A stretch of 64,000 bases of DNA from Calditrichaceae bacterium (GCA_013360445.1 JABWBP010000001.1:1-64000); one strand, 5' to 3'; shown: positions 1 through 64,000, numbered from the stretch's first letter. The notes: generated by a model not told the origin, from the sequence alone. Numbers and translations are program-made.

Positions 1-263
1 CGTGACCTCCACGAAGTTTTTTAGGTCTTTTCAGAAAAATCTGAACGCGAATACCCCAATTTAGTGCGCTTCCCGCGCATTTTGCAAAAGTTTAGTTATC
101 ACCTGCAACGTGGTTCAAAATACATATCGCTTCCGCAAATGTCAAACGGATAATCGCCCCGGCTTAAAAACGCATTTTTTCGATCTTGTTTTTCCGGGTG
201 CGCTTCCGTAAAATCCGGGGGTTTTCAAGTAACGGAACACGGGAAATAAGGTTATCGGCGGCC

Positions 264-1229
264 ATGAGCGCAAAATCTCTCACTCAGCTTGCCTCCACCT
301 GCGGGGTGGGCAACAGCCCCTTCTTCCAAAAAGTAGTGGAACAGGCGCGAGTTCTCGCTAAAATCCCCCGCCCGATTTTGATTCGCGGGGAGCGCGGCAC
401 CGGCAAGGAGTTGTTAGCGCGCTACATTCACCAGCAAAGCGAGCGGGCGGAAAACGCTTACGTGGTGGTCAATTGCGCCGCTTTCCAGGAAGATCTGTTC
501 GTGGCGGAGATGTTCGGGCGGGAAAAAGGCGCTTACACCGGGGCGCTGGATTCCAAACCGGGCAAATTAGAGTTGGCGGACCGGGGAACGCTCTTTTTAG
601 ATGAAATCGCCAACATGAACCGCACCGTGCAGGAAAAACTGCTCCGGGTGATCGAATACCAGACCTTCGAGCGGCTGGGCAGCAACCGCTCCATCGAAGT
701 GGACGTGCGCATCATCGCCGCCACCAACGCGGATTTGGAAAAAATGATGGAAAACAGCGAGTTTCTGCCCGACCTTCACGACCGCCTCTCCTTCGCCGAG
801 ATTACCCTGCCCCCGCTGCGCAAGCGCCGGGAAGACATCCCCGCGCTGATCGAATATTTCATCCGGCAATTGCACCAGGAAATCCCCAACCTGGAGCCCA
901 AACAGTTTACCGAATCGGCCATCAGCGAATTGCAGGCTTACCACTGGCCGGGCAACATCCGCCAGCTAAAGAACATCATTGAGCGCCTCTACATTTCCGA
1001 CGAAGACGGCATCATTCAGGCTACCGAGCTTCCCCTGGAAATTACTTCCGTGGAGCCCCTGCGGGGGAACTTTTACGAAAAGGTGATGGCCTACGAAAAG
1101 ACCCTCCTGCTTACCGCCCTGAAGGATCACAATGGCAACCAGCGCGCCGCCGCGGAATCCCTGGGCATGACTTACGACCAGTTCCGGCACTTCTACAAAA
1201 AATATCATCTTGACGAATTGTTGGTGTAG
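264..1229 (+). CDS. pspF: Sigma-54-dependent transcriptional activator, PspF-like: AAA+ sigma-54 interaction domain plus C-terminal Fis-type HTH, no receiver domain
   Basis: Translation has the Walker A GERGTGKE, a GAFTGA-like EMFGREKGAYTGA, and the C-terminal HTH QRAAAESLGMTYDQFRHFYKK. The N-terminus aligns with E. coli PspF if the ATG at 264 is used; the ORF track starts earlier at 186. PspA lies downstream. Confidence 0.8.
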   Translation: MSAKSLTQLASTCGVGNSPFFQKVVEQARVLAKIPRPILIRGERGTGKELLARYIHQQSERAENAYVVVNCAAFQEDLFVAEMFGREKGAYTGALDSKPGKLELADRGTLFLDEIANMNRTVQEKLLRVIEYQTFERLGSNRSIEVDVRIIAATNADLEKMMENSEFLPDLHDRLSFAEITLPPLRKRREDIPALIEYFIRQLHQEIPNLEPKQFTESAISELQAYHWPGNIRQLKNIIERLYISDEDGIIQATELPLEITSVEPLRGNFYEKVMAYEKTLLLTALKDHNGNQRAAAESLGMTYDQFRHFYKKYHLDELLV

Positions 1230-1235
1230 GCGCGG

Positions 1236-1465
1236 AGCGCAGAGAGCATGGCGCATGGCGCATGGCGGATATTCTTCGGGAGAAGCGTCGGCAGGAATCT
1301 TCCCGGCAGAGCTTAAAATTGAACGCCTTTAGATCGAACCAGATCGACTTTTCATCCCCGCATTCGCGGGGACAAGCTTTGCACTTTTCATTTTGCATTT
1401 TGCACTTTCCAATTTGCATTTTTCACTTTGCACTCTGGCGTAAATCCCCTCGCGGTTGGCGGAAT
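1236..1465. repeat. Low-complexity repeat patch: gcgcatggcg x3, then six or more TTGCAYTTT-like units
   Basis: Directly visible: gcgcatggcgcatggcgcatggcg at 1238-1262, and ttgcacttttcattttgcattttgcactttccaatttgcatttttcactttgcac at 1379-1435. The TTGCA units resemble sigma-54 -12 elements, but no clean GG-N10-GC promoter is present. Confidence 0.6.
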
Positions 1466-1565
1466 CCGCCAACTCCCTGTTTCCTACCCATTGAAAATTA
1501 AGGTTTTTTACCTGGCATTTCACTTGCGTTACTCTTCAGCAGCAGAATCAGAGAGAGGGTACGTG

Positions 1566-1976
1566 ATGGTAAGAGTCGATACCGTGCAAGATCACCGCAA
1601 AAGAATTTTAGAAGTGCAAACCTTTTTAATCGCCCGGGCGGCGAAGCTGGTTTATGAAAAGATCGGCCCCGGCTTTGCTGAGAATGTTTACCGGGAAGCG
1701 TTGCAAAAAGAGTTCGACCAAAAGCGCATTCTCTACAAACAAACCTGCCCTGCGGAGGGGATTTCCGGGGGCGCGCCAGCCGAATTGGGCTTTCGCCCCG
1801 ATTTCTTATGTTTCGGAAAGCTGGTTCTGTTCACCATGGCGGCGGAAGCAATCACGGAAATGCACTGCCGGCAGTTAAGAGAGTGCCTGTTAAAGTTAAA
1901 GGCGCCGGTGGGGTTGGTCGTCAACTTCGGGCGGGAAATGCTCAGCATGGAAAGAGTGCTTATCGGAAAGGGGTGA
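1566..1976 (+). CDS. GxxExxY-family protein (PD-(D/E)XK nuclease-like fold)
   Basis: Contains GPGFAENVYREAL (the GxxExxY motif) and the family-typical C-terminal LVVNFGRE. ATG at 1566 is preceded by gagagaggg. The longer track ORF starting at 1428 is rejected. Confidence 0.55.
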   Translation: MVRVDTVQDHRKRILEVQTFLIARAAKLVYEKIGPGFAENVYREALQKEFDQKRILYKQTCPAEGISGGAPAELGFRPDFLCFGKLVLFTMAAEAITEMHCRQLRECLLKLKAPVGLVVNFGREMLSMERVLIGKG

Positions 1977-1980
1977 AATC

Positions 1981-2532
1981 ATGGTTTCGCAAACCGGTTC
2001 CCAGGGAGCAATTCTTTTCCGGGAAGAACAGAGCTTTCGACAGACCTGGATATGGGTCGCCGCAGGCTTAGCGGTCGCGGTGGTATGGGGATTGTTTGCT
2101 TTTATCATTTATAAGCAACTGGTTCAGGGGGAACCGGTGGGGGATAATCCCATGCCCAACAGCACCCTGGCCTGGTTCGGCCCGTTGATGATGTTAGCAA
2201 TGGCCGGGCTAATACTCTTATTACAGAAGTCAAAGCTGCGGGTTCAGGTGCATCCCGACCATCTCCACATCCGCTTTTTCCCGTTTCTTACCAGAAATAT
2301 CCCCTTGAGCGAGATTGTACGCTGGGAGGCGCGAACTTATCGACCGATTCGGGAATATGGCGGATGGGGAATCCGCTATGGATTCAAGGGCAGGGCTTAC
2401 AACGTGAGCGGGAATCGCGGGGTGCAATTAGAATTAAGCGGGGGCAAAAGATTGCTGATCGGCTCCCAACGGGCGGAGGAGTTTGCCCTGGCCATTGAAA
2501 CCGCAAAAAAGCGGCAGACGAACAGGCAATAA
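1981..2532 (+). CDS. Membrane protein with two TM helices and a bacterial PH-like domain (YdbS/bPH_2-like)
   Basis: Two hydrophobic helices (WIWVAAGLAVAVVWGLFAFIIY and LAWFGPLMMLAMAGLILLL) are followed by a beta-rich domain, GWGIRYGFKGRAYNVSGNRGVQLELSGGKRLLIG. Confidence 0.5.
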   Translation: MVSQTGSQGAILFREEQSFRQTWIWVAAGLAVAVVWGLFAFIIYKQLVQGEPVGDNPMPNSTLAWFGPLMMLAMAGLILLLQKSKLRVQVHPDHLHIRFFPFLTRNIPLSEIVRWEARTYRPIREYGGWGIRYGFKGRAYNVSGNRGVQLELSGGKRLLIGSQRAEEFALAIETAKKRQTNRQ

Positions 2533-2578
2533 ATTTTATAGCATAATCACGGTGAATCGTAACCAAAGGAGTGATGCC

Positions 2579-3292
2579 ATGTCTATTCTTCAGCGTATTT
2601 CCAAATTGATCAGCGCCAATATCAACCATCTGTTAGATGAAGCGGAAGACCCGGAAGTGATGGTGAAACAGCTCATCCGCGACATGGAAGAGAGCATCAT
2701 CGAGCTGCGGCGGGAAACCATCAAAGCCATCGGGCAGCAGAAGCACCTGGAAAAGCAAATTCAGGCGGCGCAAAGCCAGGGTTCGGAGGTGGAAAGCAAA
2801 GCCGTGCTGGCCCTGGAAAGCGGCGACGAAACCCTGGCGCGGCAACTGCTCGCCAAAAAACTGGATTTGCAGGCCTCCGCAACCTCTTTGGAGCAGGAGT
2901 TGGTGAACGCCGCGCGCGCCTCCGAGGTGATGAAATCCAACCTCGCAAAGTTAGAAGACCAGGTGCAGATCGCCCGGCAGAAAAAAGAGGAATTGATTCG
3001 CCGGAAACGCTCCGCCGAAGCGCAGCTGCGCTCCCAGGAGGCGCTGCAAAAATCCCATGAGGCGCTCTACGCAATTTCCGGCGCCGCCGGCGACATCGAC
3101 GCCCACACCAGCGCCATCGAATCTTACAAACAGAAAATCCTGGAAATGGAAGCGGAGGCGGAAGCCTCCGAAGAACTGCTGGCGCTCAACGCGGAAAAGA
3201 AAAACAAAGAGATCGCCCTGGACAAATACATCAAAAGCAAAGCCGTGGAAGACGAACTGGCGAAGCTGAAGAAGAAATTGCAGGAGAAATAG
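2579..3292 (+). CDS. pspA: Phage-shock protein A (PspA/IM30/Vipp1 family)
   Basis: MSILQRISKLISANINHLLDEAEDPEVMVKQLIRDMEESIIELRRE aligns with the E. coli PspA N-terminus, and the protein is long coiled-coil. ATG at 2579 has aaggag 10 nt upstream. The track ORF start at 2483 is rejected. Confidence 0.88.
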   Translation: MSILQRISKLISANINHLLDEAEDPEVMVKQLIRDMEESIIELRRETIKAIGQQKHLEKQIQAAQSQGSEVESKAVLALESGDETLARQLLAKKLDLQASATSLEQELVNAARASEVMKSNLAKLEDQVQIARQKKEELIRRKRSAEAQLRSQEALQKSHEALYAISGAAGDIDAHTSAIESYKQKILEMEAEAEASEELLALNAEKKNKEIALDKYIKSKAVEDELAKLKKKLQEK

Positions 3293-3545
3293 GGTGTCAT
3301 TCGCCTGCGGCGCCATTCGCTGCGCGGTCATTCGCCTGCGGCGCCATTCGCTGCGCGGTCATTTGCCTGCGGCGTCATTAGCGCTTCGCGCGTCAGTATT
3401 GGTCATTGGGCTTCGCGTCATTGATTGATTTCGATTGCATTGCTCAACACCTTGAAGCGAGTGAATGACAACAAATGACGCCGCAGGCAAATGACGGCGA
3501 AGCCAAATGACAGCGCAGCGAATGACCACTATGACATCTTCTTAA
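3293..3545. repeat. GTCATT/AATGAC-type foldback repeat: tandem ~15-16-nt units on the left arm, their complements on the right arm
   Basis: Left arm is gtcattcgcctgcggcgccattcgctgcgcg x2, then gtcatttgcctgcggcgtcattagcgcttcgcgcgtcag. Right arm is aatgacaacaaatgacgccgcaggcaaatgacggcgaagccaaatgacagcgcagcgaatgacc. The same family recurs at five more loci. Confidence 0.85.
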
Positions 3546-3562
3546 CCATAAGGAAATCGGCC

Positions 3563-4222
3563 ATGCTAACCCTCTACCTGGCGTGTTTGATTTTCGGGGG
3601 CGTTTTTATCATCGTCTCCCTGTTCTTCGGGTCGGATGCGGACGCGGACGTGGATACCGGGGGAGATTTGCATTTCGACAGCGGCGGGGATGCCCATTTC
3701 GATGCCGGAGGGGGCGGCCACGACGTCCATATCGATTCATCCGCCGGCGCCGACGTTCACCACGGGGAAGGCTTAGCCGAGACGATCAAATTCCTCAGCC
3801 TGCGGAATATCGTTTTCTTCATCGCTTTTTTCGGCCTCACCGGAACGGTGCTGACCTGGCTGGGGGCCTGGCCGGTCTTCAGCTTTCCCGTCGCGCTGGG
3901 AATGGGTTTTTTCTCCGCCGCCCTGATGCACAAAGCCCTGCGCTACCTGGTAAAAACCGAGGTGAGCGGCGGGGTAAACCTGGAAGATTTATCCGGCCTT
4001 TCCGCCAAAGTCCTCATCGATTTGTCGAAAAACCAACGCGGCAAAATTTCCCTCAAAACCGGGGGCCAGTTTATGCAGTTGCTGGCCCTGGTTGCGGACG
4101 TCTCCGGCCGGCAAGCATTTAAAGCCGGCGAAGAAGTGATTATCTTAGAAGTAAAGAACGGCCTGGCGTACGTGGTGGAGAAGGAGTTTATTTTCCAAAG
4201 AGAGGGGGGAGGGAATGCGTAA
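3563..4222 (+). CDS. NfeD/YqiJ-like membrane protein with a C-terminal OB-fold domain, partner of flotillin
   Basis: An N-terminal TM helix is followed by an Asp/His/Gly-rich low-complexity loop, two more TM helices and a C-terminal OB-like beta domain (KVLIDLSKNQRGKISLKTGGQFMQLLALVAD...EVIILEVKNGLAYVVEK). It sits immediately upstream of the flotillin gene. ATG at 3563 has aaggaa upstream. Confidence 0.7.
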   Translation: MLTLYLACLIFGGVFIIVSLFFGSDADADVDTGGDLHFDSGGDAHFDAGGGGHDVHIDSSAGADVHHGEGLAETIKFLSLRNIVFFIAFFGLTGTVLTWLGAWPVFSFPVALGMGFFSAALMHKALRYLVKTEVSGGVNLEDLSGLSAKVLIDLSKNQRGKISLKTGGQFMQLLALVADVSGRQAFKAGEEVIILEVKNGLAYVVEKEFIFQREGGGNA

Positions 4223-4335
4223 AACGTAAGGCGTAAAGCGTAACTTTGGGGGGGTTGCGTATTTCGTATTGCGTATTCCGCTTCTTACGCATTACGTTTT
4301 ACGAGTTACGCAATACGCTTCCCCCTCTTTCATTG
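4205..4335. repeat. CGTAA/TTACG-type foldback repeat flanked by G-rich and C-rich clamps
   Basis: agaggggggagggaa tgcgtaaaacgtaaggcgtaaagcgtaac ... ttacgcattacgttttacgagttacgcaatacgc ttccccctcttt. The arms are tandem GCGTAA-like units and their complements. The last NfeD codons and its stop lie inside this element. Confidence 0.75.
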
Positions 4336-4373
4336 TCAAAAGCTTCCATACATTTCACAAGGAGATTCAACTT

Positions 4374-5921
4374 ATGGACTTTATCGTTGCAACGCTGTTT
4401 ATCGCTATTATTGCCGTGATCATCATCGGTATGTTTATCAGCCGGTTTTTGTTGATTTGCCATCCCAACGAGGTGATCATCCTTTCCGGGCGGAAGCGCA
4501 AACTGCCCGACGGCAGCGTGGTCGGCTACCGGCTGATTCGCGGCGGGCGGGCCATCCGCATTCCGGTGTTAGAAAAAGCCGCCCGCATGTCCTTAGAAGT
4601 TATCCCCCTGGAATTGAGCGTGCACAATGCCTATTCCAAAGGCGGCATTCCCCTGAACGTGGAAGCGATTGCCAACGTCAAGATCGATTCCACGGAACCG
4701 GCCTTCGGCAACGCGGTGGAGCGTTTCCTGGCCAAGCCGCTGGCGGAAATCCACAAAATCGCCAAAGACACTTTAGAAGGGAACCTGCGCGGGGTGCTGG
4801 CCACTCTTACCCCGGAAGAGGTGAACGAAGACCGCCTGAAATTCGCCCAGAGCCTCATCGACGAGGCGGATAACGACCTGAAACAGTTGGGATTGCAGCT
4901 CGATACCCTGAAAATCCAGAACGTTTCCGACGAAGCCGGTTACTTAGATTCCATCGGGCGGCGCAAGACCGCGGAAGTTCTTTCAGAAGCGCGCAAGGCC
5001 GAGGCGGCCCGGGCGGCGGACGCGGAGCAGGCCGAGGCGGAATCGCGCCAGCAGGCGGAAATCGCCAAGGCCCGGGCGGAACAGGAGATCAAAGCGGCGC
5101 AGATCGACGTGCAGCGGGAAGTGAAAACCGCCCAGGCGATTGCCGACGCCGCGGCCCGCAAGGCGGAAGCGGACCAGCGCGCCCAGGCGGAAGAAGCCGA
5201 GGCTGCCGGAAAAAAACGCGCCGAAGTGGCCCGCACCCTGGCCGACCAGGAAATCCAGATGGCGCAGATCAACCGCGACCGGGAAGTGAAGGTCAACCTG
5301 GCGCAGGCGGGGCAAAAAATCGAGATCGAAAACAACAGCCTGCGCATCAAAAAAGCAGAGCTGGAGCGCGACGCGGTGATCAAGGAAAAGGAAGCGGAGG
5401 TCGCCGGGCAGAAAGCCAAGGCCAAATTCGAGCAGGATATGGAGCAGGAGCGCATCATTCTGCAGCAAAAGCGCTTGATGGCCGACGTCATCGAGCCGGC
5501 CCGCGCCAAAAAAGATGCCCTGGAATTAGAAGCCAAAGGCGCCGCCGCGCCGATTCTGGAAAAAGGAAAGGCCAATTTGGAAGTGCTCCGGCAAATGATT
5601 ACCACTTACCAGAGCGCCGAGGGCGAAGGCGACAGGGTGTTCATGCTGAACATGCTGCCGGATATCATCAAACAATTGGCCGAAACGGTGAACAAGGTGA
5701 CCATCGACAAGGTCAGCGTGATCGACAGCGGTTCCGGGAACGGCGCCGGCCTGGGACGGTTCATCAACCAGCTTCCCGCGGCGGTAATCTCCCTGGCGGA
5801 GCAGATCGAGAACGCCACGGGGGTGAATATTCTCAGCCAGTTCCGGCACAATCAAGATGAGCCAACGGGCACTCCCCGGAAAGGCAAGACAAAGCCGGAT
5901 GGGCAGGGAAAAGCAGTATGA
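4374..5921 (+). CDS. Flotillin / SPFH (band 7) domain protein, YqiK/FloT-like
   Basis: An N-terminal TM helix is followed by an SPFH domain (IRGGRAIRIPVLEKAARMSLEVIPLELSV...NVEAIANVKIDS) and a long Ala/Glu/Gln-rich coiled coil. ATG at 4374 has aaggag 10 nt upstream. It is paired with the NfeD-like gene. Confidence 0.88.
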   Translation: MDFIVATLFIAIIAVIIIGMFISRFLLICHPNEVIILSGRKRKLPDGSVVGYRLIRGGRAIRIPVLEKAARMSLEVIPLELSVHNAYSKGGIPLNVEAIANVKIDSTEPAFGNAVERFLAKPLAEIHKIAKDTLEGNLRGVLATLTPEEVNEDRLKFAQSLIDEADNDLKQLGLQLDTLKIQNVSDEAGYLDSIGRRKTAEVLSEARKAEAARAADAEQAEAESRQQAEIAKARAEQEIKAAQIDVQREVKTAQAIADAAARKAEADQRAQAEEAEAAGKKRAEVARTLADQEIQMAQINRDREVKVNLAQAGQKIEIENNSLRIKKAELERDAVIKEKEAEVAGQKAKAKFEQDMEQERIILQQKRLMADVIEPARAKKDALELEAKGAAAPILEKGKANLEVLRQMITTYQSAEGEGDRVFMLNMLPDIIKQLAETVNKVTIDKVSVIDSGSGNGAGLGRFINQLPAAVISLAEQIENATGVNILSQFRHNQDEPTGTPRKGKTKPDGQGKAV

Positions 5922-6068
5922 CGAGGCTTTTCCGTCGAGCACGCTACAATCACAGCGAGTAAAGAGGTATTTCCAACCCATTCCCGGCCTTGATTTAAGC
6001 GAGAGGTTATCGTATTTTCGCATACCTGCCCGGCGACGGGGAGGATGCCCATTTAACGGAGGATTGCC

Positions 6069-6413
6069 ATGGAATTCTTGAAAAAACTTGCCTTGTTCGC
6101 GATACTGCTTTTAATATTAGGATGCGCCGGGGCCACCAAAGTACGGGACCTCAACGCCAATCCCCAGAAATACAACGGAAAAGTGGTGACCGTTAAAGGG
6201 CGGGTCATCGAGAGCTATTCTCTGCCCATCATCTCCTTCGGAGTGGCGCGCATCGACGACGGCAGCGGAGAAATCTGGGTGAAACCGCACGACCGCAGTT
6301 TTTTCGAGGGAGAAAAGGTGACCGTGAAGGGGGTGCTCAAAATCGGGATGACCCTGGGGAGCAAATCCTTCGGGTACATGGTGGTGGAAGAGCCGAAGGA
6401 AAAGAAGAAGTAG
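6069..6413 (+). CDS. Small lipoprotein with a predicted OB-fold (BOF/YgiW-like)
   Basis: Signal peptide with lipobox LILGC, then KVVTVKGRVIE...GEKVTVKGVLKIG, which looks like a beta-sandwich or OB pattern. Basic tail KEKKK. Confidence 0.5.
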   Translation: MEFLKKLALFAILLLILGCAGATKVRDLNANPQKYNGKVVTVKGRVIESYSLPIISFGVARIDDGSGEIWVKPHDRSFFEGEKVTVKGVLKIGMTLGSKSFGYMVVEEPKEKKK

Positions 6414-6427
6414 AACAAGCGGAAGAG

Positions 6428-6640
6428 CGGAAAAACAACTTAACTGATGTTACGCATTTTACCACATGGTTCGATAAACTCACCATGCAAAAGACACGGT
6501 GAACACAGAGTTTGCTTAGTGTTTTTTGCTTCAGCGCAGTCTCAAGTGCAATATATTTGATTTCCTCTGTGCTCTCCGTGGCTCTGTGGTTAATCTATTT
6601 GACTTGCATAACATCAGTAACTGAATGGCAAAATAATTCA
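6428..6640. mobile_element. MITE-like element copy A, ~180 bp, with terminal inverted repeats ACTGATGTTACGCATTTT ... TGCATAACATCAGT
   Basis: Termini aactgatgttacgcatttt and gcataacatcagtaact are near-perfect inverted complements. Internal inverted cacagag/ctctgtg motifs are present. A second copy with the same termini lies at 13448-13625. Confidence 0.65.
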
Positions 6641-6644
6641 AAAA

Positions 6645-7718
6645 TCATTTTGCCATTTCAAGATTAAACCCCAGCCCCGGCAGACCTGTGGGATAGAGAA
6701 TCCCGTCTTTCAGGATTACCGCCCCGGCGGAGGGATCGTCGAGCAAATCGAAGTGCCCGTCTAAGTCCGCGTAGGCCACGTTGGGGCGCGCCAGGGCAAA
6801 ATGCAGCCCCGCGGCAATGCCCAACGCCGCCTCGTCCATGCAGCCGATCATCGCTTCCAGTCCCGCGGAGCGCGCCACCGCGTTGATCATAAGCGCCTCG
6901 GAAATCCCCCCCACTTTCATCAGCTTCACGTTCACCATGTCCACTAAATCGTGCTTGGCCAGGCGAAAGGCGTCGCGCAGGTTCATCAGGCTCTCATCCG
7001 CCATCACCGGAATGTGAACCCCGCTGGTTACCCGCCCCAGCCAGTCCGGCTCCACTTTGGCGGTGGGCTGCTCGAAAAGCTCCAGTTTCGCCGAGCGGGT
7101 CGCTTCTACGAAATGCAGCGACTGCTCCACGGTGTAACCCTGGTTGGCGTCGAAACGCAGCTCGATGGGGGGACCCACCGCTTCGCGCACTTTTAATACC
7201 CGCTCGATGTCCGATTCCACGTCCGCCCCGCCCTTGAGTTTGAGGGATTTAAACCCCCGCCCCACAAATTCCCGGGCTTTTTCCAGCGTCTCTTGCAGGG
7301 GAAGAATGCCGATGGTAATGCTGGTGATCATCCGGTCGCGGAAACCGCCTAAGATTTTCCAGAGCGGGATGCCGGCGGTTTTCCCTAACAAATCGTACAG
7401 CGCCATGTCCACCGCCGCCAGGGCGGAGGGATGATTGGGCATGTGTTCCTTCAGGCGCTCTAACAGCAGCACCGGGCGCAGGGGATCGGAGCCGCTAAGA
7501 TTGGGAACCGCGATCTCTCCCAGGGCGGCTACCACGCCCGCGGGCGTTTCGCCGGTCACCTGTAAATCCGGCGCGGCGCAGCCGAAACCGTTCAGGCCGG
7601 TATTGGTTTCCAGGCGCAGAAAAATATTGGCGGTGGAGTCGATGGTCTCGTAGGCAATGGTATAAGGCTCCGCCAGGCGCATCTCCACCAGCCAGAATTC
7701 GAGGCGTTTGATTCTCAT
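6645..7718 (-). CDS. Dipeptide epimerase of the enolase superfamily (L-Ala-D/L-Glu epimerase, mandelate racemase / muconate lactonizing enzyme family)
   Basis: MR/MLE-family motifs are present, including the KLKGG and FDANQGYT metal-ligand regions and the MADESL and [14 protein letters not shown] blocks. Start is placed at MRIKRLEF (ATG 7716-7718). The longer 424-aa track ORF would read through the upstream hairpin repeat. Confidence 0.82.
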
Positions 7719-7737
7719 GGGGTCTGCTTTCCGTATC

Positions 7738-7832
7738 AGGGCAGAGCGCAAAGGGCATAGGGCATGGCGCATAGAGCAGAGCACGACGTTTTTTCTCTGC
7801 GCTCTGCTCCATGCGCCATGCGCTCTGCGCGT
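7738..7832. repeat. Long hairpin with a TTTTTT loop (stem gcagagcgcaaagggcatagggcatggcgcatagagcagagc / gctctgctccatgcgccatgcgctctgcgc)
   Basis: The inverted repeat is directly visible at 7740-7830. It shares the gcgcatggcgcat unit with the patch at 1238-1262. It sits between the epimerase start and the creatininase stop and could act as a terminator or insulator. Confidence 0.65.
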
Positions 7833-8644
7833 TAATACCGCAACTGGTACAACTCTTCTAAGCTCATGCTCTTTAACTCCTCGACCAGGTTGACCAGGTG
7901 CTCGATCATGGTTTCCCACATTTTCGCTCCTTTTTCGGCGTTAGCTTTGGTGGGATCGCCGATCACGCCGCTGGAGGAAATCCGGGTGGTGTACGCATAC
8001 CAGGAAATCCAGCGCTGGGCGGTAAAATTCAGGTAACGAATGGAAAACTTCGGCACTTCCTTTTTCGCCAGCGCCATTTTGACCAGGTGCGGGCGCAGGG
8101 CCAGGGCGGTGCTGGTTTCGATCTCCCCGGCGTGGATGTCGTTAGGAGTGTCGATCATCCCGTAAATATCCACGTCGCTGGTCTCCCCGCTGTCCACTCC
8201 CACGAAAATGCGCTTTTCGCGGTTGATCTTCTGGGCGGCAAAATTCAAGGCCGGGCCGTTGCCCCCGTGCCCGTTGATGATGATCAACTTTTTGATCCCG
8301 TTGCGCGCCGCGTTGATGCCGATCTCATAGACCAGTTGCGCCATGGTTTCGTTGCTGATGCTGATGGTTCCGCTGAAATCATCGTGCTGGTAGGAAACCC
8401 CGTAGGGGATCAGCGGCAGAACCAGCGGTTTGGGGTCGCTGCACCGCGCCGCCACCTGGCGGGACAGGTAGTCGGCGTCGAATGCGTCGGTATCCAGGGG
8501 CAGGTGAGGGCCGTGCTGCTCGATGGCGCCCACGGGCAGCAGCGCCACGTCCACTTCCGCAAAGCGTTTTTTCGCTTCCGGCCAGGTCAATTCGCCGAGA
8601 AGGTAGCTCCGGGCGGCAGCGGATGGTTTATCTTTTTCTTCCAT
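7832..8644 (-). CDS. Creatininase-family amidohydrolase (creatinine amidohydrolase / MftE / ArfB-like metal-dependent hydrolase)
   Basis: Family signature [11 protein letters not shown]...IINGHGGN...HAGEIETS, with its metal-binding His, Asp and Glu residues, is present. Confidence 0.8.
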
Positions 8645-8654
8645 GGATATATTT

Positions 8655-9060
8655 CTCCTTAAAAGTATAGCTCATTGGGGTCATTTGTTGTCATTTGCGC
8701 TTCGCGCGTCATTTATTGTCATTTACTTTGCGTCATTGGTGGTCATTTGCCCGTTAGGTTGGGGCGTTGCCGGAACTGCGCACGCCGTTGGAATGACGCT
8801 AAAGGTAAAATGACCACCAATGGCGCGTGAAACGCTATACTTTACGCGGTCTTAAATTAGACTTTTTAAAGAGGATGTACACTTGATTGCACTCATTCGT
8901 TTTCCACACGCTGAAGCGTGGCAATCAAAGATTACCTCACTTCAGTGAGGAATGCCCCCCCTCAAAAGTCTCATTAAATCCCGCGCGAAGTATAATGACG
9001 ATGAATGACGCGAAGCAAATGACACCGGAGGTAAATGACGCGAAGCCAATGACAAGAAAT
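8655..9060. repeat. GTCATT/AATGAC-type foldback repeat, two blocks separated by ~150 bp that contains small hairpins
   Basis: Left block is ggtcatttgttgtcatttgcgcttcgcgcgtcatttattgtcatttactttgcgtcattggtggtcatttgcc. Its complement is aatgacgctaaaggtaaaatgaccaccaatggcgcg. A second block at 8990-9055 is ataatgacgatgaatgacgcgaagcaaatgacaccggaggtaaatgacgcgaagccaatgac. Confidence 0.85.
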
Positions 9061-10578
9061 TCAATGGGAATGCGCCCCGCCGACCGGGTCGAACTCGCTC
9101 CAGCCCCGGCCATCAAAGCGCAGGGCGCCCCGGGCGTGCTCTAAATAAAGCCGGTGGAGCGGGGTACGGAGATCTTCCGGGATGGTTTCCGGGGGTGATT
9201 TTTCCGGGTGGAAACGCAGGTGCAGCACTTCGGGGTGCGGGGCCAGCGCGGTTTTTCGTTCCGCGGGCAGGTTGATCAATTCTTTTTCCATCAGCATCCA
9301 AAGGAGTTGTTGAAAACCTTCTTCTTCCTGGTGGATGCCTTTTTGCCCCAATTCTTGCAGGGAATGGGTAATTTGCGCGGGCGTGTAACCGCAGCGGGCG
9401 GGATCGGCGCCGAGCGCCTTGAGCATTCCCACGATGCGGCGGCATTTCTCGCACCTGCCGCAGGGATGCACCCGCTCGCCTTTTTTGTGAGCGGCGTGGC
9501 AAGAAACCTGCTGCGCCTGCAAGTGCGGGTAGCGCTCTACCAGGATTTTCTCGATCAGCAGCTCCGAGAGCGGGCGCAGCAGGGAAAACTGCCGGATGCC
9601 CCAGCCTTTTTGCCGGAAATAAGCGCTCAGCGCCTCGTCGAAGTAGCGGCTCTGGTCGTACAGCCCGTCGTAGTGCGCGATGCCGCGGAAATTCTCCCGC
9701 ACCGTGGTATCGTATTCGTCGCCGATGATCAAACGCCCGAGGCCCCGCTTGCGCATCAACGGCAGCGCCCCGAAGAGGAACACCGCCACGGTCCAGAGGC
9801 GGATGGGGTACATATCCGCCCGCAGCCGGGCAAAATCCGGGCGAATGAAGGGAAGATGGCGCTTCATCCGGGAAAATACCCGGTCGCTGTTCATCCACAC
9901 CCGCCCGGTGTTGGGGACGTTGGCCTTGAAGTAGCGGTAAGCGTTGAGGGCGGTGAACCAGTGCCGCCCGGATTCGTTCCCGAAGACCGGGTGAGCTTCG
10001 CAGCCCAACTCGTTCAGCAGTCCGAAGCTGAGCAGGCTGTCTTTTCCGCCGCTGGAGAGCACCAGGTAGCGGGATAGGGATTTTCGATTTTCGATTTTTG
10101 ATTTGCGATTTCCTATTTTCGGATTTCGGGTTGCAGATTCTTCATCGGGGAAAAGCAGCTTCGACTGCAAGTAGCTTTTGGGGCGGATTACCGGCAGATT
10201 TGCCGCTTCGCCGATCAAGAAAGGGTTGGGGTGCAGAAACTTCTTCACGTAGATTTCGCAGGCGGTGTTATCGGCCATTTCGATCAAAAACTGCCGGTCG
10301 GCGCCATCGTAGCTGCCGCGGAAAACGATCTCCTCGCAGAACAGGCCGTAGTTGAGCGCTACCTGGGCGGCAATCATATCCGCCAGGTTCTGCGCACCCG
10401 GGTCGGCGGGATCGAACACCGGCTCTTCGTAGCGGTAGATTAAGTCGATGGAATCGGTTTTGCCGTTTCTGATAACCGTGTACGGCGCCACCAGCCGTTT
10501 CGCCTCCAGCCCCACCGGCCCGATTTCCAGGCGGTCGATCACTTTTAGTTGGGAAAGAGGATGGTCAGTTCGATTCAT
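9061..10578 (-). CDS. PP-loop ATP pyrophosphatase superfamily (adenine-nucleotide alpha-hydrolase) enzyme with a ~170-aa N-terminal extension and a C-terminal Cys cluster
   Basis: Contains LVLSSGGKDS (the SGGxDS PP-loop) and the C-terminal HPCGRCEKCRR (CxxCxxC), as in TtcA, QueC or amidotransferase-like members. I cannot assign a specific family from sequence alone. Confidence 0.65.
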   Translation of the reverse strand: MNRTDHPLSQLKVIDRLEIGPVGLEAKRLVAPYTVIRNGKTDSIDLIYRYEEPVFDPADPGAQNLADMIAAQVALNYGLFCEEIVFRGSYDGADRQFLIEMADNTACEIYVKKFLHPNPFLIGEAANLPVIRPKSYLQSKLLFPDEESATRNPKIGNRKSKIENRKSLSRYLVLSSGGKDSLLSFGLLNELGCEAHPVFGNESGRHWFTALNAYRYFKANVPNTGRVWMNSDRVFSRMKRHLPFIRPDFARLRADMYPIRLWTVAVFLFGALPLMRKRGLGRLIIGDEYDTTVRENFRGIAHYDGLYDQSRYFDEALSAYFRQKGWGIRQFSLLRPLSELLIEKILVERYPHLQAQQVSCHAAHKKGERVHPCGRCEKCRRIVGMLKALGADPARCGYTPAQITHSLQELGQKGIHQEEEGFQQLLWMLMEKELINLPAERKTALAPHPEVLHLRFHPEKSPPETIPEDLRTPLHRLYLEHARGALRFDGRGWSEFDPVGGAHSH

Positions 10579-10672
10579 GCGGTTGATATACCACGTTTGA
10601 TGAATACGTTGGGTTTAGCGTAAAATGATGATCTTTGACAAATGAATCGGGCTACCCTTGTTCTAAGCACCC

Positions 10673-10692
10673 TGTCAAACTGAAGTTTGACA
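10673..10692. promoter_or_regulatory. 20-bp palindrome TGTCAAAC-tgaa-GTTTGACA, copy 1, upstream of the PP-loop gene
   Basis: Sequence is exact at 10673-10692. It sits about 80 bp upstream of the PP-loop gene start, in the gap after the DUF1611 stop. Confidence 0.6.
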
Positions 10693-10747
10693 CTCCTGGT
10701 TTCTTCTGCTACTCGAAACTGGTAACCCAAAACTCGTAATTCGCAAC

Positions 10748-11824
10748 TTACTTTGCCAGATACGGCTTCAGCACTTCCACCAACTCCCCCGCCCCGAATT
10801 TGAGCACGTCAAATGCCGGCAGGCCCACGGCTTTCTGGATCGCGTCGCAAACTAAGGGAATTTGCTCGTTGGGCAAGTCTTCGTGGTTGATGGTGATCGC
10901 TGCCACGGGTTTGCCGGAGAGCAATTCGACCACCTGGATTTGCTTCGCCAGGGGATGGATGGGATAGCCGGGGAACCCGTCGTAATCCCTGCGCGCCGGG
11001 GCGTGCTGCAGAATGACCAGGTCCGGGCGTCCCCCGGCGAGAATCTCGAATCCCCCGGGATAGGCGGGGTTCATCAAGCTGCCCTGCCCTTCGATGACGA
11101 TCACCTCCGGCTGCGCCTCTTTCCAGGCGCTCCAGACCACGTGTTCGATCTCCCCGGAAACGAAATCGTTGACCAGCGAATCCATGATGACGCCGTAGCG
11201 CGCCCCCTGCATCCAGGCGGTCTGGCCGGTGCCCACCATCTCCGCTTTGTAGCCCGCCTCTTCCAGCGCCTGCACCAACAGCCAGGCGGTGGTGCGCTTG
11301 CCCACCGCGGAATCGGTTCCTAACAAGGCGATTTTCAAAGAAGCAACCTGCTCGATCTTGCCGCTGAAGAAATGCAAATTCTCCCGCGCCGGGGGTTTGC
11401 GCACGTCGCGGATGGCCGCGCCGGATTGCTGTGCAAGCTGCACAATTTCTTTATCTTCAGACAAAAAGTCGTGCAGCCCGGAATCCACGTTCAAGCCCAG
11501 GCGGAGCGCTTTTTTCACGTCATCCCGGGCGGCCAGGCTCAGGCGGCCCCCGTCCGGCGCCAAACCGATTACAAAATTGTTGGCGGGAGCGCCCCGCTCC
11601 TGCCCCAATTGAACGGCCTCCTCCAGGGTTGCGCATACCGGAATGTCTTTTTCCCGGCCGTCTAACACCTTCCCGGCGTCGCGGCCTTTGTAGCGGGAAT
11701 CGATCACCGCGATGACGTTATAGCGCCGGGTGAAGCGCACCAGCCCGTGGGCGGTTTTTCCGTTGGGAGTATTGAACGCGCCTTCACAGTACACAATCGC
11801 GTTGCCGTCAATTGCATTACTCAT
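10748..11824 (-). CDS. DUF1611-family protein (DgcN-like; frequent genomic partner of dipeptide epimerases)
   Basis: Conserved DUF1611 blocks IALLGTDSAVGKRTTA and VIVIEGQGSLMNPAYPGGFEIL. Start is placed at MSNAIDG (ATG 11822-11824) with aggaga upstream. The track start at 11881 is a TTG codon inside the palindrome. Confidence 0.7.
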   Translation of the reverse strand: MSNAIDGNAIVYCEGAFNTPNGKTAHGLVRFTRRYNVIAVIDSRYKGRDAGKVLDGREKDIPVCATLEEAVQLGQERGAPANNFVIGLAPDGGRLSLAARDDVKKALRLGLNVDSGLHDFLSEDKEIVQLAQQSGAAIRDVRKPPARENLHFFSGKIEQVASLKIALLGTDSAVGKRTTAWLLVQALEEAGYKAEMVGTGQTAWMQGARYGVIMDSLVNDFVSGEIEHVVWSAWKEAQPEVIVIEGQGSLMNPAYPGGFEILAGGRPDLVILQHAPARRDYDGFPGYPIHPLAKQIQVVELLSGKPVAAITINHEDLPNEQIPLVCDAIQKAVGLPAFDVLKFGAGELVEVLKPYLAK

Positions 11825-11875
11825 ACGATTCTCCTGGTGTACCTTTGGGTTTGCAAGCGCTGAGGCTTTTAGGAG

Positions 11876-11895
11876 TGTCAAACTTTAGTTTGACA
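11876..11895. promoter_or_regulatory. 20-bp palindrome TGTCAAAC-ttta-GTTTGACA, copy 2, inverted flank orientation, ~50 bp upstream of the DUF1611 start
   Basis: ggagtgtcaaactttagtttgacagc. Its flank ggagtg is the inverse of the cactcc flank of copies 1 and 3. Confidence 0.6.
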
Positions 11896-12228
11896 GCGGC
11901 CGATCCCGGATCGTCGCATCGGCGTAAAACCTCAGACTATTTGCCAGCAATTTCAGGCCGCACTCGTTCCCAAACTCTGTTTGGGAACGGAATCATTCCC
12001 GAAACTCTGTTTCGCTTCCCGGTAAACAAGCCGCATGCTGCGCAATTCATGTTCTCGAAACAAAGTTTCGAGTGTTAGTGCGTTCCTATCCCGGCTAAGC
12101 CGGGATGAGAACGAGACTGGTAGTCGAATGTTCACCGAAACCGCTCAGGTTTACGCCTATGCGGACCGCCAGGATACCAACAGCGCAGGATCGTGAAAGT
12201 TGATAAAACAATCATATCCCTGCGGTCT

Positions 12229-12248
12229 TGTCAAACTGAAGTTTGACA
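12229..12248. promoter_or_regulatory. 20-bp palindrome TGTCAAAC-tgaa-GTTTGACA, copy 3
   Basis: cttgtcaaactgaagtttgacactcc, identical to copy 1 including the flank. It lies between the ThrC-like stop and the DUF1611 start. Confidence 0.6.
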
Positions 12249-12310
12249 CTCCGGCGTTGCTTTCCTTTTTCCTCTTGCCTTTTTCCTTTTCCCCTTGACA
12301 GCCAGCCGGA

Positions 12311-13429
12311 TCACGACTTCCTCCCGGTCAGGAGCACTACGTAGCGGTCGTTGGGCAGGGGTTGCTGGCGGTGCTGCTCTACTAAGGCGATCAATCCCGC
12401 GGTGGAGGCGGGCAGTACGTTCAAACCCTCCCGCTCGCGGAGCATTTTGGAAAAGACCAGCATGTTCTTATCGCTGGCGTTGGCCGCCCAGCCGTTGGTC
12501 TGGCGGATGGCCGCCAGCGCGTAGTCCCCGTCGATGGAGTGCCAGTTGATCAGCGGCTCGTTGATCATGGTTTCCCGGATTTGCTGCGGGGCGAGATCTT
12601 CGCAAGTGGGCGTATTCTTCAAAAACGCCTGCACAATGGGATTTTTGTTATAAGAAGAACCTGCCACCATTTTGGGGATGCGGGAGGTCTTCCCGCGGCG
12701 GTAGAGGCTGACAAATCCGCGGTAAACCCCCGCTAAGGTAGTGCCGTTGGAGACCGGGGCGACCACCACCGCCGGGGCGTCGCTCAATTCGTCGTAGATT
12801 TCGTAGGCGATCTCCCCGTAGCTTTTCAATTGCAAGGGGGTATTGGCGCCCCCGGGATTGGCGTCGTAAACCTCGTTTTTCTCCGCGTATTCCTGGGAGG
12901 CGTACACCGCCGCCTCATAATCGCCGGGCACACGCAGGATTTCCGCCCCTAAGTCGGTCATTTCCTTTACCCGCCCGGTGCGGAATTCTTCGGGGATGAA
13001 CACCACGCAGCGCAGCCCCGCCACCGAGGCGGCCAGGGCCATGGCTACCCCGTAGTTGCCGCAAGTGGCCATGGTGATGGTATCGAAATTCCGGCGCAGG
13101 GCATCCATGGCCTGGGCAAAAGCGATGCGGTCTTTCTGGGTTCCGGTAGGATTGCCGCCTTCGAATTTGAGGTACAATTGCCGGAACCCGAATTCCCGCT
13201 CGATATTGCGCGCCCGGCTGAGGGTAGTATCGCCCACTTCGCACTCGAAAACGTCCTCGTAGGCTTCCAACCGTTCTTCTAAGTCGCGGGAGCGATCCGA
13301 GGCGATCTTCCACTGGTCTTCGATCTCCCGGGCCACCAGGGCAATCTCGCCCTCCGCGCCGTCGAGCAGATCGATGAGTTTTTCGTTATCTATTTGCGGA
13401 TCGTTTTGCGGCTTCGGGACGTTCTCCAT
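12311..13429 (-). CDS. PLP-dependent fold-type-II enzyme, threonine-synthase-like
   Basis: GGNPTGTQKDR matches the PLP-lysine region of threonine synthases (LNPTGSFKDR), followed by a Gly-rich PLP phosphate loop. About 70 aa of acidic N-terminal extension. Confidence 0.7.
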   Translation of the reverse strand: MENVPKPQNDPQIDNEKLIDLLDGAEGEIALVAREIEDQWKIASDRSRDLEERLEAYEDVFECEVGDTTLSRARNIEREFGFRQLYLKFEGGNPTGTQKDRIAFAQAMDALRRNFDTITMATCGNYGVAMALAASVAGLRCVVFIPEEFRTGRVKEMTDLGAEILRVPGDYEAAVYASQEYAEKNEVYDANPGGANTPLQLKSYGEIAYEIYDELSDAPAVVVAPVSNGTTLAGVYRGFVSLYRRGKTSRIPKMVAGSSYNKNPIVQAFLKNTPTCEDLAPQQIRETMINEPLINWHSIDGDYALAAIRQTNGWAANASDKNMLVFSKMLREREGLNVLPASTAGLIALVEQHRQQPLPNDRYVVLLTGRKS

Positions 13430-13447
13430 GATGCTCCTCCATTAATT

Positions 13448-13625
13448 ATAGAACTGATGTTACGCATTTTCACACAGAGGCACAAAGATCACAGAGTTTT
13501 GACCAACATTTTCAAATTTGGATTTCTCAAAGTGCTCTAAAACTTACTGAATGTTTGAGTTTCTCTGTGCCTTCTGTGTCTCTCTGGTTAATTTTTTCAA
13601 CCCGCGTAACATCAGTTATAGAAAA
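13448..13625. mobile_element. MITE-like element copy B, same family and orientation as 6428-6640
   Basis: Termini gaactgatgttacgcatttt and gcgtaacatcagttatag, with internal cacagag/ctctgtg repeats. Together the two copies bracket the five-gene minus-strand cluster 6645-13429. Confidence 0.65.
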
Positions 13626-13905
13626 CTCAACCCCTTCCGTAGCCGGCGCTCGGGCGCTCCCCCCGGGAGAAGTTCGTGCTCCCCGGGGACTTACGGTGAG
13701 TATAACACCCCCAATCTCACCGGTGCAAGGAAAGATTTTCCTTTGTTGGGAAAGGGACAAGCCACTTCTTCGGAGCACTCCTGTTGTGCAATTTGACATG
13801 CGCCTTCACCCGGAGCCGGAAAGTATTTGGATTTGCAGAACTTGCAAAAATTCCTTATTATCGACTGTCGCCAAATAAAAAGCAGTGAACTACGGAGGAG
13901 TTTTC

Positions 13906-16900
13906 ATGGCCGGGGCAAAAAAATTCGGCGCCTTCAGCGGAGTGTTCACCCCTTCCATTCTGACCATTCTCGGCGTGATCATGTACCTGCGCCTGCCCTG
14001 GATTACCGGCCAGGCGGGGTTGTGGAGCACTATTGCGATTGTGCTGGTCGCCCACCTGATTTCGGTCACCACGGGTTTGAGCGTTTCCTCCATTGCCACG
14101 GACAAGAAAGTGAAAGCCGGGGGAAATTATTATATCATTTCCCGCAGCCTGGGCCTGCCCATCGGGGGAATGCTGGGATTGGCGTTGTTCGTGGGCCTCT
14201 CTTTCAGCGTGAGCCTTTATTTGATCGGCTTCTCGGAGAGCCTGCTGGCGGCGCTGGGGATGGAAATCACCCCCAACACCATCCGCATTTCCGGCACCAT
14301 TGCGCTGTTAGCGCTCACCACCATCACCTTTATCAGCACCGCCCTGGCCCTCAAGACCCAGTTTTTCGTGCTGGCCATGATCGTGCTCTCGCTGATCTCG
14401 GTATTACTGGGAAGCCACGATTTAGTCCCCGCGCAGCCGCATTTCAATTCGTTGCCGGGCGCGCCCTCCTGGATGGTGCTGTTCGGAATTTTTTTCCCCG
14501 CGGTTACCGGGTTCGAGGCCGGGGTGTCCATGTCCGGGGACCTGAAGGACCCCAAAAGATCCATTCCCGCGGGCACCATCAGCGCAATAACGGTGGGTCT
14601 GTTGGTGTACCTGGGCCTGCCGTTTTTCTTCGCTTATACCGTGGATGCCAACGCCCTGGCCAACGATACCAACGTGCTGCTAAAGATCGCCTATGTGCCC
14701 ATCCTGGTAACCATCGGCATCCTGGCGGCCACCTTCTCTTCCGCCATGGGCAGCATTTTAGGCGCGCCCCGCATCCTCCAGGCCACCTCGGTGGATCGCA
14801 TCACCCCGAAATTTTTCGCCAAAGGTCACGGCAGGGAAAACGAGCCGCGCAACGCCCTGCTGCTCACCTTCCTGATCGCCGAGGGCGGCATCCTGCTGGG
14901 GGAATTGAATCTCATCGCCCGCATCGTTTCGATGTTCTTCATTACCACCTACGGATTTCTGAATATGAGCTGCGCCCTGGAAAGCTGGGCTAGCGCGGAT
15001 TTCCGCCCGGAGTTCAAAATTCCCCGGGTAGTGAGCGTTATCGGCTCCCTGGCCTGTTTTATCGTAATGATCCAACTGGATTTCCTGGCCATGATCGGCG
15101 CAACCGTGGTGATGGGAGCGATTTTTGTGTCCCTGAAGCGCAAAGAGCTGACCCTGGAGTCCGGCGACACCTGGGAAGGGGTGTGGTCCTCCGTGGTGCG
15201 TTCCGGGTTGTACCGGCTTACCCACGAAATTCCCCACCCGCGCAACTGGCGCCCCAATATCATTCTGTTCAGCGGGGGGGTTTCCGCCCGGCCTTACCTG
15301 GTGCAGTTGGGAAAATGGCTCATCTACAAACGCGGGGTGCTGTCCGATTTTGAGCTGCTGGAATCCCCTCCGAAGGAGTCTTCGACGGCGCGCAAAGGGC
15401 TGCCTCCCAAATCCCACCAGGTGGTTGTCGATAAATCGCACGGCCCCGGTATTTTCACCCGCAGGCTGGCGGTAGAGGATATTTACCAGGGGATGGAAAA
15501 TGTCTGCCAGTTTTACGGTTTTTCGGGGATGGAACCGAATACGGTGATGATGGGCTGGGCCAGGAACGCCCAAAGCCCGGAAAAATTTTCCCGTCTCATC
15601 TCCCACCTTCACCAGTTGGATTATAACGTGCTGCTGTTAGATTACGACCGGGAGCGGGGTTATGGCGATCACAAACAGGTGGATATCTGGTGGCGGGGAT
15701 GGGGCAACAACCTCTCCCTGGCCCTGGCGCTGGTGCGTTTTCTGCTCTCCACGGATGAATGGGAAAAAACTGCGGTGCGCATCCTGATCGTGAACAACGC
15801 GGATGCCCTGACCGGCGCAATTCGCAAAAATATGCAGCGGGTATTGGAGGAATACCGCATAGAAGCGGAAGTGAAAGTGATCCAGAACGGCATCGAGCAG
15901 CGGCCCTTCGAGGAGATTATCAAAGTGGAATCGAAGGAAGCGGATCTGGTAATTTTGGGCCTGCCGGAATTCACGCCCGACAAAGCGCTGCCGTTCGTGC
16001 AGCGGATCGATGCTATCGTCGGTGAATTAGGCTCGATTCTGTTGATCTGGGCTTCTTCGTATTTCAAAGAAATTTACGTCGGCATCGAAAGCGCCGCGCC
16101 GGCCCCGGCGAGGACGCCGGAAACAGCCGCCGGGGAGTTCTCCCTGCCGGAATTGGCGCTGCCGGAGGACGAACGGATCGCCCCGTTGCTGGCGGAGCTG
16201 GATTCCCGGATGGCGGATATCCTCTCCCGCTACCGGGATGAATTTTTAAAGCGCGTGGAAAAATCCGAAACCGGGCTGATCGATGATCTTGGACGGCTAT
16301 CGGAGCAAATTTTCGGCAACCTGGACAAATATTTCGATGAAGAAGACCCCCAGCGCAGCCGGAAGTTGATCAATCGCAGCCACAGCGACTTTTTGTTCCA
16401 GAGCCAGCAGATATTAACGGAATTTCAACAAAAACGGCTTTCCGGGCAAAAAGAGGCGCTGGAAGAAGGCGCCGCCTGGCTGCTGCAGGAAATCGAGGCG
16501 CTGATCGCTGCCGGGCCGGAGCAGCTCACCGTGTTCTATGAATCTGCCCGGGTGCAGCCGGATCCGCAGGATCGCCTTTCCCTTAAATTTCTGAAGTTCC
16601 GCAAACGGATGCGCGCCCGGCTTACCGGCAAACCGGTTTCCCGGGCGGTGCGCCTGCAATCGCTGCTGAAATACTACCTGCAATTCAAGCTCCCGCAACA
16701 CTGGTATGCGGAGTTGGAAAAAGCGGCGGTTTGCGATTACCAGGGTATTGCCGAGGTTCAAAAACTGATCCACTCCCTGCGGGAAGGGCTGCTGCGCATC
16801 GAATACCGCCAGGCGCCGGAGAATTTGGCCGGGGAAGATATTTCCGCGGAACGGCAGAAAGCCGAAAAGCAGCTTGCCCTGCTCCGGAATACCGTTCGCG

Positions 16901-19089
16901 AGACGCAGGCGGACTTTTACCGCAGCCTGCGGGAAAACGCCCGGGGCGGCATCCAGGCGCTCAGCCAGGATTTGCAGGATTTAGAGATTCGCCGCAAGCT
17001 GAAAAAGGAGTACCGGGTTCCCAAATCTGCCGCAGCGTTGCGGCAGCAGATCGCTGAAGCGCCGGAAGCCTGGCTGCGCCACCGGGAGACGTACCTGAAT
17101 ATTGCCCTGTTAGACGTATGGTTGATGTCTTTGCAGAACCGGGTACGGGTGATTGTGCAGCGGATACGGCAGGATATCAATCTCAACCTCGAGGCCAACC
17201 TTCTGCATCCCCTGAAAGAGCTTTGCCGCGGCCTGGAAGCGGTTCGGGAAGAGGGAAAGGAGAGCGAAGATCGCCCCGCCGCCCTCGCCAGGCTGGCCCC
17301 CGGCGGCCAATTCAATTTTGATGAAGATGAGATCGCGCAAACCTTCCTGAAGGAAATCCGCGAAGCGACCGATGACCTCCCGGAAACCATCGAAACGTTC
17401 AACGAAGAAAGTTTTAATCAGAGCGCCGCACAGCCCTTCGAGGAAGCGGCCAGGTTTACGATCTCCCTGCGGCGGCTGGTGGAATATTTGATCGAAGAAG
17501 AATTCATCGATCCCTTGCGCGACTACCTGGAAAAGCTGCCCCGGCAATTCCGTCGCGCCGAAGAGGTTACCCGCGACGCGCTCCGCCTGGTTACCTTCCA
17601 GGCCGTGAGCCTGGAGGAGGCCGGCAACGCGGAGGAGAAAACCGCCGCCCGGGAGAATATCGACGCGATCCTGGAAAGCAGCCAAAAGCGGGTGGAGGAG
17701 GAGCGCCGGAACATCGATGCGCTGCAAGAGCAATTCAACCAGACCATCGAGCGGCTGCTCGATAAAACCTTCGAACAGATGAACACCTACACGGTGACCC
17801 GGCTGGCGGAGAATTTGAAACATTACATCCGCACCCATGAAGGCCAGAAAGTATTATCGAAATTCGAGGCGGCCCGGGAATCCGCCGCCGCTTTTCTAAA
17901 GGATAAGCTGGTGCGCCTGTGGTACCGGCGCAGCGAGAGCCTGTTAGCGGCGCGAAAGCTGCAAGTATCCGAGGAATACCAGAAAAATATTATTTATCAA
18001 CTGCTCAATTTGCGGGAAAGCGTTTCCCCCCGCCCGGAAGTGCTCAATGCCCTGCCCTTTTATTACCGGCAGGTTTTTTCCAGGGAACCGAACATTCATC
18101 CCAATTTCTGGGTGGCGCGGGAAAAAGAGCTGAAATTAGGGGAAACCGCGCTGGAACGCTTCCGCGCCGGGTTCCCGGGCGCGCTGCTGGTTACCGGGGA
18201 AGAAAATTCCGGGAAGACCTCTTTGTGCTATTCCCTGGCTCACAAGCAGTTTGCCCGGAACAACATTTTTTCGGTACATCCGCCGGCCGGCGGCACTATA
18301 GATCCGGAGGTATTCCGCGAGGCGGTAATGAGCGCGCTGCGCGCCAAAGACCTGTACCTGCGCGGCCAACTTCCCCAGGTATTCAATGCCCTGCCGCCGA
18401 ACAGCGTTTTGATTCTCGATGACCTGGAATTGTGGTGGGAACGCAGCGAAAAAGGCTTTGCCGTTATCGATCTTATCGTGGAATTGATCAACGATTTCGG
18501 GGGCAAATGCTTCTTTATAGCCAACGGTAATTTGCACAGTTTTCAATTGCTCAATCGCATCCGCAAGATCGAAAATCATTTTTTAGGCTTCATCGAATGC
18601 CAGCCCTTCGACGCCGAAGCGCTGAAGGACGCGGTCATGCTGCGCCACCGTTCTACCGGTTTAAAAATCGAGCTGAACGGGCAGGCGGAAGATGAGCTTT
18701 CCGAATTACGGCTGGCGCGGTTGTTCAACGCCTATTTCGATTACTCCGCGGGAAACGTGGGCGCGGCGCTGCAAGGCTGGATCAGCCATATCGAAAATTT
18801 CAACCAGGGCCGGCTCGCGCTTCGCCTGCCGGAACCGCCCGATACCGCTTCCCTGGAAAATTTGGAAAGCGCCTGGGTGGCGCTGCTGGCGCAGGTGCTG
18901 CTCCACAAGCGCTTAACTCCTGCCCGCCTGGAGCGAATCATGGATGATCCCGCGCAGGAGTGGCAGGCTCCCCTCGCCGCTCTCAAACGCGCCGGGCTGG
19001 TAATCGAAGGGACTAATGGGACGCTGGAAATCGATCCGTATCTCTATCCGCACCTCTACCGCAAATTTCGCCAGATGGAGATTCTATAA
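13906..19089 (+). CDS. Giant fusion protein: SLC12/cation-chloride-cotransporter-like (APC superfamily) permease + CCC C-terminal domain + ~900 aa coiled-coil + C-terminal P-loop NTPase with a possible winged helix
   Basis: The N-terminus (FGAFSGVFTPSILTILGVIMYLRLPWITGQAG, about 12 TM helices, then HPRNWRPNIILFSG) matches the CCC family. Residues 460-740 look like the CCC C-terminal domain. Residues 740-1440 are Glu/Arg/Leu/Gln-rich coiled-coil. Residues 1440-1720 carry Walker A GEENSGKTS, Walker B VLILDDLE and a sensor-like FFIANGN. It is a single uninterrupted 5.2-kb ORF. The GTG at 13885 is the track start, but ATG at 13906 has ggagg 7 nt upstream and is preferred. Confidence 0.78.
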   Translation: MAGAKKFGAFSGVFTPSILTILGVIMYLRLPWITGQAGLWSTIAIVLVAHLISVTTGLSVSSIATDKKVKAGGNYYIISRSLGLPIGGMLGLALFVGLSFSVSLYLIGFSESLLAALGMEITPNTIRISGTIALLALTTITFISTALALKTQFFVLAMIVLSLISVLLGSHDLVPAQPHFNSLPGAPSWMVLFGIFFPAVTGFEAGVSMSGDLKDPKRSIPAGTISAITVGLLVYLGLPFFFAYTVDANALANDTNVLLKIAYVPILVTIGILAATFSSAMGSILGAPRILQATSVDRITPKFFAKGHGRENEPRNALLLTFLIAEGGILLGELNLIARIVSMFFITTYGFLNMSCALESWASADFRPEFKIPRVVSVIGSLACFIVMIQLDFLAMIGATVVMGAIFVSLKRKELTLESGDTWEGVWSSVVRSGLYRLTHEIPHPRNWRPNIILFSGGVSARPYLVQLGKWLIYKRGVLSDFELLESPPKESSTARKGLPPKSHQVVVDKSHGPGIFTRRLAVEDIYQGMENVCQFYGFSGMEPNTVMMGWARNAQSPEKFSRLISHLHQLDYNVLLLDYDRERGYGDHKQVDIWWRGWGNNLSLALALVRFLLSTDEWEKTAVRILIVNNADALTGAIRKNMQRVLEEYRIEAEVKVIQNGIEQRPFEEIIKVESKEADLVILGLPEFTPDKALPFVQRIDAIVGELGSILLIWASSYFKEIYVGIESAAPAPARTPETAAGEFSLPELALPEDERIAPLLAELDSRMADILSRYRDEFLKRVEKSETGLIDDLGRLSEQIFGNLDKYFDEEDPQRSRKLINRSHSDFLFQSQQILTEFQQKRLSGQKEALEEGAAWLLQEIEALIAAGPEQLTVFYESARVQPDPQDRLSLKFLKFRKRMRARLTGKPVSRAVRLQSLLKYYLQFKLPQHWYAELEKAAVCDYQGIAEVQKLIHSLREGLLRIEYRQAPENLAGEDISAERQKAEKQLALLRNTVRETQADFYRSLRENARGGIQALSQDLQDLEIRRKLKKEYRVPKSAAALRQQIAEAPEAWLRHRETYLNIALLDVWLMSLQNRVRVIVQRIRQDINLNLEANLLHPLKELCRGLEAVREEGKESEDRPAALARLAPGGQFNFDEDEIAQTFLKEIREATDDLPETIETFNEESFNQSAAQPFEEAARFTISLRRLVEYLIEEEFIDPLRDYLEKLPRQFRRAEEVTRDALRLVTFQAVSLEEAGNAEEKTAARENIDAILESSQKRVEEERRNIDALQEQFNQTIERLLDKTFEQMNTYTVTRLAENLKHYIRTHEGQKVLSKFEAARESAAAFLKDKLVRLWYRRSESLLAARKLQVSEEYQKNIIYQLLNLRESVSPRPEVLNALPFYYRQVFSREPNIHPNFWVAREKELKLGETALERFRAGFPGALLVTGEENSGKTSLCYSLAHKQFARNNIFSVHPPAGGTIDPEVFREAVMSALRAKDLYLRGQLPQVFNALPPNSVLILDDLELWWERSEKGFAVIDLIVELINDFGGKCFFIANGNLHSFQLLNRIRKIENHFLGFIECQPFDAEALKDAVMLRHRSTGLKIELNGQAEDELSELRLARLFNAYFDYSAGNVGAALQGWISHIENFNQGRLALRLPEPPDTASLENLESAWVALLAQVLLHKRLTPARLERIMDDPAQEWQAPLAALKRAGLVIEGTNGTLEIDPYLYPHLYRKFRQMEIL

Positions 19090-19832
19090 TGAATGTGTTC
19101 GAGTTTCAAATATCCCAAACCGCGATTTTGAAGATTCTGCTCTTCGGAGCCGCTTTATACTTCGTGCTGCGAGTCGTGCAGAAAGCGATCCATCTTCCGC
19201 GGGTCAAAAAACTGCTGGGGTTTCCCCTGTACCGGGTTTTTCCATTCATCGAAATGGCGATCTGGGGATTTTTCCTGCTCTGGGCAGCGCAGCAGTTTTT
19301 CCAGCACCGCCCTTTCTATACCGCGGTGTGGATGGGGGCGCTGGCGTTGCTGCTCATCTGGGCCTCCTGGTTTGCCATTCGCGACGTGATTGCCGGAATC
19401 ATTCTCAAGGCGGAAGATGCTTATGAGATCAACCAGCGGATTAAATTGCCCTCCGTAGAAGGTAAAATCCGCCGCCTGGGCCACCGCTCCTTAGAGATCG
19501 AGACCGCCGAGGGGCAAATCGTCAAAATCCCTTATGGCCGGATTGCCGGAGAGGAGCGCATCCTTTCCGATCCCCGGGAAACCGGGCGCAGCTACGCTTT
19601 TCAGGTAAGCGCGCCCGCGTCTATGGCGCCGGAACAGGCCGCGGAACGGTTGCGCCGGGCGGCGCTCAATTCCCCCTGGTCTTCTGTGACCAAAGAGCCC
19701 CGGGTAAGATTCCTGGGGGAGCAGGAGGGGCGTTACCGCTTTGAAGTGGTCGCCTACCCCTTAGGGGAGGCCTATTCCCGGAAAGTGGAAGAGTACGTCA
19801 AGAAGCGAATGTTGAGCGGGAAGTCAGATTAG
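19089..19832 (+). CDS. Small MscS-family mechanosensitive channel-like protein (3 TM + beta domain)
   Basis: DVIAGIILKAEDAYEINQRIKLPSVEGKIRRLGHRSLEIETAEGQIVKIPYGRI matches the MscS pore-lining TM3 and beta-domain pattern. Its ATG overlaps the upstream stop (ATAATG), so translation is coupled. Confidence 0.7.
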   Translation: MNVFEFQISQTAILKILLFGAALYFVLRVVQKAIHLPRVKKLLGFPLYRVFPFIEMAIWGFFLLWAAQQFFQHRPFYTAVWMGALALLLIWASWFAIRDVIAGIILKAEDAYEINQRIKLPSVEGKIRRLGHRSLEIETAEGQIVKIPYGRIAGEERILSDPRETGRSYAFQVSAPASMAPEQAAERLRRAALNSPWSSVTKEPRVRFLGEQEGRYRFEVVAYPLGEAYSRKVEEYVKKRMLSGKSD

Positions 19833-20012
19833 CACGCTATTTGCAAAAAATTCCCCTGCCAGGGAAGGCTCACCCGGAAAGTTTTTTTCTAAGCGCTTTT
19901 TTATGTTGCGCTTATGGTTATTATTTCGTAACCCGGCGTAGGGGATAACCGCACCTTAGCGGGCAAAAAATTCTCACGTTCAACCATGATCTAACCCAAA
20001 AGCGAGAGGAAG

Positions 20013-21491
20013 TTGATGATGCCAAACGTAATTTTCAGGCGAGTATCGAACGGTTTGCGAATATCTACCCTGATGATGTTGCTGGCCGCCGCCGTATTTG
20101 CCCAGTCGGACATCAAGGCGAGCCTGTTCGAAGAGGCCGACGGCGCCCTGCAAACCGCGCTGAAAGCCCACGCGGACGTGTTAGCGCCGAAAAATTTTGC
20201 CGAGGGGCTGAAATTCTACCGGGAGGCCGAAGAGCAATTCGAGCGCGGCAAAAACCTGGAAGACATCCGCAAAAAGCTGAAAGCCTGCGAAGCCTATCTG
20301 CGCAAAGCCATGGAGGCCACCAAACTGGCGGAAGTAACCCTGGTCTCTTCTTTCAAGGCGCGATCCGACGCGCAAAACGCGGAATCCGCCAGCTATGCCG
20401 CGGAATTATGGAACAAAGCGGAAGCGAAATTCCGCGAAGCCGCCGGCAACCTGGAGGACGGCGACGTGAACGGCGCCCGCAAAAAAGGCGGGGAAGCGGA
20501 AGGGCTTTACCGGCAAGCGGAGCTGGCGGCCATCAAAAGCAACTATTTGCAGGAAACCTGGAGCCTCCTGGAACAAGCTGAAAAGTTGAAGGTGAAAGAC
20601 AGCGCCCCAAAAACCCTGCAGCGCGCCCGGGAGCTGGTTCAACAGGCTGAAAAAGAGTTGAACGAAAATCGCTACGATACCGACGTGGCCCGCAACTTAG
20701 CGCAGCAAGCCCGCTACGAAGCCAGCCACGCGATCTATCTGCACAACCTGTTCCTGCGCATGAAGGAGCAGAAGCTCACCAACGAGGACCTGGTGTTAGG
20801 CTCGGAAGCGCCCTTGCAGAAAATCGCCGCCGCCATCGACGTGGTCGCGGAGTTCGATAATGGATTCGGGGACGTTACCGGGCAGATCATCCGCTACATC
20901 CAGACCTACCAGGACAGCGTGGCGCGCCTGAGCCAGACGGTGCAGGATCAAAATCAGCAAATTGCCCAGTACCAGGAGCAGGTGGGCGGGCTGGCCGAGG
21001 AGCAAACCCTGCTGAAGCAGCAAATGGAAGCGGTGGCGAAGGTGCGGGAACAGTTCCAGACCGTGGAACGGATGTTCAATCGCGAGGAAGCCCGGGTATT
21101 CCGGGAGGGCAGCGACGTGATCATGCGCTTAGTAGGATTGAACTTTGCCAGCGGCAAAGCGGTGATCGAACCGCAGTACTTCAGCCTGCTGAGCAAAGTG
21201 CAGACCGCTGTGAAAACCTTTCCGGAGTGCAGCGTGACCATCGAGGGGCATACCGATTCCCACGGCGGCGACGCCGCCAACCTGCGCCTCTCCGAGGAGC
21301 GCGCCGAGGCGGTTCGCCAGTACCTCCTGGCCAATATGCCGGAGTTGCTGCCGGCCCAGGTCGCTTCCGTGGGCTACGGGGAGAGCAAACCGATTGCCAA
21401 TAACGAGACTGCGGAAGGGCGCGCCAAAAACCGCCGCATCGACCTGGTGATCCATCCCCGCCTGCCGGAGATAGTGTCGGAAACGCCGTAA
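20013..21491 (+). CDS. OmpA-family protein: signal peptide, DUF4398-like helical N-domain, C-terminal OmpA/MotB peptidoglycan-binding domain
   Basis: C-terminal FASGKAVIEPQYFSLLSKVQTAVKTFPECSVTIEGHTDSHGGDAANLRLSEERAEAVRQYL...GYGESKP is the OmpA_C signature. Confidence 0.82.
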   Translation: MMMPNVIFRRVSNGLRISTLMMLLAAAVFAQSDIKASLFEEADGALQTALKAHADVLAPKNFAEGLKFYREAEEQFERGKNLEDIRKKLKACEAYLRKAMEATKLAEVTLVSSFKARSDAQNAESASYAAELWNKAEAKFREAAGNLEDGDVNGARKKGGEAEGLYRQAELAAIKSNYLQETWSLLEQAEKLKVKDSAPKTLQRARELVQQAEKELNENRYDTDVARNLAQQARYEASHAIYLHNLFLRMKEQKLTNEDLVLGSEAPLQKIAAAIDVVAEFDNGFGDVTGQIIRYIQTYQDSVARLSQTVQDQNQQIAQYQEQVGGLAEEQTLLKQQMEAVAKVREQFQTVERMFNREEARVFREGSDVIMRLVGLNFASGKAVIEPQYFSLLSKVQTAVKTFPECSVTIEGHTDSHGGDAANLRLSEERAEAVRQYLLANMPELLPAQVASVGYGESKPIANNETAEGRAKNRRIDLVIHPRLPEIVSETP

Positions 21492-21494
21492 CGC

Positions 21495-21700
21495 TGAACC
21501 ATCCGGGTATTCCGCCTCGTTCCGCCGCCATTGCGCTTCGCTGTTACTTGCCTTCGGCGTCATTGGGGCTTCGCAGGTCATTCGTTGTCATTTGCTCACT
21601 CCTGTCGGAGCTTTGCGTCATTAATTGTCTCTCAAGGCAATAAATGACCATTAATGGCGCCGAAGGCAAATGACGGCGCAGCCCCAATGACGCGCAAAGC
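21495..21700. repeat. GTCATT/AATGAC-type foldback repeat
   Basis: Left arm is cggcgtcattggggcttcgcaggtcattcgttgtcatttgctcactcc. Complement is aaatgaccattaatggcgccgaaggcaaatgacggcgcagccccaatgacgcgcaaagcgc. Confidence 0.85.
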
Positions 21701-21785
21701 GCATTTGCGGTAATTTTTTTCTTGCTTCATCTTTTTCTTTTGGATAGGTTGCCTCGCACGTCGGTTACTTCTTTGAGGTAAAAGT

Positions 21786-22016
21786 ATGGGTTCATTCATT
21801 ACCAAAGAAAAAATGCAAGTCTATCTAACCCGCTGGCAAATAGTAAACGCTGCCGAACGGGAGGAGCTTCTGAATACTTCCATGGCGCAAAAACTGCGTC
21901 AATTGAATTCCCTCCTTGCCTCGGTCAAACAAATGGGTTGGGAAGAGGCGCTTAAAGAGGGAGAAGCCGAGGTTCGCGAACGTTGGAATCGGTTGAGAAA
22001 GGCCTGTAATGCCTGA
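21786..22016 (+). CDS. Small hypothetical protein translationally coupled (ATGCCTGA overlap) to the downstream nucleotidyltransferase; possible toxin-antitoxin partner
   Basis: No recognisable motif. The call rests on the 8-bp overlap with the next ORF and on position. Confidence 0.35.
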   Translation: MGSFITKEKMQVYLTRWQIVNAAEREELLNTSMAQKLRQLNSLLASVKQMGWEEALKEGEAEVRERWNRLRKACNA

Positions 22017-22706
22017 GACGGAACCCCTTGCGCCCTTGTTGGACGCTTTAAATGATCTTACGAATTGGCTTGAAGAGCAGAATATTCCGGGAGTTGTAAT
22101 CGGAGGCGTGGCGGCTTCCTTACTGGGACGCCCCAGGGTAACCCGGGATGTTGATGCGCTTGTGATACTCGATGAAAAGCAGTGGGAGGATTTTCTCAAA
22201 TCGGCCGGCCAATTTAATTTTAGGGAGCCAGAAAAAAATAATGTACCCAACTGAGCGCACAGAGTGATTGAAACACATTAGCGTTCAGTGGTACAATAAA
22301 AAGGGCGAAAGCCCTTATTCCTCGCATATCCGACCCCATTGAATTTGCCAGACAAGCCCGGGTATTTCTTTTAAAACACAAACCCAGCGAAATAGACGTT
22401 GACATTTCCCTCGGTTCTCTGTCTTTTGAAAAAAATTGTATTAACCGGGCAACCCGGGTTACTGCAGGCAGCATCATTGTCTCAATTCCATCGCCGGAAG
22501 ATTTGATCATTATGAAAGGGGTTGCCCACCGCAACCGGGATTTGATTGATATTGAATCCGTTATGGAAACCCACTCCCAGTTAAATATTGAATACATCCG
22601 ACAACAACTCAGCGAATTTTCCGCGGTGCTCGAAATGCCGGAAATTTTAGAAGATTTTGAAACTATCCATAAGCGACTTAAAATCTCCGGCGCCGAAGGC
22701 AAATGA
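22009..22706 (+). pseudogene. Nucleotidyltransferase-fold protein (AbiEii/MNT-like NTase) split across two frames near 22255-22299; frameshift or decay
   Basis: The N-part (22009-22254) has VVIGGVAASLLGRPRVTRDVDALV, a GS/GG..DxD NTase motif. The C-part continues in another frame from 22299 (ARVFLLKHKPSEIDVDISLGS...IIMKGVAHRNRDLIDIESV...) to 22706. The frame switch could be a sequencing or assembly error. Confidence 0.45.
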
Positions 22707-22751
22707 CTATAAATGACAGCACAGCGCAATGACGCGAAGCACAACGGCAGT

Positions 22752-25154
22752 TTATTCCTTCCGCAAAGCGTCCACCGGGTTGGCCCGCGCGGCTTTCAAG
22801 GTTTGCGAGCCGACCGTTATGGCCCCCAACAAGAACAGCAGCGCCACCCCGGGCAGAAACGCCCAGACATCCAGCGCGATATGGTAGGCGAAGGTTTGCA
22901 ATAGCTGGCTTCCGGCCAGGTAGCTGACCGGAAGGGCAATCACCACGGCGATGAGCAGCAGCAGAAAATACCCTTTGGAGAGCAGCGCCGCCAGGTTCCC
23001 GGGGCCGGCCCCCACCACTTTGCGGATGCTGATCTCTTTGCTGCGCGTTTCCGCCGTGAATATCGCCATGCCCAGCAACCCCAGGCAGGCAATCAGGATG
23101 CCGATGGCTCCAAAATAACCGACGATCCAGAGGATGTCGCGCAGGTTGGAAAAGGTCTCCCGCACGGTATCGTCGTAGAAACGGTATTCCGGCGGCGCGG
23201 GGCTGCCCAGGGTTTTCCAGATGTTTTCCAGCGCCGCAACGGCGGCCTGCGGATCGCCGCTGATTTTCAGGTTTAGCACCCGCAATTGCGCGGGATCGTA
23301 ACGCAGCAGCAGCGGTTCTAAGCTGTAGCTGAGCGGTTTGAAGAGGAAATCCTTTACCACCCCGCGAATGGCCACTTCGCTGCTGTCATCTAAGATAAGA
23401 ACCCGGTTGAGCGCCTCGGCCGGCGCGCCGAGCCGGAAACGCTCCAGGAATTTCTCATTCACAATAGCGAACAATTCCCGGCGTTGGGCAGGGTTTTCGG
23501 GAAAATTCTCCCCGGCGATCAATTCCAGCCCGAAATTGGGGATGAAGCGGTGGTCGATGAAGTAATCGCGCACCGGAACCGGCTCATCGGCGCGGGAGGC
23601 GCGAACGTCCGCGTTGCTGTCGCGCCAGGTTCCCATCAGGTGGGAGGCCGCGCTGATCTCCTGCACCTGGGAAACCCGGGAAATTTCCGCGGCCAGTTTG
23701 TCGTAGGGAATTCCCCCCATTTCCAGGTTGAGAATGTCGCTGCGGCCGGCGCCGAAATTTTCCCGGGTGGCAAAACTCATCTGCCGCCAGGCAATGGTCA
23801 GCAGGACGATAAACACCAGGGAGACGGCAAGCTGCGTTACCAACAAGGTTTTGCGCAATCCCACCCGGCGAAACAGCGGAAGGTTCTGAAGTTTTTGCAA
23901 CATTGACGCAGCCTGGAATTTCGAAAGAACCGCCGCCGGCAGCAGCCCTGCAACCACTCCTGTCGCGATCGCAAACAACAAAAACCACCCCGCAACCACC
24001 CAATCCATCTTTAGCGTCACATCCATGAAGGCGAGGAACTGCAAGCGCTTAAAAAACGGGATGGTCAATTCTAAGATTCCGTACGCCAGAACCAGCGCCA
24101 GCCCCGCGGTAAGCACCGCCTCGCCCATGAACTGCCCGAAGACCTGCCCCCGGGTAGCGCCCATCACCTTGCGAACCCCGACTTCCTTGGTGCGGGTAAA
24201 CGCGCGGGCAATGGTCAGGTTGGTATAGTTGAAACAGGCCGAGGCCATCACAATGGCGCAGAGAACCGTGAGAAACCACAGCAGCATGGCCGGCGCGCCC
24301 CTGCCGACGCTGTTGGAGAGCAGGGGACCGGGGGTAATTTCTTTCAACGCCTGCAAGCGGAACCGGTAACCGGCGTCGCGGGCCTCCAACTCCCGCCCCT
24401 GGTAAGCGGTTTTGGCAATGTTTGCCAGCGCCGCCTCCGCGGCTTCTTTGCCCGTCCCCGGGCGCAGGCGCACAAAATTATAGGTCATATAGTAGTTGTT
24501 CCAGTTTTCCGTCACGTTCCAATCCGGTTCCATCCTCTCCAAAGCGGGCAGGGTGGATATGGAACACAAGGCATCGAACTCCAGGTGGGTTTTCCCCGGG
24601 AACGGCTCTAACACCCCGGTGACTTTCAGGCTCCCGGTCCAGTTGTTTTCTAAAACCTGGCCGACGGGATTTTCATTTTTGAAAAAGCGTTGCGCGGTCT
24701 CCTGCGTGAGCACCACGCTCTGCGGCTCGGCCAGTGCGGTGGCGGGATCGCCCTGCGCCAGGCGGAAGCCGAACAGTTTGAAAAATTCGCTCCCGGCAAA
24801 AAAGCCTTCCATATTCAGCTCCTTGCGGGAGGTTCTGAATGCGCCGTTGAAAGAGCGCACCAGGGGCGACCAGGCTTCTATACCGGAGAAATCCTGCGAC
24901 AGCGCCATTCCCACGGGATAGGGCGAGGAAGCGTAACTCTCCTGCCCCCCGGCTTTTCGTTGGGCGTCGGTGAGGATGCGGTACACCCGCTCGCCCTGGG
25001 GGTGGAAAAGATCGAAATTATAGGCGTCGCGGATCAGCATGATCACCAATAGACACACCGACATGCTGATCGCCAGCCCGGAGGCGTTAATGAAAGAAAA
25101 CGCTTTGTATTTGAATAAACTTCGCAGGGCGATTTTCAGGTAATTTTTGACCAT
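22752..25154 (-). CDS. FtsX/MacB-type ABC transporter permease, 800 aa, two FtsX (DUF214) modules and an N-terminal MacB periplasmic domain (paralog 1 of 3)
   Basis: Starts MVKNYLKIALRSL and ends NPVDALRKE, the canonical FtsX-like termini. There are 4+4 TM segments. aggaga RBS. Confidence 0.88.
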   Translation of the reverse strand: MVKNYLKIALRSLFKYKAFSFINASGLAISMSVCLLVIMLIRDAYNFDLFHPQGERVYRILTDAQRKAGGQESYASSPYPVGMALSQDFSGIEAWSPLVRSFNGAFRTSRKELNMEGFFAGSEFFKLFGFRLAQGDPATALAEPQSVVLTQETAQRFFKNENPVGQVLENNWTGSLKVTGVLEPFPGKTHLEFDALCSISTLPALERMEPDWNVTENWNNYYMTYNFVRLRPGTGKEAAEAALANIAKTAYQGRELEARDAGYRFRLQALKEITPGPLLSNSVGRGAPAMLLWFLTVLCAIVMASACFNYTNLTIARAFTRTKEVGVRKVMGATRGQVFGQFMGEAVLTAGLALVLAYGILELTIPFFKRLQFLAFMDVTLKMDWVVAGWFLLFAIATGVVAGLLPAAVLSKFQAASMLQKLQNLPLFRRVGLRKTLLVTQLAVSLVFIVLLTIAWRQMSFATRENFGAGRSDILNLEMGGIPYDKLAAEISRVSQVQEISAASHLMGTWRDSNADVRASRADEPVPVRDYFIDHRFIPNFGLELIAGENFPENPAQRRELFAIVNEKFLERFRLGAPAEALNRVLILDDSSEVAIRGVVKDFLFKPLSYSLEPLLLRYDPAQLRVLNLKISGDPQAAVAALENIWKTLGSPAPPEYRFYDDTVRETFSNLRDILWIVGYFGAIGILIACLGLLGMAIFTAETRSKEISIRKVVGAGPGNLAALLSKGYFLLLLIAVVIALPVSYLAGSQLLQTFAYHIALDVWAFLPGVALLFLLGAITVGSQTLKAARANPVDALRKE

Positions 25155-25159
25155 TAGGC

Positions 25160-25365
25160 TTCTCCTGAGTTTTTGTCATTGGCTGCGCGGTCATTTGCCT
25201 GCGGCGTCATTGGCGCTTCGCGCGTCATTGCGCTTCGCGGTCATTGGCTGCACCCGTCATTTAGGTTGCGATCAATGACAACGAATGACAGCGAAGCAAA
25301 TGACAACCAGTGACAGCGCAGCGAATTGAGCGCAGCAAATGACGCCGTAGGCAAATGACACTATT
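25160..25365. repeat. GTCATT/AATGAC-type foldback repeat between permease paralogs 1 and 2
   Basis: Left arm is ggtcatttgcctgcggcgtcattggcgcttcgcgcgtcattgcgcttcgcggtcattggctgcacccgtcattt. Complement is aatgacaacgaatgacagcgaagcaaatgacaaccagtgacagcgcagcg...aaatgacgccgtaggcaaatgac. Confidence 0.85.
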
Positions 25366-27748
25366 CATACCGCAAACTTTCCACCGGATTCGCCAGCGCC
25401 GCCCGCAGGGCTTTGTAGCCCACGGTAAGCGCCGCAATCAGCGCGGTAATCCCTAACGCCAGGGCAAATACGCCCGCGCCGACCTGAATACGGTAGGCAA
25501 AATCTTGCAGCCAGCCGTTCATAACGTAGTACGCCGCCGGCGCGGCCACGGCAAAGGCAATCAGAATCAAGAGCGCGAATTCCTTTCCGAACAGCATCAG
25601 AATGTTGCCCACGGAAGCGCCCAACACTTTGCGCACCCCCACCTCCTTGGTGCGCCGCGCCGCCATAAAGGAAACCAGCCCCAACAACCCTAAGCACCCG
25701 ATGAAAATGGTGGTGCCGGAGAACACCCGGAACAACTGCGCGGTTTTTTGTTCTTCCTGGTAGAACCGCGCCACCCGCTCATCCAAAAACTGGTAGCTGT
25801 ACAGGAAATCCGGAAAAGCGGCGTTCCAACAGGTTTCGATATGGCGCAGCGCTTCTTTCGCGTTGTGCAAATCGATCTTGACGCCCGCCTCGTAATAGGA
25901 CTGGCGGCGGGCGGCCAGCAGGCAGGGCCGGATTTCTTCGTGCAAGGAGGTGGCGTTGAAATCCCGCACCACTCCTACCACCGGCAGGTAGGGCCGGCCG
26001 CCTAATTTAAAGGTTTTCCCCACGATTTCATCCGGCGTTAAGCCCAATTTCCGCGCGAAGGTCTCGTTGACCACCCATTCGGAGATGGTGTCGCTTTCCG
26101 TGTAATTCCGCCCCGTCACCAGCTTCAAGCCATAGACGGGGAGATAGGAAGCGTCGGCAAACTTCAAATCCGAGACGAAATCTTCCTCCGCACCGTTGAG
26201 GGTGTGCTGCAAGTTGCTGTCCCAGCGGATTCCGGAAGCGGCGCTGGAAAAGCTGAAAGAAACGTTATGAATCCGGCTGTCGCGCAGCAATTCGTTGCGC
26301 AGGGCGCTCAAAACGGCGGCGTCGTTGCGGGGCAGGGGGGTAATCACTACCGCTTCTTGATCGAATCCCAGGTCTTTGTTCCGGAAATAATCCAATTGCC
26401 AGGATACGATAATGGTAGCGATGATGAGCATCTGGCAGATAATAAACTGAAATATTACCAGCGCCCGCCGCAGGTTGAAGGCCCCGCTCGCCGGGGCGGC
26501 GGGTTTGTTCTTCAGCGCCAGCGCCGGGGTAAAACGCGAGAGGATGAGCGCCGGGTACAAACCCGCTAACAGGGTAACCGCCGCGGCCAGCGTTGCGGTG
26601 AATCCCAACAAGCGGGCGTCCTGCAGAGGATGAAACGGGATGTTCAACCCCAGGTAAGTCTTCAAAGAAGGCAGCAGCAATTCCGTTAGCGCCAGGGAGA
26701 ACAGCGCCGCGAAGAGCACGATCAGGAAGGTCTCTCCCAAAAACTGCCCGACCAACTGCCCGCGGAACGCTCCCAATACTTTACGCACCCCCACTTCCCG
26801 GGCGCGCTGCAGCGCCTGGGCGGTGGCCATGTTGATAAAGTTGATGCAGGCGGCTAACAGCAGTAAAAAACCGATCAGCCCCAGCGCCCACAGGGTGGTT
26901 TTGCTAATGGTGCGGTCGCCGTAGTTGCCGTAGCGGGGATTGAAATGCAGGTCGCTTAACGTTTGCAGCCGGTAGCGCCGCCGAGCCACGTCATCCCGGT
27001 AATACTTTTCCGTGAAAGCCGGAAACTGGCTTTCCAGGGCCTGCGCAGATTCCCCCGGCGGCAGCAACAGGTAAGTGTGCACGTTGGACATCAAATGCCC
27101 CCAGGAGTCCAGGTCGTAGCCGGATTGCGGCGCGGTTTTGAAGGAAATCATCGCGCTAAAAGGAAAGTCGCTTTGGGCCGGGGGATTTTTGGCGACGCCG
27201 GTGATTTTCAGATCGATCTGGCTATCCAGGCGGATGGTTTTACCGAGGGGATCCTCGCCGGGGAAAAATTTGGCGGCGAGGTCTTCGGTCAACGCCACGG
27301 TATTGGGTTCGGCCAGGCTGTTGGGATCGCCGATCAGCCAGGGGAAATCGAAAATCTCGAAAAACGCCGGCTCCACGAACACTACCCCGCGATTTTCCTG
27401 GAAGCGGCGCACCTGCCCCTCTCTTTCCAGCGAAAAAAGACCCTCCTGGTTATAAAGCGACACGGCGGCTTTTTCGATCTGCGGAAAATCGTTGCGCAGC
27501 GCCGCGGCAAAGGGAATCGGAGAGCCGGAGGTATGGGTGCTTTTATCGTTGATGGTCTCGTCCGTAACCACGCGGTAAATGCGCTCGAAATGGCGGTGGA
27601 AGCGATCGAAGCCCGATTCGTGGCGGATGATCAGGAAAATCAGCAGGCAGCAGGTCATTCCCAGCGCCAGCCCTAACACGTTAATGACCGCGTAACTGCG
27701 GTTATATCGTAACCTTCGCAGCGCGGTTATCAGATAGTTTTTGAACAT
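25361..27748 (-). CDS. FtsX/MacB-type ABC transporter permease (paralog 2 of 3)
   Basis: Start placed at MFKNYLITALRRL (ATG 27746-27748, ggagg RBS). Ends NPVESLRYE. The track ORF start at 27808 runs into the repeat. Confidence 0.88.
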   Translation of the reverse strand: MFKNYLITALRRLRYNRSYAVINVLGLALGMTCCLLIFLIIRHESGFDRFHRHFERIYRVVTDETINDKSTHTSGSPIPFAAALRNDFPQIEKAAVSLYNQEGLFSLEREGQVRRFQENRGVVFVEPAFFEIFDFPWLIGDPNSLAEPNTVALTEDLAAKFFPGEDPLGKTIRLDSQIDLKITGVAKNPPAQSDFPFSAMISFKTAPQSGYDLDSWGHLMSNVHTYLLLPPGESAQALESQFPAFTEKYYRDDVARRRYRLQTLSDLHFNPRYGNYGDRTISKTTLWALGLIGFLLLLAACINFINMATAQALQRAREVGVRKVLGAFRGQLVGQFLGETFLIVLFAALFSLALTELLLPSLKTYLGLNIPFHPLQDARLLGFTATLAAAVTLLAGLYPALILSRFTPALALKNKPAAPASGAFNLRRALVIFQFIICQMLIIATIIVSWQLDYFRNKDLGFDQEAVVITPLPRNDAAVLSALRNELLRDSRIHNVSFSFSSAASGIRWDSNLQHTLNGAEEDFVSDLKFADASYLPVYGLKLVTGRNYTESDTISEWVVNETFARKLGLTPDEIVGKTFKLGGRPYLPVVGVVRDFNATSLHEEIRPCLLAARRQSYYEAGVKIDLHNAKEALRHIETCWNAAFPDFLYSYQFLDERVARFYQEEQKTAQLFRVFSGTTIFIGCLGLLGLVSFMAARRTKEVGVRKVLGASVGNILMLFGKEFALLILIAFAVAAPAAYYVMNGWLQDFAYRIQVGAGVFALALGITALIAALTVGYKALRAALANPVESLRYE

Positions 27749-27774
27749 GGAATCCTCCGGGGAAATTTGGTCAT

Positions 27775-27960
27775 TTGCCTGCGGCGTCATTAGGGCTTCG
27801 CCCGTCATTTCGGGAAAAATGACCCGCGGCGCGTGCCCTTACGACATGGGAAAGCACAAATGACTCCCCACGTTGAGGGAAAATGACACCCAATGACGCG
27901 CGAAGCGCAAATGACGGCGAAGCCAAATGACAACTAATGACACGCGAAGCGCGAATGACT
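27775..27960. repeat. GTCATT/AATGAC-type foldback repeat between permease paralogs 2 and 3
   Basis: Left arm is ggtcatttgcctgcggcgtcattagggcttcgcccgtcatttcggg. Complement is aaatgacacccaatgacgcgcgaagcgcaaatgacggcgaagccaaatgacaactaatgacacgcgaagcgcgaatgac. Confidence 0.85.
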
Positions 27961-30397
27961 ACTCGTATCGGAGAGCCTCCACCGGATTCGCCAGCGCTGC
28001 TTTGATGGCCTGGTAGCTGACCGTCAACAGGGCGATCAGCAGCGCCAGCGCCCCGGCCAGGGCGAATACCCACCAGCCGATTTCGATGCGGTAGGCGAAA
28101 TCCTCCAGCCAGCGATTCATCACGTACCAGGCCAGCGGCCAGGCGATGAGGTTGGCGATCAGCACCAATTTGGCAAAATCTTTGGAGAGCAGCGCGATCA
28201 GGCTGGCCACAGTCGCGCCCAACGCCTTGCGAATGCCGATCTCTTTCGTGCGCTGCCCGGCCATAAACGCCGCCAGGCCGAATAAGCCCATGCAGGCGAT
28301 GAAAATCGCCAGCAGCGCGGCAATTCCGAACAGTTGCCCTAATTTTTGATCCCGGCGGTAAAAGTCGTTCAACCGTTCATCCAAAAAATTATACTCGAAG
28401 GGGTGGTCGGGGTCGAAGCGCTCTCCGATTTCGCGCAGGAAATCCAGCGTGGCCGCTAAATTCGTTCCGCGTACTTTTACGGAAAAGTAATCGATGCGGT
28501 CGAAGGGGTTGTCCTGCCAGGCCAGCACCAGCGGTTCTATCTTTTCGTAGAGCGATTTGAAATGAAAATCCTCGACCACCCCGATCACCCGGGCGCGAAA
28601 ATCCGCTTTGCTGGAGCCGCCTCCTTCCAAATCCGCCCGGGGAATGCGAATCTCCTTACCGAGCGGGTTTTCCCAGCCCAGCGCCCGCGCCGCCGCTTCG
28701 TTGATTAAGACCGAGAGGGAATCGCCGCCGCGACCGGAAAAATTCTCGCCCGCGGCCAGGCGCACGCCGTAGGTTTCTACAAACTCCCGGTCCACCGCGA
28801 GGAGATACATGGTGTGCGCCGTGGAGGAAGGCGCGTCGCCGGGCAGCGCGTCGATGGTGGCAATGTTTTTCCAGTCCCCCGGCACCCGATTGGTAACCGA
28901 CACCGCCAATACCGCGGGGTTGCGGCGCATTTCCGCCTTCATGGTTTCCGCGTGCCGGCGCACGTTGTTGCTGTTGATGTCGATTACCATTAGGTGCTCC
29001 CGGTCAAATCCCAGGTGTTTGTTGCGCACGTAATTCATCTGTTGATAAACCACCAGGGCAGCGATCATCATCACCACGGAAAGGATAAATTGCAGCACCA
29101 CCAGGGCGCGGCGCAGGTTGGAAATTCTGGTCAGTTTCTCCGCCCCGCCCTTCAAAACCCGGACGGCTTGCAGGCGGGAAAGGAAAAAGGCCGGGTAACT
29201 GCCGGAGAGCAGGCCCACTAAAACGGTCAACCCCAGGAAAGTGAAGATGGCTTCCGGTTGCAATGCCTGTCCCAGGGTAATTTGTTTCCCCACAAACGCA
29301 TTGAAAAAGGGCAATACCAGCTCTACCACGAACAACGCCAGCAGGAAGGCCAATGCGACCAGCAGCAGCGACTCGCTGAGGAACTGCCCCGCCAGTTGGA
29401 AGCGGGAAGCGCCCACTACCTTGCGCACGCCCACTTCCCGGGCGCGGTTCAAGGCCCGGGCGGCGGCGAGATTCATATAATTGATCCCGGCGATGAGCAC
29501 GATGAGCAAGGCGATGGCGGAAAAGATATAAATGTAAGCGATCTCCCCCTGGTTGTGATTGCGCTCGAATGCGATGTGCCCGGAGCGGAAATGAATATCC
29601 CGCAGCGGTTGCAAATAGAGGTCTTTGAGAGGCCAATCCGCTTCCCCGCGATGTTTGCTCAAAAACGCCGGGAGTTTTGCCGCCAGCGCCGGGGCCGCCG
29701 CCGGTTCTTGCAGCAGCAGGTAGGTGATCACGGTGCGGTAATTGGGATTCCACTCGTTCAGGAAGGGAGCCCACCAGTTGATATGCTCCATACTGCCGAA
29801 GGAGATCAACATGCTGAAATGGAGATGGGAATTGGGGGGCAAATCCTTGAGGATGGCGGTGACTTTCAGATCCCCGAACGCCTCTGCCCGGAGAGTGTTT
29901 CCCAGGGGATCTTCCTCCCCGAAATATTTGCGGGCCGCGGCTTCGGTGAGCACTACCGAGCGGGGTTCGGCGAGCGCCGTTTCCGGGTTCCCGCGCAGGA
30001 ACTCAAAATCGAATATCTTGAAGAATGAAGGCTCGCTGAGCAAATAATCGCCTTCATAGAAGCGATTTCCCCGGAATTGCATGGTTACCCGGAACAGTTG
30101 CAGCATCCGAACCGAGGCCGCCACTTCGGGAAATTCCGCTTCTATTGCCGGGCCCAGCGGGGCAACGCTGCGGGCGTTATGCTGGTCGCCCCGGTCCGGG
30201 GTGCTGCGCACTTCCACCACCCGGAAAATACGCCCCGCTTTGGCGTGGAAGGCGTCGAAGCGCAGCTCATCCAGCACGTAGAGCAGGATCAAAATGCAGC
30301 AAGCCAGCCCCGCCACCAAACCGAGAATGTTGATCAGCGTATAACCGCGATGCTTTAGCAGGTTCCTGATGGCGATCTTGAAATAATTTCCGAGCAT
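27959..30397 (-). CDS. FtsX/MacB-type ABC transporter permease (paralog 3 of 3)
   Basis: Start placed at MLGNYFKIAIRNL (ATG 30395-30397, gggaga RBS). Ends NPVEALRYE. Confidence 0.88.
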   Translation of the reverse strand: MLGNYFKIAIRNLLKHRGYTLINILGLVAGLACCILILLYVLDELRFDAFHAKAGRIFRVVEVRSTPDRGDQHNARSVAPLGPAIEAEFPEVAASVRMLQLFRVTMQFRGNRFYEGDYLLSEPSFFKIFDFEFLRGNPETALAEPRSVVLTEAAARKYFGEEDPLGNTLRAEAFGDLKVTAILKDLPPNSHLHFSMLISFGSMEHINWWAPFLNEWNPNYRTVITYLLLQEPAAAPALAAKLPAFLSKHRGEADWPLKDLYLQPLRDIHFRSGHIAFERNHNQGEIAYIYIFSAIALLIVLIAGINYMNLAAARALNRAREVGVRKVVGASRFQLAGQFLSESLLLVALAFLLALFVVELVLPFFNAFVGKQITLGQALQPEAIFTFLGLTVLVGLLSGSYPAFFLSRLQAVRVLKGGAEKLTRISNLRRALVVLQFILSVVMMIAALVVYQQMNYVRNKHLGFDREHLMVIDINSNNVRRHAETMKAEMRRNPAVLAVSVTNRVPGDWKNIATIDALPGDAPSSTAHTMYLLAVDREFVETYGVRLAAGENFSGRGGDSLSVLINEAAARALGWENPLGKEIRIPRADLEGGGSSKADFRARVIGVVEDFHFKSLYEKIEPLVLAWQDNPFDRIDYFSVKVRGTNLAATLDFLREIGERFDPDHPFEYNFLDERLNDFYRRDQKLGQLFGIAALLAIFIACMGLFGLAAFMAGQRTKEIGIRKALGATVASLIALLSKDFAKLVLIANLIAWPLAWYVMNRWLEDFAYRIEIGWWVFALAGALALLIALLTVSYQAIKAALANPVEALRYE

Positions 30398-30462
30398 GGA
30401 GTCTCCCGTTTTCGGATTTCGACGCAAGTTTTAGCTATCAGCTATCAGCTGAAAGCTGACCG

Positions 30463-31161
30463 CTATTCCCCCGCAACCCCGACCAGGCTCACCGGGGCGT
30501 CTTCCACGATGCGCCCGTCCAATAAATGAATGATCCGCTCGGAATAGGCGGCGTTGCGCTCCGAGTGGGTTACCTGCACAATTGTCGTCCCGGCTTCGTT
30601 AAGCTGTTTGAAAACCTGCATGATCTCCTCTCCCTGCCGGGAATTGAGGTTGCCGGTCGGCTCATCCGCTAAAATCAGTTTCGGCTGAATGATGAGCGCC
30701 CGGGCAATGGCCGCCAACTGCTGCTGCCCGCCGGAAAGCTGCTGCGGGAAGAGATCCTTCTTCGCAGCCATGTGGAAACGATCCAATATCTCCGCCACCA
30801 TGCTCTTGCGCTCCCCGGCTTTCACCTTCTGGTACAGCAGCGGGGTTTCCAGGTTCTCATACACGGTCAATTCATCGATGAGGTGATAGCTCTGGAAAAC
30901 GAACCCGATGCGGCGCTTGTGCAGCTCCGTGCGCTGCTTTTCGCCGAGCCGGTGAACCGGTTCGCCGTAAAAATAGTACTCCCCGGAAGAAGGGCTGTCG
31001 AGCATTCCCATAATGTGCAGGAGAGTGGATTTCCCGGCCCCGGAAGGCCCCATGATGGTGACAAACTCGCCCTCGCGGATTTCTAAGCTGTTATCCTGCA
31101 AAACGTAGGTCTTGACAAATTTATTGGAGTAATATTTGAAGATATTTTTCAGGCGAATCAT
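30463..31161 (-). CDS. ABC transporter ATP-binding protein (LolD/MacB-NBD-like)
   Basis: Walker A GPSGAGKST, ABC signature LSGGQQQ, Walker B ILADEPT. Confidence 0.9.
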   Translation of the reverse strand: MIRLKNIFKYYSNKFVKTYVLQDNSLEIREGEFVTIMGPSGAGKSTLLHIMGMLDSPSSGEYYFYGEPVHRLGEKQRTELHKRRIGFVFQSYHLIDELTVYENLETPLLYQKVKAGERKSMVAEILDRFHMAAKKDLFPQQLSGGQQQLAAIARALIIQPKLILADEPTGNLNSRQGEEIMQVFKQLNEAGTTIVQVTHSERNAAYSERIIHLLDGRIVEDAPVSLVGVAGE

Positions 31162-31261
31162 GGGTTTCTCCCGGTTTTCGAGGTAACTCTTCAGCCACTA
31201 AGTCACAAAATCCCGATAATATGTTTGCCTCTTTAAAGCCAATAGATTAAAACCCGTTTGT

Positions 31262-31520
31262 GTTCCTTCGTATCTTGACCTGTAGTGCTAGTTGGTTTAA
31301 ACCGCGAATACACGCGAATAAACGCGAATAACTATAGGATCAAGAACGGCCGAAATTAGTGTTTATTCGCGTCAATTCGCGGTTAGATCGAGTGTCCGTT
31401 GGTAGAACTAGCACTACAGGTATCTTGGTATCTTGGTATCTTGGTGTCTTGGTGTCTTGGTGTCTTGGTGTCTTGGTGTCTTGGTGTCTTGGTGTCTTGG
31501 TGTCTTGGTATCTTGGTGGC
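31262..31520. repeat. Composite repeat: foldback of tandem CGCGAATA units inside a 15-bp inverted clamp (cctgtagtgctagtt / aactagcactacagg), then (GTRTCTTG) x12 tandem 8-mers
   Basis: cgcgaatacacgcgaataaacgcgaataac ... gtttattcgcgtcaattcgcgg, then gtatcttggtatcttggtgtcttgg... at 31426-31515. Confidence 0.8.
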
Positions 31521-31540
31521 TAAGTAGTTGCGATCAATCC

Positions 31541-32230
31541 CTAAATGCGAAATCTCTCCATCATATTCTCGGAGACCACCTGGCCGTCGAAGAGATGCAC
31601 CACCCGGTGGCTGTACTCCGCGTACGTGGGGGAGTGGGTCACCATAATAATGGTGGTGCCGGCTTCGTTGAGGTCGGTAAGGATTTTCATCACTTCATCG
31701 CCATGAACGGAATCCAGGTTGCCGGTGGGTTCGTCGGCCAAGATCACCCGGGGGCGGGCGACTACTGCCCTGGCCACCGCCACTCGCTGCTGCTGCCCCC
31801 CGGAAAGCTGCTGCGGAAAATGATTGCGGCGGTGCATGATGCCCATGTGCTCCAGCACCTCTTCCACCCGTTTTTTGCGCTCCCCGGCAGGAAAACCTAA
31901 GTATAAAAGGGGCAATTCCACGTTCTCGAACACGGTCAATTCATCGATCAGGTTGAAGCTCTGGAACACGAAGCCGATGTTGCCCTTGCGAAAATTCGCC
32001 CGCTGGCGCTCGGTTAAGCGGGAGATCTCTTTGCCGTTGAAGTGGTATTCCCCGGAACTGGGATTGTCCAACAGGCCGAAAATATTGAGCAAGGTGGATT
32101 TTCCGCAGCCCGATGGCCCCATGATGGAGACGAACTCTCCCTCTTTTACTTCCAAATTCACCTCGTTCAAAGCGGTGGTTTCCACTTCTTCGGTGGTATA
32201 AACTTTCTTCAAATTCACGGTGCGAATCAT
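31541..32230 (-). CDS. ABC transporter ATP-binding protein (second NBD paralog)
   Basis: Walker [23 protein letters not shown], Walker B ILADEPT. Confidence 0.9.
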
Positions 32231-32302
32231 GCCTGGCTCCTTCGTGAAAATTCGTAAGCATTCGTGGCTTTTTTCTTATTTCACAACAACTCATCAATTT
32301 GC

Positions 32303-33574
32303 TCACTCTTTCAAAATCAGCTTCTCCACCTCGCCGAAGGCGTCGTACGAGGAGGTAATCACCCGCTCGCCGGGTTCCAGCCCTTCTAACACCTCGAAAA
32401 CTTCCGGATTTTGCCGCCCCAGGCGGATGGCGCGTTGGACCGCGGTTTTGCCCGATTCATCGGTTACGAACACCCACTGCCCCCCGGTTTTTTGATAAAA
32501 ACCGCCCCGCGCTAACAGCAGCGCCTGCGAGGGGCCTCCCAACTGCAAGCGCACGTGCAGGGTTTGCCCGCGCCGGATTTCCGGCGGCGAATCGTTGATA
32601 AAGCGCAAATCCACATTGAAGCGCCCCTCGCGAATCTCCGGGAAAATCTTCTCGCTCGCCAGCCGGTAGGTTTTTCCGGCAAAGGTGAACTCTCCCTGCA
32701 ATCCCACTTCGATGCGCGGCAGGTAGTGCTCATCAATCGCCGCCCGCACCTTGAAGCTGTCCAACACGTCGATTTGCCCTAACCGCTCCCCGGGGGATTT
32801 GATCTCCCCGGTAAACTCCGCGTTCAGCGAGGTAAGCTGCCCGCTGATGGGCGCCTGAATGGTCAGGTTGTCCAACTTCTGGCGCACGATCTCCAAATTC
32901 CGCTCCATGCGCGCCAGCGAGCCTTCCAACTGGCGGATTTGTTCCGTGCGAAAAAGGGAATCCTGCCTGAAGGATTGGATCGCTAACTCCCGGCGTTTGA
33001 GATAGTAGTCGTACTCGTCTTTTACCTGGAGATATTCTTCCCGGGAGATCAGGTTCTCCTGCTCCAGGGCTTCGCTGCGCTCGTAGCGCCGCTTGAGAAG
33101 CTGAATCTGGTACTCCAATTCCACTAAGTTGCTCTTCAAGCTCAACTGGTTTTGTTCCATGGCCAGGCGGGTGTTGCGCAAATTATTGGATTGCTGCGCT
33201 AACTCCGCTTCCCGGAACATGATGTCGAGCAGCAAATTGGTATTTGCCAATTGCAGGATTTTATCCCCTTTGTGAACCATGCTGCCGGCTTCCATAAAAA
33301 TCGCTTCGACCCGCCCGCCTTCCACGGCGTCTAAGTAAACCGTCTTCACCGGGATTACTGCCGCGGTGATGGGAATGAACTCCTGGAAAGGCCCCCGGGT
33401 GACCGTGGAAATGGTGATCTTTTCCAACTGAACGTTCAGGCGCGAGCGGGTATCCCCAAACAAGAAAGTATAAATGATCAAGAACAGGAAAGCGGCGGCC
33501 AGCCCCAGCCCGAGCACTTTTTTGGGCGGCCATTTTTTCTTTTCGATTTTTCGATCCATGGTGGACAAATTCAT
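32303..33574 (-). CDS. HlyD-family periplasmic adaptor (membrane fusion protein) for the ABC/FtsX system
   Basis: An N-terminal TM anchor is followed by a biotinyl/lipoyl-like hairpin (VKTVYLDAVEGGRVEAIFMEAGSMVHKGDKILQL), a long coiled coil and a beta-barrel C-domain. Start placed at MNLSTMDRK (ATG 33572-33574, ggag RBS). Confidence 0.8.
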   Translation of the reverse strand: MNLSTMDRKIEKKKWPPKKVLGLGLAAAFLFLIIYTFLFGDTRSRLNVQLEKITISTVTRGPFQEFIPITAAVIPVKTVYLDAVEGGRVEAIFMEAGSMVHKGDKILQLANTNLLLDIMFREAELAQQSNNLRNTRLAMEQNQLSLKSNLVELEYQIQLLKRRYERSEALEQENLISREEYLQVKDEYDYYLKRRELAIQSFRQDSLFRTEQIRQLEGSLARMERNLEIVRQKLDNLTIQAPISGQLTSLNAEFTGEIKSPGERLGQIDVLDSFKVRAAIDEHYLPRIEVGLQGEFTFAGKTYRLASEKIFPEIREGRFNVDLRFINDSPPEIRRGQTLHVRLQLGGPSQALLLARGGFYQKTGGQWVFVTDESGKTAVQRAIRLGRQNPEVFEVLEGLEPGERVITSSYDAFGEVEKLILKE

Positions 33575-33629
33575 GAAATTTCTCCGCAAGTAACACCAAC
33601 CGGCGCCGCGAAAGGAGTGCTCCAAAGGA

Positions 33630-33649
33630 GTGCAAAATTTATTTTGCAC
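33630..33649. promoter_or_regulatory. Perfect 9-2-9 palindrome GTGCAAAAT-TT-ATTTTGCAC in the divergent region between the transporter operon and the two-component operon; candidate enhancer/activator site
   Basis: The sequence is exact. Its TGCA...TGCA half-sites resemble NtrC-type upstream activator sites. Function is inferred, not shown. Confidence 0.35.
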
Positions 33650-34024
33650 CAACCAGAAATCCTTCGCCCTGCCCCGGCTCTTCCAATGCCAATTTTCATG
33701 CCACTATTTCTAACCTGCTGATTATTGAAAAATTAGCCGCATCAGGAAATAATTCCTGCAAATTTGACGCTGTTCGCTTATATTACAACGAGTGTTCATT
33801 ATCGAACAGTCATGTAAGCCTTCCCGCCCGGCAATGGGTTTCCGCTCCTACGGAACGGCGCGGTTGAAGTTCGGGAAATACAACCGGCTGCCGGCAACAG
33901 GATTTTTATGGCAGAATGATTTTTTTTTACATTATTCTGCCGGATAATTATTCTGCCAATAAAGATGGGAACTATAACCTGAACGTGGGTTAACTCAACC
34001 CCTAATTCTCAAAGGAAAACCCCC

Positions 34025-35401
34025 ATGCCCCAGGAATCCGGCAAAATTTTAGTCATCGACGATGATGAGGACGTGTTAGTAGCGGCGCGGCTGCTGCTGA
34101 AAAAACACTTTTCCGCGGTAACAGTGGAAAAAGCGCCCCGGAACATCCCGGCGCTGCTGCAAGAGGAGCATTACGATGTGATCCTGTTAGACATGAATTT
34201 CGGGCCGGAAGGCGGCAGCGGCCGGGAGGGTTTTCATTGGCTGGAGCGCATTCTGCAAATAGACCCCGCGGCCGTGGTCATCTTCATCACCGCGTTCGGA
34301 GACGTGGAAAAGGCGGTGCAGGCCATCAAAGCCGGGGCTTTCGATTTCGTGCTGAAGCCCTGGCACAACGAGAAACTGCTGGCCACGGTCTCCGCGGCCC
34401 TGCAATTCCGCCGCTCCCGGCTGGAGCTGAGCCGGATCCGCTCCCAGCAAAAACAGCTCAGCGCCGATATGGATCAGGGGTTTCAGGAGATCATCGGCGG
34501 CAGCGCGGCCATGCAGGAGGTCTTCGCCAGCATCCAGAAAGTGGCCAAAACCGACGCCAACGTGCTGATTTTGGGGGAAAACGGCGCCGGCAAGGAGCTG
34601 GTCGCCCGGGCCATTCACCGCCAATCCCCCCGGGCGGAGAAGGTATTCATCAGCGTGGACGTGGGAGCGATCAGCCAGAGCCTGTTCGAAAGCGAACTGT
34701 TCGGCCACGTGAAGGGCGCGTTTACCGACGCCCGGCAGGATCGCCCCGGGCGCTTCGAGATCGCTTCCGGGGGGAGCCTGTTTTTAGACGAGATCGGCAA
34801 CCTGCCTCCCGGGCTGCAAGCCAAACTGCTCACGGTATTGCAAAACCGGGTGGTCACCCGGGTCGGCTCCCACCGGCCCATTCCCATCGACATCCGCCTG
34901 ATCTGCGCCAGCAACCTGCCCCTGCGCCGCATGGCCGCGGAAGGGCAATTCCGCCAGGATCTGCTCTATCGCATCAATACCGTGGAAATCCGGGTTCCCC
35001 CGCTGCGGGAGCGCCGGGAGGATATTCCCCTGTTAGCGGAGCACTTCCTGCGCCGCTACGGAAAAAAATACCAGAAACCGCGCCTGCGGCTCTCCCCCGC
35101 CGCGCTGCAGCGCCTGCAAAGCCACCACTGGCCGGGCAACGTGCGGGAGCTGCAGCACGCCATCGAGCGGGCGGTGATCATGGGCGAATCCGACACCTTG
35201 CAGCCGGGAGATTTCTTTTTCGCCCCGCAAGACCTGCCGCAACCGGAAATATCGCTCGACAACTACCAGTTGGAAGAGGTCGAAAAGTTGGTGATCCGCA
35301 AAACCATCGAAAAGCACGGGGGCAACGTCTCCCGCGCCGCCAAAGAGTTAGGCCTCACCCGCCCGGCCCTCTACCGCCGCATGGCGAAGTATGGGTTGTG
35401 A
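34025..35401 (+). CDS. Sigma-54-dependent response regulator (REC + AAA+ + HTH, NtrC family)
   Basis: Receiver LVIDDDEDVL...DVILLDMNF, Walker A GENGAGKE, GAFTDA motif, and the C-terminal HTH GGNVSRAAKELGLTRPALYRRM. Confidence 0.9.
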   Translation: MPQESGKILVIDDDEDVLVAARLLLKKHFSAVTVEKAPRNIPALLQEEHYDVILLDMNFGPEGGSGREGFHWLERILQIDPAAVVIFITAFGDVEKAVQAIKAGAFDFVLKPWHNEKLLATVSAALQFRRSRLELSRIRSQQKQLSADMDQGFQEIIGGSAAMQEVFASIQKVAKTDANVLILGENGAGKELVARAIHRQSPRAEKVFISVDVGAISQSLFESELFGHVKGAFTDARQDRPGRFEIASGGSLFLDEIGNLPPGLQAKLLTVLQNRVVTRVGSHRPIPIDIRLICASNLPLRRMAAEGQFRQDLLYRINTVEIRVPPLRERREDIPLLAEHFLRRYGKKYQKPRLRLSPAALQRLQSHHWPGNVRELQHAIERAVIMGESDTLQPGDFFFAPQDLPQPEISLDNYQLEEVEKLVIRKTIEKHGGNVSRAAKELGLTRPALYRRMAKYGL

Positions 35402-35530
35402 GGGGGGCGGGGGAATGCGTAGTGCGTATTGCGTAAAACGTAACACGTGATGCGTAAAAAAACGGAATACGCAATACGCACCACCGTAACAGTTGCGCAT
35501 TACGTTTCACGCATCACGTTTTACATTCTT
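35400..35530. repeat. CGTAA/TTACG-type foldback repeat (same family as 4205-4335), G-rich clamp gaggggggcggggga
   Basis: gaatgcgtagtgcgtattgcgtaaaacgtaacacgtgatgcgtaaaaaaacggaatacgcaatacgcaccaccgtaacagttgcgcattacgtttcacgcatcacgttttacat. Confidence 0.75.
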
Positions 35531-35536
35531 TTGCCC

Positions 35537-36898
35537 ATGAGACAGAGCTTCTTCCAAAAATTCCGCTTCCAGGTTATCCTGCGGGTGACCGGATTGATCC
35601 TGAGCATCTTTCTGTTCATGTTCGTGGTGCAGCAGACCCGGCTGCTGGCTACCGCGTTTCTGCTGGGGATATTCTTGCTCTACCAGACCGTTTCGCTGAT
35701 CCGCTACGTGGAAAAGACCAACCAGGATTTGAGCCGCTTTTTCCAGGCCGTCAAATACGCCGATTTTTCGCAATCCTTTTCCGGCGCGGGGTTAGGCTCC
35801 AAATTCGACGATTTGAAGAAGTCATTCGCCGCGGTGATCGAAGAATTCCAGAAAGCCCGGGCGGAAAAGGAGGCGCAGCACCGCTTTTTGCAAACCGTGG
35901 TGCGCCACGTGGGCATCGGTTTGATCGCCTTCCGGGAGGACGGGGAGGTGGAGTTGAGCAACGGCGCCGCCAAACGGCTGCTCTCCGTGCAGCAGTTGAA
36001 AAACATTCGCAGCCTCTCAACCCTCAACCCCTCGCCGGTCGATACCCTCTTCAACCTCCAAAGCGGGGAGCGGGCGCTGCTGAAAATCCAATCCCGGGAC
36101 GAGTGGCTGCAGCTCGCGGTGTACGCCACCCGCTTCAAGCTGCGGGGGAGGCCCATCACCCTGGTCTCGCTGCAAAACATTCAGAGCGAGTTAGAAGAAA
36201 AAGAGATGGAAGCCTGGCAGAACCTCATCCGGGTGCTCACCCACGAGATCATGAATTCCGTGACCCCCATTGCCAGCCTGGCGGGCACGGTCAACGCCAT
36301 GCTCGCGGAAAAACCTCCCGGCAGCGCCGCGCCGGCGTTGGATCTGGCCGGCGTGCAGGATATTCAAGAGGCGGTGCAAACTATCCGCAAGCGCAGCGAG
36401 GGGCTGCTGCGCTTCGTGGAGAACTACCGCAAGCTCACCCGCCTGCCGGCGCCCAATTTCCAGATGTTTCCGGCGGCGGAGGTGTTTGGCCGGGTGCAGG
36501 GTTTGTTGGGAAACCAGCTCCAGGGCAGCCCCGTGGAGGTTCTAACCGCCGTTTACCCTCCCGATCTAATGCTGGCCGCCGATCCCCAGTTGATCGAACA
36601 GGCGCTGATCAACCTGGTTACCAACGCACTGCAGGCCTTAGGGGAGCGGAGCGGCGGGCGGGTAGAGCTGAAAGCTTTTCTGAACCGGCGCGGCCGGGCG
36701 GTGATCCAGGTGATCGACAACGGCCCCGGCATCGACGCGGAGACCCGGGAGAAGATCTTCATTCCCTTTTTCAGCACCAAACAGAACGGCAGCGGGATCG
36801 GGTTGAGTTTGTGCCGGCAGATCATGCGCCTGCACGGGGGCAGCATCGGGGTGCGCTCCCTCCCGGGGGAGATGACGATTTTTACGTTGCGGTTTTGA
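35537..36898 (+). CDS. Sensor histidine kinase (two N-terminal TM helices, HisKA + HATPase_c)
   Basis: H-box LTHEIMNSVTPI, N-box LINLVTNALQA, G-boxes IDNGPGID and GSGIGLSLCRQIMRLHGG. ATG at 35537. The track start at 35447 lies inside the repeat. Confidence 0.85.
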   Translation: MRQSFFQKFRFQVILRVTGLILSIFLFMFVVQQTRLLATAFLLGIFLLYQTVSLIRYVEKTNQDLSRFFQAVKYADFSQSFSGAGLGSKFDDLKKSFAAVIEEFQKARAEKEAQHRFLQTVVRHVGIGLIAFREDGEVELSNGAAKRLLSVQQLKNIRSLSTLNPSPVDTLFNLQSGERALLKIQSRDEWLQLAVYATRFKLRGRPITLVSLQNIQSELEEKEMEAWQNLIRVLTHEIMNSVTPIASLAGTVNAMLAEKPPGSAAPALDLAGVQDIQEAVQTIRKRSEGLLRFVENYRKLTRLPAPNFQMFPAAEVFGRVQGLLGNQLQGSPVEVLTAVYPPDLMLAADPQLIEQALINLVTNALQALGERSGGRVELKAFLNRRGRAVIQVIDNGPGIDAETREKIFIPFFSTKQNGSGIGLSLCRQIMRLHGGSIGVRSLPGEMTIFTLRF

Positions 36899-36934
36899 GA
36901 AAACGGAAGCATGGGGCAGCGGTAGAGACGTTGC

Positions 36935-37100
36935 ACTGCAACGTCTCAGGGGCAGGGCAGTATAAAATTGCCAATTGGCAATCAGCAATTGACAATTGCC
37001 AATTATTAAGGGGGCAGGGGGAAAGACGGGCATGATCGGGCAAACTCTTCAGCAATAGTTGATGAACTCTTCAGCAAGAGTGGGGTAACTCTTCAGCAAG
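36935..37100. repeat. Palindrome-rich patch (ttgccaattggcaa, caattg) then 4x direct ~20-nt repeats aactcttcagcaagagtNgg
   Basis: Directly visible: ggggcagggcagtataaaattgccaattggcaatcagcaattgacaattgccaattatt, then caaactcttcagcaatagttgatgaactcttcagcaagagtggggtaactcttcagcaagagttgggcaactcttcggcg. Confidence 0.7.
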
Positions 37101-37102
37101 AG

Positions 37103-37423
37103 TTGGGCAACTCTTCGGCGTTTTGGGGGGGAATGCGGTACGGGAGGGTGACAAAAAAATTGTGCTGGGGGTCGATTAAAAGCATTTTCAGGGAGCGATT
37201 TTCTGGTTATATTTATACTGCCTTGCCTGGCGTTCTGATAATACCGGCAACAATCGTTCAGAGATCCTCCGTTGAGGAACGCGTTCGGAAAATTCTAAAT
37301 AATTCTTCATCTTCCGATGTCTCTCGTCTTGAGCAAGAAATTGACCAATTGGTGCATCAACTCTACGGCCTGAGCGAGGTGGAGATACGGATAATAAAAG
37401 GAGAATCAAATCATGCCCGATGA
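37103..37423 (+). pseudogene. Probable C-terminal remnant of a type IIG restriction-modification or BREX-type N6-adenine methyltransferase
   Basis: The tail VEERVRKILNNSSSSDVSRLEQEIDQLVHQLYGLSEVEIRIIKGES matches the conserved C-terminal motif (...ID.lVY.LYGLTeEEI.IVE) of Eco57I/PglX-like enzymes. No methyltransferase catalytic domain lies upstream. Confidence 0.3.
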
Positions 37424-38069
37424 CGAGAAACTAATCCCACCCCACGAAGGAACCCCCATGAACCCCAATCTCAGCACCTTAGAATTTGCCATCACCAACC
37501 TGGGGCGCTGGAAGTGGTGGACAAATGAAGAGCGCACCTACCAGTTGGAATTCGGGATGGTACAGCTATACCTGCCCTCTTCCAAAGGCACTTTTCCCTC
37601 CAACTACACCCTGGCCCTGCAATTCCGGGATACCTTCTGCCTGGCGCTGTTGGAATACCGCCGCGAGGAGAGCGCCATCCCGCAAAACTGGTTCGAGCTG
37701 CTCTCCAAAGACCGGTTGGACCCCTTCAACCTGGTGGATTATAATTTCACCCTCACCGACCCCGCTATTCTGAAGCAACTCTACGCCGAATCCTCCCGGC
37801 GGGAATTTATCTTAGGTGACGAAGCCGCTGTGGATTCGGCAGGGGATAAAACCGCTTTCATCGCTTTGCGCAGCGGCGCGGTGGGAATTATCCTGCTGGC
37901 GCGGGAGATGAAAATCTTCTCCCACGCGGGGGAGATCGCCGAGGCGGAGATTCCCGCCTTGCAGAGCAAATGGTGGGATTACTGGCGCGAATACTGGGCG
38001 AAAATGGGCACGGAGCAGGCGTTGCCCAAAGACCTGATGTGCGAAGTCAACATTCCCGTGAAAAGGTGA
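37413..38069 (+). CDS. Hypothetical protein, Trp-rich
   Basis: An ORF with codon usage consistent with its neighbours and no recognisable motif. Its ATG overlaps the end of the remnant ORF. Confidence 0.4.
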   Translation: MPDDEKLIPPHEGTPMNPNLSTLEFAITNLGRWKWWTNEERTYQLEFGMVQLYLPSSKGTFPSNYTLALQFRDTFCLALLEYRREESAIPQNWFELLSKDRLDPFNLVDYNFTLTDPAILKQLYAESSRREFILGDEAAVDSAGDKTAFIALRSGAVGIILLAREMKIFSHAGEIAEAEIPALQSKWWDYWREYWAKMGTEQALPKDLMCEVNIPVKR

Positions 38070-38541
38070 GCGGAAGTCCCGGCGCAACTCTCCACAATAA
38101 AAACTGAATGAGCAGAACGGCGGCCGCCAGGCAATACAACCCGTAGCGGAATTCGACCCCGGCGTTCACCTGGTTTTCGATTCCCAAAATGAAAAACGCA
38201 ATCAGAATTAGCTCCACTGCAATCCATCGCCCATATTTTGCCAGCGCTCTCAGGCGCTGCTGAACCGACGCAAATCGCGCCAATTTGCCGCTCCAAAGCC
38301 CCATAATGATCGCCAGCTTCAGGGCGGGAAAGAGTATGCCGGCAATGAAAACGCCGGAAAAGAGCAGGTATTCTTTTTCGGAAAGCAGGTAGCGAAAGAT
38401 GGTGAACAGGGAGACGGTGCGGCTGAAGAAGATGTATTTATTCGCCGTGAGCAGCGGGGCAAAAATCCCGCTTAAGAGGAGCAGCAGCGCCAGAAGGGTG
38501 AGCGCGGGGATGAGGATAGGTGATCGGGCAGAGCGATTCAT
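38047..38541 (-). CDS. Small polytopic membrane protein, possibly PqiA-like
   Basis: Four hydrophobic helices. Resemblance to single-domain paraquat-inducible protein A is weak. No partner gene nearby. Confidence 0.35.
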   Translation of the reverse strand: MNRSARSPILIPALTLLALLLLLSGIFAPLLTANKYIFFSRTVSLFTIFRYLLSEKEYLLFSGVFIAGILFPALKLAIIMGLWSGKLARFASVQQRLRALAKYGRWIAVELILIAFFILGIENQVNAGVEFRYGLYCLAAAVLLIQFLLWRVAPGLPLTFSREC

Positions 38542-38864
38542 CGTTTTTTGCTTCTCCCGGGAATAGGTCAGGCCCCCTCGATCTCCGGGAGAATTTATTC
38601 TCCGGCCGGGAAAGATTCAACCGCTAATTTGAATCTGCCGCCAGCAACCGCCCGGGAGGGGGTTATCGTTTAAAAACCGTTGCGTTATCTCTCTCGACAT
38701 CCTATTTTTGCCAGTTGTTTGTGGTTCGTTGTCCGTTGTTGGCGGCGGGGCGCTTCGGGCGGGTGAGTTGGAAGGGATTTGCAGTCTTTTTATTAACCGA
38801 TATTACACATTACGGATTACGCAATACGCATTAGATAGACATCCAAATCAGGAGTTATTACCCC

Positions 38865-41821
<2,957 letters not shown>

Positions 41822-41822
<1 letters not shown>

Positions 41823-41960
41823 GGGCGAAGCATTCTGAAAATAGCCGATAATTTCCGGCAAAAATCTAATCCAGAATGCTTCGCCCGTACCAGGGGCGAA
41901 GCATTCTGAAAATAGCCGATAATTTTCTGAAGAAATCGTCTTCAGAATGCTTCGCCCCTT
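41822..41960. repeat. Tandem duplicated ~60-nt stem-loop (ggggcgaagcattctg ... cagaatgcttcgccc x2) between convergent secA and the response regulator; likely bidirectional terminator
   Basis: Two near-identical copies of ggggcgaagcattctgaaaatagccgataattt...cagaatgcttcgccc. Each can form a 15-bp stem. Confidence 0.65.
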
Positions 41961-43346
41961 CTAAGGCCGGTGAATCTCCAAATCCCGCATCTTGCGGAAC
42001 AGGTTGGTGCGGTCGATGCCTAAGGCGCGGGCGGTTTCGGTAATTTTCCAGCTAAAGCGGTTCAGCGTTTTTATGATATAATCTCTTTCAAAGCGGGCGG
42101 AGGCTTCCCGCAGCGGCTCCGGCTCTTTTTCCGGGACTGCCCCGGCTGCCGCCGCGAAGGGCGGTTTTTCATCCAGCCGCTTTAGCACCTCCTCCACTTT
42201 GATCTCCGTTCCCTCGCTCAAAACCACCAGCCTCTCTATAACATTCTTTAATTCCCGCACGTTCCCCGGCCAGGAATAATTCACTAACACCGACTCCGCC
42301 TGACGGTGAAGGGTCCACACCCGGCGGTTATTTTCCTTGTTGAATTTTTTCAGAAAATGGTAGGCCAGGGGCAAAATATCTTCGCGGCGCTCCCGCAGGG
42401 GCGGAACGTAGAGCGAGATCACGTTCAGGCGGTGGTACAAATCCTCCCGGAATTTATCCGGCAGCATTTTTTTGAGATCCCGATGGGTGGCGGCGATGAT
42501 GCGCACGTTCACCGGCTGAAAAAAATCTTCTCCTAAGCGCATCACTTTTTTATCATCCAGGACGCGCAGCAATTTGGCCTGGAGATGAATATCCAGGTCC
42601 CCGATCTCATCCAAAAAAAGCGTTCCCCCGTTCGCCGCTAAAAATTTCCCCTTGCGGTCGTGATTGGCGCCGGTAAAAGCGCCCTTGCAGTAACCGAACA
42701 GCTCGCTTTCTAACAGTTCGTGGGGCAGGGCGGCGCAGTTCAGGGTAATATAGGGCTGGTTGCGGCGGTTGCTGTTCTGGTGGATGGCGGAAGCGATCAG
42801 TTCCTTGCCCGCGCCGCTTTCCCCAAAAATCAGCACCGTGGCTTCAGTAGCGGCAATTTTGCGAACTTCGTTGACCAGGTTTTGCAAGGCGGGGCTTTTC
42901 CCGATGATCAAATCGTTCTGCGGCAATTCTTCATAAAGGGTTTCCTTTTCCAGCCGGTCTAACATCAGCCGTTGCCGTTCCAGGGCTTTATGGATCGTTG
43001 CGGCAATCTTTTCCGGGTCGATGTTGCCGGACTTTTCAATAAAATCATAGGCTCCCAATTTCAGCGCCTGCACCGCGGAAGCAATAGTGCTGGCCCCGGA
43101 AACGATAATCACCGGCAGCAGCGGGTTGGCCGCCAGCGCCTGGCGGAGAAATTCCAGTCCCCACTCTTTCTGCGTATTCATCTCCATATCCAATAACAGG
43201 CAGCGGTAATCCCGGCGCTGTAACGCCGGCGGCGCCTCTTCCGGCTTGCTGAGCGTATCCACCGAGAAACCCCGCAGGGTTAAACTCTTTTTAAGGGTTT
43301 TACAAAAATTTTCATCATCGTCTATGAGTAAAATGTGGGGCTGCAT
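41961..43346 (-). CDS. Sigma-54-dependent response regulator (REC + AAA+ + HTH, NtrC family)
   Basis: Receiver ILLIDDDENF...CLLLDMEM, Walker A GESGAGKE, GAFTGA motif, and the C-terminal HTH ITETARALGIDRTNLFRKM. Confidence 0.88.
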   Translation of the reverse strand: MQPHILLIDDDENFCKTLKKSLTLRGFSVDTLSKPEEAPPALQRRDYRCLLLDMEMNTQKEWGLEFLRQALAANPLLPVIIVSGASTIASAVQALKLGAYDFIEKSGNIDPEKIAATIHKALERQRLMLDRLEKETLYEELPQNDLIIGKSPALQNLVNEVRKIAATEATVLIFGESGAGKELIASAIHQNSNRRNQPYITLNCAALPHELLESELFGYCKGAFTGANHDRKGKFLAANGGTLFLDEIGDLDIHLQAKLLRVLDDKKVMRLGEDFFQPVNVRIIAATHRDLKKMLPDKFREDLYHRLNVISLYVPPLRERREDILPLAYHFLKKFNKENNRRVWTLHRQAESVLVNYSWPGNVRELKNVIERLVVLSEGTEIKVEEVLKRLDEKPPFAAAAGAVPEKEPEPLREASARFERDYIIKTLNRFSWKITETARALGIDRTNLFRKMRDLEIHRP

Positions 43347-44555
43347 GGCGCCAAAGCCAGCGGCGCGGGAGGGGTGGTCGATCTTCTCAACGTCGATTTT
43401 GAGGCCATCGGGCCGGTTGGCAGCACCGCGGCCCAGAACCTGGAATTCTCCGCCATGGCCGCTGCCAATACTTTCACCGACCTGCTCCCCTACCTCACCG
43501 TCAACAACGGCAGCATTGACATTACTGCCCCGGGCGCGTTGGGCGACGTCAGCGGCGATAATATCGTCAACTCTACCGATGCGTTAATCATCCTGACTTA
43601 CGACGCCGGTTCCCCCATTCCCCCGGCATTTTTAGCGCGCATCACCGCCGGTTTCGGCAACGTGAATTCCGATAATTTCACCAACTCCACTGACGCCTTG
43701 ATCATTCTGACCTATGACGCCGGGGTTCAAGTCCCTTTCCCGATCGGAGACCCGATGTGTCCGCCGGGGAACCTTGCTTCCTCCCTGAACGCGGTTCCCT
43801 CTTCCGGCGCATTGCTAAAAACCGAAAAAAAGATTCACGCCTTTGCTGAGTCAGGCGCTGCCCCAATCGCTCCCGGCCAAACCGCAACTGTTCCCGTGAC
43901 GATTGATCTGACCGGTTTCCCGGCCAGTGGCTCCTCCGATGAAAAACTGGGCAGCTTCACTGCCCGGTTGGAATGGAACCCGGCCACGTTGCAACTGCTG
44001 AATTTCAGCGGCGGGAAAACCGGCGGATTCGAGAACCCGGTAGTGAACGACCTGGAAGCCAAATCCGGCAAATTAACCGTTGCCAACGCCAACCCCTACG
44101 GAGCCAAAGGGAGCGTGAATATTTTGAACCTTCGGTTCAAGGCAATCGGCGATCCCGGCTCTTCTGCTGCGCTATCCTTAAGCTTCAGCGCCATGGCCGC
44201 GGCTTACACATTTACTGACTTGTTACCGTATCTGGCCGTTTCCGAGGAAACCCTCACCCTGACGGCGGAAACCCAACCGGGGGATTTTACCCTCGAAAAC
44301 TTCCCCAACCCCTTCAATCCCTCTACCGAGGTTTATTACCAGTTGCCCCGGGAAAGTGAGGTTGAGATCGCGGTGTATAATGTGCTCGGCCAGAATGTGC
44401 AGACGCTGGTGAAGGAAAGGCAAGCGGCAGGAAAGTATGTAGTCCGCTGGGAAGGCCGGGATGAGCAAGGCCAACCGGCGCCTTCGGGGATTTACTTCCT
44501 GCAAATGCGCGCCGGCCAATTTGTTGCGGAACGAAAACTATTATTGTTGAAATAG
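43335..44555 (+). CDS. Cohesin-like plus dockerin-like repeat protein with a type-IX-secretion C-terminal sorting domain; appears N-terminally truncated
   Basis: Two dockerin-like Ca-binding repeats (GDVSGDNIVNSTDALIILTYDAG and GNVNSDNFTNSTDALIILTYDAG). One full and one partial cohesin-like module (…ILNLRFKAIGDPGSSAALSLSFSAMAAAYTFTDLLPYL vs …LLNVDFEAIGPVGSTAAQNLEFSAMAAANTFTDLLPYL). C-terminal T9SS sorting domain NFPNPFNPSTEVYYQLP...GIYFLQMRAGQFVAERKLLLLK. There is no signal peptide, and the ORF abuts the response regulator start. Confidence 0.6.
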   Translation: MGLHGAKASGAGGVVDLLNVDFEAIGPVGSTAAQNLEFSAMAAANTFTDLLPYLTVNNGSIDITAPGALGDVSGDNIVNSTDALIILTYDAGSPIPPAFLARITAGFGNVNSDNFTNSTDALIILTYDAGVQVPFPIGDPMCPPGNLASSLNAVPSSGALLKTEKKIHAFAESGAAPIAPGQTATVPVTIDLTGFPASGSSDEKLGSFTARLEWNPATLQLLNFSGGKTGGFENPVVNDLEAKSGKLTVANANPYGAKGSVNILNLRFKAIGDPGSSAALSLSFSAMAAAYTFTDLLPYLAVSEETLTLTAETQPGDFTLENFPNPFNPSTEVYYQLPRESEVEIAVYNVLGQNVQTLVKERQAAGKYVVRWEGRDEQGQPAPSGIYFLQMRAGQFVAERKLLLLK

Positions 44556-44782
44556 AGCGGGCAGGCCGCCATTTAGGAGAGGAACGGGGCTTTCCGGTAA
44601 GGGGTAGCCCCGTTTTTATTTTGCTAAACAGGGGTGGATTCGAAAGGATTCAAAACCGCGCGCCGGAGTTGCAATAAAGTTTCACAGTCATGGATGAATG
44701 GTTTGCACGACTGATGCGAATCATCAATTACCACCCTCCAATACTCCACTAATCCAACACTCCAACAATCCAAGACTCCCGT

Positions 44783-45811
44783 TCAGTACTTCTTCAACTC
44801 GTCATTCACCATATTCAGCATGATCGACTTGGCGCGGTTGGGCAGGAAGGCGCTTTTGAACCCGTCCAACACTATGGATTTGATGTCATCTAAGTTGAAA
44901 TTGAGGTGCTTGGCGGCTAAGTAAAGCTCGTTGGTGACCGTGGTGTCGGAAATCAGGCGGTTATCGGTGTTGATGCACACCCGCAGGCCGTAGTCGTAGT
45001 AAAAGCGCAGGGGATGTTTCTCGAAGCTCGACGCCGCGCCGGTTTGGATATTGCTGAGCAGGCAGATTTCCAGGGGAATGCGATGGTCGTTCACGTAATT
45101 GAGCAAGTCGCCGTCCTCATATAACCGGGTTCCGTGCCCGATGCGGTGCGCCCCGCAATAGTGAATGGCCTGGTGAATGCTCTCCGCCCCGTAAGCCTCC
45201 CCGGCGTGAATGGTGGTGTTGATATTATTATTGCGGATCAGGTAAAACGCTTCTTTATGGTGCTTGGCGGGATTGTTTTCCTCCTGCCCGGCCAAATCGA
45301 ACGCCACCACGCCCTTGTTTTTGTAGGCAACCGAAAGCTCCGCTAAAATCATCGAGGTTTCCGGGTTGATGTTGCGCATCCCGCAAATAATCACCCCGGT
45401 CTTGATGTTGAATTTCTTCTCCGCTTCTCTCAACCCCTCGATTACCGACTCCACGATGGTGGAGAGCTTCAACCCTTTTTGGGTATGCAAAATCGGCGAG
45501 TAACGCACTTCCATGTACCACACGTTCTCTCCGGCGGCGTCTTCGGCCAGCTCATAAGCAATCCGGTAGAGCGCTTCCGGCTCCTGCATCACCGAGAGGG
45601 TAATATCGAACCCGCGCAGGTATTCTCCCAAATTCTTGCACTGTTTGCCGCTCATCACAACCCCGGCCAGCTTCTCCGGATCGGTGGTGGGCAATTCCAC
45701 GTTCTGTTTTTTGGCCAGGTCGATCAGGGTGGGAATGCGCAGGCAGCCGTCTAAATGAACGTGCAAATCGGTTTTGGGAAGTTGGTGCAGCAATTCGAAG
45801 GGGATTTCCAT
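44783..45811 (-). CDS. add: Adenosine deaminase
   Basis: LPKTDLHVHLDGCLR with the metal-binding HxH, SLHTQKG-like and HAGE blocks, and a C-terminal TDDP-like NTDNRLIS. Confidence 0.85.
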   Translation of the reverse strand: MEIPFELLHQLPKTDLHVHLDGCLRIPTLIDLAKKQNVELPTTDPEKLAGVVMSGKQCKNLGEYLRGFDITLSVMQEPEALYRIAYELAEDAAGENVWYMEVRYSPILHTQKGLKLSTIVESVIEGLREAEKKFNIKTGVIICGMRNINPETSMILAELSVAYKNKGVVAFDLAGQEENNPAKHHKEAFYLIRNNNINTTIHAGEAYGAESIHQAIHYCGAHRIGHGTRLYEDGDLLNYVNDHRIPLEICLLSNIQTGAASSFEKHPLRFYYDYGLRVCINTDNRLISDTTVTNELYLAAKHLNFNLDDIKSIVLDGFKSAFLPNRAKSIMLNMVNDELKKY

Positions 45812-45879
45812 AGAGCAGTCTCCTGAGCGGGTGCGGCGGGGGGTTGGAAGAACCGGGAACCAAAAACCAGGAGGAGTGG

Positions 45880-45990
45880 CTCAGGTAATTTTTCTTACCT
45901 CTCTGATTCTTGGCTCCTGTCTCTTGCTTCCTGCTTCTTGATTCTTAACTCTTGATTCTTAACTCTTGATTCTTAATTCTTGACCCTTTC
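45880..45990. repeat. Tandem direct repeat, ~14-nt unit ctcttgattcttaa x5-6 (pyrimidine-rich)
   Basis: ctgtctcttgcttcctgcttcttgattcttaactcttgattcttaactcttgattcttaattcttgaccc. Confidence 0.75.
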
Positions 45991-45998
45991 CCCGGCCG

Positions 45999-46784
45999 CT
46001 ATGGCGTTTTTGAGGTATCGGCGGCGACGGAATCCCGGGGCGCGGTGGAGGCCGGCGTGCCGAGCGCGCCGGCTCCGCTCTCTAACTCCAATAGAGATTC
46101 CGGCGTGGTAGTTGTATCCTCGGGCAACAAGCCCTGCTGCTGGTACTCCAGGCGGCGGCGCTCCCGCTCCCGGATGTCTAAAATATTTTGCTCCGCCCGC
46201 AAGGACCATTCCGTGCCCTGGTAGGCATTAATAGCAGTTTCGTAAGCTTCAATCGCCTTGAGGTTATCTTTCAGTTTTTCATAGAGCGTGCCGATCTTGA
46301 ACTGCGCAAAACTCTTGGCGTTCAGGTCGTCGCTGTTAGGGTATTGAATGGATTTGTTATAATAATTGATTGCGGTTTTGTAATCGTTGCTCCCTTCCCC
46401 GGTGATCTGCTCGGAAATGCCGGCGCTCCGTTCATAAAATTCCGCGATGGCATTATAAACCCCTGGCACTTTGGAGGGGATCAGGTTCTCCCGCAGCAAT
46501 CCGTAAAGAATCTCAAACTGCTTTTCGTAACTCTGCAAGGCCCCGTAGCACTTGCTCAGCCCGATGGCGGCGTCGATATACTCGCGGCTGGTGGGATACT
46601 CGTAATAAATGATCCCGTAGGCCCGGAAGGCGTTCTCATAATCCCCGCTTTGATAGAATTGGTCGCCGTACTTCAGCAGTTGAGAAGGTTTATCATCTTC
46701 TGAAATCACGCTGCGCACTTCTTTTTTGCCGCATGAAGCAATCAGCAGCGCCAGCGCGCCAAGTATCAAAATCCACAAACGCAT
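45999..46784 (-). CDS. TPR-repeat lipoprotein (BamD/YfiO-like outer-membrane assembly lipoprotein candidate)
   Basis: Signal peptide plus lipobox LIASCG, and TPR-like helices (YGDQFYQSGDYENAFRAYGIIYYEYPTSREYIDAAIGLSKCY...). The C-terminus is low-complexity. Confidence 0.55.
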   Translation of the reverse strand: MRLWILILGALALLIASCGKKEVRSVISEDDKPSQLLKYGDQFYQSGDYENAFRAYGIIYYEYPTSREYIDAAIGLSKCYGALQSYEKQFEILYGLLRENLIPSKVPGVYNAIAEFYERSAGISEQITGEGSNDYKTAINYYNKSIQYPNSDDLNAKSFAQFKIGTLYEKLKDNLKAIEAYETAINAYQGTEWSLRAEQNILDIRERERRRLEYQQQGLLPEDTTTTPESLLELESGAGALGTPASTAPRDSVAADTSKTP

Positions 46785-46794
46785 TATTACCCTC

Positions 46795-46935
46795 CTGAAG
46801 TGGGTTATTGCGGTTTTCAGGTGTTTGTGTGTTCAGGTGTTCATGTATTCGTGTTATAGTTCAATTATAGAATCCCGCTCCTGAACACCAATACACCTGA
46901 ACATAAGAACACATAAACACCTGAACACACAAACA
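46795..46935. repeat. Foldback repeat built from tandem CAGGTGTT / AACACCTG units
   Basis: caggtgtttgtgtgttcaggtgttcatgtattcgtgtta ... ctgaacaccaatacacctgaacataagaacacataaacacctgaacacacaaacac. Same architecture as the GTCATT and CGTAA families, but a different unit. Confidence 0.75.
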
Positions 46936-46945
46936 CTCAACGAAT

Positions 46946-48307
46946 TTATAAGTTCAACCGCGCCAACAGCGCCGCGCATTCCTGCCGGGCTTCGGCCACG
47001 ATTTCGCTCTCCTCCAAACTCACCGGCGCGCCGTTTCGCACCACCCATTCCCCGTCCACCATTACCTGCGCCACGTCGCGCGACTGCGCCGAATAAACGA
47101 TCTGCGAGACAACATTATCGGCAGGTACCAGGTGAACTTTATTGAGATCGAGAATCGCCAGGTCGGCCAGCTTGCCGGGCGCGATGCTGCCGATCTGCTC
47201 CGCAAGCCCTAACGCCTGCGCCCCGCCTAAGGTGGCCATATCCAGCACCTGTTGGGCGTTGATGGAGCGTACCCCGGCGTTCGGCTTGTGAATCAAGGCG
47301 GCGAGGCGCATATCCGTGAAAAGGTCCAGGTTGTTGTTGCAGGGAGCGCCGTCGGAACCCAGGGAGACATTGATCCCTTTTTCTAACATCTGCGGAACCG
47401 GCGCAAAGCCGGAGCCTAATTTCAGGTTGGCGGAAGGGCAGTGCAGCACGTTGATGCGGTACTCTTGCAGGTACTCCATCTCGTTCCCGTTCAGCCAGAC
47501 GCAGTGCGCCAGGCAGAGCCGGGAGGAAGCCAGGCCGCGCTCGACGAAAAACTCCACGTTGGAGTAACCGGTTTGCGCTTTGACGATTTCTAACTCGGTG
47601 CGGTTTTCCGAGGAGTGGGTATGGATCAGCAGATCGTATTTTTCGGCTAATTCGCCTACCGCTTCCCACAAGCGGTCGCTGCAGGTGAGCACGAAGCGGG
47701 GCGCCAGGGCGTAACCGATGCGGCGGGAGAAAACGCTCTTCCTTTCCGCCTGCCCGGCGACTTTTTGTGGGACGGGAGTTGCGTTATGATCGAGCGAGCG
47801 GATCAATTCCTCGGTGGATTCTAAAACCGCGGCGGTCGGCTCTTTGTAGGCCTGCCCGCCGGCGTCCATCATCACCTTGCCGCTGAATCCCCGGATGCCG
47901 CAGCGCTGCATCTCCTCAAAAACCACCTCCATGTGCCGGCTGCAGCCCATATCGAGAATGGTGGTCACCCCGCTGCTCAATATCTCGAACAATCCCAGCC
48001 GGGCGGAGGCGCGCAGCGAGGCGGGCGTGTGCGCCATTTCCATAGGCCAGATGTAGCGGTTCAGCCACTCTAACAGCTCCAGGTCGTCGGCAAGGTTGCG
48101 GAAGAGGGCCTGGCACAGGTGCACGTGGGTTTGAATGAGCCCGGGGATCACCGTGTAGCCGCTCAAATCCAGTTCTTCGATCCCGGGGTTCTCGATGCGG
48201 GGGGCTACTTCCTCGATGCGATTCCCTTCGATGCGGATATCTCCCTTCAGCACTTCGCGCTGTTCATTTTGCGTCACAATCGTGGCATTCTTCAGCAGAA
48301 TATTCAT
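46946..48307 (-). CDS. Amidohydrolase-superfamily nucleoside/nucleobase deaminase (MtaD/SsnA/chlorohydrolase-like)
   Basis: Metal-binding HVHLCQ (HxH), HTHSSE and the HC..L...E region, plus SLGSDGAPCNNNLD (the Asp ligand). It lies near the adenosine deaminase, so I suggest a purine-salvage role. Confidence 0.78.
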   Translation of the reverse strand: MNILLKNATIVTQNEQREVLKGDIRIEGNRIEEVAPRIENPGIEELDLSGYTVIPGLIQTHVHLCQALFRNLADDLELLEWLNRYIWPMEMAHTPASLRASARLGLFEILSSGVTTILDMGCSRHMEVVFEEMQRCGIRGFSGKVMMDAGGQAYKEPTAAVLESTEELIRSLDHNATPVPQKVAGQAERKSVFSRRIGYALAPRFVLTCSDRLWEAVGELAEKYDLLIHTHSSENRTELEIVKAQTGYSNVEFFVERGLASSRLCLAHCVWLNGNEMEYLQEYRINVLHCPSANLKLGSGFAPVPQMLEKGINVSLGSDGAPCNNNLDLFTDMRLAALIHKPNAGVRSINAQQVLDMATLGGAQALGLAEQIGSIAPGKLADLAILDLNKVHLVPADNVVSQIVYSAQSRDVAQVMVDGEWVVRNGAPVSLEESEIVAEARQECAALLARLNL

Positions 48308-48710
48308 ACCCGGTCCGGTTGAAGTGTATCGAAGAGCCTCCCCTTTTTCCCGAAAGCCTGCTCCCCGGCGGGATGCAGCCTCTTCGGAGGATTCCCCCAG
48401 GCATAGGCCGAATTTACTCGTTCAACCCCGGGGAGGCAAGGATTTTTCCGTTTGCAGGTGCCACTACACCCCGCTTTCCTGTATCCTTGAAACGTGGATT
48501 ACGTCCGAAAAAATAAAGCCCTCCCGGCAACCCGGGATGGCTTGAGAAATATTCTGGCAGATATTTCAATGAGAGTTCTCCAGAAGGGCGGGCATCCCTA
48601 ATGATTGGGATAGTGGAACTTTGTGCCTTAGAGCCTTCGTGGCAACTTTGAAAACAGCCTCTCAGAATGTGGCCTTGTGGAGTATAGTTACCTCACAAGG
48701 TGAAGGCGAT

Positions 48711-49754
48711 TCAATAACTCACACTCACTCCCACTCGCCATTCCCGGTCGGGGTTATCCGGCAAAAGGATGGGATAGACCCGGTAATAGACTTCCAAACG
48801 GGCGTAATCCGGCCCGATGGCAAAACCGGTAGAGGTCCCGCCTTTGGTTTCGTTCAAAACATTGAAATGATATTCGTAGCCGAAATATAGGGACAGGAAG
48901 TAGTAAAAATTCACATCGATGCCGGTATGGAAGCTATCCCAACCGTCTTCTCCCCAGGAGGTAAACCAGGCTTTAAAGAAATTGTCATCTTTATCTCCCC
49001 GGCGGCGAGTCAATACTTTATTTAAATCGATTGCCAACGTAGCGTTTAAGAAATCTGAGGCGAGGGCTTTATAGCCCAACCCCAGGTTTAGCATTTGCGG
49101 AAGGGGATCCGAAGAGCCGCCGCCATATTCAACTTTATCCGGCCCGGTATTCAATAAAGAAACGCCAAACGCCAGGCCGCGAAAATCGGATTTTTTGAAC
49201 TTGCCAGTGAATGATATGGGTTTGGGATTAGCCATCCCAAAAGTTAATTGTGACAGAATATTCTCGAAAATCATCCCGATATCACCAGTATAGGCAGAAC
49301 CAGGACCGCTCACTTTTTTCAAATATTTAAGCGTCAAACCAAACCTAAAGTGATCTGACACCCTCCGGGCAAAGGATAGCTGGTAACTTCTCTGCTTAAT
49401 AAGATCATCGCTTGTAATAAGGTTTTTGATGGTAGAATGATAAATACCAAATCCAAGCACTCCGATTCTGAGATAAATGGCTCCTCCCCCAAAAGGCAGT
49501 TCGTTTTCAGCAATTCCAAATACTTCGTAATGAATTTTAGAATACCCGATTAAGAACAGGTTTATTCGGGATAAGCCTGCGGGGTTATAGTAAAATGATT
49601 GATAGTCATTCACAATAGCCGTTTGTGCTCCACCCATTGCAGCACTTTCGATCCCCGGCCGTAATACTAAATACTCAAATACCTGAGAGTAAACTGGTTT
49701 AAACTCGAACTGTGTAATCAAAGCAAGTAAGCAGAAGAGTTTTATGAATTTCAT
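48711..49754 (-). CDS. Outer-membrane beta-barrel protein with the FadL/PorV-like N-terminal motif
   Basis: Signal peptide, then SAAMGGAQTAIVNDYQSFYYNPAGLS (the A-GGA--A---D-SA--YNPAGL motif shared by PorV/FadL-like barrels). Alternating beta-strand pattern and aromatic C-terminus. AT-rich codon usage. Confidence 0.55.
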   Translation of the reverse strand: MKFIKLFCLLALITQFEFKPVYSQVFEYLVLRPGIESAAMGGAQTAIVNDYQSFYYNPAGLSRINLFLIGYSKIHYEVFGIAENELPFGGGAIYLRIGVLGFGIYHSTIKNLITSDDLIKQRSYQLSFARRVSDHFRFGLTLKYLKKVSGPGSAYTGDIGMIFENILSQLTFGMANPKPISFTGKFKKSDFRGLAFGVSLLNTGPDKVEYGGGSSDPLPQMLNLGLGYKALASDFLNATLAIDLNKVLTRRRGDKDDNFFKAWFTSWGEDGWDSFHTGIDVNFYYFLSLYFGYEYHFNVLNETKGGTSTGFAIGPDYARLEVYYRVYPILLPDNPDREWRVGVSVSY

Positions 49755-49860
49755 ATATTAATCCTCAGCCCAAAACGCAATAGATAAATGTCCTTATCGC
49801 CGCTTTATGATATTTTTGGTAAGTTTCTATCTTTTAGTTTTCCATCGCGTTCTATATAAG

Positions 49861-50391
49861 CTAATATAACTTTCCAAAACTAATATTTAATCCCGCTCCA
49901 AAATAGGATTGTTCTTTATTAATAGAAGCATACAAATTCATTCCAATCCCAACCACAGGAGAGAATGAATATATGAAGTGGATTTCTAATGGAACCGTCA
50001 ATATTTTTACAGTTTTGTCTTTAATATGATAACTTCCTTTCAAATAGCCCAATCCTGCTCCTAGAAAAATAATTTTCTTAGTATTATAAAATCCTCTTAC
50101 AAATAAAATACCTCCCTCCCATACTTTATACACATTATGACGATAAAAAAAACCATCGCTATTCTTTTCAATATATGTATATTTAAATGCAAGAAGATTT
50201 GAAGATTTATGTTTTTTCAGCCCTATAAAAAATAAAGTATTTGTACTGAAAGCAGAACCAGTAATTCCTGCACCTGGAGTAATTTGAAAAACAAAATTAG
50301 CAGACTTTGAGAACGAGCTATTGTTGAACCCTATAAGAAGTAGAAACCAAAAGTAGTAACTTAACGATGTTAACTTATACATAACTTTCAA
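49861..50391 (-). CDS. Small outer-membrane beta-barrel-like protein (OmpW/porin-like), AT-rich
   Basis: Signal-peptide-like N-terminus, alternating hydrophobic strands, and a C-terminal aromatic residue after GAGLNISFGKLY. Confidence 0.4.
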   Translation of the reverse strand: MKVMYKLTSLSYYFWFLLLIGFNNSSFSKSANFVFQITPGAGITGSAFSTNTLFFIGLKKHKSSNLLAFKYTYIEKNSDGFFYRHNVYKVWEGGILFVRGFYNTKKIIFLGAGLGYLKGSYHIKDKTVKILTVPLEIHFIYSFSPVVGIGMNLYASINKEQSYFGAGLNISFGKLY

Positions 50392-50663
50392 AAAACCATA
50401 TAATAATTACCTGCGGTGTCGCGGAGTTTTTTTTGTTGCTATATAAGGGATACAGCGATCCTCCGCAGAGTTTTTTGTCTGAAGTAAAATTGCGCGAAAA
50501 TTAAATGCCTATTTAACGGCACTTTTTTGTAAAAAAAATTCCCACGACCCCTCAATTACCTAACTCAAACTTATTCAGAAGGTGGCCCTTGAACGTCTTC
50601 CCAAGAAATTCCATCTTCCTCATTCCCAAATCCATCTTCGCTTTCGTCATGAGTAAAGGAATA

Positions 50664-52088
50664 TTATTCATGGGATTCGCTTGCACTTTTATTATATGAA
50701 GGCATAAGTGGAGCTGGTTGAGCACCACACCATTCTCCAAAAGGACATGCGGGGGCAAACCACTGTCCTCCTATAAACCCTCTAAATGAAAGCCAATCTT
50801 TGCTATTCCCTAAAGCCTGGGTATGACTGAACCATATAATATTGTGAATTTTAATATAAGAGGTAGTTTTTACTTCTCCTAAATTTTCTAAATAATCATA
50901 TACAAAATAAGGATCAGGCATTTGTAGTGGAAACCCATAGTTTACACGATCGATATAATCTTCATCACCGAATACTGGTATGTTCTTATGAATTCTATAT
51001 ACCTTCTCATATCTATTATATGATGCATGGGAGTTTGCTGCAATCCATATATGCAAATGTGTATGGTTTTCATCATATCCCTGTCGAAGACTAATATATG
51101 TAGTTGCTGAAGTGGAACTCCACCAACAGTTATTTGCATTAATTGTGTGGCCACCAGCGTGTTGGTAAAAGTTAACATATTTAGGAACAAAATTTTCTCC
51201 ATTCTTTTCAATTTTGATTGATACATGTTCCCAGTCTCCTTCATGATAAATATCATAGTTTGTTTGATCTTGAATATCATTCATAGTAAAAAAGTACCAG
51301 TATTGTAAATAGTAGTAACCACCCTCTTTGTAGCAGTGAAAATACAATGGTCTTTGGCCAACTGGGGCAGATAAATATCTTTGAGAATCACTTATATCCA
51401 ATATGGAAATTATCGAAATTTCTCCAGCAGCGTAAGTATCCCAATTTCCATAAGTATCAATTACATGAATAGGTGGAGTGGAATTATTATAGGCCGTTTG
51501 GCTGTTTCCGGTCAAAATCACTTTCAGTGTTCCGTATGAATTTATAATTAGATCCATATTATGTAATCCTTGTTGTTTTTCTAGTTCTAGTGAGTGAGAA
51601 TGCAATACCGGTTTAAACTTATTTGCTAATTGCCATTCTATATTATCATTGAGCAAATCTCTGTCAAGATCAAATACCACCACAAAGCTCCCCGCCGCAT
51701 TGGTAAAATAGCTTTGAGTGTTTTGAGAAGATAAAACGCTATAATCCGGATCTATCATCTCTATCAGCATGTGCTCCACCCGGTAATCTTCCGGATAATA
51801 CTCGGAAATATCCGCCGAGGCGACCAGGCTGACGTACCCACTGGCATTGGTGGAGCCTTCATTAGTGGCCGAGCGCAGCTCCCACTCGTAATATCCTAAA
51901 TCGCTTTGGTATTCCCACACGCTGTAATAGCCGGTCAGCCGGATCGCCACCCCGCCCTCGGGAGAACCGGTCTCGTTGGTCACCGTCACCTGGTAGGTAA
52001 AGGTTAACTGCGTCGGCCCGGCTGAAAGGAAGTTACTCCATGAAAAAACAAAAATGAAGAAGCCCGTAAAAAAATTGCGTCTGATCAT
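50664..52088 (-). CDS. Secreted protein with a possible NLP/NPP1-like (necrosis-inducing, cation-binding heptapeptide) core
   Basis: Signal peptide. YLQYWYFFTMND...(15 aa)...HEGDWEHVSIKI parallels the NLP pattern YAWYFPKD...(12 aa)...GHRHDWENVVVW in spacing and acidic/His positions. The C-terminal half is AT-rich. Confidence 0.4.
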   Translation of the reverse strand: MIRRNFFTGFFIFVFSWSNFLSAGPTQLTFTYQVTVTNETGSPEGGVAIRLTGYYSVWEYQSDLGYYEWELRSATNEGSTNASGYVSLVASADISEYYPEDYRVEHMLIEMIDPDYSVLSSQNTQSYFTNAAGSFVVVFDLDRDLLNDNIEWQLANKFKPVLHSHSLELEKQQGLHNMDLIINSYGTLKVILTGNSQTAYNNSTPPIHVIDTYGNWDTYAAGEISIISILDISDSQRYLSAPVGQRPLYFHCYKEGGYYYLQYWYFFTMNDIQDQTNYDIYHEGDWEHVSIKIEKNGENFVPKYVNFYQHAGGHTINANNCWWSSTSATTYISLRQGYDENHTHLHIWIAANSHASYNRYEKVYRIHKNIPVFGDEDYIDRVNYGFPLQMPDPYFVYDYLENLGEVKTTSYIKIHNIIWFSHTQALGNSKDWLSFRGFIGGQWFAPACPFGEWCGAQPAPLMPSYNKSASESHE

Positions 52089-52106
52089 CTCTTCAACCCT
52101 CCGGTT

Positions 52107-53354
52107 CTAACGAATCAGCAACATTTTCTTCTGCGCCTGAAAACCGGCGGCCGTCAGCCGGTAGAGGTAAATCCCGGAACTTACCGCCTGCCCACGCGCA
52201 TCGGTTCCATCCCACTGCACGGTATAGCTACCGGGAGCTTTATTTTCGCTCACCAGGGTGCGCACTAATCGCCCGGTAACATCGTAAATCTTTAACTCCA
52301 CAAATCCGAAATCCGCAATCTGCAATCCGAAATTCGTCCTGGGGTTAAAGGGATTGGGATAGTTCTGAAACAACTCAGAGGTTTCGGGAAGGCCGGAAAC
52401 TAAAGTTTCCCGCTGTGCCGGGCCTGCTCCTGCCGCAGCCAACTGTTTATCCCGGGAAAATTCGGCGATGCCTTCCTGCAATGCCGCCCATAATTCGGAA
52501 GCTCCATTGGAGCCAGCGGATTTGGAGAACCCGCTTCCTTCCGGTTCCAGGGTATAGACCAGCAAGATTCCCTGCCCGGCGCTGAGCGCAAAAGGCCCGC
52601 TGCCCAGGTAAACGTGGTAATCCGCGGTATCCGGCGGGGTGGTTACATTGCCCTGGCTCATCCGGCCATACACCGCTTCTCTGCTCGCCGGCGCCTGGGA
52701 ACGCTGCCAGTAATTGCGCAGCAGGGGAGAAAAAGCCCCGCCCAGGTTCATCCCCTGGCCGGAGTGGAAATCGCTGATCGCGTACCCGCCTGTTAGGAGC
52801 GCCAACCGGTCGTCATCCGGGGTAGGATGGTTCTCGCTGTTGGGAGCGTCGAAATCGAAATATACCCCGGCATACACGTTGGCCAGATTCCCCTGCTGCC
52901 CGCTATAGCGGATGAGATAGGCCAGAATTCCGGCGGAGTGATCCTGCAAGGCGACGTTGAACTGTCTCACCCGCCAGCCGGCGACAGTATCCTGGTACAC
53001 CGAGACGGTGGTGAACTCCACATTGGGAAGCTGCAAGATGTTGGTGGTATCGCGATAGAGGCGTTTGGCGACAAACCCGGCGGCTTCCCCGCTTTTCGCC
53101 AGCTCCGGGCAGGCAATTAGGGTATCCCCGGCAGCGGTGATTCCGCAAAGCCACAAGGAAATGTGGGCATAATAATCGGCAAAATTCGTGTTGGTAGAAT
53201 CCAGCGCCTGGTGGGGATGGGTTTCCATCACCCCGTAGCCAAAGGGGGAAAGCTCCATTCCTCCCACCCGCAGCGCCCGCCGCTGGCCGGGATCGGCTAA
53301 GCAAATATGAACAAACAAGAAAAGTAAAGCGGTGGTTTGAATGGCGTGTTTCAT
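52107..53354 (-). CDS. Secreted protein with a type-IX-secretion C-terminal sorting domain; passenger of unknown function
   Basis: Signal peptide MKHAIQTTALLFLFVHICLA. C-terminal LFQNYPNPFNPRTNFGLQI...LKIYDVTGRLVRTLV...GIYLYRLTAAGFQAQKKMLLIR. Start is ATG 53352-53354 with a ggagg RBS. Confidence 0.65.
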   Translation of the reverse strand: MKHAIQTTALLFLFVHICLADPGQRRALRVGGMELSPFGYGVMETHPHQALDSTNTNFADYYAHISLWLCGITAAGDTLIACPELAKSGEAAGFVAKRLYRDTTNILQLPNVEFTTVSVYQDTVAGWRVRQFNVALQDHSAGILAYLIRYSGQQGNLANVYAGVYFDFDAPNSENHPTPDDDRLALLTGGYAISDFHSGQGMNLGGAFSPLLRNYWQRSQAPASREAVYGRMSQGNVTTPPDTADYHVYLGSGPFALSAGQGILLVYTLEPEGSGFSKSAGSNGASELWAALQEGIAEFSRDKQLAAAGAGPAQRETLVSGLPETSELFQNYPNPFNPRTNFGLQIADFGFVELKIYDVTGRLVRTLVSENKAPGSYTVQWDGTDARGQAVSSGIYLYRLTAAGFQAQKKMLLIR

Positions 53355-53629
53355 AGAACCCTCCCCTGGCTGGCAGCGACAAACCAGGTTTTTTGGTCTT
53401 ACGATATTTCCCATTCGTTGCAAATTTAAAATTGCAAGAAAAAAATCAGCAAACCATGACTTTGGTCAGGTTGAAACATGATTTTTGTTATGCTTTTTGA
53501 ATATTCCTGTTCCTGGGCAGTTCCGGCGACCGGAAACCTTTCCCCGGTTATTCCAGGCTGAGCGCCCCCTGGCGTACAGGTGGAGACCGGCAATGAAAAT
53601 ACCGGGTGCTTTCGAGTTTGAAAACCCGC

Positions 53630-53658
53630 TTGCCAAAATTTGCCCGGTTCTTTATATT
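53630..53658 (+). promoter_or_regulatory. Candidate sigma-70-type promoter TTGCCA-N17-TATATT about 155 bp upstream of gap
   Basis: ttgcca at 53630-53635, a 17-nt spacer, tatatt at 53653-53658. Pattern match only. Confidence 0.3.
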
Positions 53659-53772
53659 GCAGCCTTTATTTTAAGGGGGAAATAGTTCCCGGCGGCATTG
53701 CAAAACCTTAACCGTGCTTTTTTATGGCCCTCTACCTTCCAGCAGTTTCTCTATTCCATCCTGCCAAGCTAA

Positions 53773-54816
<1,044 letters not shown>

Positions 54817-54854
54817 TCAACCAGCCGCGGTCGGCTTTGTCACAAGAGAATGAC

Positions 54855-55175
54855 ATGGTAACCATGCAGCAAATCAAAAAATTGGGGCTCCGCATCGGCG
54901 AGGAATTTCGACCGGAGCGGGTGATCCTGTTTGGATCGTACGCCCAGGGTCGGCCGACTCCGGATTCCGACGTGGATTTATTGATCATTGCGAAATTCGA
55001 GGGTCGGCCGGTGGACAAGTCGGTAGAAATACGCCTGAAAGTTCGACCTCCTTTCCCTGTTGACCTGATTGTGCGCACTCCCGAAAAAGTGCGCGAGCGC
55101 CTGGCAATGGGTGACGCCTTCATAAAAGAGATACTTACTGAAGGAATAGTACTCTATGAAGCCAATCACGCTTGA
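54855..55175 (+). CDS. Minimal nucleotidyltransferase (MNT/MntA-like antitoxin of an MNT-HEPN pair)
   Basis: ILFGSYAQGRPTPDSDVDLLII is the GS-x9-DxD pol-beta NTase motif. ATG at 54855. 20-bp overlap with the HEPN ORF. Confidence 0.75.
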   Translation: MVTMQQIKKLGLRIGEEFRPERVILFGSYAQGRPTPDSDVDLLIIAKFEGRPVDKSVEIRLKVRPPFPVDLIVRTPEKVRERLAMGDAFIKEILTEGIVLYEANHA

Positions 55176-55542
55176 GTGGGTCGCTAAAGCGGAAGGCGAC
55201 TTTGCAATGCTGGAGCGAGAGTCTCGCGCACGGAAGAACCCCAATTATGATGGCATTTGTTTCCATGCCCAGCAATGTGCAGAGAAGTATATCAAGGCCA
55301 GATTGTGTGAAGCAGGCATTGAATTTAAGAAGATCCATGATCTGGTTTCCCTTCTTGATAAAGTTCGTGGGGTTGAACCGATGTGGGAAACCTTTCGCCA
55401 GCACCTTGCTTATCTTTCCGGTTTCGCGGTGAGTTTTCGCTATCCCGGTGAATCCGCTGACAAAACCATGGCGCTGGATGCCCGTAAACGCTGCCGGCTC
55501 TTTCGCCGTGCAGCCCGTGAAGCTCTTGGGCTAAAACCGTAA
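55156..55542 (+). CDS. HEPN-domain protein (HepT-like toxin partner)
   Basis: All-alpha ~125-aa protein with the Rx4-6H-like element SFRYPGE near its C-terminus. Tightly coupled to the NTase. Confidence 0.7.
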   Translation: MKPITLEWVAKAEGDFAMLERESRARKNPNYDGICFHAQQCAEKYIKARLCEAGIEFKKIHDLVSLLDKVRGVEPMWETFRQHLAYLSGFAVSFRYPGESADKTMALDARKRCRLFRRAAREALGLKP

Positions 55543-55827
55543 TAGACAATCTTCGGCTAAGTTTAGCGTGAGTGTGGTCGAAGATTGAAAGAGTATCAAC
55601 AGATTGACTTTGGCCGGATGCATTTTGCCCTGCATCCGGCCAATCAGTAGCAGGAATTTCCAGGAGATTGCGGAAAAGCGCCATCTTTAATAAAACTTCA
55701 AGGAAGATGAAATGCCAACTCTTATCCGTCTCCACGTTGTAAGGGAAAAGGTTTTGATGATATGAAATCGCTGCGTGATTTGGGCGGAGATGAGTTAACC
55801 GTTTATGTTTTACTATAGGAGCTTACC

Positions 55828-57024
55828 ATGCCCAAACTAACCATTGACGATTTGCACCTTAAAGGCAAGAACGTGCTCCTGCGGGTGGATTTCAACGTGC
55901 CCCTGGATGAGCATCACAACATTACCGACGATTTGCGTATCCGGGAATCGTTGCCCTCCATTCAAAAAATCATTCGCGAGGGCGGGCGGGCCATCCTCTG
56001 CTCCCACCTGGGCCGCCCCAAGGGGAAACCGAAGTTCGAGTTCTCCCTGGCCCCGGTCGCCAAGCACCTGACCAATTTGTTGGGCCATCCGGTTATGTAT
56101 ATCACCGATTGCATCGGCCCGCAGGTTGACCAGGTGAAACAAACCTTGAAAAACGGCGAGGTGCTGCTGTTAGAAAACCTGCGCTTCCACAAGGAGGAAG
56201 AAGAAAACGACCGCGAATTCGCCCGGCAATTAGCCGCCCGCTGCGACCTCTACGTGAACGACGCCTTCGGCAGCGCCCACCGCGCCCACGCCTCCACCGA
56301 AGGGGTCACGCACTTTTTCAAACAAAACGCCGCCGGGTACCTGATGCAAAAAGAGCTGCAATACTTAGGCGAGGCGCTGGAAAACCCCCAACGCCCCTTT
56401 GTGGCGATTTTGGGCGGGGCAAAAATATCCGGCAAGATCGACGTGATCGAAAACCTGCTCGGCAAAACCGACGCCCTGCTGATCGGCGGGGGGATGATTT
56501 TCACCTTCTTCAAGGCGCATGGCTGGGAAATTGGCAAATCCCTCTTAGAAGCCGACCGCTTAGACATGGCAAAGGAAATTCTGAAACGCGCCCAGGGCGG
56601 CAAAACCCGCCTGGAGCTTCCGGTGGACGTGCTGATCGCCGATAAATTCGAAGCCGGGGCAAAAACCCGCACCGTGGGGGTGCACGAAATCCCCGGGGAT
56701 TGGATCGGGGTGGACATCGGCCCGAAGAGCATCGGCGCATTCAAAGAAATTCTTTCCAGCGCCAAAACCGTGGTCTGGAACGGCCCCATGGGGGTTTTCG
56801 AGATCGAAGATTTTGCCAAAGGAACCGAGGCGATTGCCCGCTCCCTGGCGGAGATCACCCAAAAGGGCGCGACCACCATCGTGGGCGGAGGCGATTCCGC
56901 CGCGGCGGTCAAGAAATTCAATTTAGAAGACAAAATCACCCACGTCTCCACCGGCGGCGGGGCCTCCCTGGAATTCCTGGAAGGCAAGGTTCTGCCCGGC
57001 GTGGCGGCGTTAACGGAAAAATAG
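55828..57024 (+). CDS. pgk: Phosphoglycerate kinase
   Basis: LLRVDFNVP and the SHLGRPKG substrate-binding motif, then GGGDS and GGGAS. Confidence 0.96.
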   Translation: MPKLTIDDLHLKGKNVLLRVDFNVPLDEHHNITDDLRIRESLPSIQKIIREGGRAILCSHLGRPKGKPKFEFSLAPVAKHLTNLLGHPVMYITDCIGPQVDQVKQTLKNGEVLLLENLRFHKEEEENDREFARQLAARCDLYVNDAFGSAHRAHASTEGVTHFFKQNAAGYLMQKELQYLGEALENPQRPFVAILGGAKISGKIDVIENLLGKTDALLIGGGMIFTFFKAHGWEIGKSLLEADRLDMAKEILKRAQGGKTRLELPVDVLIADKFEAGAKTRTVGVHEIPGDWIGVDIGPKSIGAFKEILSSAKTVVWNGPMGVFEIEDFAKGTEAIARSLAEITQKGATTIVGGGDSAAAVKKFNLEDKITHVSTGGGASLEFLEGKVLPGVAALTEK

Positions 57025-57042
57025 TGTTCAAAGGAGTTCGGA

Positions 57043-57813
57043 ATGCGACAGAAATTGATTGCCGGCAATTGGAAGATGTACAAGACGATTCCGGAAGCGC
57101 TGCAACTGGTGAAGCAGTTGCGAACGAAAATGGAAAAAAATCCCCCGGCCAAAACCAAAGTGGTAGTCTGCCCCCCCTTCACCGCCCTGGCGGCGGTGAG
57201 CGAGACGCTGAAAAGCAGCGCCATCGGCGTGGGGGCGCAGAATATTTTCTGGGAAGATGAGGGCGCTTACACCGGGGAGGTTTCCGCAAAAATGATCAAA
57301 AACGCGGGGGCCAAATACGTGATCATCGGCCACTCGGAGCGACGGCGCTATTTCAAAGAAGATTCCCAAGTGATCAACAAAAAAATCAAAACCGCGCTGG
57401 CCCACAAACTGCACGTGATCCACTGCGTGGGGGAAACCCTGGAAGAGCGCGAGCAGGAGCTGACCCGCGACATCGTGCTGAACCAGGTAGAATGGGATCT
57501 AAAGAACCTCGCCGTCGCGGATTTGAAGAACCTTACTATTGCCTACGAGCCGGTATGGGCTATCGGCACCGGGAGAAACGCCACCCCGGAGCAAGCCCAG
57601 GAGGTGCACAGTTTTCTGCGGGAAATTTTAGACGCGCTGTTCCAGCCGGGAGTGGGCAAGAAGATGACCATCCTCTACGGCGGCAGCGTGAAGCCGGAAA
57701 ACGCCGCCGCGCTGCTCTCCCAGCCGGACGTGGACGGCGCCCTGGTGGGCGGTGCTTGCTTAGAGGCGGGCAGCTTCTGGAAGATCATCCAGGCGAGCGA
57801 GAAAGCGGGCTGA
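57043..57813 (+). CDS. tpiA: Triosephosphate isomerase
   Basis: IAGNWKM, IIGHSERR, AYEPVWAIGTG and YGGSV. Confidence 0.96.
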   Translation: MRQKLIAGNWKMYKTIPEALQLVKQLRTKMEKNPPAKTKVVVCPPFTALAAVSETLKSSAIGVGAQNIFWEDEGAYTGEVSAKMIKNAGAKYVIIGHSERRRYFKEDSQVINKKIKTALAHKLHVIHCVGETLEEREQELTRDIVLNQVEWDLKNLAVADLKNLTIAYEPVWAIGTGRNATPEQAQEVHSFLREILDALFQPGVGKKMTILYGGSVKPENAAALLSQPDVDGALVGGACLEAGSFWKIIQASEKAG

Positions 57814-57965
57814 GGGGATTGGGGAACGCGGATTGAAGCAGCGCGAGCCGGCTCTTTTCTTGATAAAGGGTGATCTACCACCTGGAAAAGCTTTTTTTAG
57901 AACTTGACCGGATAGAATCGGGAAAGGGAATGTAAAGTCAACAGGTAAAAGTAAGGAACTGAAGT

Positions 57966-58196
57966 ATGGCGAATAACACTCCCGGATTCAGATATTTTGT
58001 ATCTCCTACCCGCCACCAGTGCCGGGCGCACCGGCAGGGGGATTGGGTGGTACATACCTGCCCGGAATGCGATTATCAATTATGGGATAATCTCCGCACC
58101 GGGGAGACGAAAATCTTTAACTCCAAAGCGGATATCAATCATTCGGGAAGCTACTTCCCGCCGGCGTATCAACAAGCCCTGGAAAACCGCAACTAA
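57966..58196 (+). CDS. Small hypothetical protein with Cys/His pairs (possible zinc ribbon)
   Basis: HQCRAH ... HTCPEC. aaggaa sits 8 nt upstream of the ATG. Confidence 0.35.
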   Translation: MANNTPGFRYFVSPTRHQCRAHRQGDWVVHTCPECDYQLWDNLRTGETKIFNSKADINHSGSYFPPAYQQALENRN

Positions 58197-58240
58197 TCGC
58201 CGGCCACCCAAAGAGTATGGAAGATGGTAAACCATCCCCG

Positions 58241-59077
58241 TTACTCTACTTGCAACGCGATCTTCCGAGTTTCCTCTACCCCGGCAAAAAGCGCCAGAGT
58301 GTAAACCCGGAAAAGATACTTACCGGGCTTTAACCCGTTCAACCGCAGTTCGTTTTCATATTCCGCAACTCCGGGCGAGAGCCTTTTTGCGACCCCGGTT
58401 CTGAAAAGCACCTCTCGTTCCTGCTCGTCCGTGGCAATAATCCCCACGTCGTACCCGGAAGTATCCACGTTCATGTTTTTGGCAGAGGGGATTACCGGAA
58501 ACTGCAGCCGGGCGATCACCGAAAACGGCTGATTGGCTTTTAAAGGGCTGCCGGGCTCTAATAAACGCTGAACTTGGCGAAAGTTGATTTCCCGGAAGGC
58601 GCTTCTCTGCGAAGTTTTTGCAGGGATTTTTTGCAACTCTGCATCCGGCCGGGACAGTTCCTGCCGTTTTCCCTCCGGCTGGCGCGATTTTTTCTCAAGC
58701 GCCTCGGCCTCCGAAACCTGGTCATCCTTTTTCACCGCCGCTTCCAGTTTCCCGAACAATTCTGCTTTTTCCGCTTCCAGGTTTCGGTTTAACCGTCTAA
58801 TTTCCTCCAATTCTGCTTCCAGGCGCTCCGACCGCAGTTTTTCCGCTTGCAGCTGCTGCCGTGCTTCCGATAGCTCCTTCTCCAACGTTTCCGTTTTCCC
58901 CGGCAGGCTCTCTTGCCCCGCCAGGCGGGCCTTTGTTTCCGCCAACTGCTTTTGGCATTTGGTTAATTTCTTTTCCTCTTCCTTCAACAACTCACAGGTT
59001 TCATCCAGGGCTTTTTGCAACCGGGCGCTGGATTTTTCCCCGGCATTTCCAGGGCTTGACGTTTTAGATTTGCTCAT
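58241..59077 (-). CDS. Coiled-coil protein with a C-terminal beta-rich domain
   Basis: A Lys/Glu/Leu heptad-rich segment is followed by a ~110-aa C-domain. Start placed at MSKSKTSS (ATG 59075-59077, ggagg RBS). Confidence 0.5.
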   Translation of the reverse strand: MSKSKTSSPGNAGEKSSARLQKALDETCELLKEEEKKLTKCQKQLAETKARLAGQESLPGKTETLEKELSEARQQLQAEKLRSERLEAELEEIRRLNRNLEAEKAELFGKLEAAVKKDDQVSEAEALEKKSRQPEGKRQELSRPDAELQKIPAKTSQRSAFREINFRQVQRLLEPGSPLKANQPFSVIARLQFPVIPSAKNMNVDTSGYDVGIIATDEQEREVLFRTGVAKRLSPGVAEYENELRLNGLKPGKYLFRVYTLALFAGVEETRKIALQVE

Positions 59078-59244
59078 ATCACCCTCCCCTTCGGGCCGGA
59101 ATTCCGGCGTTTTGGATAGTGGAGAAATTATCCCGGGGCATTCCCGGGCCGGTTTCAAGAAAACACGGATAGACCGGTTGCCCGGCCTATCCGTGTAGTT
59201 AGCGATTCTTTCTGCTTCTACCTTGTTGGTGACGTGCGCACCCC

Positions 59245-59922
59245 TTACAGGGTCTGGGCCTCGCCAATCACTTCGAAGGTTACCGCTTCGTCGAACCCGG
59301 AAATGGGCATCCGCTCGCCGCGCTGCTCATCAATTTTCTCGTAGAATTCCCACTTGGTGATCAGCTTATAGACCTGCTCTTGATCCAACTTCTCCCGTGC
59401 GATGACTTCCGCATGGGCGGTGTAGAGCAATTCTTTGCGGGAGGTATCTTTCCAGAACCAGACATTGGGCCCGTTCGTCGCCGGTTCCAGCGATACCACC
59501 TTTTCATACAGCAGCACCGGGTTTCCTTCCGCCGGCGCCAGCGGATGGGCAAACATGCGCACCTTGGAATAGAACCGGTCGCAAGCCAGGTATCTGGCGA
59601 AGGAGCCGCTCAGGCGGGCGGTATGGTCGATCTTGATTCCGCGTTCGATGTCCACCACCTGGTCCTGGTACGGTTCAATACCGGGGTCTTCATCTTCTAT
59701 CCCGAGTTGCCCGGCCAGGCCAAATTCGCGAATACAGGGGTGGCCCTGTTCCTGTTTGGGATCGCCCAACTTACCGTAGAGCTTCTCCGTTACCGGCGCC
59801 CTGAGATTGATGTTCGCCAGGCAAGAAGCCGCGCGATATTCATTCTCCAGAACCGGAAAATCGAATGCCAGCATATGGCTGAGCGGCATATTGGGGCTGG
59901 GGTTTACAAATTGAGTAGGCAT
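59245..59922 (-). CDS. Hypothetical protein
   Basis: Long ORF with codon usage consistent with its neighbours. No motif recognised. Confidence 0.5.
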   Translation of the reverse strand: MPTQFVNPSPNMPLSHMLAFDFPVLENEYRAASCLANINLRAPVTEKLYGKLGDPKQEQGHPCIREFGLAGQLGIEDEDPGIEPYQDQVVDIERGIKIDHTARLSGSFARYLACDRFYSKVRMFAHPLAPAEGNPVLLYEKVVSLEPATNGPNVWFWKDTSRKELLYTAHAEVIAREKLDQEQVYKLITKWEFYEKIDEQRGERMPISGFDEAVTFEVIGEAQTL

Positions 59923-60340
59923 GATACTCTCCTTTGTGTGTTAGAGTGTTTAGTGAATTGATTTACCCTCGGGTTGGATCGGGTTCGCAGGAGAGCGCCT
60001 TTAAACGCTCCATCCAACTCCATTTTTTGTTTAGTTAATTTTCTCCGGAGAACGTTTGCGAACCTGCCGCAAAGATTGTTTGTTTTTTTTCTAATTTGGG
60101 GGATCGTTTCCGATCCCAACTCCTGATTCTCATCCTCACCTTAACTGAGCGGATGATATGCGCTTTTCTCTCAAAAATTTTAATTTTTTTTCTATAAAAT
60201 CAGGAAGGGCTGCATAAACTCACACTTGCGCAGGATCAAATAACTGGTAAGGATAAACGATGGCGTCGATGACGACTTCGCGACGGGTAATATGGAAAAT
60301 TTTGTAAGATACAAGTTCTATTTATTGCCTCCAGTATTTG

Positions 60341-62959
60341 CTAACGTGAACTCCGCCCCATCAGCAGCCGCGCCAGCTCCCGCAAACTCGCCGGTTTCAC
60401 CCCCCGCTCCCGGTTAGCCGCCCCGATTTCGTAGGCGATCTTCCACTGCTTCATCAAGGTGCGGTAGGCTTTGAAGAGACCGTTGCCGGGGTCGTAAATG
60501 TGGGTTGCTTCCGAAGTCACCCCGTTCAGCTCCACAATTTTGAAGTTCTTCCCCTGCTTGAAACCTTCCAGGTTGGGCGTGCGAATATCATAGCGCCCGA
60601 AATAAAATCCCGCGAATCCCCGGCTGATGCGATCAATCGCGGCTTCTAATTCCGGGGTGAGAACGCCGTTCCCGTCCAAAAAAAGCGCCCCGCGGCAGTG
60701 CGTGCCTACTTCCACTAATTGAATCTCCTCCCCCGCCGGGGGAATTTCGTACAGCCGCTGGCGGTGTTTCCGGAAGTGGAACGGCGCCATGCACATCGCC
60801 CGCTGGTCTTTCAGGATCAATTCCTCGAAGCTGCTCGCGCCGTCGCCGGTAAGCGTCAGCAAGCGCTTGTCGGTGATGGAAAAAATCCGCCCCCTCCCCT
60901 CTCCCGGGTAGCGATAGTAGAATACCCCGAACTCCCTTCCCGCAACGTACTCCTGCGCGATAGTATCCTGCCACGCCGCCGTTAAGTAACGCTGCGCTTC
61001 CGGTTCCGAGCGGATAATCGCCACTCCCTCGCCCCGCTCGCCGCTATCCGGCTTCAGCACCACGGGAAAAGAGAGGTTCTCCTCCGCCATGAATTGGCGA
61101 AGCTGCCGCAGCCGCTCCTCCCCGGGCAGGTTTCGGGAAATAACCCGCCAGCGGGCCACCCGGTCGCTGGCGGCGTGCAGCCCCTGCAAAATCTGCGACT
61201 TCGATTCCCCCACAAAACCGCCCGCGGGAATGGCCGGGTTAGCGGCGGTAAAAATCGTTAATCCGCGATAGCGAATTCCTAAGTACAACGCGTACAGCAC
61301 AACCGGGGGATAGAACGCCCAGCGCGGCCAGAACTCCCAGCGAACCCGGCGGCGCAGCGCCGCGAGCAGCAAACGCCGCCCCCGGAAGCTGAACAGCGGC
61401 AGCCCCAGTTTGATGACGCCCCAGATCAACAGCGCGGTAAAAAGAAGAACCGGGAGGGCGTAGGTTTTGAAAACATGGTAATATTTCAGGATTTCACCGC
61501 CTACCAGGGTTGCCAACCCCACCACCAGGGGCGTCCAGAGGGCGGCGGCCAGCAAAAAATAGAAGGAGAACTTCCCAAAGCCCATTCCCAACACCCCCGC
61601 CCCAAAATAGGTGGGCAACCGGCTGCCCGGCAAAAACCGGCTGACCAGCACGATTTTAGGGCCTCGCGCCGCAAACCAGTGTGCGGTGCGGGCAATATCT
61701 TCTTCCCCCAGCACCCATTTGAGAGGCGGGTAACGCAGGGCCGGGCGCCCCAGGAACTTTCCGGCCAGGTAGAGCAGCATATCGCCTCCCACGATTCCCG
61801 CGAGCGCCGCAACGGCCGCAGGCAGAAAGTCAATCGCCCCCCGCGCCGCCATCAACCCCGCGCCGATGCAGGCCAGGTCCTCGCTGGCCAGGGTGGCCAG
61901 GGCGATCAACAGCATGAACACAAACAGGGTAATTCCCTCCGCTTTGGGAATGTTTACTTGCACGAAGGGCGCTTCCGCTTCGGCGATTCGCCGGGGATCG
62001 GCCTCCGCCCGGGTTCGCGCCTCCCCGCGCTCCACCCGCGCGATGAAGCGGCCGATTTCCTCCGCCATTTCCCCGCTGCGGTTCATGATCAGCAGGTGGC
62101 CGTCAGGGTAGAGCAGCATTTCACTCTGCGGAGCGATGCGATAATGCTCCTTCGCCGCCGCCAGGGGCACCAGGCCGTCTGCTTCCCCGTGCAGAATCAG
62201 CATGGGCGCCTGGAACTGTTGCAGAATGCGGCGCAGGGGGCGCTGGTCGGAATCGAAAAAATTGCGCGCGTAGGGAAGGTTCAGGGGAAAATGGTCCAGC
62301 GCCCCAAAGTGCGGCGTCGCTTCTTGCAGCAGCCAGATGAGCGCTAATTGCATCCCGTGCAGGGCGTGGTTGAGGTGGTAATCGCCTAACAATTCCGCCT
62401 CCTGCACTCCCAGGCCGGAAAGCATCGCCAGGGAGGAAAACCGCTGCGGCTCCAGACCGGCCATTTCCAGGGCCACGGCGCCGCCCATGCTGTAGGCTGC
62501 AACGTGAACCTGTTGCAATTCCAACTCCCTCAGGAATTGCACCAGCCAGCGCGCCTGGGCGCGGAAAGAATAATCTCCCAAATCGCGGTTAGAAGCGCCG
62601 TAGCCGGGAATGTCCGGGGCGATCACCCGGGCGTGTTTGGCCAGCCCGGAGATGAACCCGTGCAGCATCTCGTTGCCCACCGGGCTGCCGTGCAGCAGCA
62701 GTACCACGGGGGGATTCCCCGCCTGCGGCTGCCCCGTTGCCGGCTTCCCGGTGTAAACGTCGTAGTAGGCGATGGCGAAGGGGTTTTTCGCAGCCGGATC
62801 GGGCAAATGAACCACTTTTTGCCCGGGAGCGGGCGGAAATTCCGGGGGATTAATGATTTGCCAGGCATGGGACAGCGCCAGCAACGCCAAATAGAGTGCG
62901 GCGAGCAGCTTCCAGCCGCGGAGTTTGAATTTTTTGTGAGCGGAACGTTTCATTTTCAT
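60341..62959 (-). CDS. Tri-domain fusion: alpha/beta-hydrolase + DedA/VTT (SNARE-associated) membrane domain + C-terminal ATP-grasp domain
   Basis: Residues 60-330 carry the alpha/beta-hydrolase motifs LLLHGSPVGNEM and the nucleophile elbow AAYSMGG. Residues 340-520 are DedA-like helices (ASEDLACIGAGLMAARG...LVSRFLPGSRLPTYFGAGVLG). Residues 560-872 are ATP-grasp (VVLKPDSGERGEGVAII...EYVAGREFGVFYY...FKIVELNGVTSE). Confidence 0.75.
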   Translation of the reverse strand: MKMKRSAHKKFKLRGWKLLAALYLALLALSHAWQIINPPEFPPAPGQKVVHLPDPAAKNPFAIAYYDVYTGKPATGQPQAGNPPVVLLLHGSPVGNEMLHGFISGLAKHARVIAPDIPGYGASNRDLGDYSFRAQARWLVQFLRELELQQVHVAAYSMGGAVALEMAGLEPQRFSSLAMLSGLGVQEAELLGDYHLNHALHGMQLALIWLLQEATPHFGALDHFPLNLPYARNFFDSDQRPLRRILQQFQAPMLILHGEADGLVPLAAAKEHYRIAPQSEMLLYPDGHLLIMNRSGEMAEEIGRFIARVERGEARTRAEADPRRIAEAEAPFVQVNIPKAEGITLFVFMLLIALATLASEDLACIGAGLMAARGAIDFLPAAVAALAGIVGGDMLLYLAGKFLGRPALRYPPLKWVLGEEDIARTAHWFAARGPKIVLVSRFLPGSRLPTYFGAGVLGMGFGKFSFYFLLAAALWTPLVVGLATLVGGEILKYYHVFKTYALPVLLFTALLIWGVIKLGLPLFSFRGRRLLLAALRRRVRWEFWPRWAFYPPVVLYALYLGIRYRGLTIFTAANPAIPAGGFVGESKSQILQGLHAASDRVARWRVISRNLPGEERLRQLRQFMAEENLSFPVVLKPDSGERGEGVAIIRSEPEAQRYLTAAWQDTIAQEYVAGREFGVFYYRYPGEGRGRIFSITDKRLLTLTGDGASSFEELILKDQRAMCMAPFHFRKHRQRLYEIPPAGEEIQLVEVGTHCRGALFLDGNGVLTPELEAAIDRISRGFAGFYFGRYDIRTPNLEGFKQGKNFKIVELNGVTSEATHIYDPGNGLFKAYRTLMKQWKIAYEIGAANRERGVKPASLRELARLLMGRSSR

Positions 62960-62992
62960 AGATTACGGCAGGAGCACTTGCCTAACGGTCGA

Positions 62993-63288
62993 TCCCGGCG
63001 TTGCGCGGAGGCGTAAACCTCAGGTATTTTTTTACCGCAAAGACGCTAAGACGCAAAGAACATCATGTTGATTTTGGTGAATATACTCGTTATGGGTTAG
63101 TTTGTAACACTCTGGCATTACAAAAATGCCTTAAAATAAGGGTTTTATCCAGAGTGAGGTGTTACAAAATTATCCTTTGCCGGTATATCAGCAGGATTTT
63201 CGGGCGAGAACTCTCTAAACCTCTGCGTCTTAGCGTCTTTGCGGTGATTTTTTGCTTAGGTTTACGCCTATGCCGCGTTGCGGGATGA
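62993..63288. mobile_element. ~295-bp MITE-like foldback element with ~60-bp terminal inverted repeats and an internal inverted repeat
   Basis: Left cgttgcgcggaggcgtaaacctcaggtatttttttaccgcaaagacgctaagacgcaaaga versus right ctctgcgtcttagcgtctttgcggtgattttttgcttaggtttacgcctatgccgcgttgcg. Internal gtaacactctgg / ccagagtgaggtgttac. It overlaps the 3' end of the NRDE ORF. Confidence 0.6.
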
Positions 63289-64000
63289 CACTCCACTTGC
63301 GCGGAAGAGTAATCGGGGCGAGGAACGAGTGGCTGCACGGCGAGCCGGGAACGTAGCGGAATTCGATAGTGTCCGTAGCGACGCCGATCTCGCTGTAACT
63401 GACCGTGTGGGCGTCCTGCCGGTGCATGCACACGGAGTAGGGGCCGGGCTCCGGCTCGTGGCTGCGATGGTAGGAGCGTAACATCCCCGCGGTGAGGGGC
63501 CGGGCGCCGGAGAAGCGTTCCCGGAACCGCTTGATGCGCCCTTCGATCACCTCCCGGGAATCGAACGAAGAGGAGGAGAGCGGGCACGCCGCCGCCCGCT
63601 CGATCTTCAGCCCCCCTTCGCCGGCATTCCAGGTGCAGGCCAGGGGAGGCGCGGCCGGCGCAAAGATCAGCAAAATGAAGGGGCGATAGTCTTCCAGGCG
63701 CTCCTGTTGCAGCCGCCGCAGGGCTTCCGCCGCTTCCCGGCAATCGAGGAGCGATTTCAGCAGCACTCCGCGGCTGATGTAGTCTTTCCCGGGAGCGGTT
63801 TTCGCACCCCCGGCGTGGTAATAATTCAAAATCGCCGGAGCGACGCCGAATTCGTTCACCCCGATCCAGCTTCCCCCGGCGTCGGCGTCCGCGGGGGCGA
63901 TGTATTTCACCCCGTTCAACTCCCCGGCGGCCGGGGGGCGGGCAATTCCCCGGGTTTTCAGCTCATCGCGATTGAAGAAAAGCCGGTATCCGGTTGATTG
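63230..64000 (-). CDS. NRDE-family (TANGO2-like) protein, N-terminus runs off the window
   Basis: Reading past the TTG at 63919 to the window edge gives ...RLFFNRDELKTRGIARPP.... This contains the NRDE motif, followed by GGSWIGVNEFGV. The 3' end and stop lie inside the MITE-like element. Confidence 0.7.
   Translation of the reverse strand, partial: QSTGYRLFFNRDELKTRGIARPPAAGELNGVKYIAPADADAGGSWIGVNEFGVAPAILNYYHAGGAKTAPGKDYISRGVLLKSLLDCREAAEALRRLQQERLEDYRPFILLIFAPAAPPLACTWNAGEGGLKIERAAACPLSSSSFDSREVIEGRIKRFRERFSGARPLTAGMLRSYHRSHEPEPGPYSVCMHRQDAHTVSYSEIGVATDTIEFRYVPGSPCSHSFLAPITLPRKWSVIPQRGIGVNLSKKSPQRR

Follow-up and report, generated by a model that had tools for sequence, protein, structure and literature searches.

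The fusion gene and its operon

The DNA analyzed here (the window) is a stretch of 64,000 nucleotides from a Calditrichaceae bacterium (GCA_013360445.1, JABWBP010000001.1:1-64000). Close to its end, the minus strand carries a complete open reading frame with an ATG start, encoding an 872-aa fusion protein. In order, this protein is made up of a membrane anchor at the N terminus, an alpha/beta-hydrolase, a DedA/VTT domain and, at the C terminus, an ATP-grasp domain. The features of the locus are listed with their supporting evidence in brackets.

60341..62959, minus strand: complete fusion ORF, stop codon at 60341-60343 (identical in GCA_026648155.1, assembly L089)
60344..61252, minus strand: ATP-grasp ligase, aa 570-872, predicted cytoplasmic (structure prediction, fold search, motif alignment, conservation)
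61253..61369, minus strand: juxtamembrane linker, aa 531-569 (AF2, charge, HMM envelope of stand-alone homologs)
61370..61954, minus strand: DedA/VTT membrane domain, aa 336-530 (Pfam VTT_dom, UptA-like in NCBIfam, AF2 helices, conservation)
61970..62827, minus strand: alpha/beta-hydrolase, aa 45-330, predicted periplasmic (Pfam, Foldseek, triad conservation)
62852..62911, minus strand: signal-anchor transmembrane (TM) helix, aa 17-36 (hydropathy, AF2 helix 10-36)
62964..63297, no strand assigned: MITE-like insertion of 334 bp with nested inverted repeats (alignment with relatives, inverted repeats)
63230..64000, minus strand, leaving the window: TANGO2/NRDE-family gene, upstream partner (Pfam PF05742, L089)

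The fusion gene is the last of a tight operon on one strand, which comprises genes for an OlsB-like protein (292 aa), an OlsA-like protein (267 aa), a DinB-like protein (180 aa), TANGO2/NRDE (264 aa) and the fusion, with overlaps of 1, 22 and 13 nt. The best NCBIfam matches of the first two are the N-acyltransferase OlsB (143 bits) and the O-acyltransferase OlsA (127 bits). Both genes lie past the end of the 64-kb window and were read from L089, which has 0 mismatches to the source genome over 18,173 nt; because of this position, the original prediction missed the link to aminolipids. The full TANGO2 gene (window-equivalent 63230-64024) encodes a protein that starts MCTVTW...FFNRDE and keeps Cys2 and the NRDE motif. 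Against solved structures, its profile matched human TANGO2 weakly (E 0.007); single-sequence queries, with this homolog or with the DinB-like protein, returned only noise. The MITE-like insertion parts TANGO2 from the fusion gene; relatives have a 4-nt overlap there instead. Scanned against Rfam, the 334-bp insertion returned no match, and the promoter and terminator scan around the fusion gene gave nothing above chance.

A homolog search found 860 proteins, the best 120 of which measure 779-930 aa and have the same domains. The same three-domain ORF, of 850-890 aa, recurs in 45 of 85 loci from various phyla, and the architecture was found in hundreds of genomes of about nine phyla. The two independent assemblies of the same organism, L089 and L091, carry an identical fusion gene; sequence conservation runs unbroken over the domain junctions in the homolog alignment, and at the key positions of the three domains the 90 homologs show little or no variation. 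On these grounds we ruled out, for all practical purposes, that the ORF is an artefact of adjacent genes joined by mis-assembly or a lost stop codon, a reading in favor of which nothing was found, while some lineages do have the modules as separate genes. In public annotation, hundreds of the homologs are mislabeled as "D-alanine--D-alanine ligase" or "alpha/beta fold hydrolase".

Domains and predicted topology

The protein begins with a K/R-rich tail (aa 1-16, 7 K/R), predicted to be cytoplasmic and with a net charge of +3.0 across 90 homologs, followed by the TM anchor. The hydrolase domain scores above the Pfam cut-offs for Abhydrolase_1 (2.5e-24, 86.7 bits against 25.8) and Abhydrolase_6 (7.7e-15, 56.6 bits against 26.3), both over aa 84-300. 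It has an intact Ser-Asp-His triad in canonical order, the three residues following strands 5, 7 and 8 of the fold: in the AF2 model S157 (AYSMGG) sits at the turn between strand 151-156 and helix 158-169, D261 behind strand 253-258 and H288 behind strand 280-284; these residues are conserved in 88, 90 and 90 of 90 homologs, respectively. In Foldseek, esterases, ABHD6 and PlaF scored between about 1e-12 and 1e-11, the PlaF structure 6i8w (about 1e-11) being deposited as a membrane phospholipase A. Like the fusion hydrolase, PlaF has a single N-terminal TM anchor. The original prediction had likened the domain to the AcvB/VirJ type. We rejected membership of that family: the Pfam scan of the fusion protein gave no match to the AcvB/VirJ profile PF06057 at E ≤ 1, and the domain is of the Abhydrolase_1/6 class, nearest to lipid esterases, ABHD6 and PlaF.

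The central domain matches Pfam VTT_dom (PF09335; 5.6e-14, 53.1 bits against a cut-off of 33.9, aa 368-482). From the AF2 helices we predict re-entrant helix 1 (RH1, 342-372) with E360/D361 at its tip, a TM helix (378-403), a loop (404-446; predicted cytoplasmic, net charge +4.8 across 90 homologs), re-entrant helix 2 (RH2) with the tip R441...R447, a TM helix (461-488) and an extra TM segment at about 497-522. E360, D361, D393, R441 and R447 are each present in 90/90 homologs. The RH1 motif is SEDL in the fusion, against the canonical E-N...P-G-D of E. coli YqjA. The COG0586 signature, acidic tip residues in RH1 and a pair of Arg six positions apart at the tip of RH2, has been attributed to undecaprenyl-phosphate flippases (PMC10127716); the fusion carries it as E360/D361 and the invariant pair R441/R447. 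The best NCBIfam DedA match is UptA with 54.2 bits, far under the equivalog cut-off of 250, and a sequence search of the domain against solved structures found nothing.

Between the DedA domain and the ligase, the AF2 model places an R/K-rich amphipathic helix and a hydrophobic helix, FYPPVVLYALYLGIRY, the linker having a net charge of +5.8 across 90 homologs. The hydrophobic helix is retained in stand-alone ATP-grasp homologs, whose HMM envelope begins there. The C-terminal region scores below the Pfam cut-offs for RimK (19.6 bits against 21, aa 618-673) and ATP-grasp_3 (16.8 against 23.2), and some homologs exceed the Pfam ATP-grasp cut-off (P0176, 25.6; P0212, 25.0; P0121, 24.1). Pfam and NCBIfam alone were thus insufficient for the call, and the ATP-grasp fold was established by structure prediction of the C-terminal region and fold search; a model of this region only was used, since Foldseek with the full-length model was swamped by alpha/beta-hydrolases. 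The motifs are K636 (VVLKPD), Q669-E670-Y, R789/D791/R793 and E810-x-N812; in an alignment with cyanophycin synthetases, K636 falls on the Lys of VVKP and E810-x-N812 on their E-x-N, and K636, E810 and N812 are conserved in 90, 89 and 86 of 90 homologs. The single three-domain protein described by the original prediction is therefore borne out by Pfam, structure prediction and fold search together, with the hydrolase and VTT domains above their Pfam cut-offs and the sub-threshold ATP-grasp domain settled by its fold.

The nearest solved relatives of the ligase include cyanophycin synthetase, LysX/ArgX and RimK, enzymes that activate the carboxylate of an anchored substrate and add a free amino acid; further structural relatives are the L-amino-acid ligases BacD and RizA, GshB/GshF and Ddl/VanA. 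In the C-terminal model, the region before the ATP-grasp core is predicted to form short helices. These juxtamembrane helices seem to stand where ATP-grasp enzymes usually have their N-terminal substrate domain, which makes it hard to deduce the substrate from these relatives. To our knowledge, no ATP-grasp enzyme acts on a membrane lipid. Identity as a D-alanine--D-alanine ligase was rejected on the basis of 10-18% identity to Ddl structures and of the short N-terminal helices. Among the best 25 of 49 NCBIfam matches (E ≤ 1) there was no bacterial Ddl model, and the only Ddl-type model was archaeal, with 24 bits against 500.

Taken together, the hydrolase is predicted to lie in the periplasm, the ligase in the cytoplasm and the transporter in the membrane. 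The charge distribution across the 90 homologs obeys the positive-inside rule for this orientation, and the helix pattern and charges of the modeled DedA domain appear to fit, at the level of helices and charges, the topology of TMEM41B, the DedA core of which has been verified experimentally (SCAM) and served as template. The original prediction had called for a topology check, and rule and homology agree on hydrolase outside and ligase inside.

Gene neighborhoods across phyla

We surveyed 85 loci, 58 of which had enough upstream DNA for partner counts. Among these 58, OlsB-like genes were present in 46, OlsA-like in 37, DinB-like in 43, TANGO2 in 30 and DedA in 56, so that co-location with an aminolipid N-acyltransferase was observed in 46/58 loci. 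Over all 85 loci, the ATP-grasp ORF is of the hydrolase-DedA-ATP-grasp type in 45, of the DedA-ATP-grasp type in 30 and ATP-grasp alone in 9; ATP-grasp is fused or translationally coupled to DedA in 75. The hydrolase is hence fused in about half of the family, and DedA and ATP-grasp nearly always occur together. Unbiased clustering of the neighbors in the 85 neighborhoods returned no recurring cell-wall, glycan or phospholipid genes, giving only a Ferric_reduct-Rieske protein, a YHS protein and antisense-ORF artefacts.

Split versions also occur. The three modules are three adjacent genes in Paracoccus denitrificans; Salinivibrio has separate VTT, ATP-grasp, DinB and NRDE genes, and the Variovorax ATP-grasp gene is immediately followed by one for an OlsB-like protein. 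Next to the core, Vibrio and Photobacterium encode synthases of the OlsF type, which score 428 and 407 bits. Judging from these sequence matches, the type of synthase varies and the link to aminolipid synthesis persists. The Vibrio cholerae locus runs VTT, ATP-grasp (37.5% identical to the fusion domain), DinB-like, TANGO2, YHS and then a 581-aa OlsF, and published primers place VCA0646 and VCA0649 on this locus. The split system sits directly upstream of VCA0646, which is an experimentally verified ornithine-lipid (OL) synthase (PMC12186959). When V. cholerae was labeled with 14C-ornithine, the signals reported for the conditions used were limited to OL and origin spots, and modified OL was therefore not seen (PMC12186959). 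In some Proteobacteria (P. denitrificans, Azospirillum, Komagataeibacter) OlsB/OlsA do not lie near the system; the stand-alone ATP-grasp homologs of the last (Acetobacteraceae, 34% identity) neighbor a methyltransferase and an iron redox enzyme and have no DedA or OlsB beside them, which speaks neither for nor against a role in making cerilipin.

Proposed role and comparison with known systems

Ornithine-type aminolipids, predicted products of about half of the bacterial species sequenced, replace phospholipids in phosphate limitation and affect stress and polymyxin resistance (PMC12971839, PMC12186959). The transfer of taurine to the OL carboxylate requires ATP and has no gene assigned, and di- and tripeptide aminolipids exist, such as Ser-Gly and Orn-Ser-Gly lipids; glycine lipid is the precursor of Ser-Gly lipid, hence head-group extension happens on the lipid (PMC12971839). 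A 2026 review mentions no flippase or transporter for ornithine-type lipids and names no ligases for taurine-, Ser-Gly- and Orn-Ser-Gly-type head groups (PMC12971839). The butyramide-cysteine glycerolipids of Desulfatibacillum were dropped as a candidate product, being glycerol-based and with no gene link given.

With a probability of roughly one half, we propose that the fusion is a module, embedded in the membrane, that tailors and exports the lipid of an aminolipid pathway. The conserved operon with aminolipid synthases suggests that the substrate is most likely an acyloxyacyl aminolipid made by OlsB/OlsA or OlsF and not aminoacyl-phosphatidylglycerol. We infer the substrate and every chemical step as follows. 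OlsB-like and OlsA-like enzymes (OlsF in Vibrionaceae) would make an acyloxyacyl lipid of the ornithine-lipid type in the cytoplasmic leaflet. The membrane-proximal cytoplasmic ATP-grasp domain would phosphorylate a carboxylate, most likely the free alpha-carboxylate of the lipid head group, and couple an amine or amino acid to it, giving an amide-extended head group of a type resembling taurine-ornithine, Ser-Gly and Orn-Ser-Gly lipids; alternatively, the carboxylate of an amino acid might be ligated onto the head-group amine. The DedA domain, with the acidic and Arg-x5-Arg pairs typical of proton-coupled anionic-lipid flippases, would move the lipid to the periplasmic leaflet, where the hydrolase may de-acylate it, trim it, or transfer an acyl or head group. 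The DinB-like metalloprotein and the TANGO2-like Cys-Ntn protein would act on the same lipid in the cytoplasm. Against this proposal stand the fact that no carrier of the system has a lipid product on record, the labeling result in V. cholerae, the Proteobacteria without OlsB/OlsA nearby, the want of a known ATP-grasp enzyme acting on a membrane lipid, the DedA signature residues, which are those attributed to undecaprenyl-phosphate flippases, and the DinB-like and TANGO2-like partners, left unexplained by a simple ligate-and-flip scheme.

The same operon linkage would also fit a turnover cycle of the LplT-Aas kind, which we consider unlikely, where the hydrolase cuts the ester acyl chain, DedA flips the lyso-aminolipid inward, the TANGO2-like amidase cleaves or re-acylates the N-acyl group and ATP-grasp re-ligates or activates. 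TANGO2 resembles N-acyl amidases/acyltransferases and binds acyl-CoA (PMC13044924), the hydrolase resembles lipid esterases and PlaF, and there is the precedent of OlsI, an alpha/beta-hydrolase that is an aminolipid O-acyltransferase (PMC12493201) and is likened to the fusion hydrolase by description. About half of the systems, however, are without the hydrolase, yet keep DedA and ATP-grasp together, and the ATP-grasp relatives are amino-acid ligases rather than fatty-acid activators.

That ATP-grasp makes a soluble head-group precursor (a dipeptide or modified amino acid), to be acylated by OlsB/OlsF while DedA only anchors the ligase or moves an ion or small solute, seems to us quite improbable. 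BacD, RizA and GshB/GshF are among the structural relatives of the ligase, and a DinB-like protein with a Cys-Ntn protein and a ligase recalls the logic of ergothioneine biosynthesis; but the coupling to DedA in 75/85 loci, the juxtamembrane helix kept by stand-alone homologs and the building of Ser-Gly lipid on glycine lipid (PMC12971839) argue otherwise.

The model of the original prediction, tRNA-independent aminoacylation of phospholipids such as phosphatidylglycerol by ATP-grasp with a DedA flip and AcvB/VirJ-like removal, has become very unlikely. VanA-type ATP-grasp enzymes can form esters, and the ligase-in/hydrolase-out layout matches MprF plus an aminoacyl-PG (aa-PG) hydrolase; the domains and their inside, membrane and outside arrangement in that ligate-flip-hydrolyze machine hold. 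Its hydrolase type does not, the VirJ profile being unmatched, and nothing points to its aminoacyl-phospholipid substrate, the conserved partners being aminolipid synthases, not phospholipid enzymes. MprF membership was likewise rejected, as neither the flippase nor the aa-PG synthase domain (LPG_synthase_TM, LPG_synthase_C) matched at E ≤ 1 in the Pfam scan of the fusion protein.

UptA as best DedA match (54 bits) and the COG0586 signature might also point to an envelope polymer pathway, in which DedA recycles undecaprenyl phosphate, ATP-grasp attaches an amino acid to the precursor of peptidoglycan or of a lipid-linked glycan, as Ddl-like and D-Asp-ligase-like enzymes act in cell-wall synthesis, and the hydrolase is a periplasmic esterase or peptidase; with a score so far under the UptA cut-off of 250 and no recurring cell-wall or glycan genes in 85 neighborhoods, this is highly improbable.

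Returning to the aminolipid module, a wider claim is tentative: the fusion may be part of a head-group editing and export system present in many phyla, in which ATP-grasp acts on a membrane lipid, DedA is the missing aminolipid flippase and TANGO2/NRDE is an N-acyl-amino-acid-lipid amidase or acyltransferase. If true, this would be the first case of an ATP-grasp ligase with a membrane lipid as its immediate substrate. It would also give a candidate for the enzyme behind ATP-dependent amidation of ornithine lipid, looked for since the 1970s, and a natural substrate class for the TANGO2/NRDE family, which includes the human disease protein TANGO2. The close linkage of a bacterial homolog to N-acyl amino-acid lipid synthesis is a new clue to the biochemical function of human TANGO2. 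The family offers specific candidates for an aminolipid flippase and head-group ligase, in tractable bacteria such as V. cholerae, P. denitrificans PD1222 and Azospirillum.

Literature searches (DedA + ATP-grasp; OlsB + TANGO2; ornithine lipid + DedA; OlsB + ATP-grasp) found no description of a DedA, ATP-grasp and hydrolase system linked to aminolipid synthases, and the fusions that Todor et al. list in their DedA survey are limited to rhodanese, PAP2 and oxidoreductase partners (PMC10127716), a list without the present type; the architecture is thus uncharacterized, as originally supposed. Part by part, its likenesses are clear. PlaF (the P. aeruginosa phospholipase A1) and ABHD6 have the Abhydrolase_1/6 fold and triad in common with the fusion hydrolase at ~20% identity, and only the latter is joined to DedA. 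COG0586 proteins (UptA/YghB/YqjA) and TMEM41B/VMP1 share with it the VTT match above cut-off, two predicted re-entrant helices and the acidic and Arg-x5-Arg residues; the fusion differs in its UptA score (54 bits against an equivalog cut-off of 250), in extra TM segments at both ends and in having enzyme domains on both sides. The cyanophycin synthetase G-domain, RimK, LysX/ArgX, Ddl/VanA and GshB/GshF are 10-20% identical to the ligase, which differs from them in being joined to a membrane protein and seems to have short helices in place of the N-terminal domain. With the OlsB/OlsA and OlsF pathways the relation is one of linkage, the fusion gene lying in the same operon and its split counterpart adjoining the verified OlsF, VCA0646. 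None of the known OL tailoring enzymes (the hydroxylases OlsC/D/E, the methylase OlsG) is an ATP-grasp, DedA or such alpha/beta-hydrolase protein. The taurine transferase that makes cerilipin performs an ATP-dependent OL-carboxylate amidation, a reaction of the type that ATP-grasp enzymes catalyze.

The closest parallel in logic is MprF with the separate aa-PG hydrolases (AcvB/VirJ, PA0919), where one polypeptide likewise couples a cytoplasmic head-group enzyme to a translocator, with a hydrolase at the outer face, and the product of the fusion would similarly change the surface charge of the membrane. The two have no sequence or domain relationship: the fusion would draw on ATP through ATP-grasp instead of aminoacyl-tRNA, its translocator is of the DedA type, and its genomic partners point to a phosphorus-free aminolipid rather than PG as substrate.

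The fusion protein and its domains

The single 872-aa protein of the original prediction is encoded as it was described, from an ATG start:

60341-62959, minus strand: fusion ORF, alpha/beta-hydrolase, DedA/VTT and ATP-grasp, 872 aa

In Pfam, the hydrolase (Abhydrolase_1, 2.5e-24, and Abhydrolase_6, over aa 86-300) and the VTT/DedA domain (aa 368-482, 5.6e-14) were recovered as proposed, while the RimK-type ATP-grasp match at aa 618-673 fell short of the cut-off (19.6 bits vs 21) and this domain was recognized by structure. The hydrolase fold is akin to lipid esterases, to ABHD6 and to PlaF, a phospholipase with a TM anchor. Across 90 aligned full-length homologs the hydrolase triad is kept (S157 88/90, D261 and H288 90/90), the DedA residues E360, D361, D393, R441 and R447 are each found in 90/90, as are the ATP-grasp residues K636, R642, Q669 and E676, with E810 in 89 and N812 in 86; judged from sequence, all three parts of the protein look active.

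The ATP-grasp, the least secure element of the observation, was tested by structure, and the assignment was borne out by an AlphaFold2 model, by Foldseek and by a family-profile match to CphA2. The model of aa 545-872, built from 23 family sequences (pLDDT 90.7, pTM 0.87), had as its top PDB matches in Foldseek only ATP-grasp ligases (cyanophycin synthetase 2.7e-11, GshF 9e-11, Ddl ~4e-9), and the profile matched CphA2 at 8.5e-10 in an alignment spanning from the ATP-binding Lys (VVLKPD) to the Mg-binding E-x-N. In the model, short helices following a hydrophobic juxtamembrane helix appear to replace the canonical N-terminal ATP-grasp subdomain. A Ddl identity of the domain was rejected, despite the public annotation. 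Public databases consistently label the stand-alone family members of Vibrio, Marinomonas, Shewanella, Aliivibrio and Salinivibrio "D-alanine--D-alanine ligase" and the three-domain fusions merely "alpha/beta fold hydrolase" (examples of public homologs are L095:7869-8981 and P0391-P0509); both names are misleading.

The topology was drawn from a full-length model (pLDDT 88.1) plus hydropathy. A tail with seven K/R precedes an N-terminal TM helix (aa 17-36) and the hydrolase; the DedA core follows, with helices at 342-358, 360-372, 378-403, a 43-residue loop, then 447-456, 461-488 and ~497-522, and past it an R/K-rich amphipathic helix leads to the ATP-grasp. As predicted, this DedA part would correspond one-to-one with TMEM41B as mapped by cysteine accessibility, that is re-entrant 1, TMH, cytosolic region, re-entrant 2 and TMH, with one extra TM either side of the core (bioRxiv 10.1101/2020.12.18.423352). 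In the 90 homologs, the predicted cytoplasmic segments carry net charges of +3.0, +4.8 and +5.8 and the predicted periplasmic ones are near zero. Because the TMEM41B layout fits and the charge favours it, we infer from rules and homology that the ATP-requiring ligase lies inside, in the cytoplasm, and the hydrolase outside, in the periplasm.

The possibility raised originally that the ORF is an assembly artefact was dismissed, since the best 120 of 860 homologs (779-930 aa; from KSB1, Desulfobacteraceae, Acidobacteriota and Balneolaceae) share its domain content. Searched exhaustively, the C-terminal domain gave 1,175 cluster representatives (E <= 1e-30), which fall into three length classes, the middle one being DedA plus ATP-grasp and the shortest ATP-grasp alone. 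With each species represented by a single genome, the family turned up in at least 575 genomes, and the taxa among the matches listed comprise, by record titles, Desulfobacterota, KSB1, Calditrichota, Acidobacteriota, Gemmatimonadota, Verrucomicrobiota, Kiritimatiellia, Rhodothermia and Chloroflexota.

The operon and its recurring partners

The window's Pgk has a 100% identical counterpart in a Calditrichaceae MAG. The corresponding contig of this MAG, JAPKGE010000004.1 (GCA_026648155.1; locus L089), has the same sequence as the window for 18,173 nt and reaches 3 kb beyond the window end, which falls within the TANGO2 gene. The features around the fusion gene are:

58241-59158, minus strand: downstream ORF, 305 aa, Glu/Lys/Leu-rich
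59245-59922, minus strand: downstream ORF, 225 aa
62964-63297: 334-bp insertion, nested inverted repeats with arms of 15, 25 and 30 nt
63230-64000, on to window-equivalent 64024 (L089:17403-18197): TANGO2/NRDE gene, 264 aa, start MC...FFNRDE
window-equivalent 64012-64554, past the window end (L089:18185-18727): DinB/DinB_2-like gene, 180 aa
upstream, same strand: PlsC-type acyltransferase, OlsA-like, 267 aa (NCBIfam best match OlsA, 127 bits)
upstream, same strand: Acetyltransf_5 gene, OlsB-like, 292 aa (NCBIfam best match OlsB, 143 bits)

The operon junctions overlap by 1, 22 and 13 nt. The insertion, missing from relatives at 84% and 89% identity, sits exactly where the stop of TANGO2 and the ATG of the fusion gene overlap; it lengthens TANGO2 by ~22 codons and uncouples the two genes. 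It is single-copy within the window, has no Rfam match and resembles a MITE or a palindromic element. Neither downstream ORF has a Pfam match; the composition of the 305-aa protein suggests a coiled coil, and the 225-aa protein probably lies outside the system, since it is conserved in close relatives only and lies ~420 nt from the fusion gene. Elsewhere in the window, between the genes gap and pgk, overlapping NTP_transf_2/Polbeta nucleotidyltransferase and HEPN-domain genes (54762-55542, plus strand) form, by sequence, a putative HEPN/MNT toxin-antitoxin arrangement. The pair is also found in the 89%-identical relative (L007/L008); neither gene was called at that position in the 84%-identical one (L005, L006), where L006 has a HicA-toxin gene.

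We scanned 85 non-redundant loci with one HMM per operon partner. The ATP-grasp-bearing ORF was the three-domain fusion at 45/85, DedA-ATP-grasp at 30/85 and ATP-grasp alone at 9/85. Among the 58 loci whose upstream DNA reaches 6.5 kb or more, the partners were OlsB-like (46), OlsA-like (37), DinB-like (43), TANGO2 (30) and the DedA domain (56), most commonly in the order OlsB, OlsA, DinB, TANGO2, fusion; some loci, labelled Acidobacteriota, have separate DinB, DedA, TANGO2 and ATP-grasp genes. When all neighbouring ORFs of the 85 loci were clustered without preset families, no widely recurrent family emerged beyond these partners, a Ferric_reduct-Rieske membrane protein (~19/85 loci, e.g., L013:3436-4476 and L004:979-2028) and a YHS-domain protein (9 loci). 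The former, with its Rieske [2Fe-2S] domain, may act in electron transfer or as a hydroxylase component in the tailoring of the same lipid.

The DinB-like partner (176-184 aa across loci) belongs to the DinB/DinB_2 (YfiT-like) superfamily, in which it is divergent, and its invariant-looking motifs G.H.RH..DHY, SHTVHHYALI and FGVAPSTL suggest a His-triad metal site. Of 46 TANGO2 matches, 42 allowed trimming to an M-C N-terminus, and all 42 keep MC and NRDE. A recent proposal makes human TANGO2 a Cys-Ntn amidase acting on fatty-acid derivatives; the presence of a homolog in an aminolipid operon hints that the substrate class ancestral to the family was N-acyl amino-acid lipids.

Cultured organisms and Vibrio cholerae

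By tblastn against annotated plasmids and chromids, 29 replicons carry the ATP-grasp domain at 34-41% identity. In Paracoccus denitrificans PD1222, ATP-grasp, alpha/beta-hydrolase (28% identical to the window domain) and VTT are three adjacent genes, Azospirillum has a VTT-ATP-grasp fusion and Variovorax an OlsB-like gene directly 3' of the ATP-grasp gene; in some Proteobacteria the OlsB linkage is not local. Salinivibrio has a row of VTT, ATP-grasp (annotated D-alanine--D-alanine ligase), DinB family and NRDE family genes, and in Vibrio sp. THAF191d and Photobacterium the same row is followed by a bifunctional synthase of OlsF type (428 and 407 bits). The V. cholerae cluster is:

L100:5423-10713 (V. 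cholerae contig): VTT 193 aa, ATP-grasp 378 aa (37.5% identical to the window domain), DinB-like 180 aa, TANGO2 248 aa, YHS 148 aa, OlsF 581 aa

Published primers for VCA0646, a verified ornithine-lipid synthase, and for a VCA0649 promoter fusion (PMC12186959) were placed on this locus: the OlsF gene, last of the six, is VCA0646, and the DinB-like gene, a partner that occurs in Vibrionaceae too, is VCA0649; YHS is VCA0647 and TANGO2, close to the verified synthase gene, is VCA0648. That study describes VCA0649-VCA0646 as a four-gene putative operon with functions unnamed, does not discuss the ATP-grasp and VTT genes, which are the next two upstream, and reports no modified ornithine lipid in V. 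cholerae under the conditions used (PMC12186959). Given the OlsF neighbours in Vibrio, Photobacterium and V. cholerae, the partnership therefore endures although the synthase shifts from split OlsB/OlsA to fused OlsF.

Proposed role and comparison with known systems

The best-supported reading, each chemical step of which we infer, is that the aminolipid made by the neighbouring enzymes would be the substrate of the fusion protein, which would tailor and translocate it. Among the nearest characterised relatives of the ATP-grasp are the cyanophycin synthetase G-domain, RimK and LysX/ArgX, which phosphorylate the carboxylate of an anchored substrate and attach a free amino acid. An aminolipid offers a carboxylate of just this kind at the membrane surface, and the ATP-grasp would use it. 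According to a 2026 review, an ATP-dependent enzyme of still unassigned gene joins taurine to the carboxylate of ornithine lipid by an amide bond, and Ser-Gly and Orn-Ser-Gly head groups exist, glycine lipid being the precursor of Ser-Gly lipid; the review mentions no flippase or transporter for these lipids (PMC12971839). The DedA domain would carry the aminolipid across the membrane; it retains the acidic and Arg-x5-Arg signature, read as a mark of anionic-lipid transport coupled to protons (PMC10127716). The outward-facing hydrolase is, by resemblance, a candidate lipid esterase or acyl-transfer enzyme, and OlsI is an alpha/beta-hydrolase acting as an aminolipid O-acyltransferase (PMC12493201). 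Tailoring and translocation leave the DinB-like and TANGO2-like partners unaccounted for.

The architecture had been thought uncharacterised, and in the literature searched we found no description linking DedA, ATP-grasp and aminolipids; the DedA fusions surveyed comprise rhodanese, PAP2 and oxidoreductase only (PMC10127716). There is a substantial chance that the system is a new pathway. The UptA-like match of its DedA domain in NCBIfam is weak, below equivalog level (54 bits vs a cut-off of 250). As for the proposed MprF-like logic, the analogy with MprF plus a separate hydrolase holds, but the AcvB/VirJ type of the hydrolase does not, and by Pfam the fusion protein has no domains in common with MprF or AcvB/VirJ. 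The system would be a lipid head-group synthase-flippase of different parts, acting on a different lipid class.
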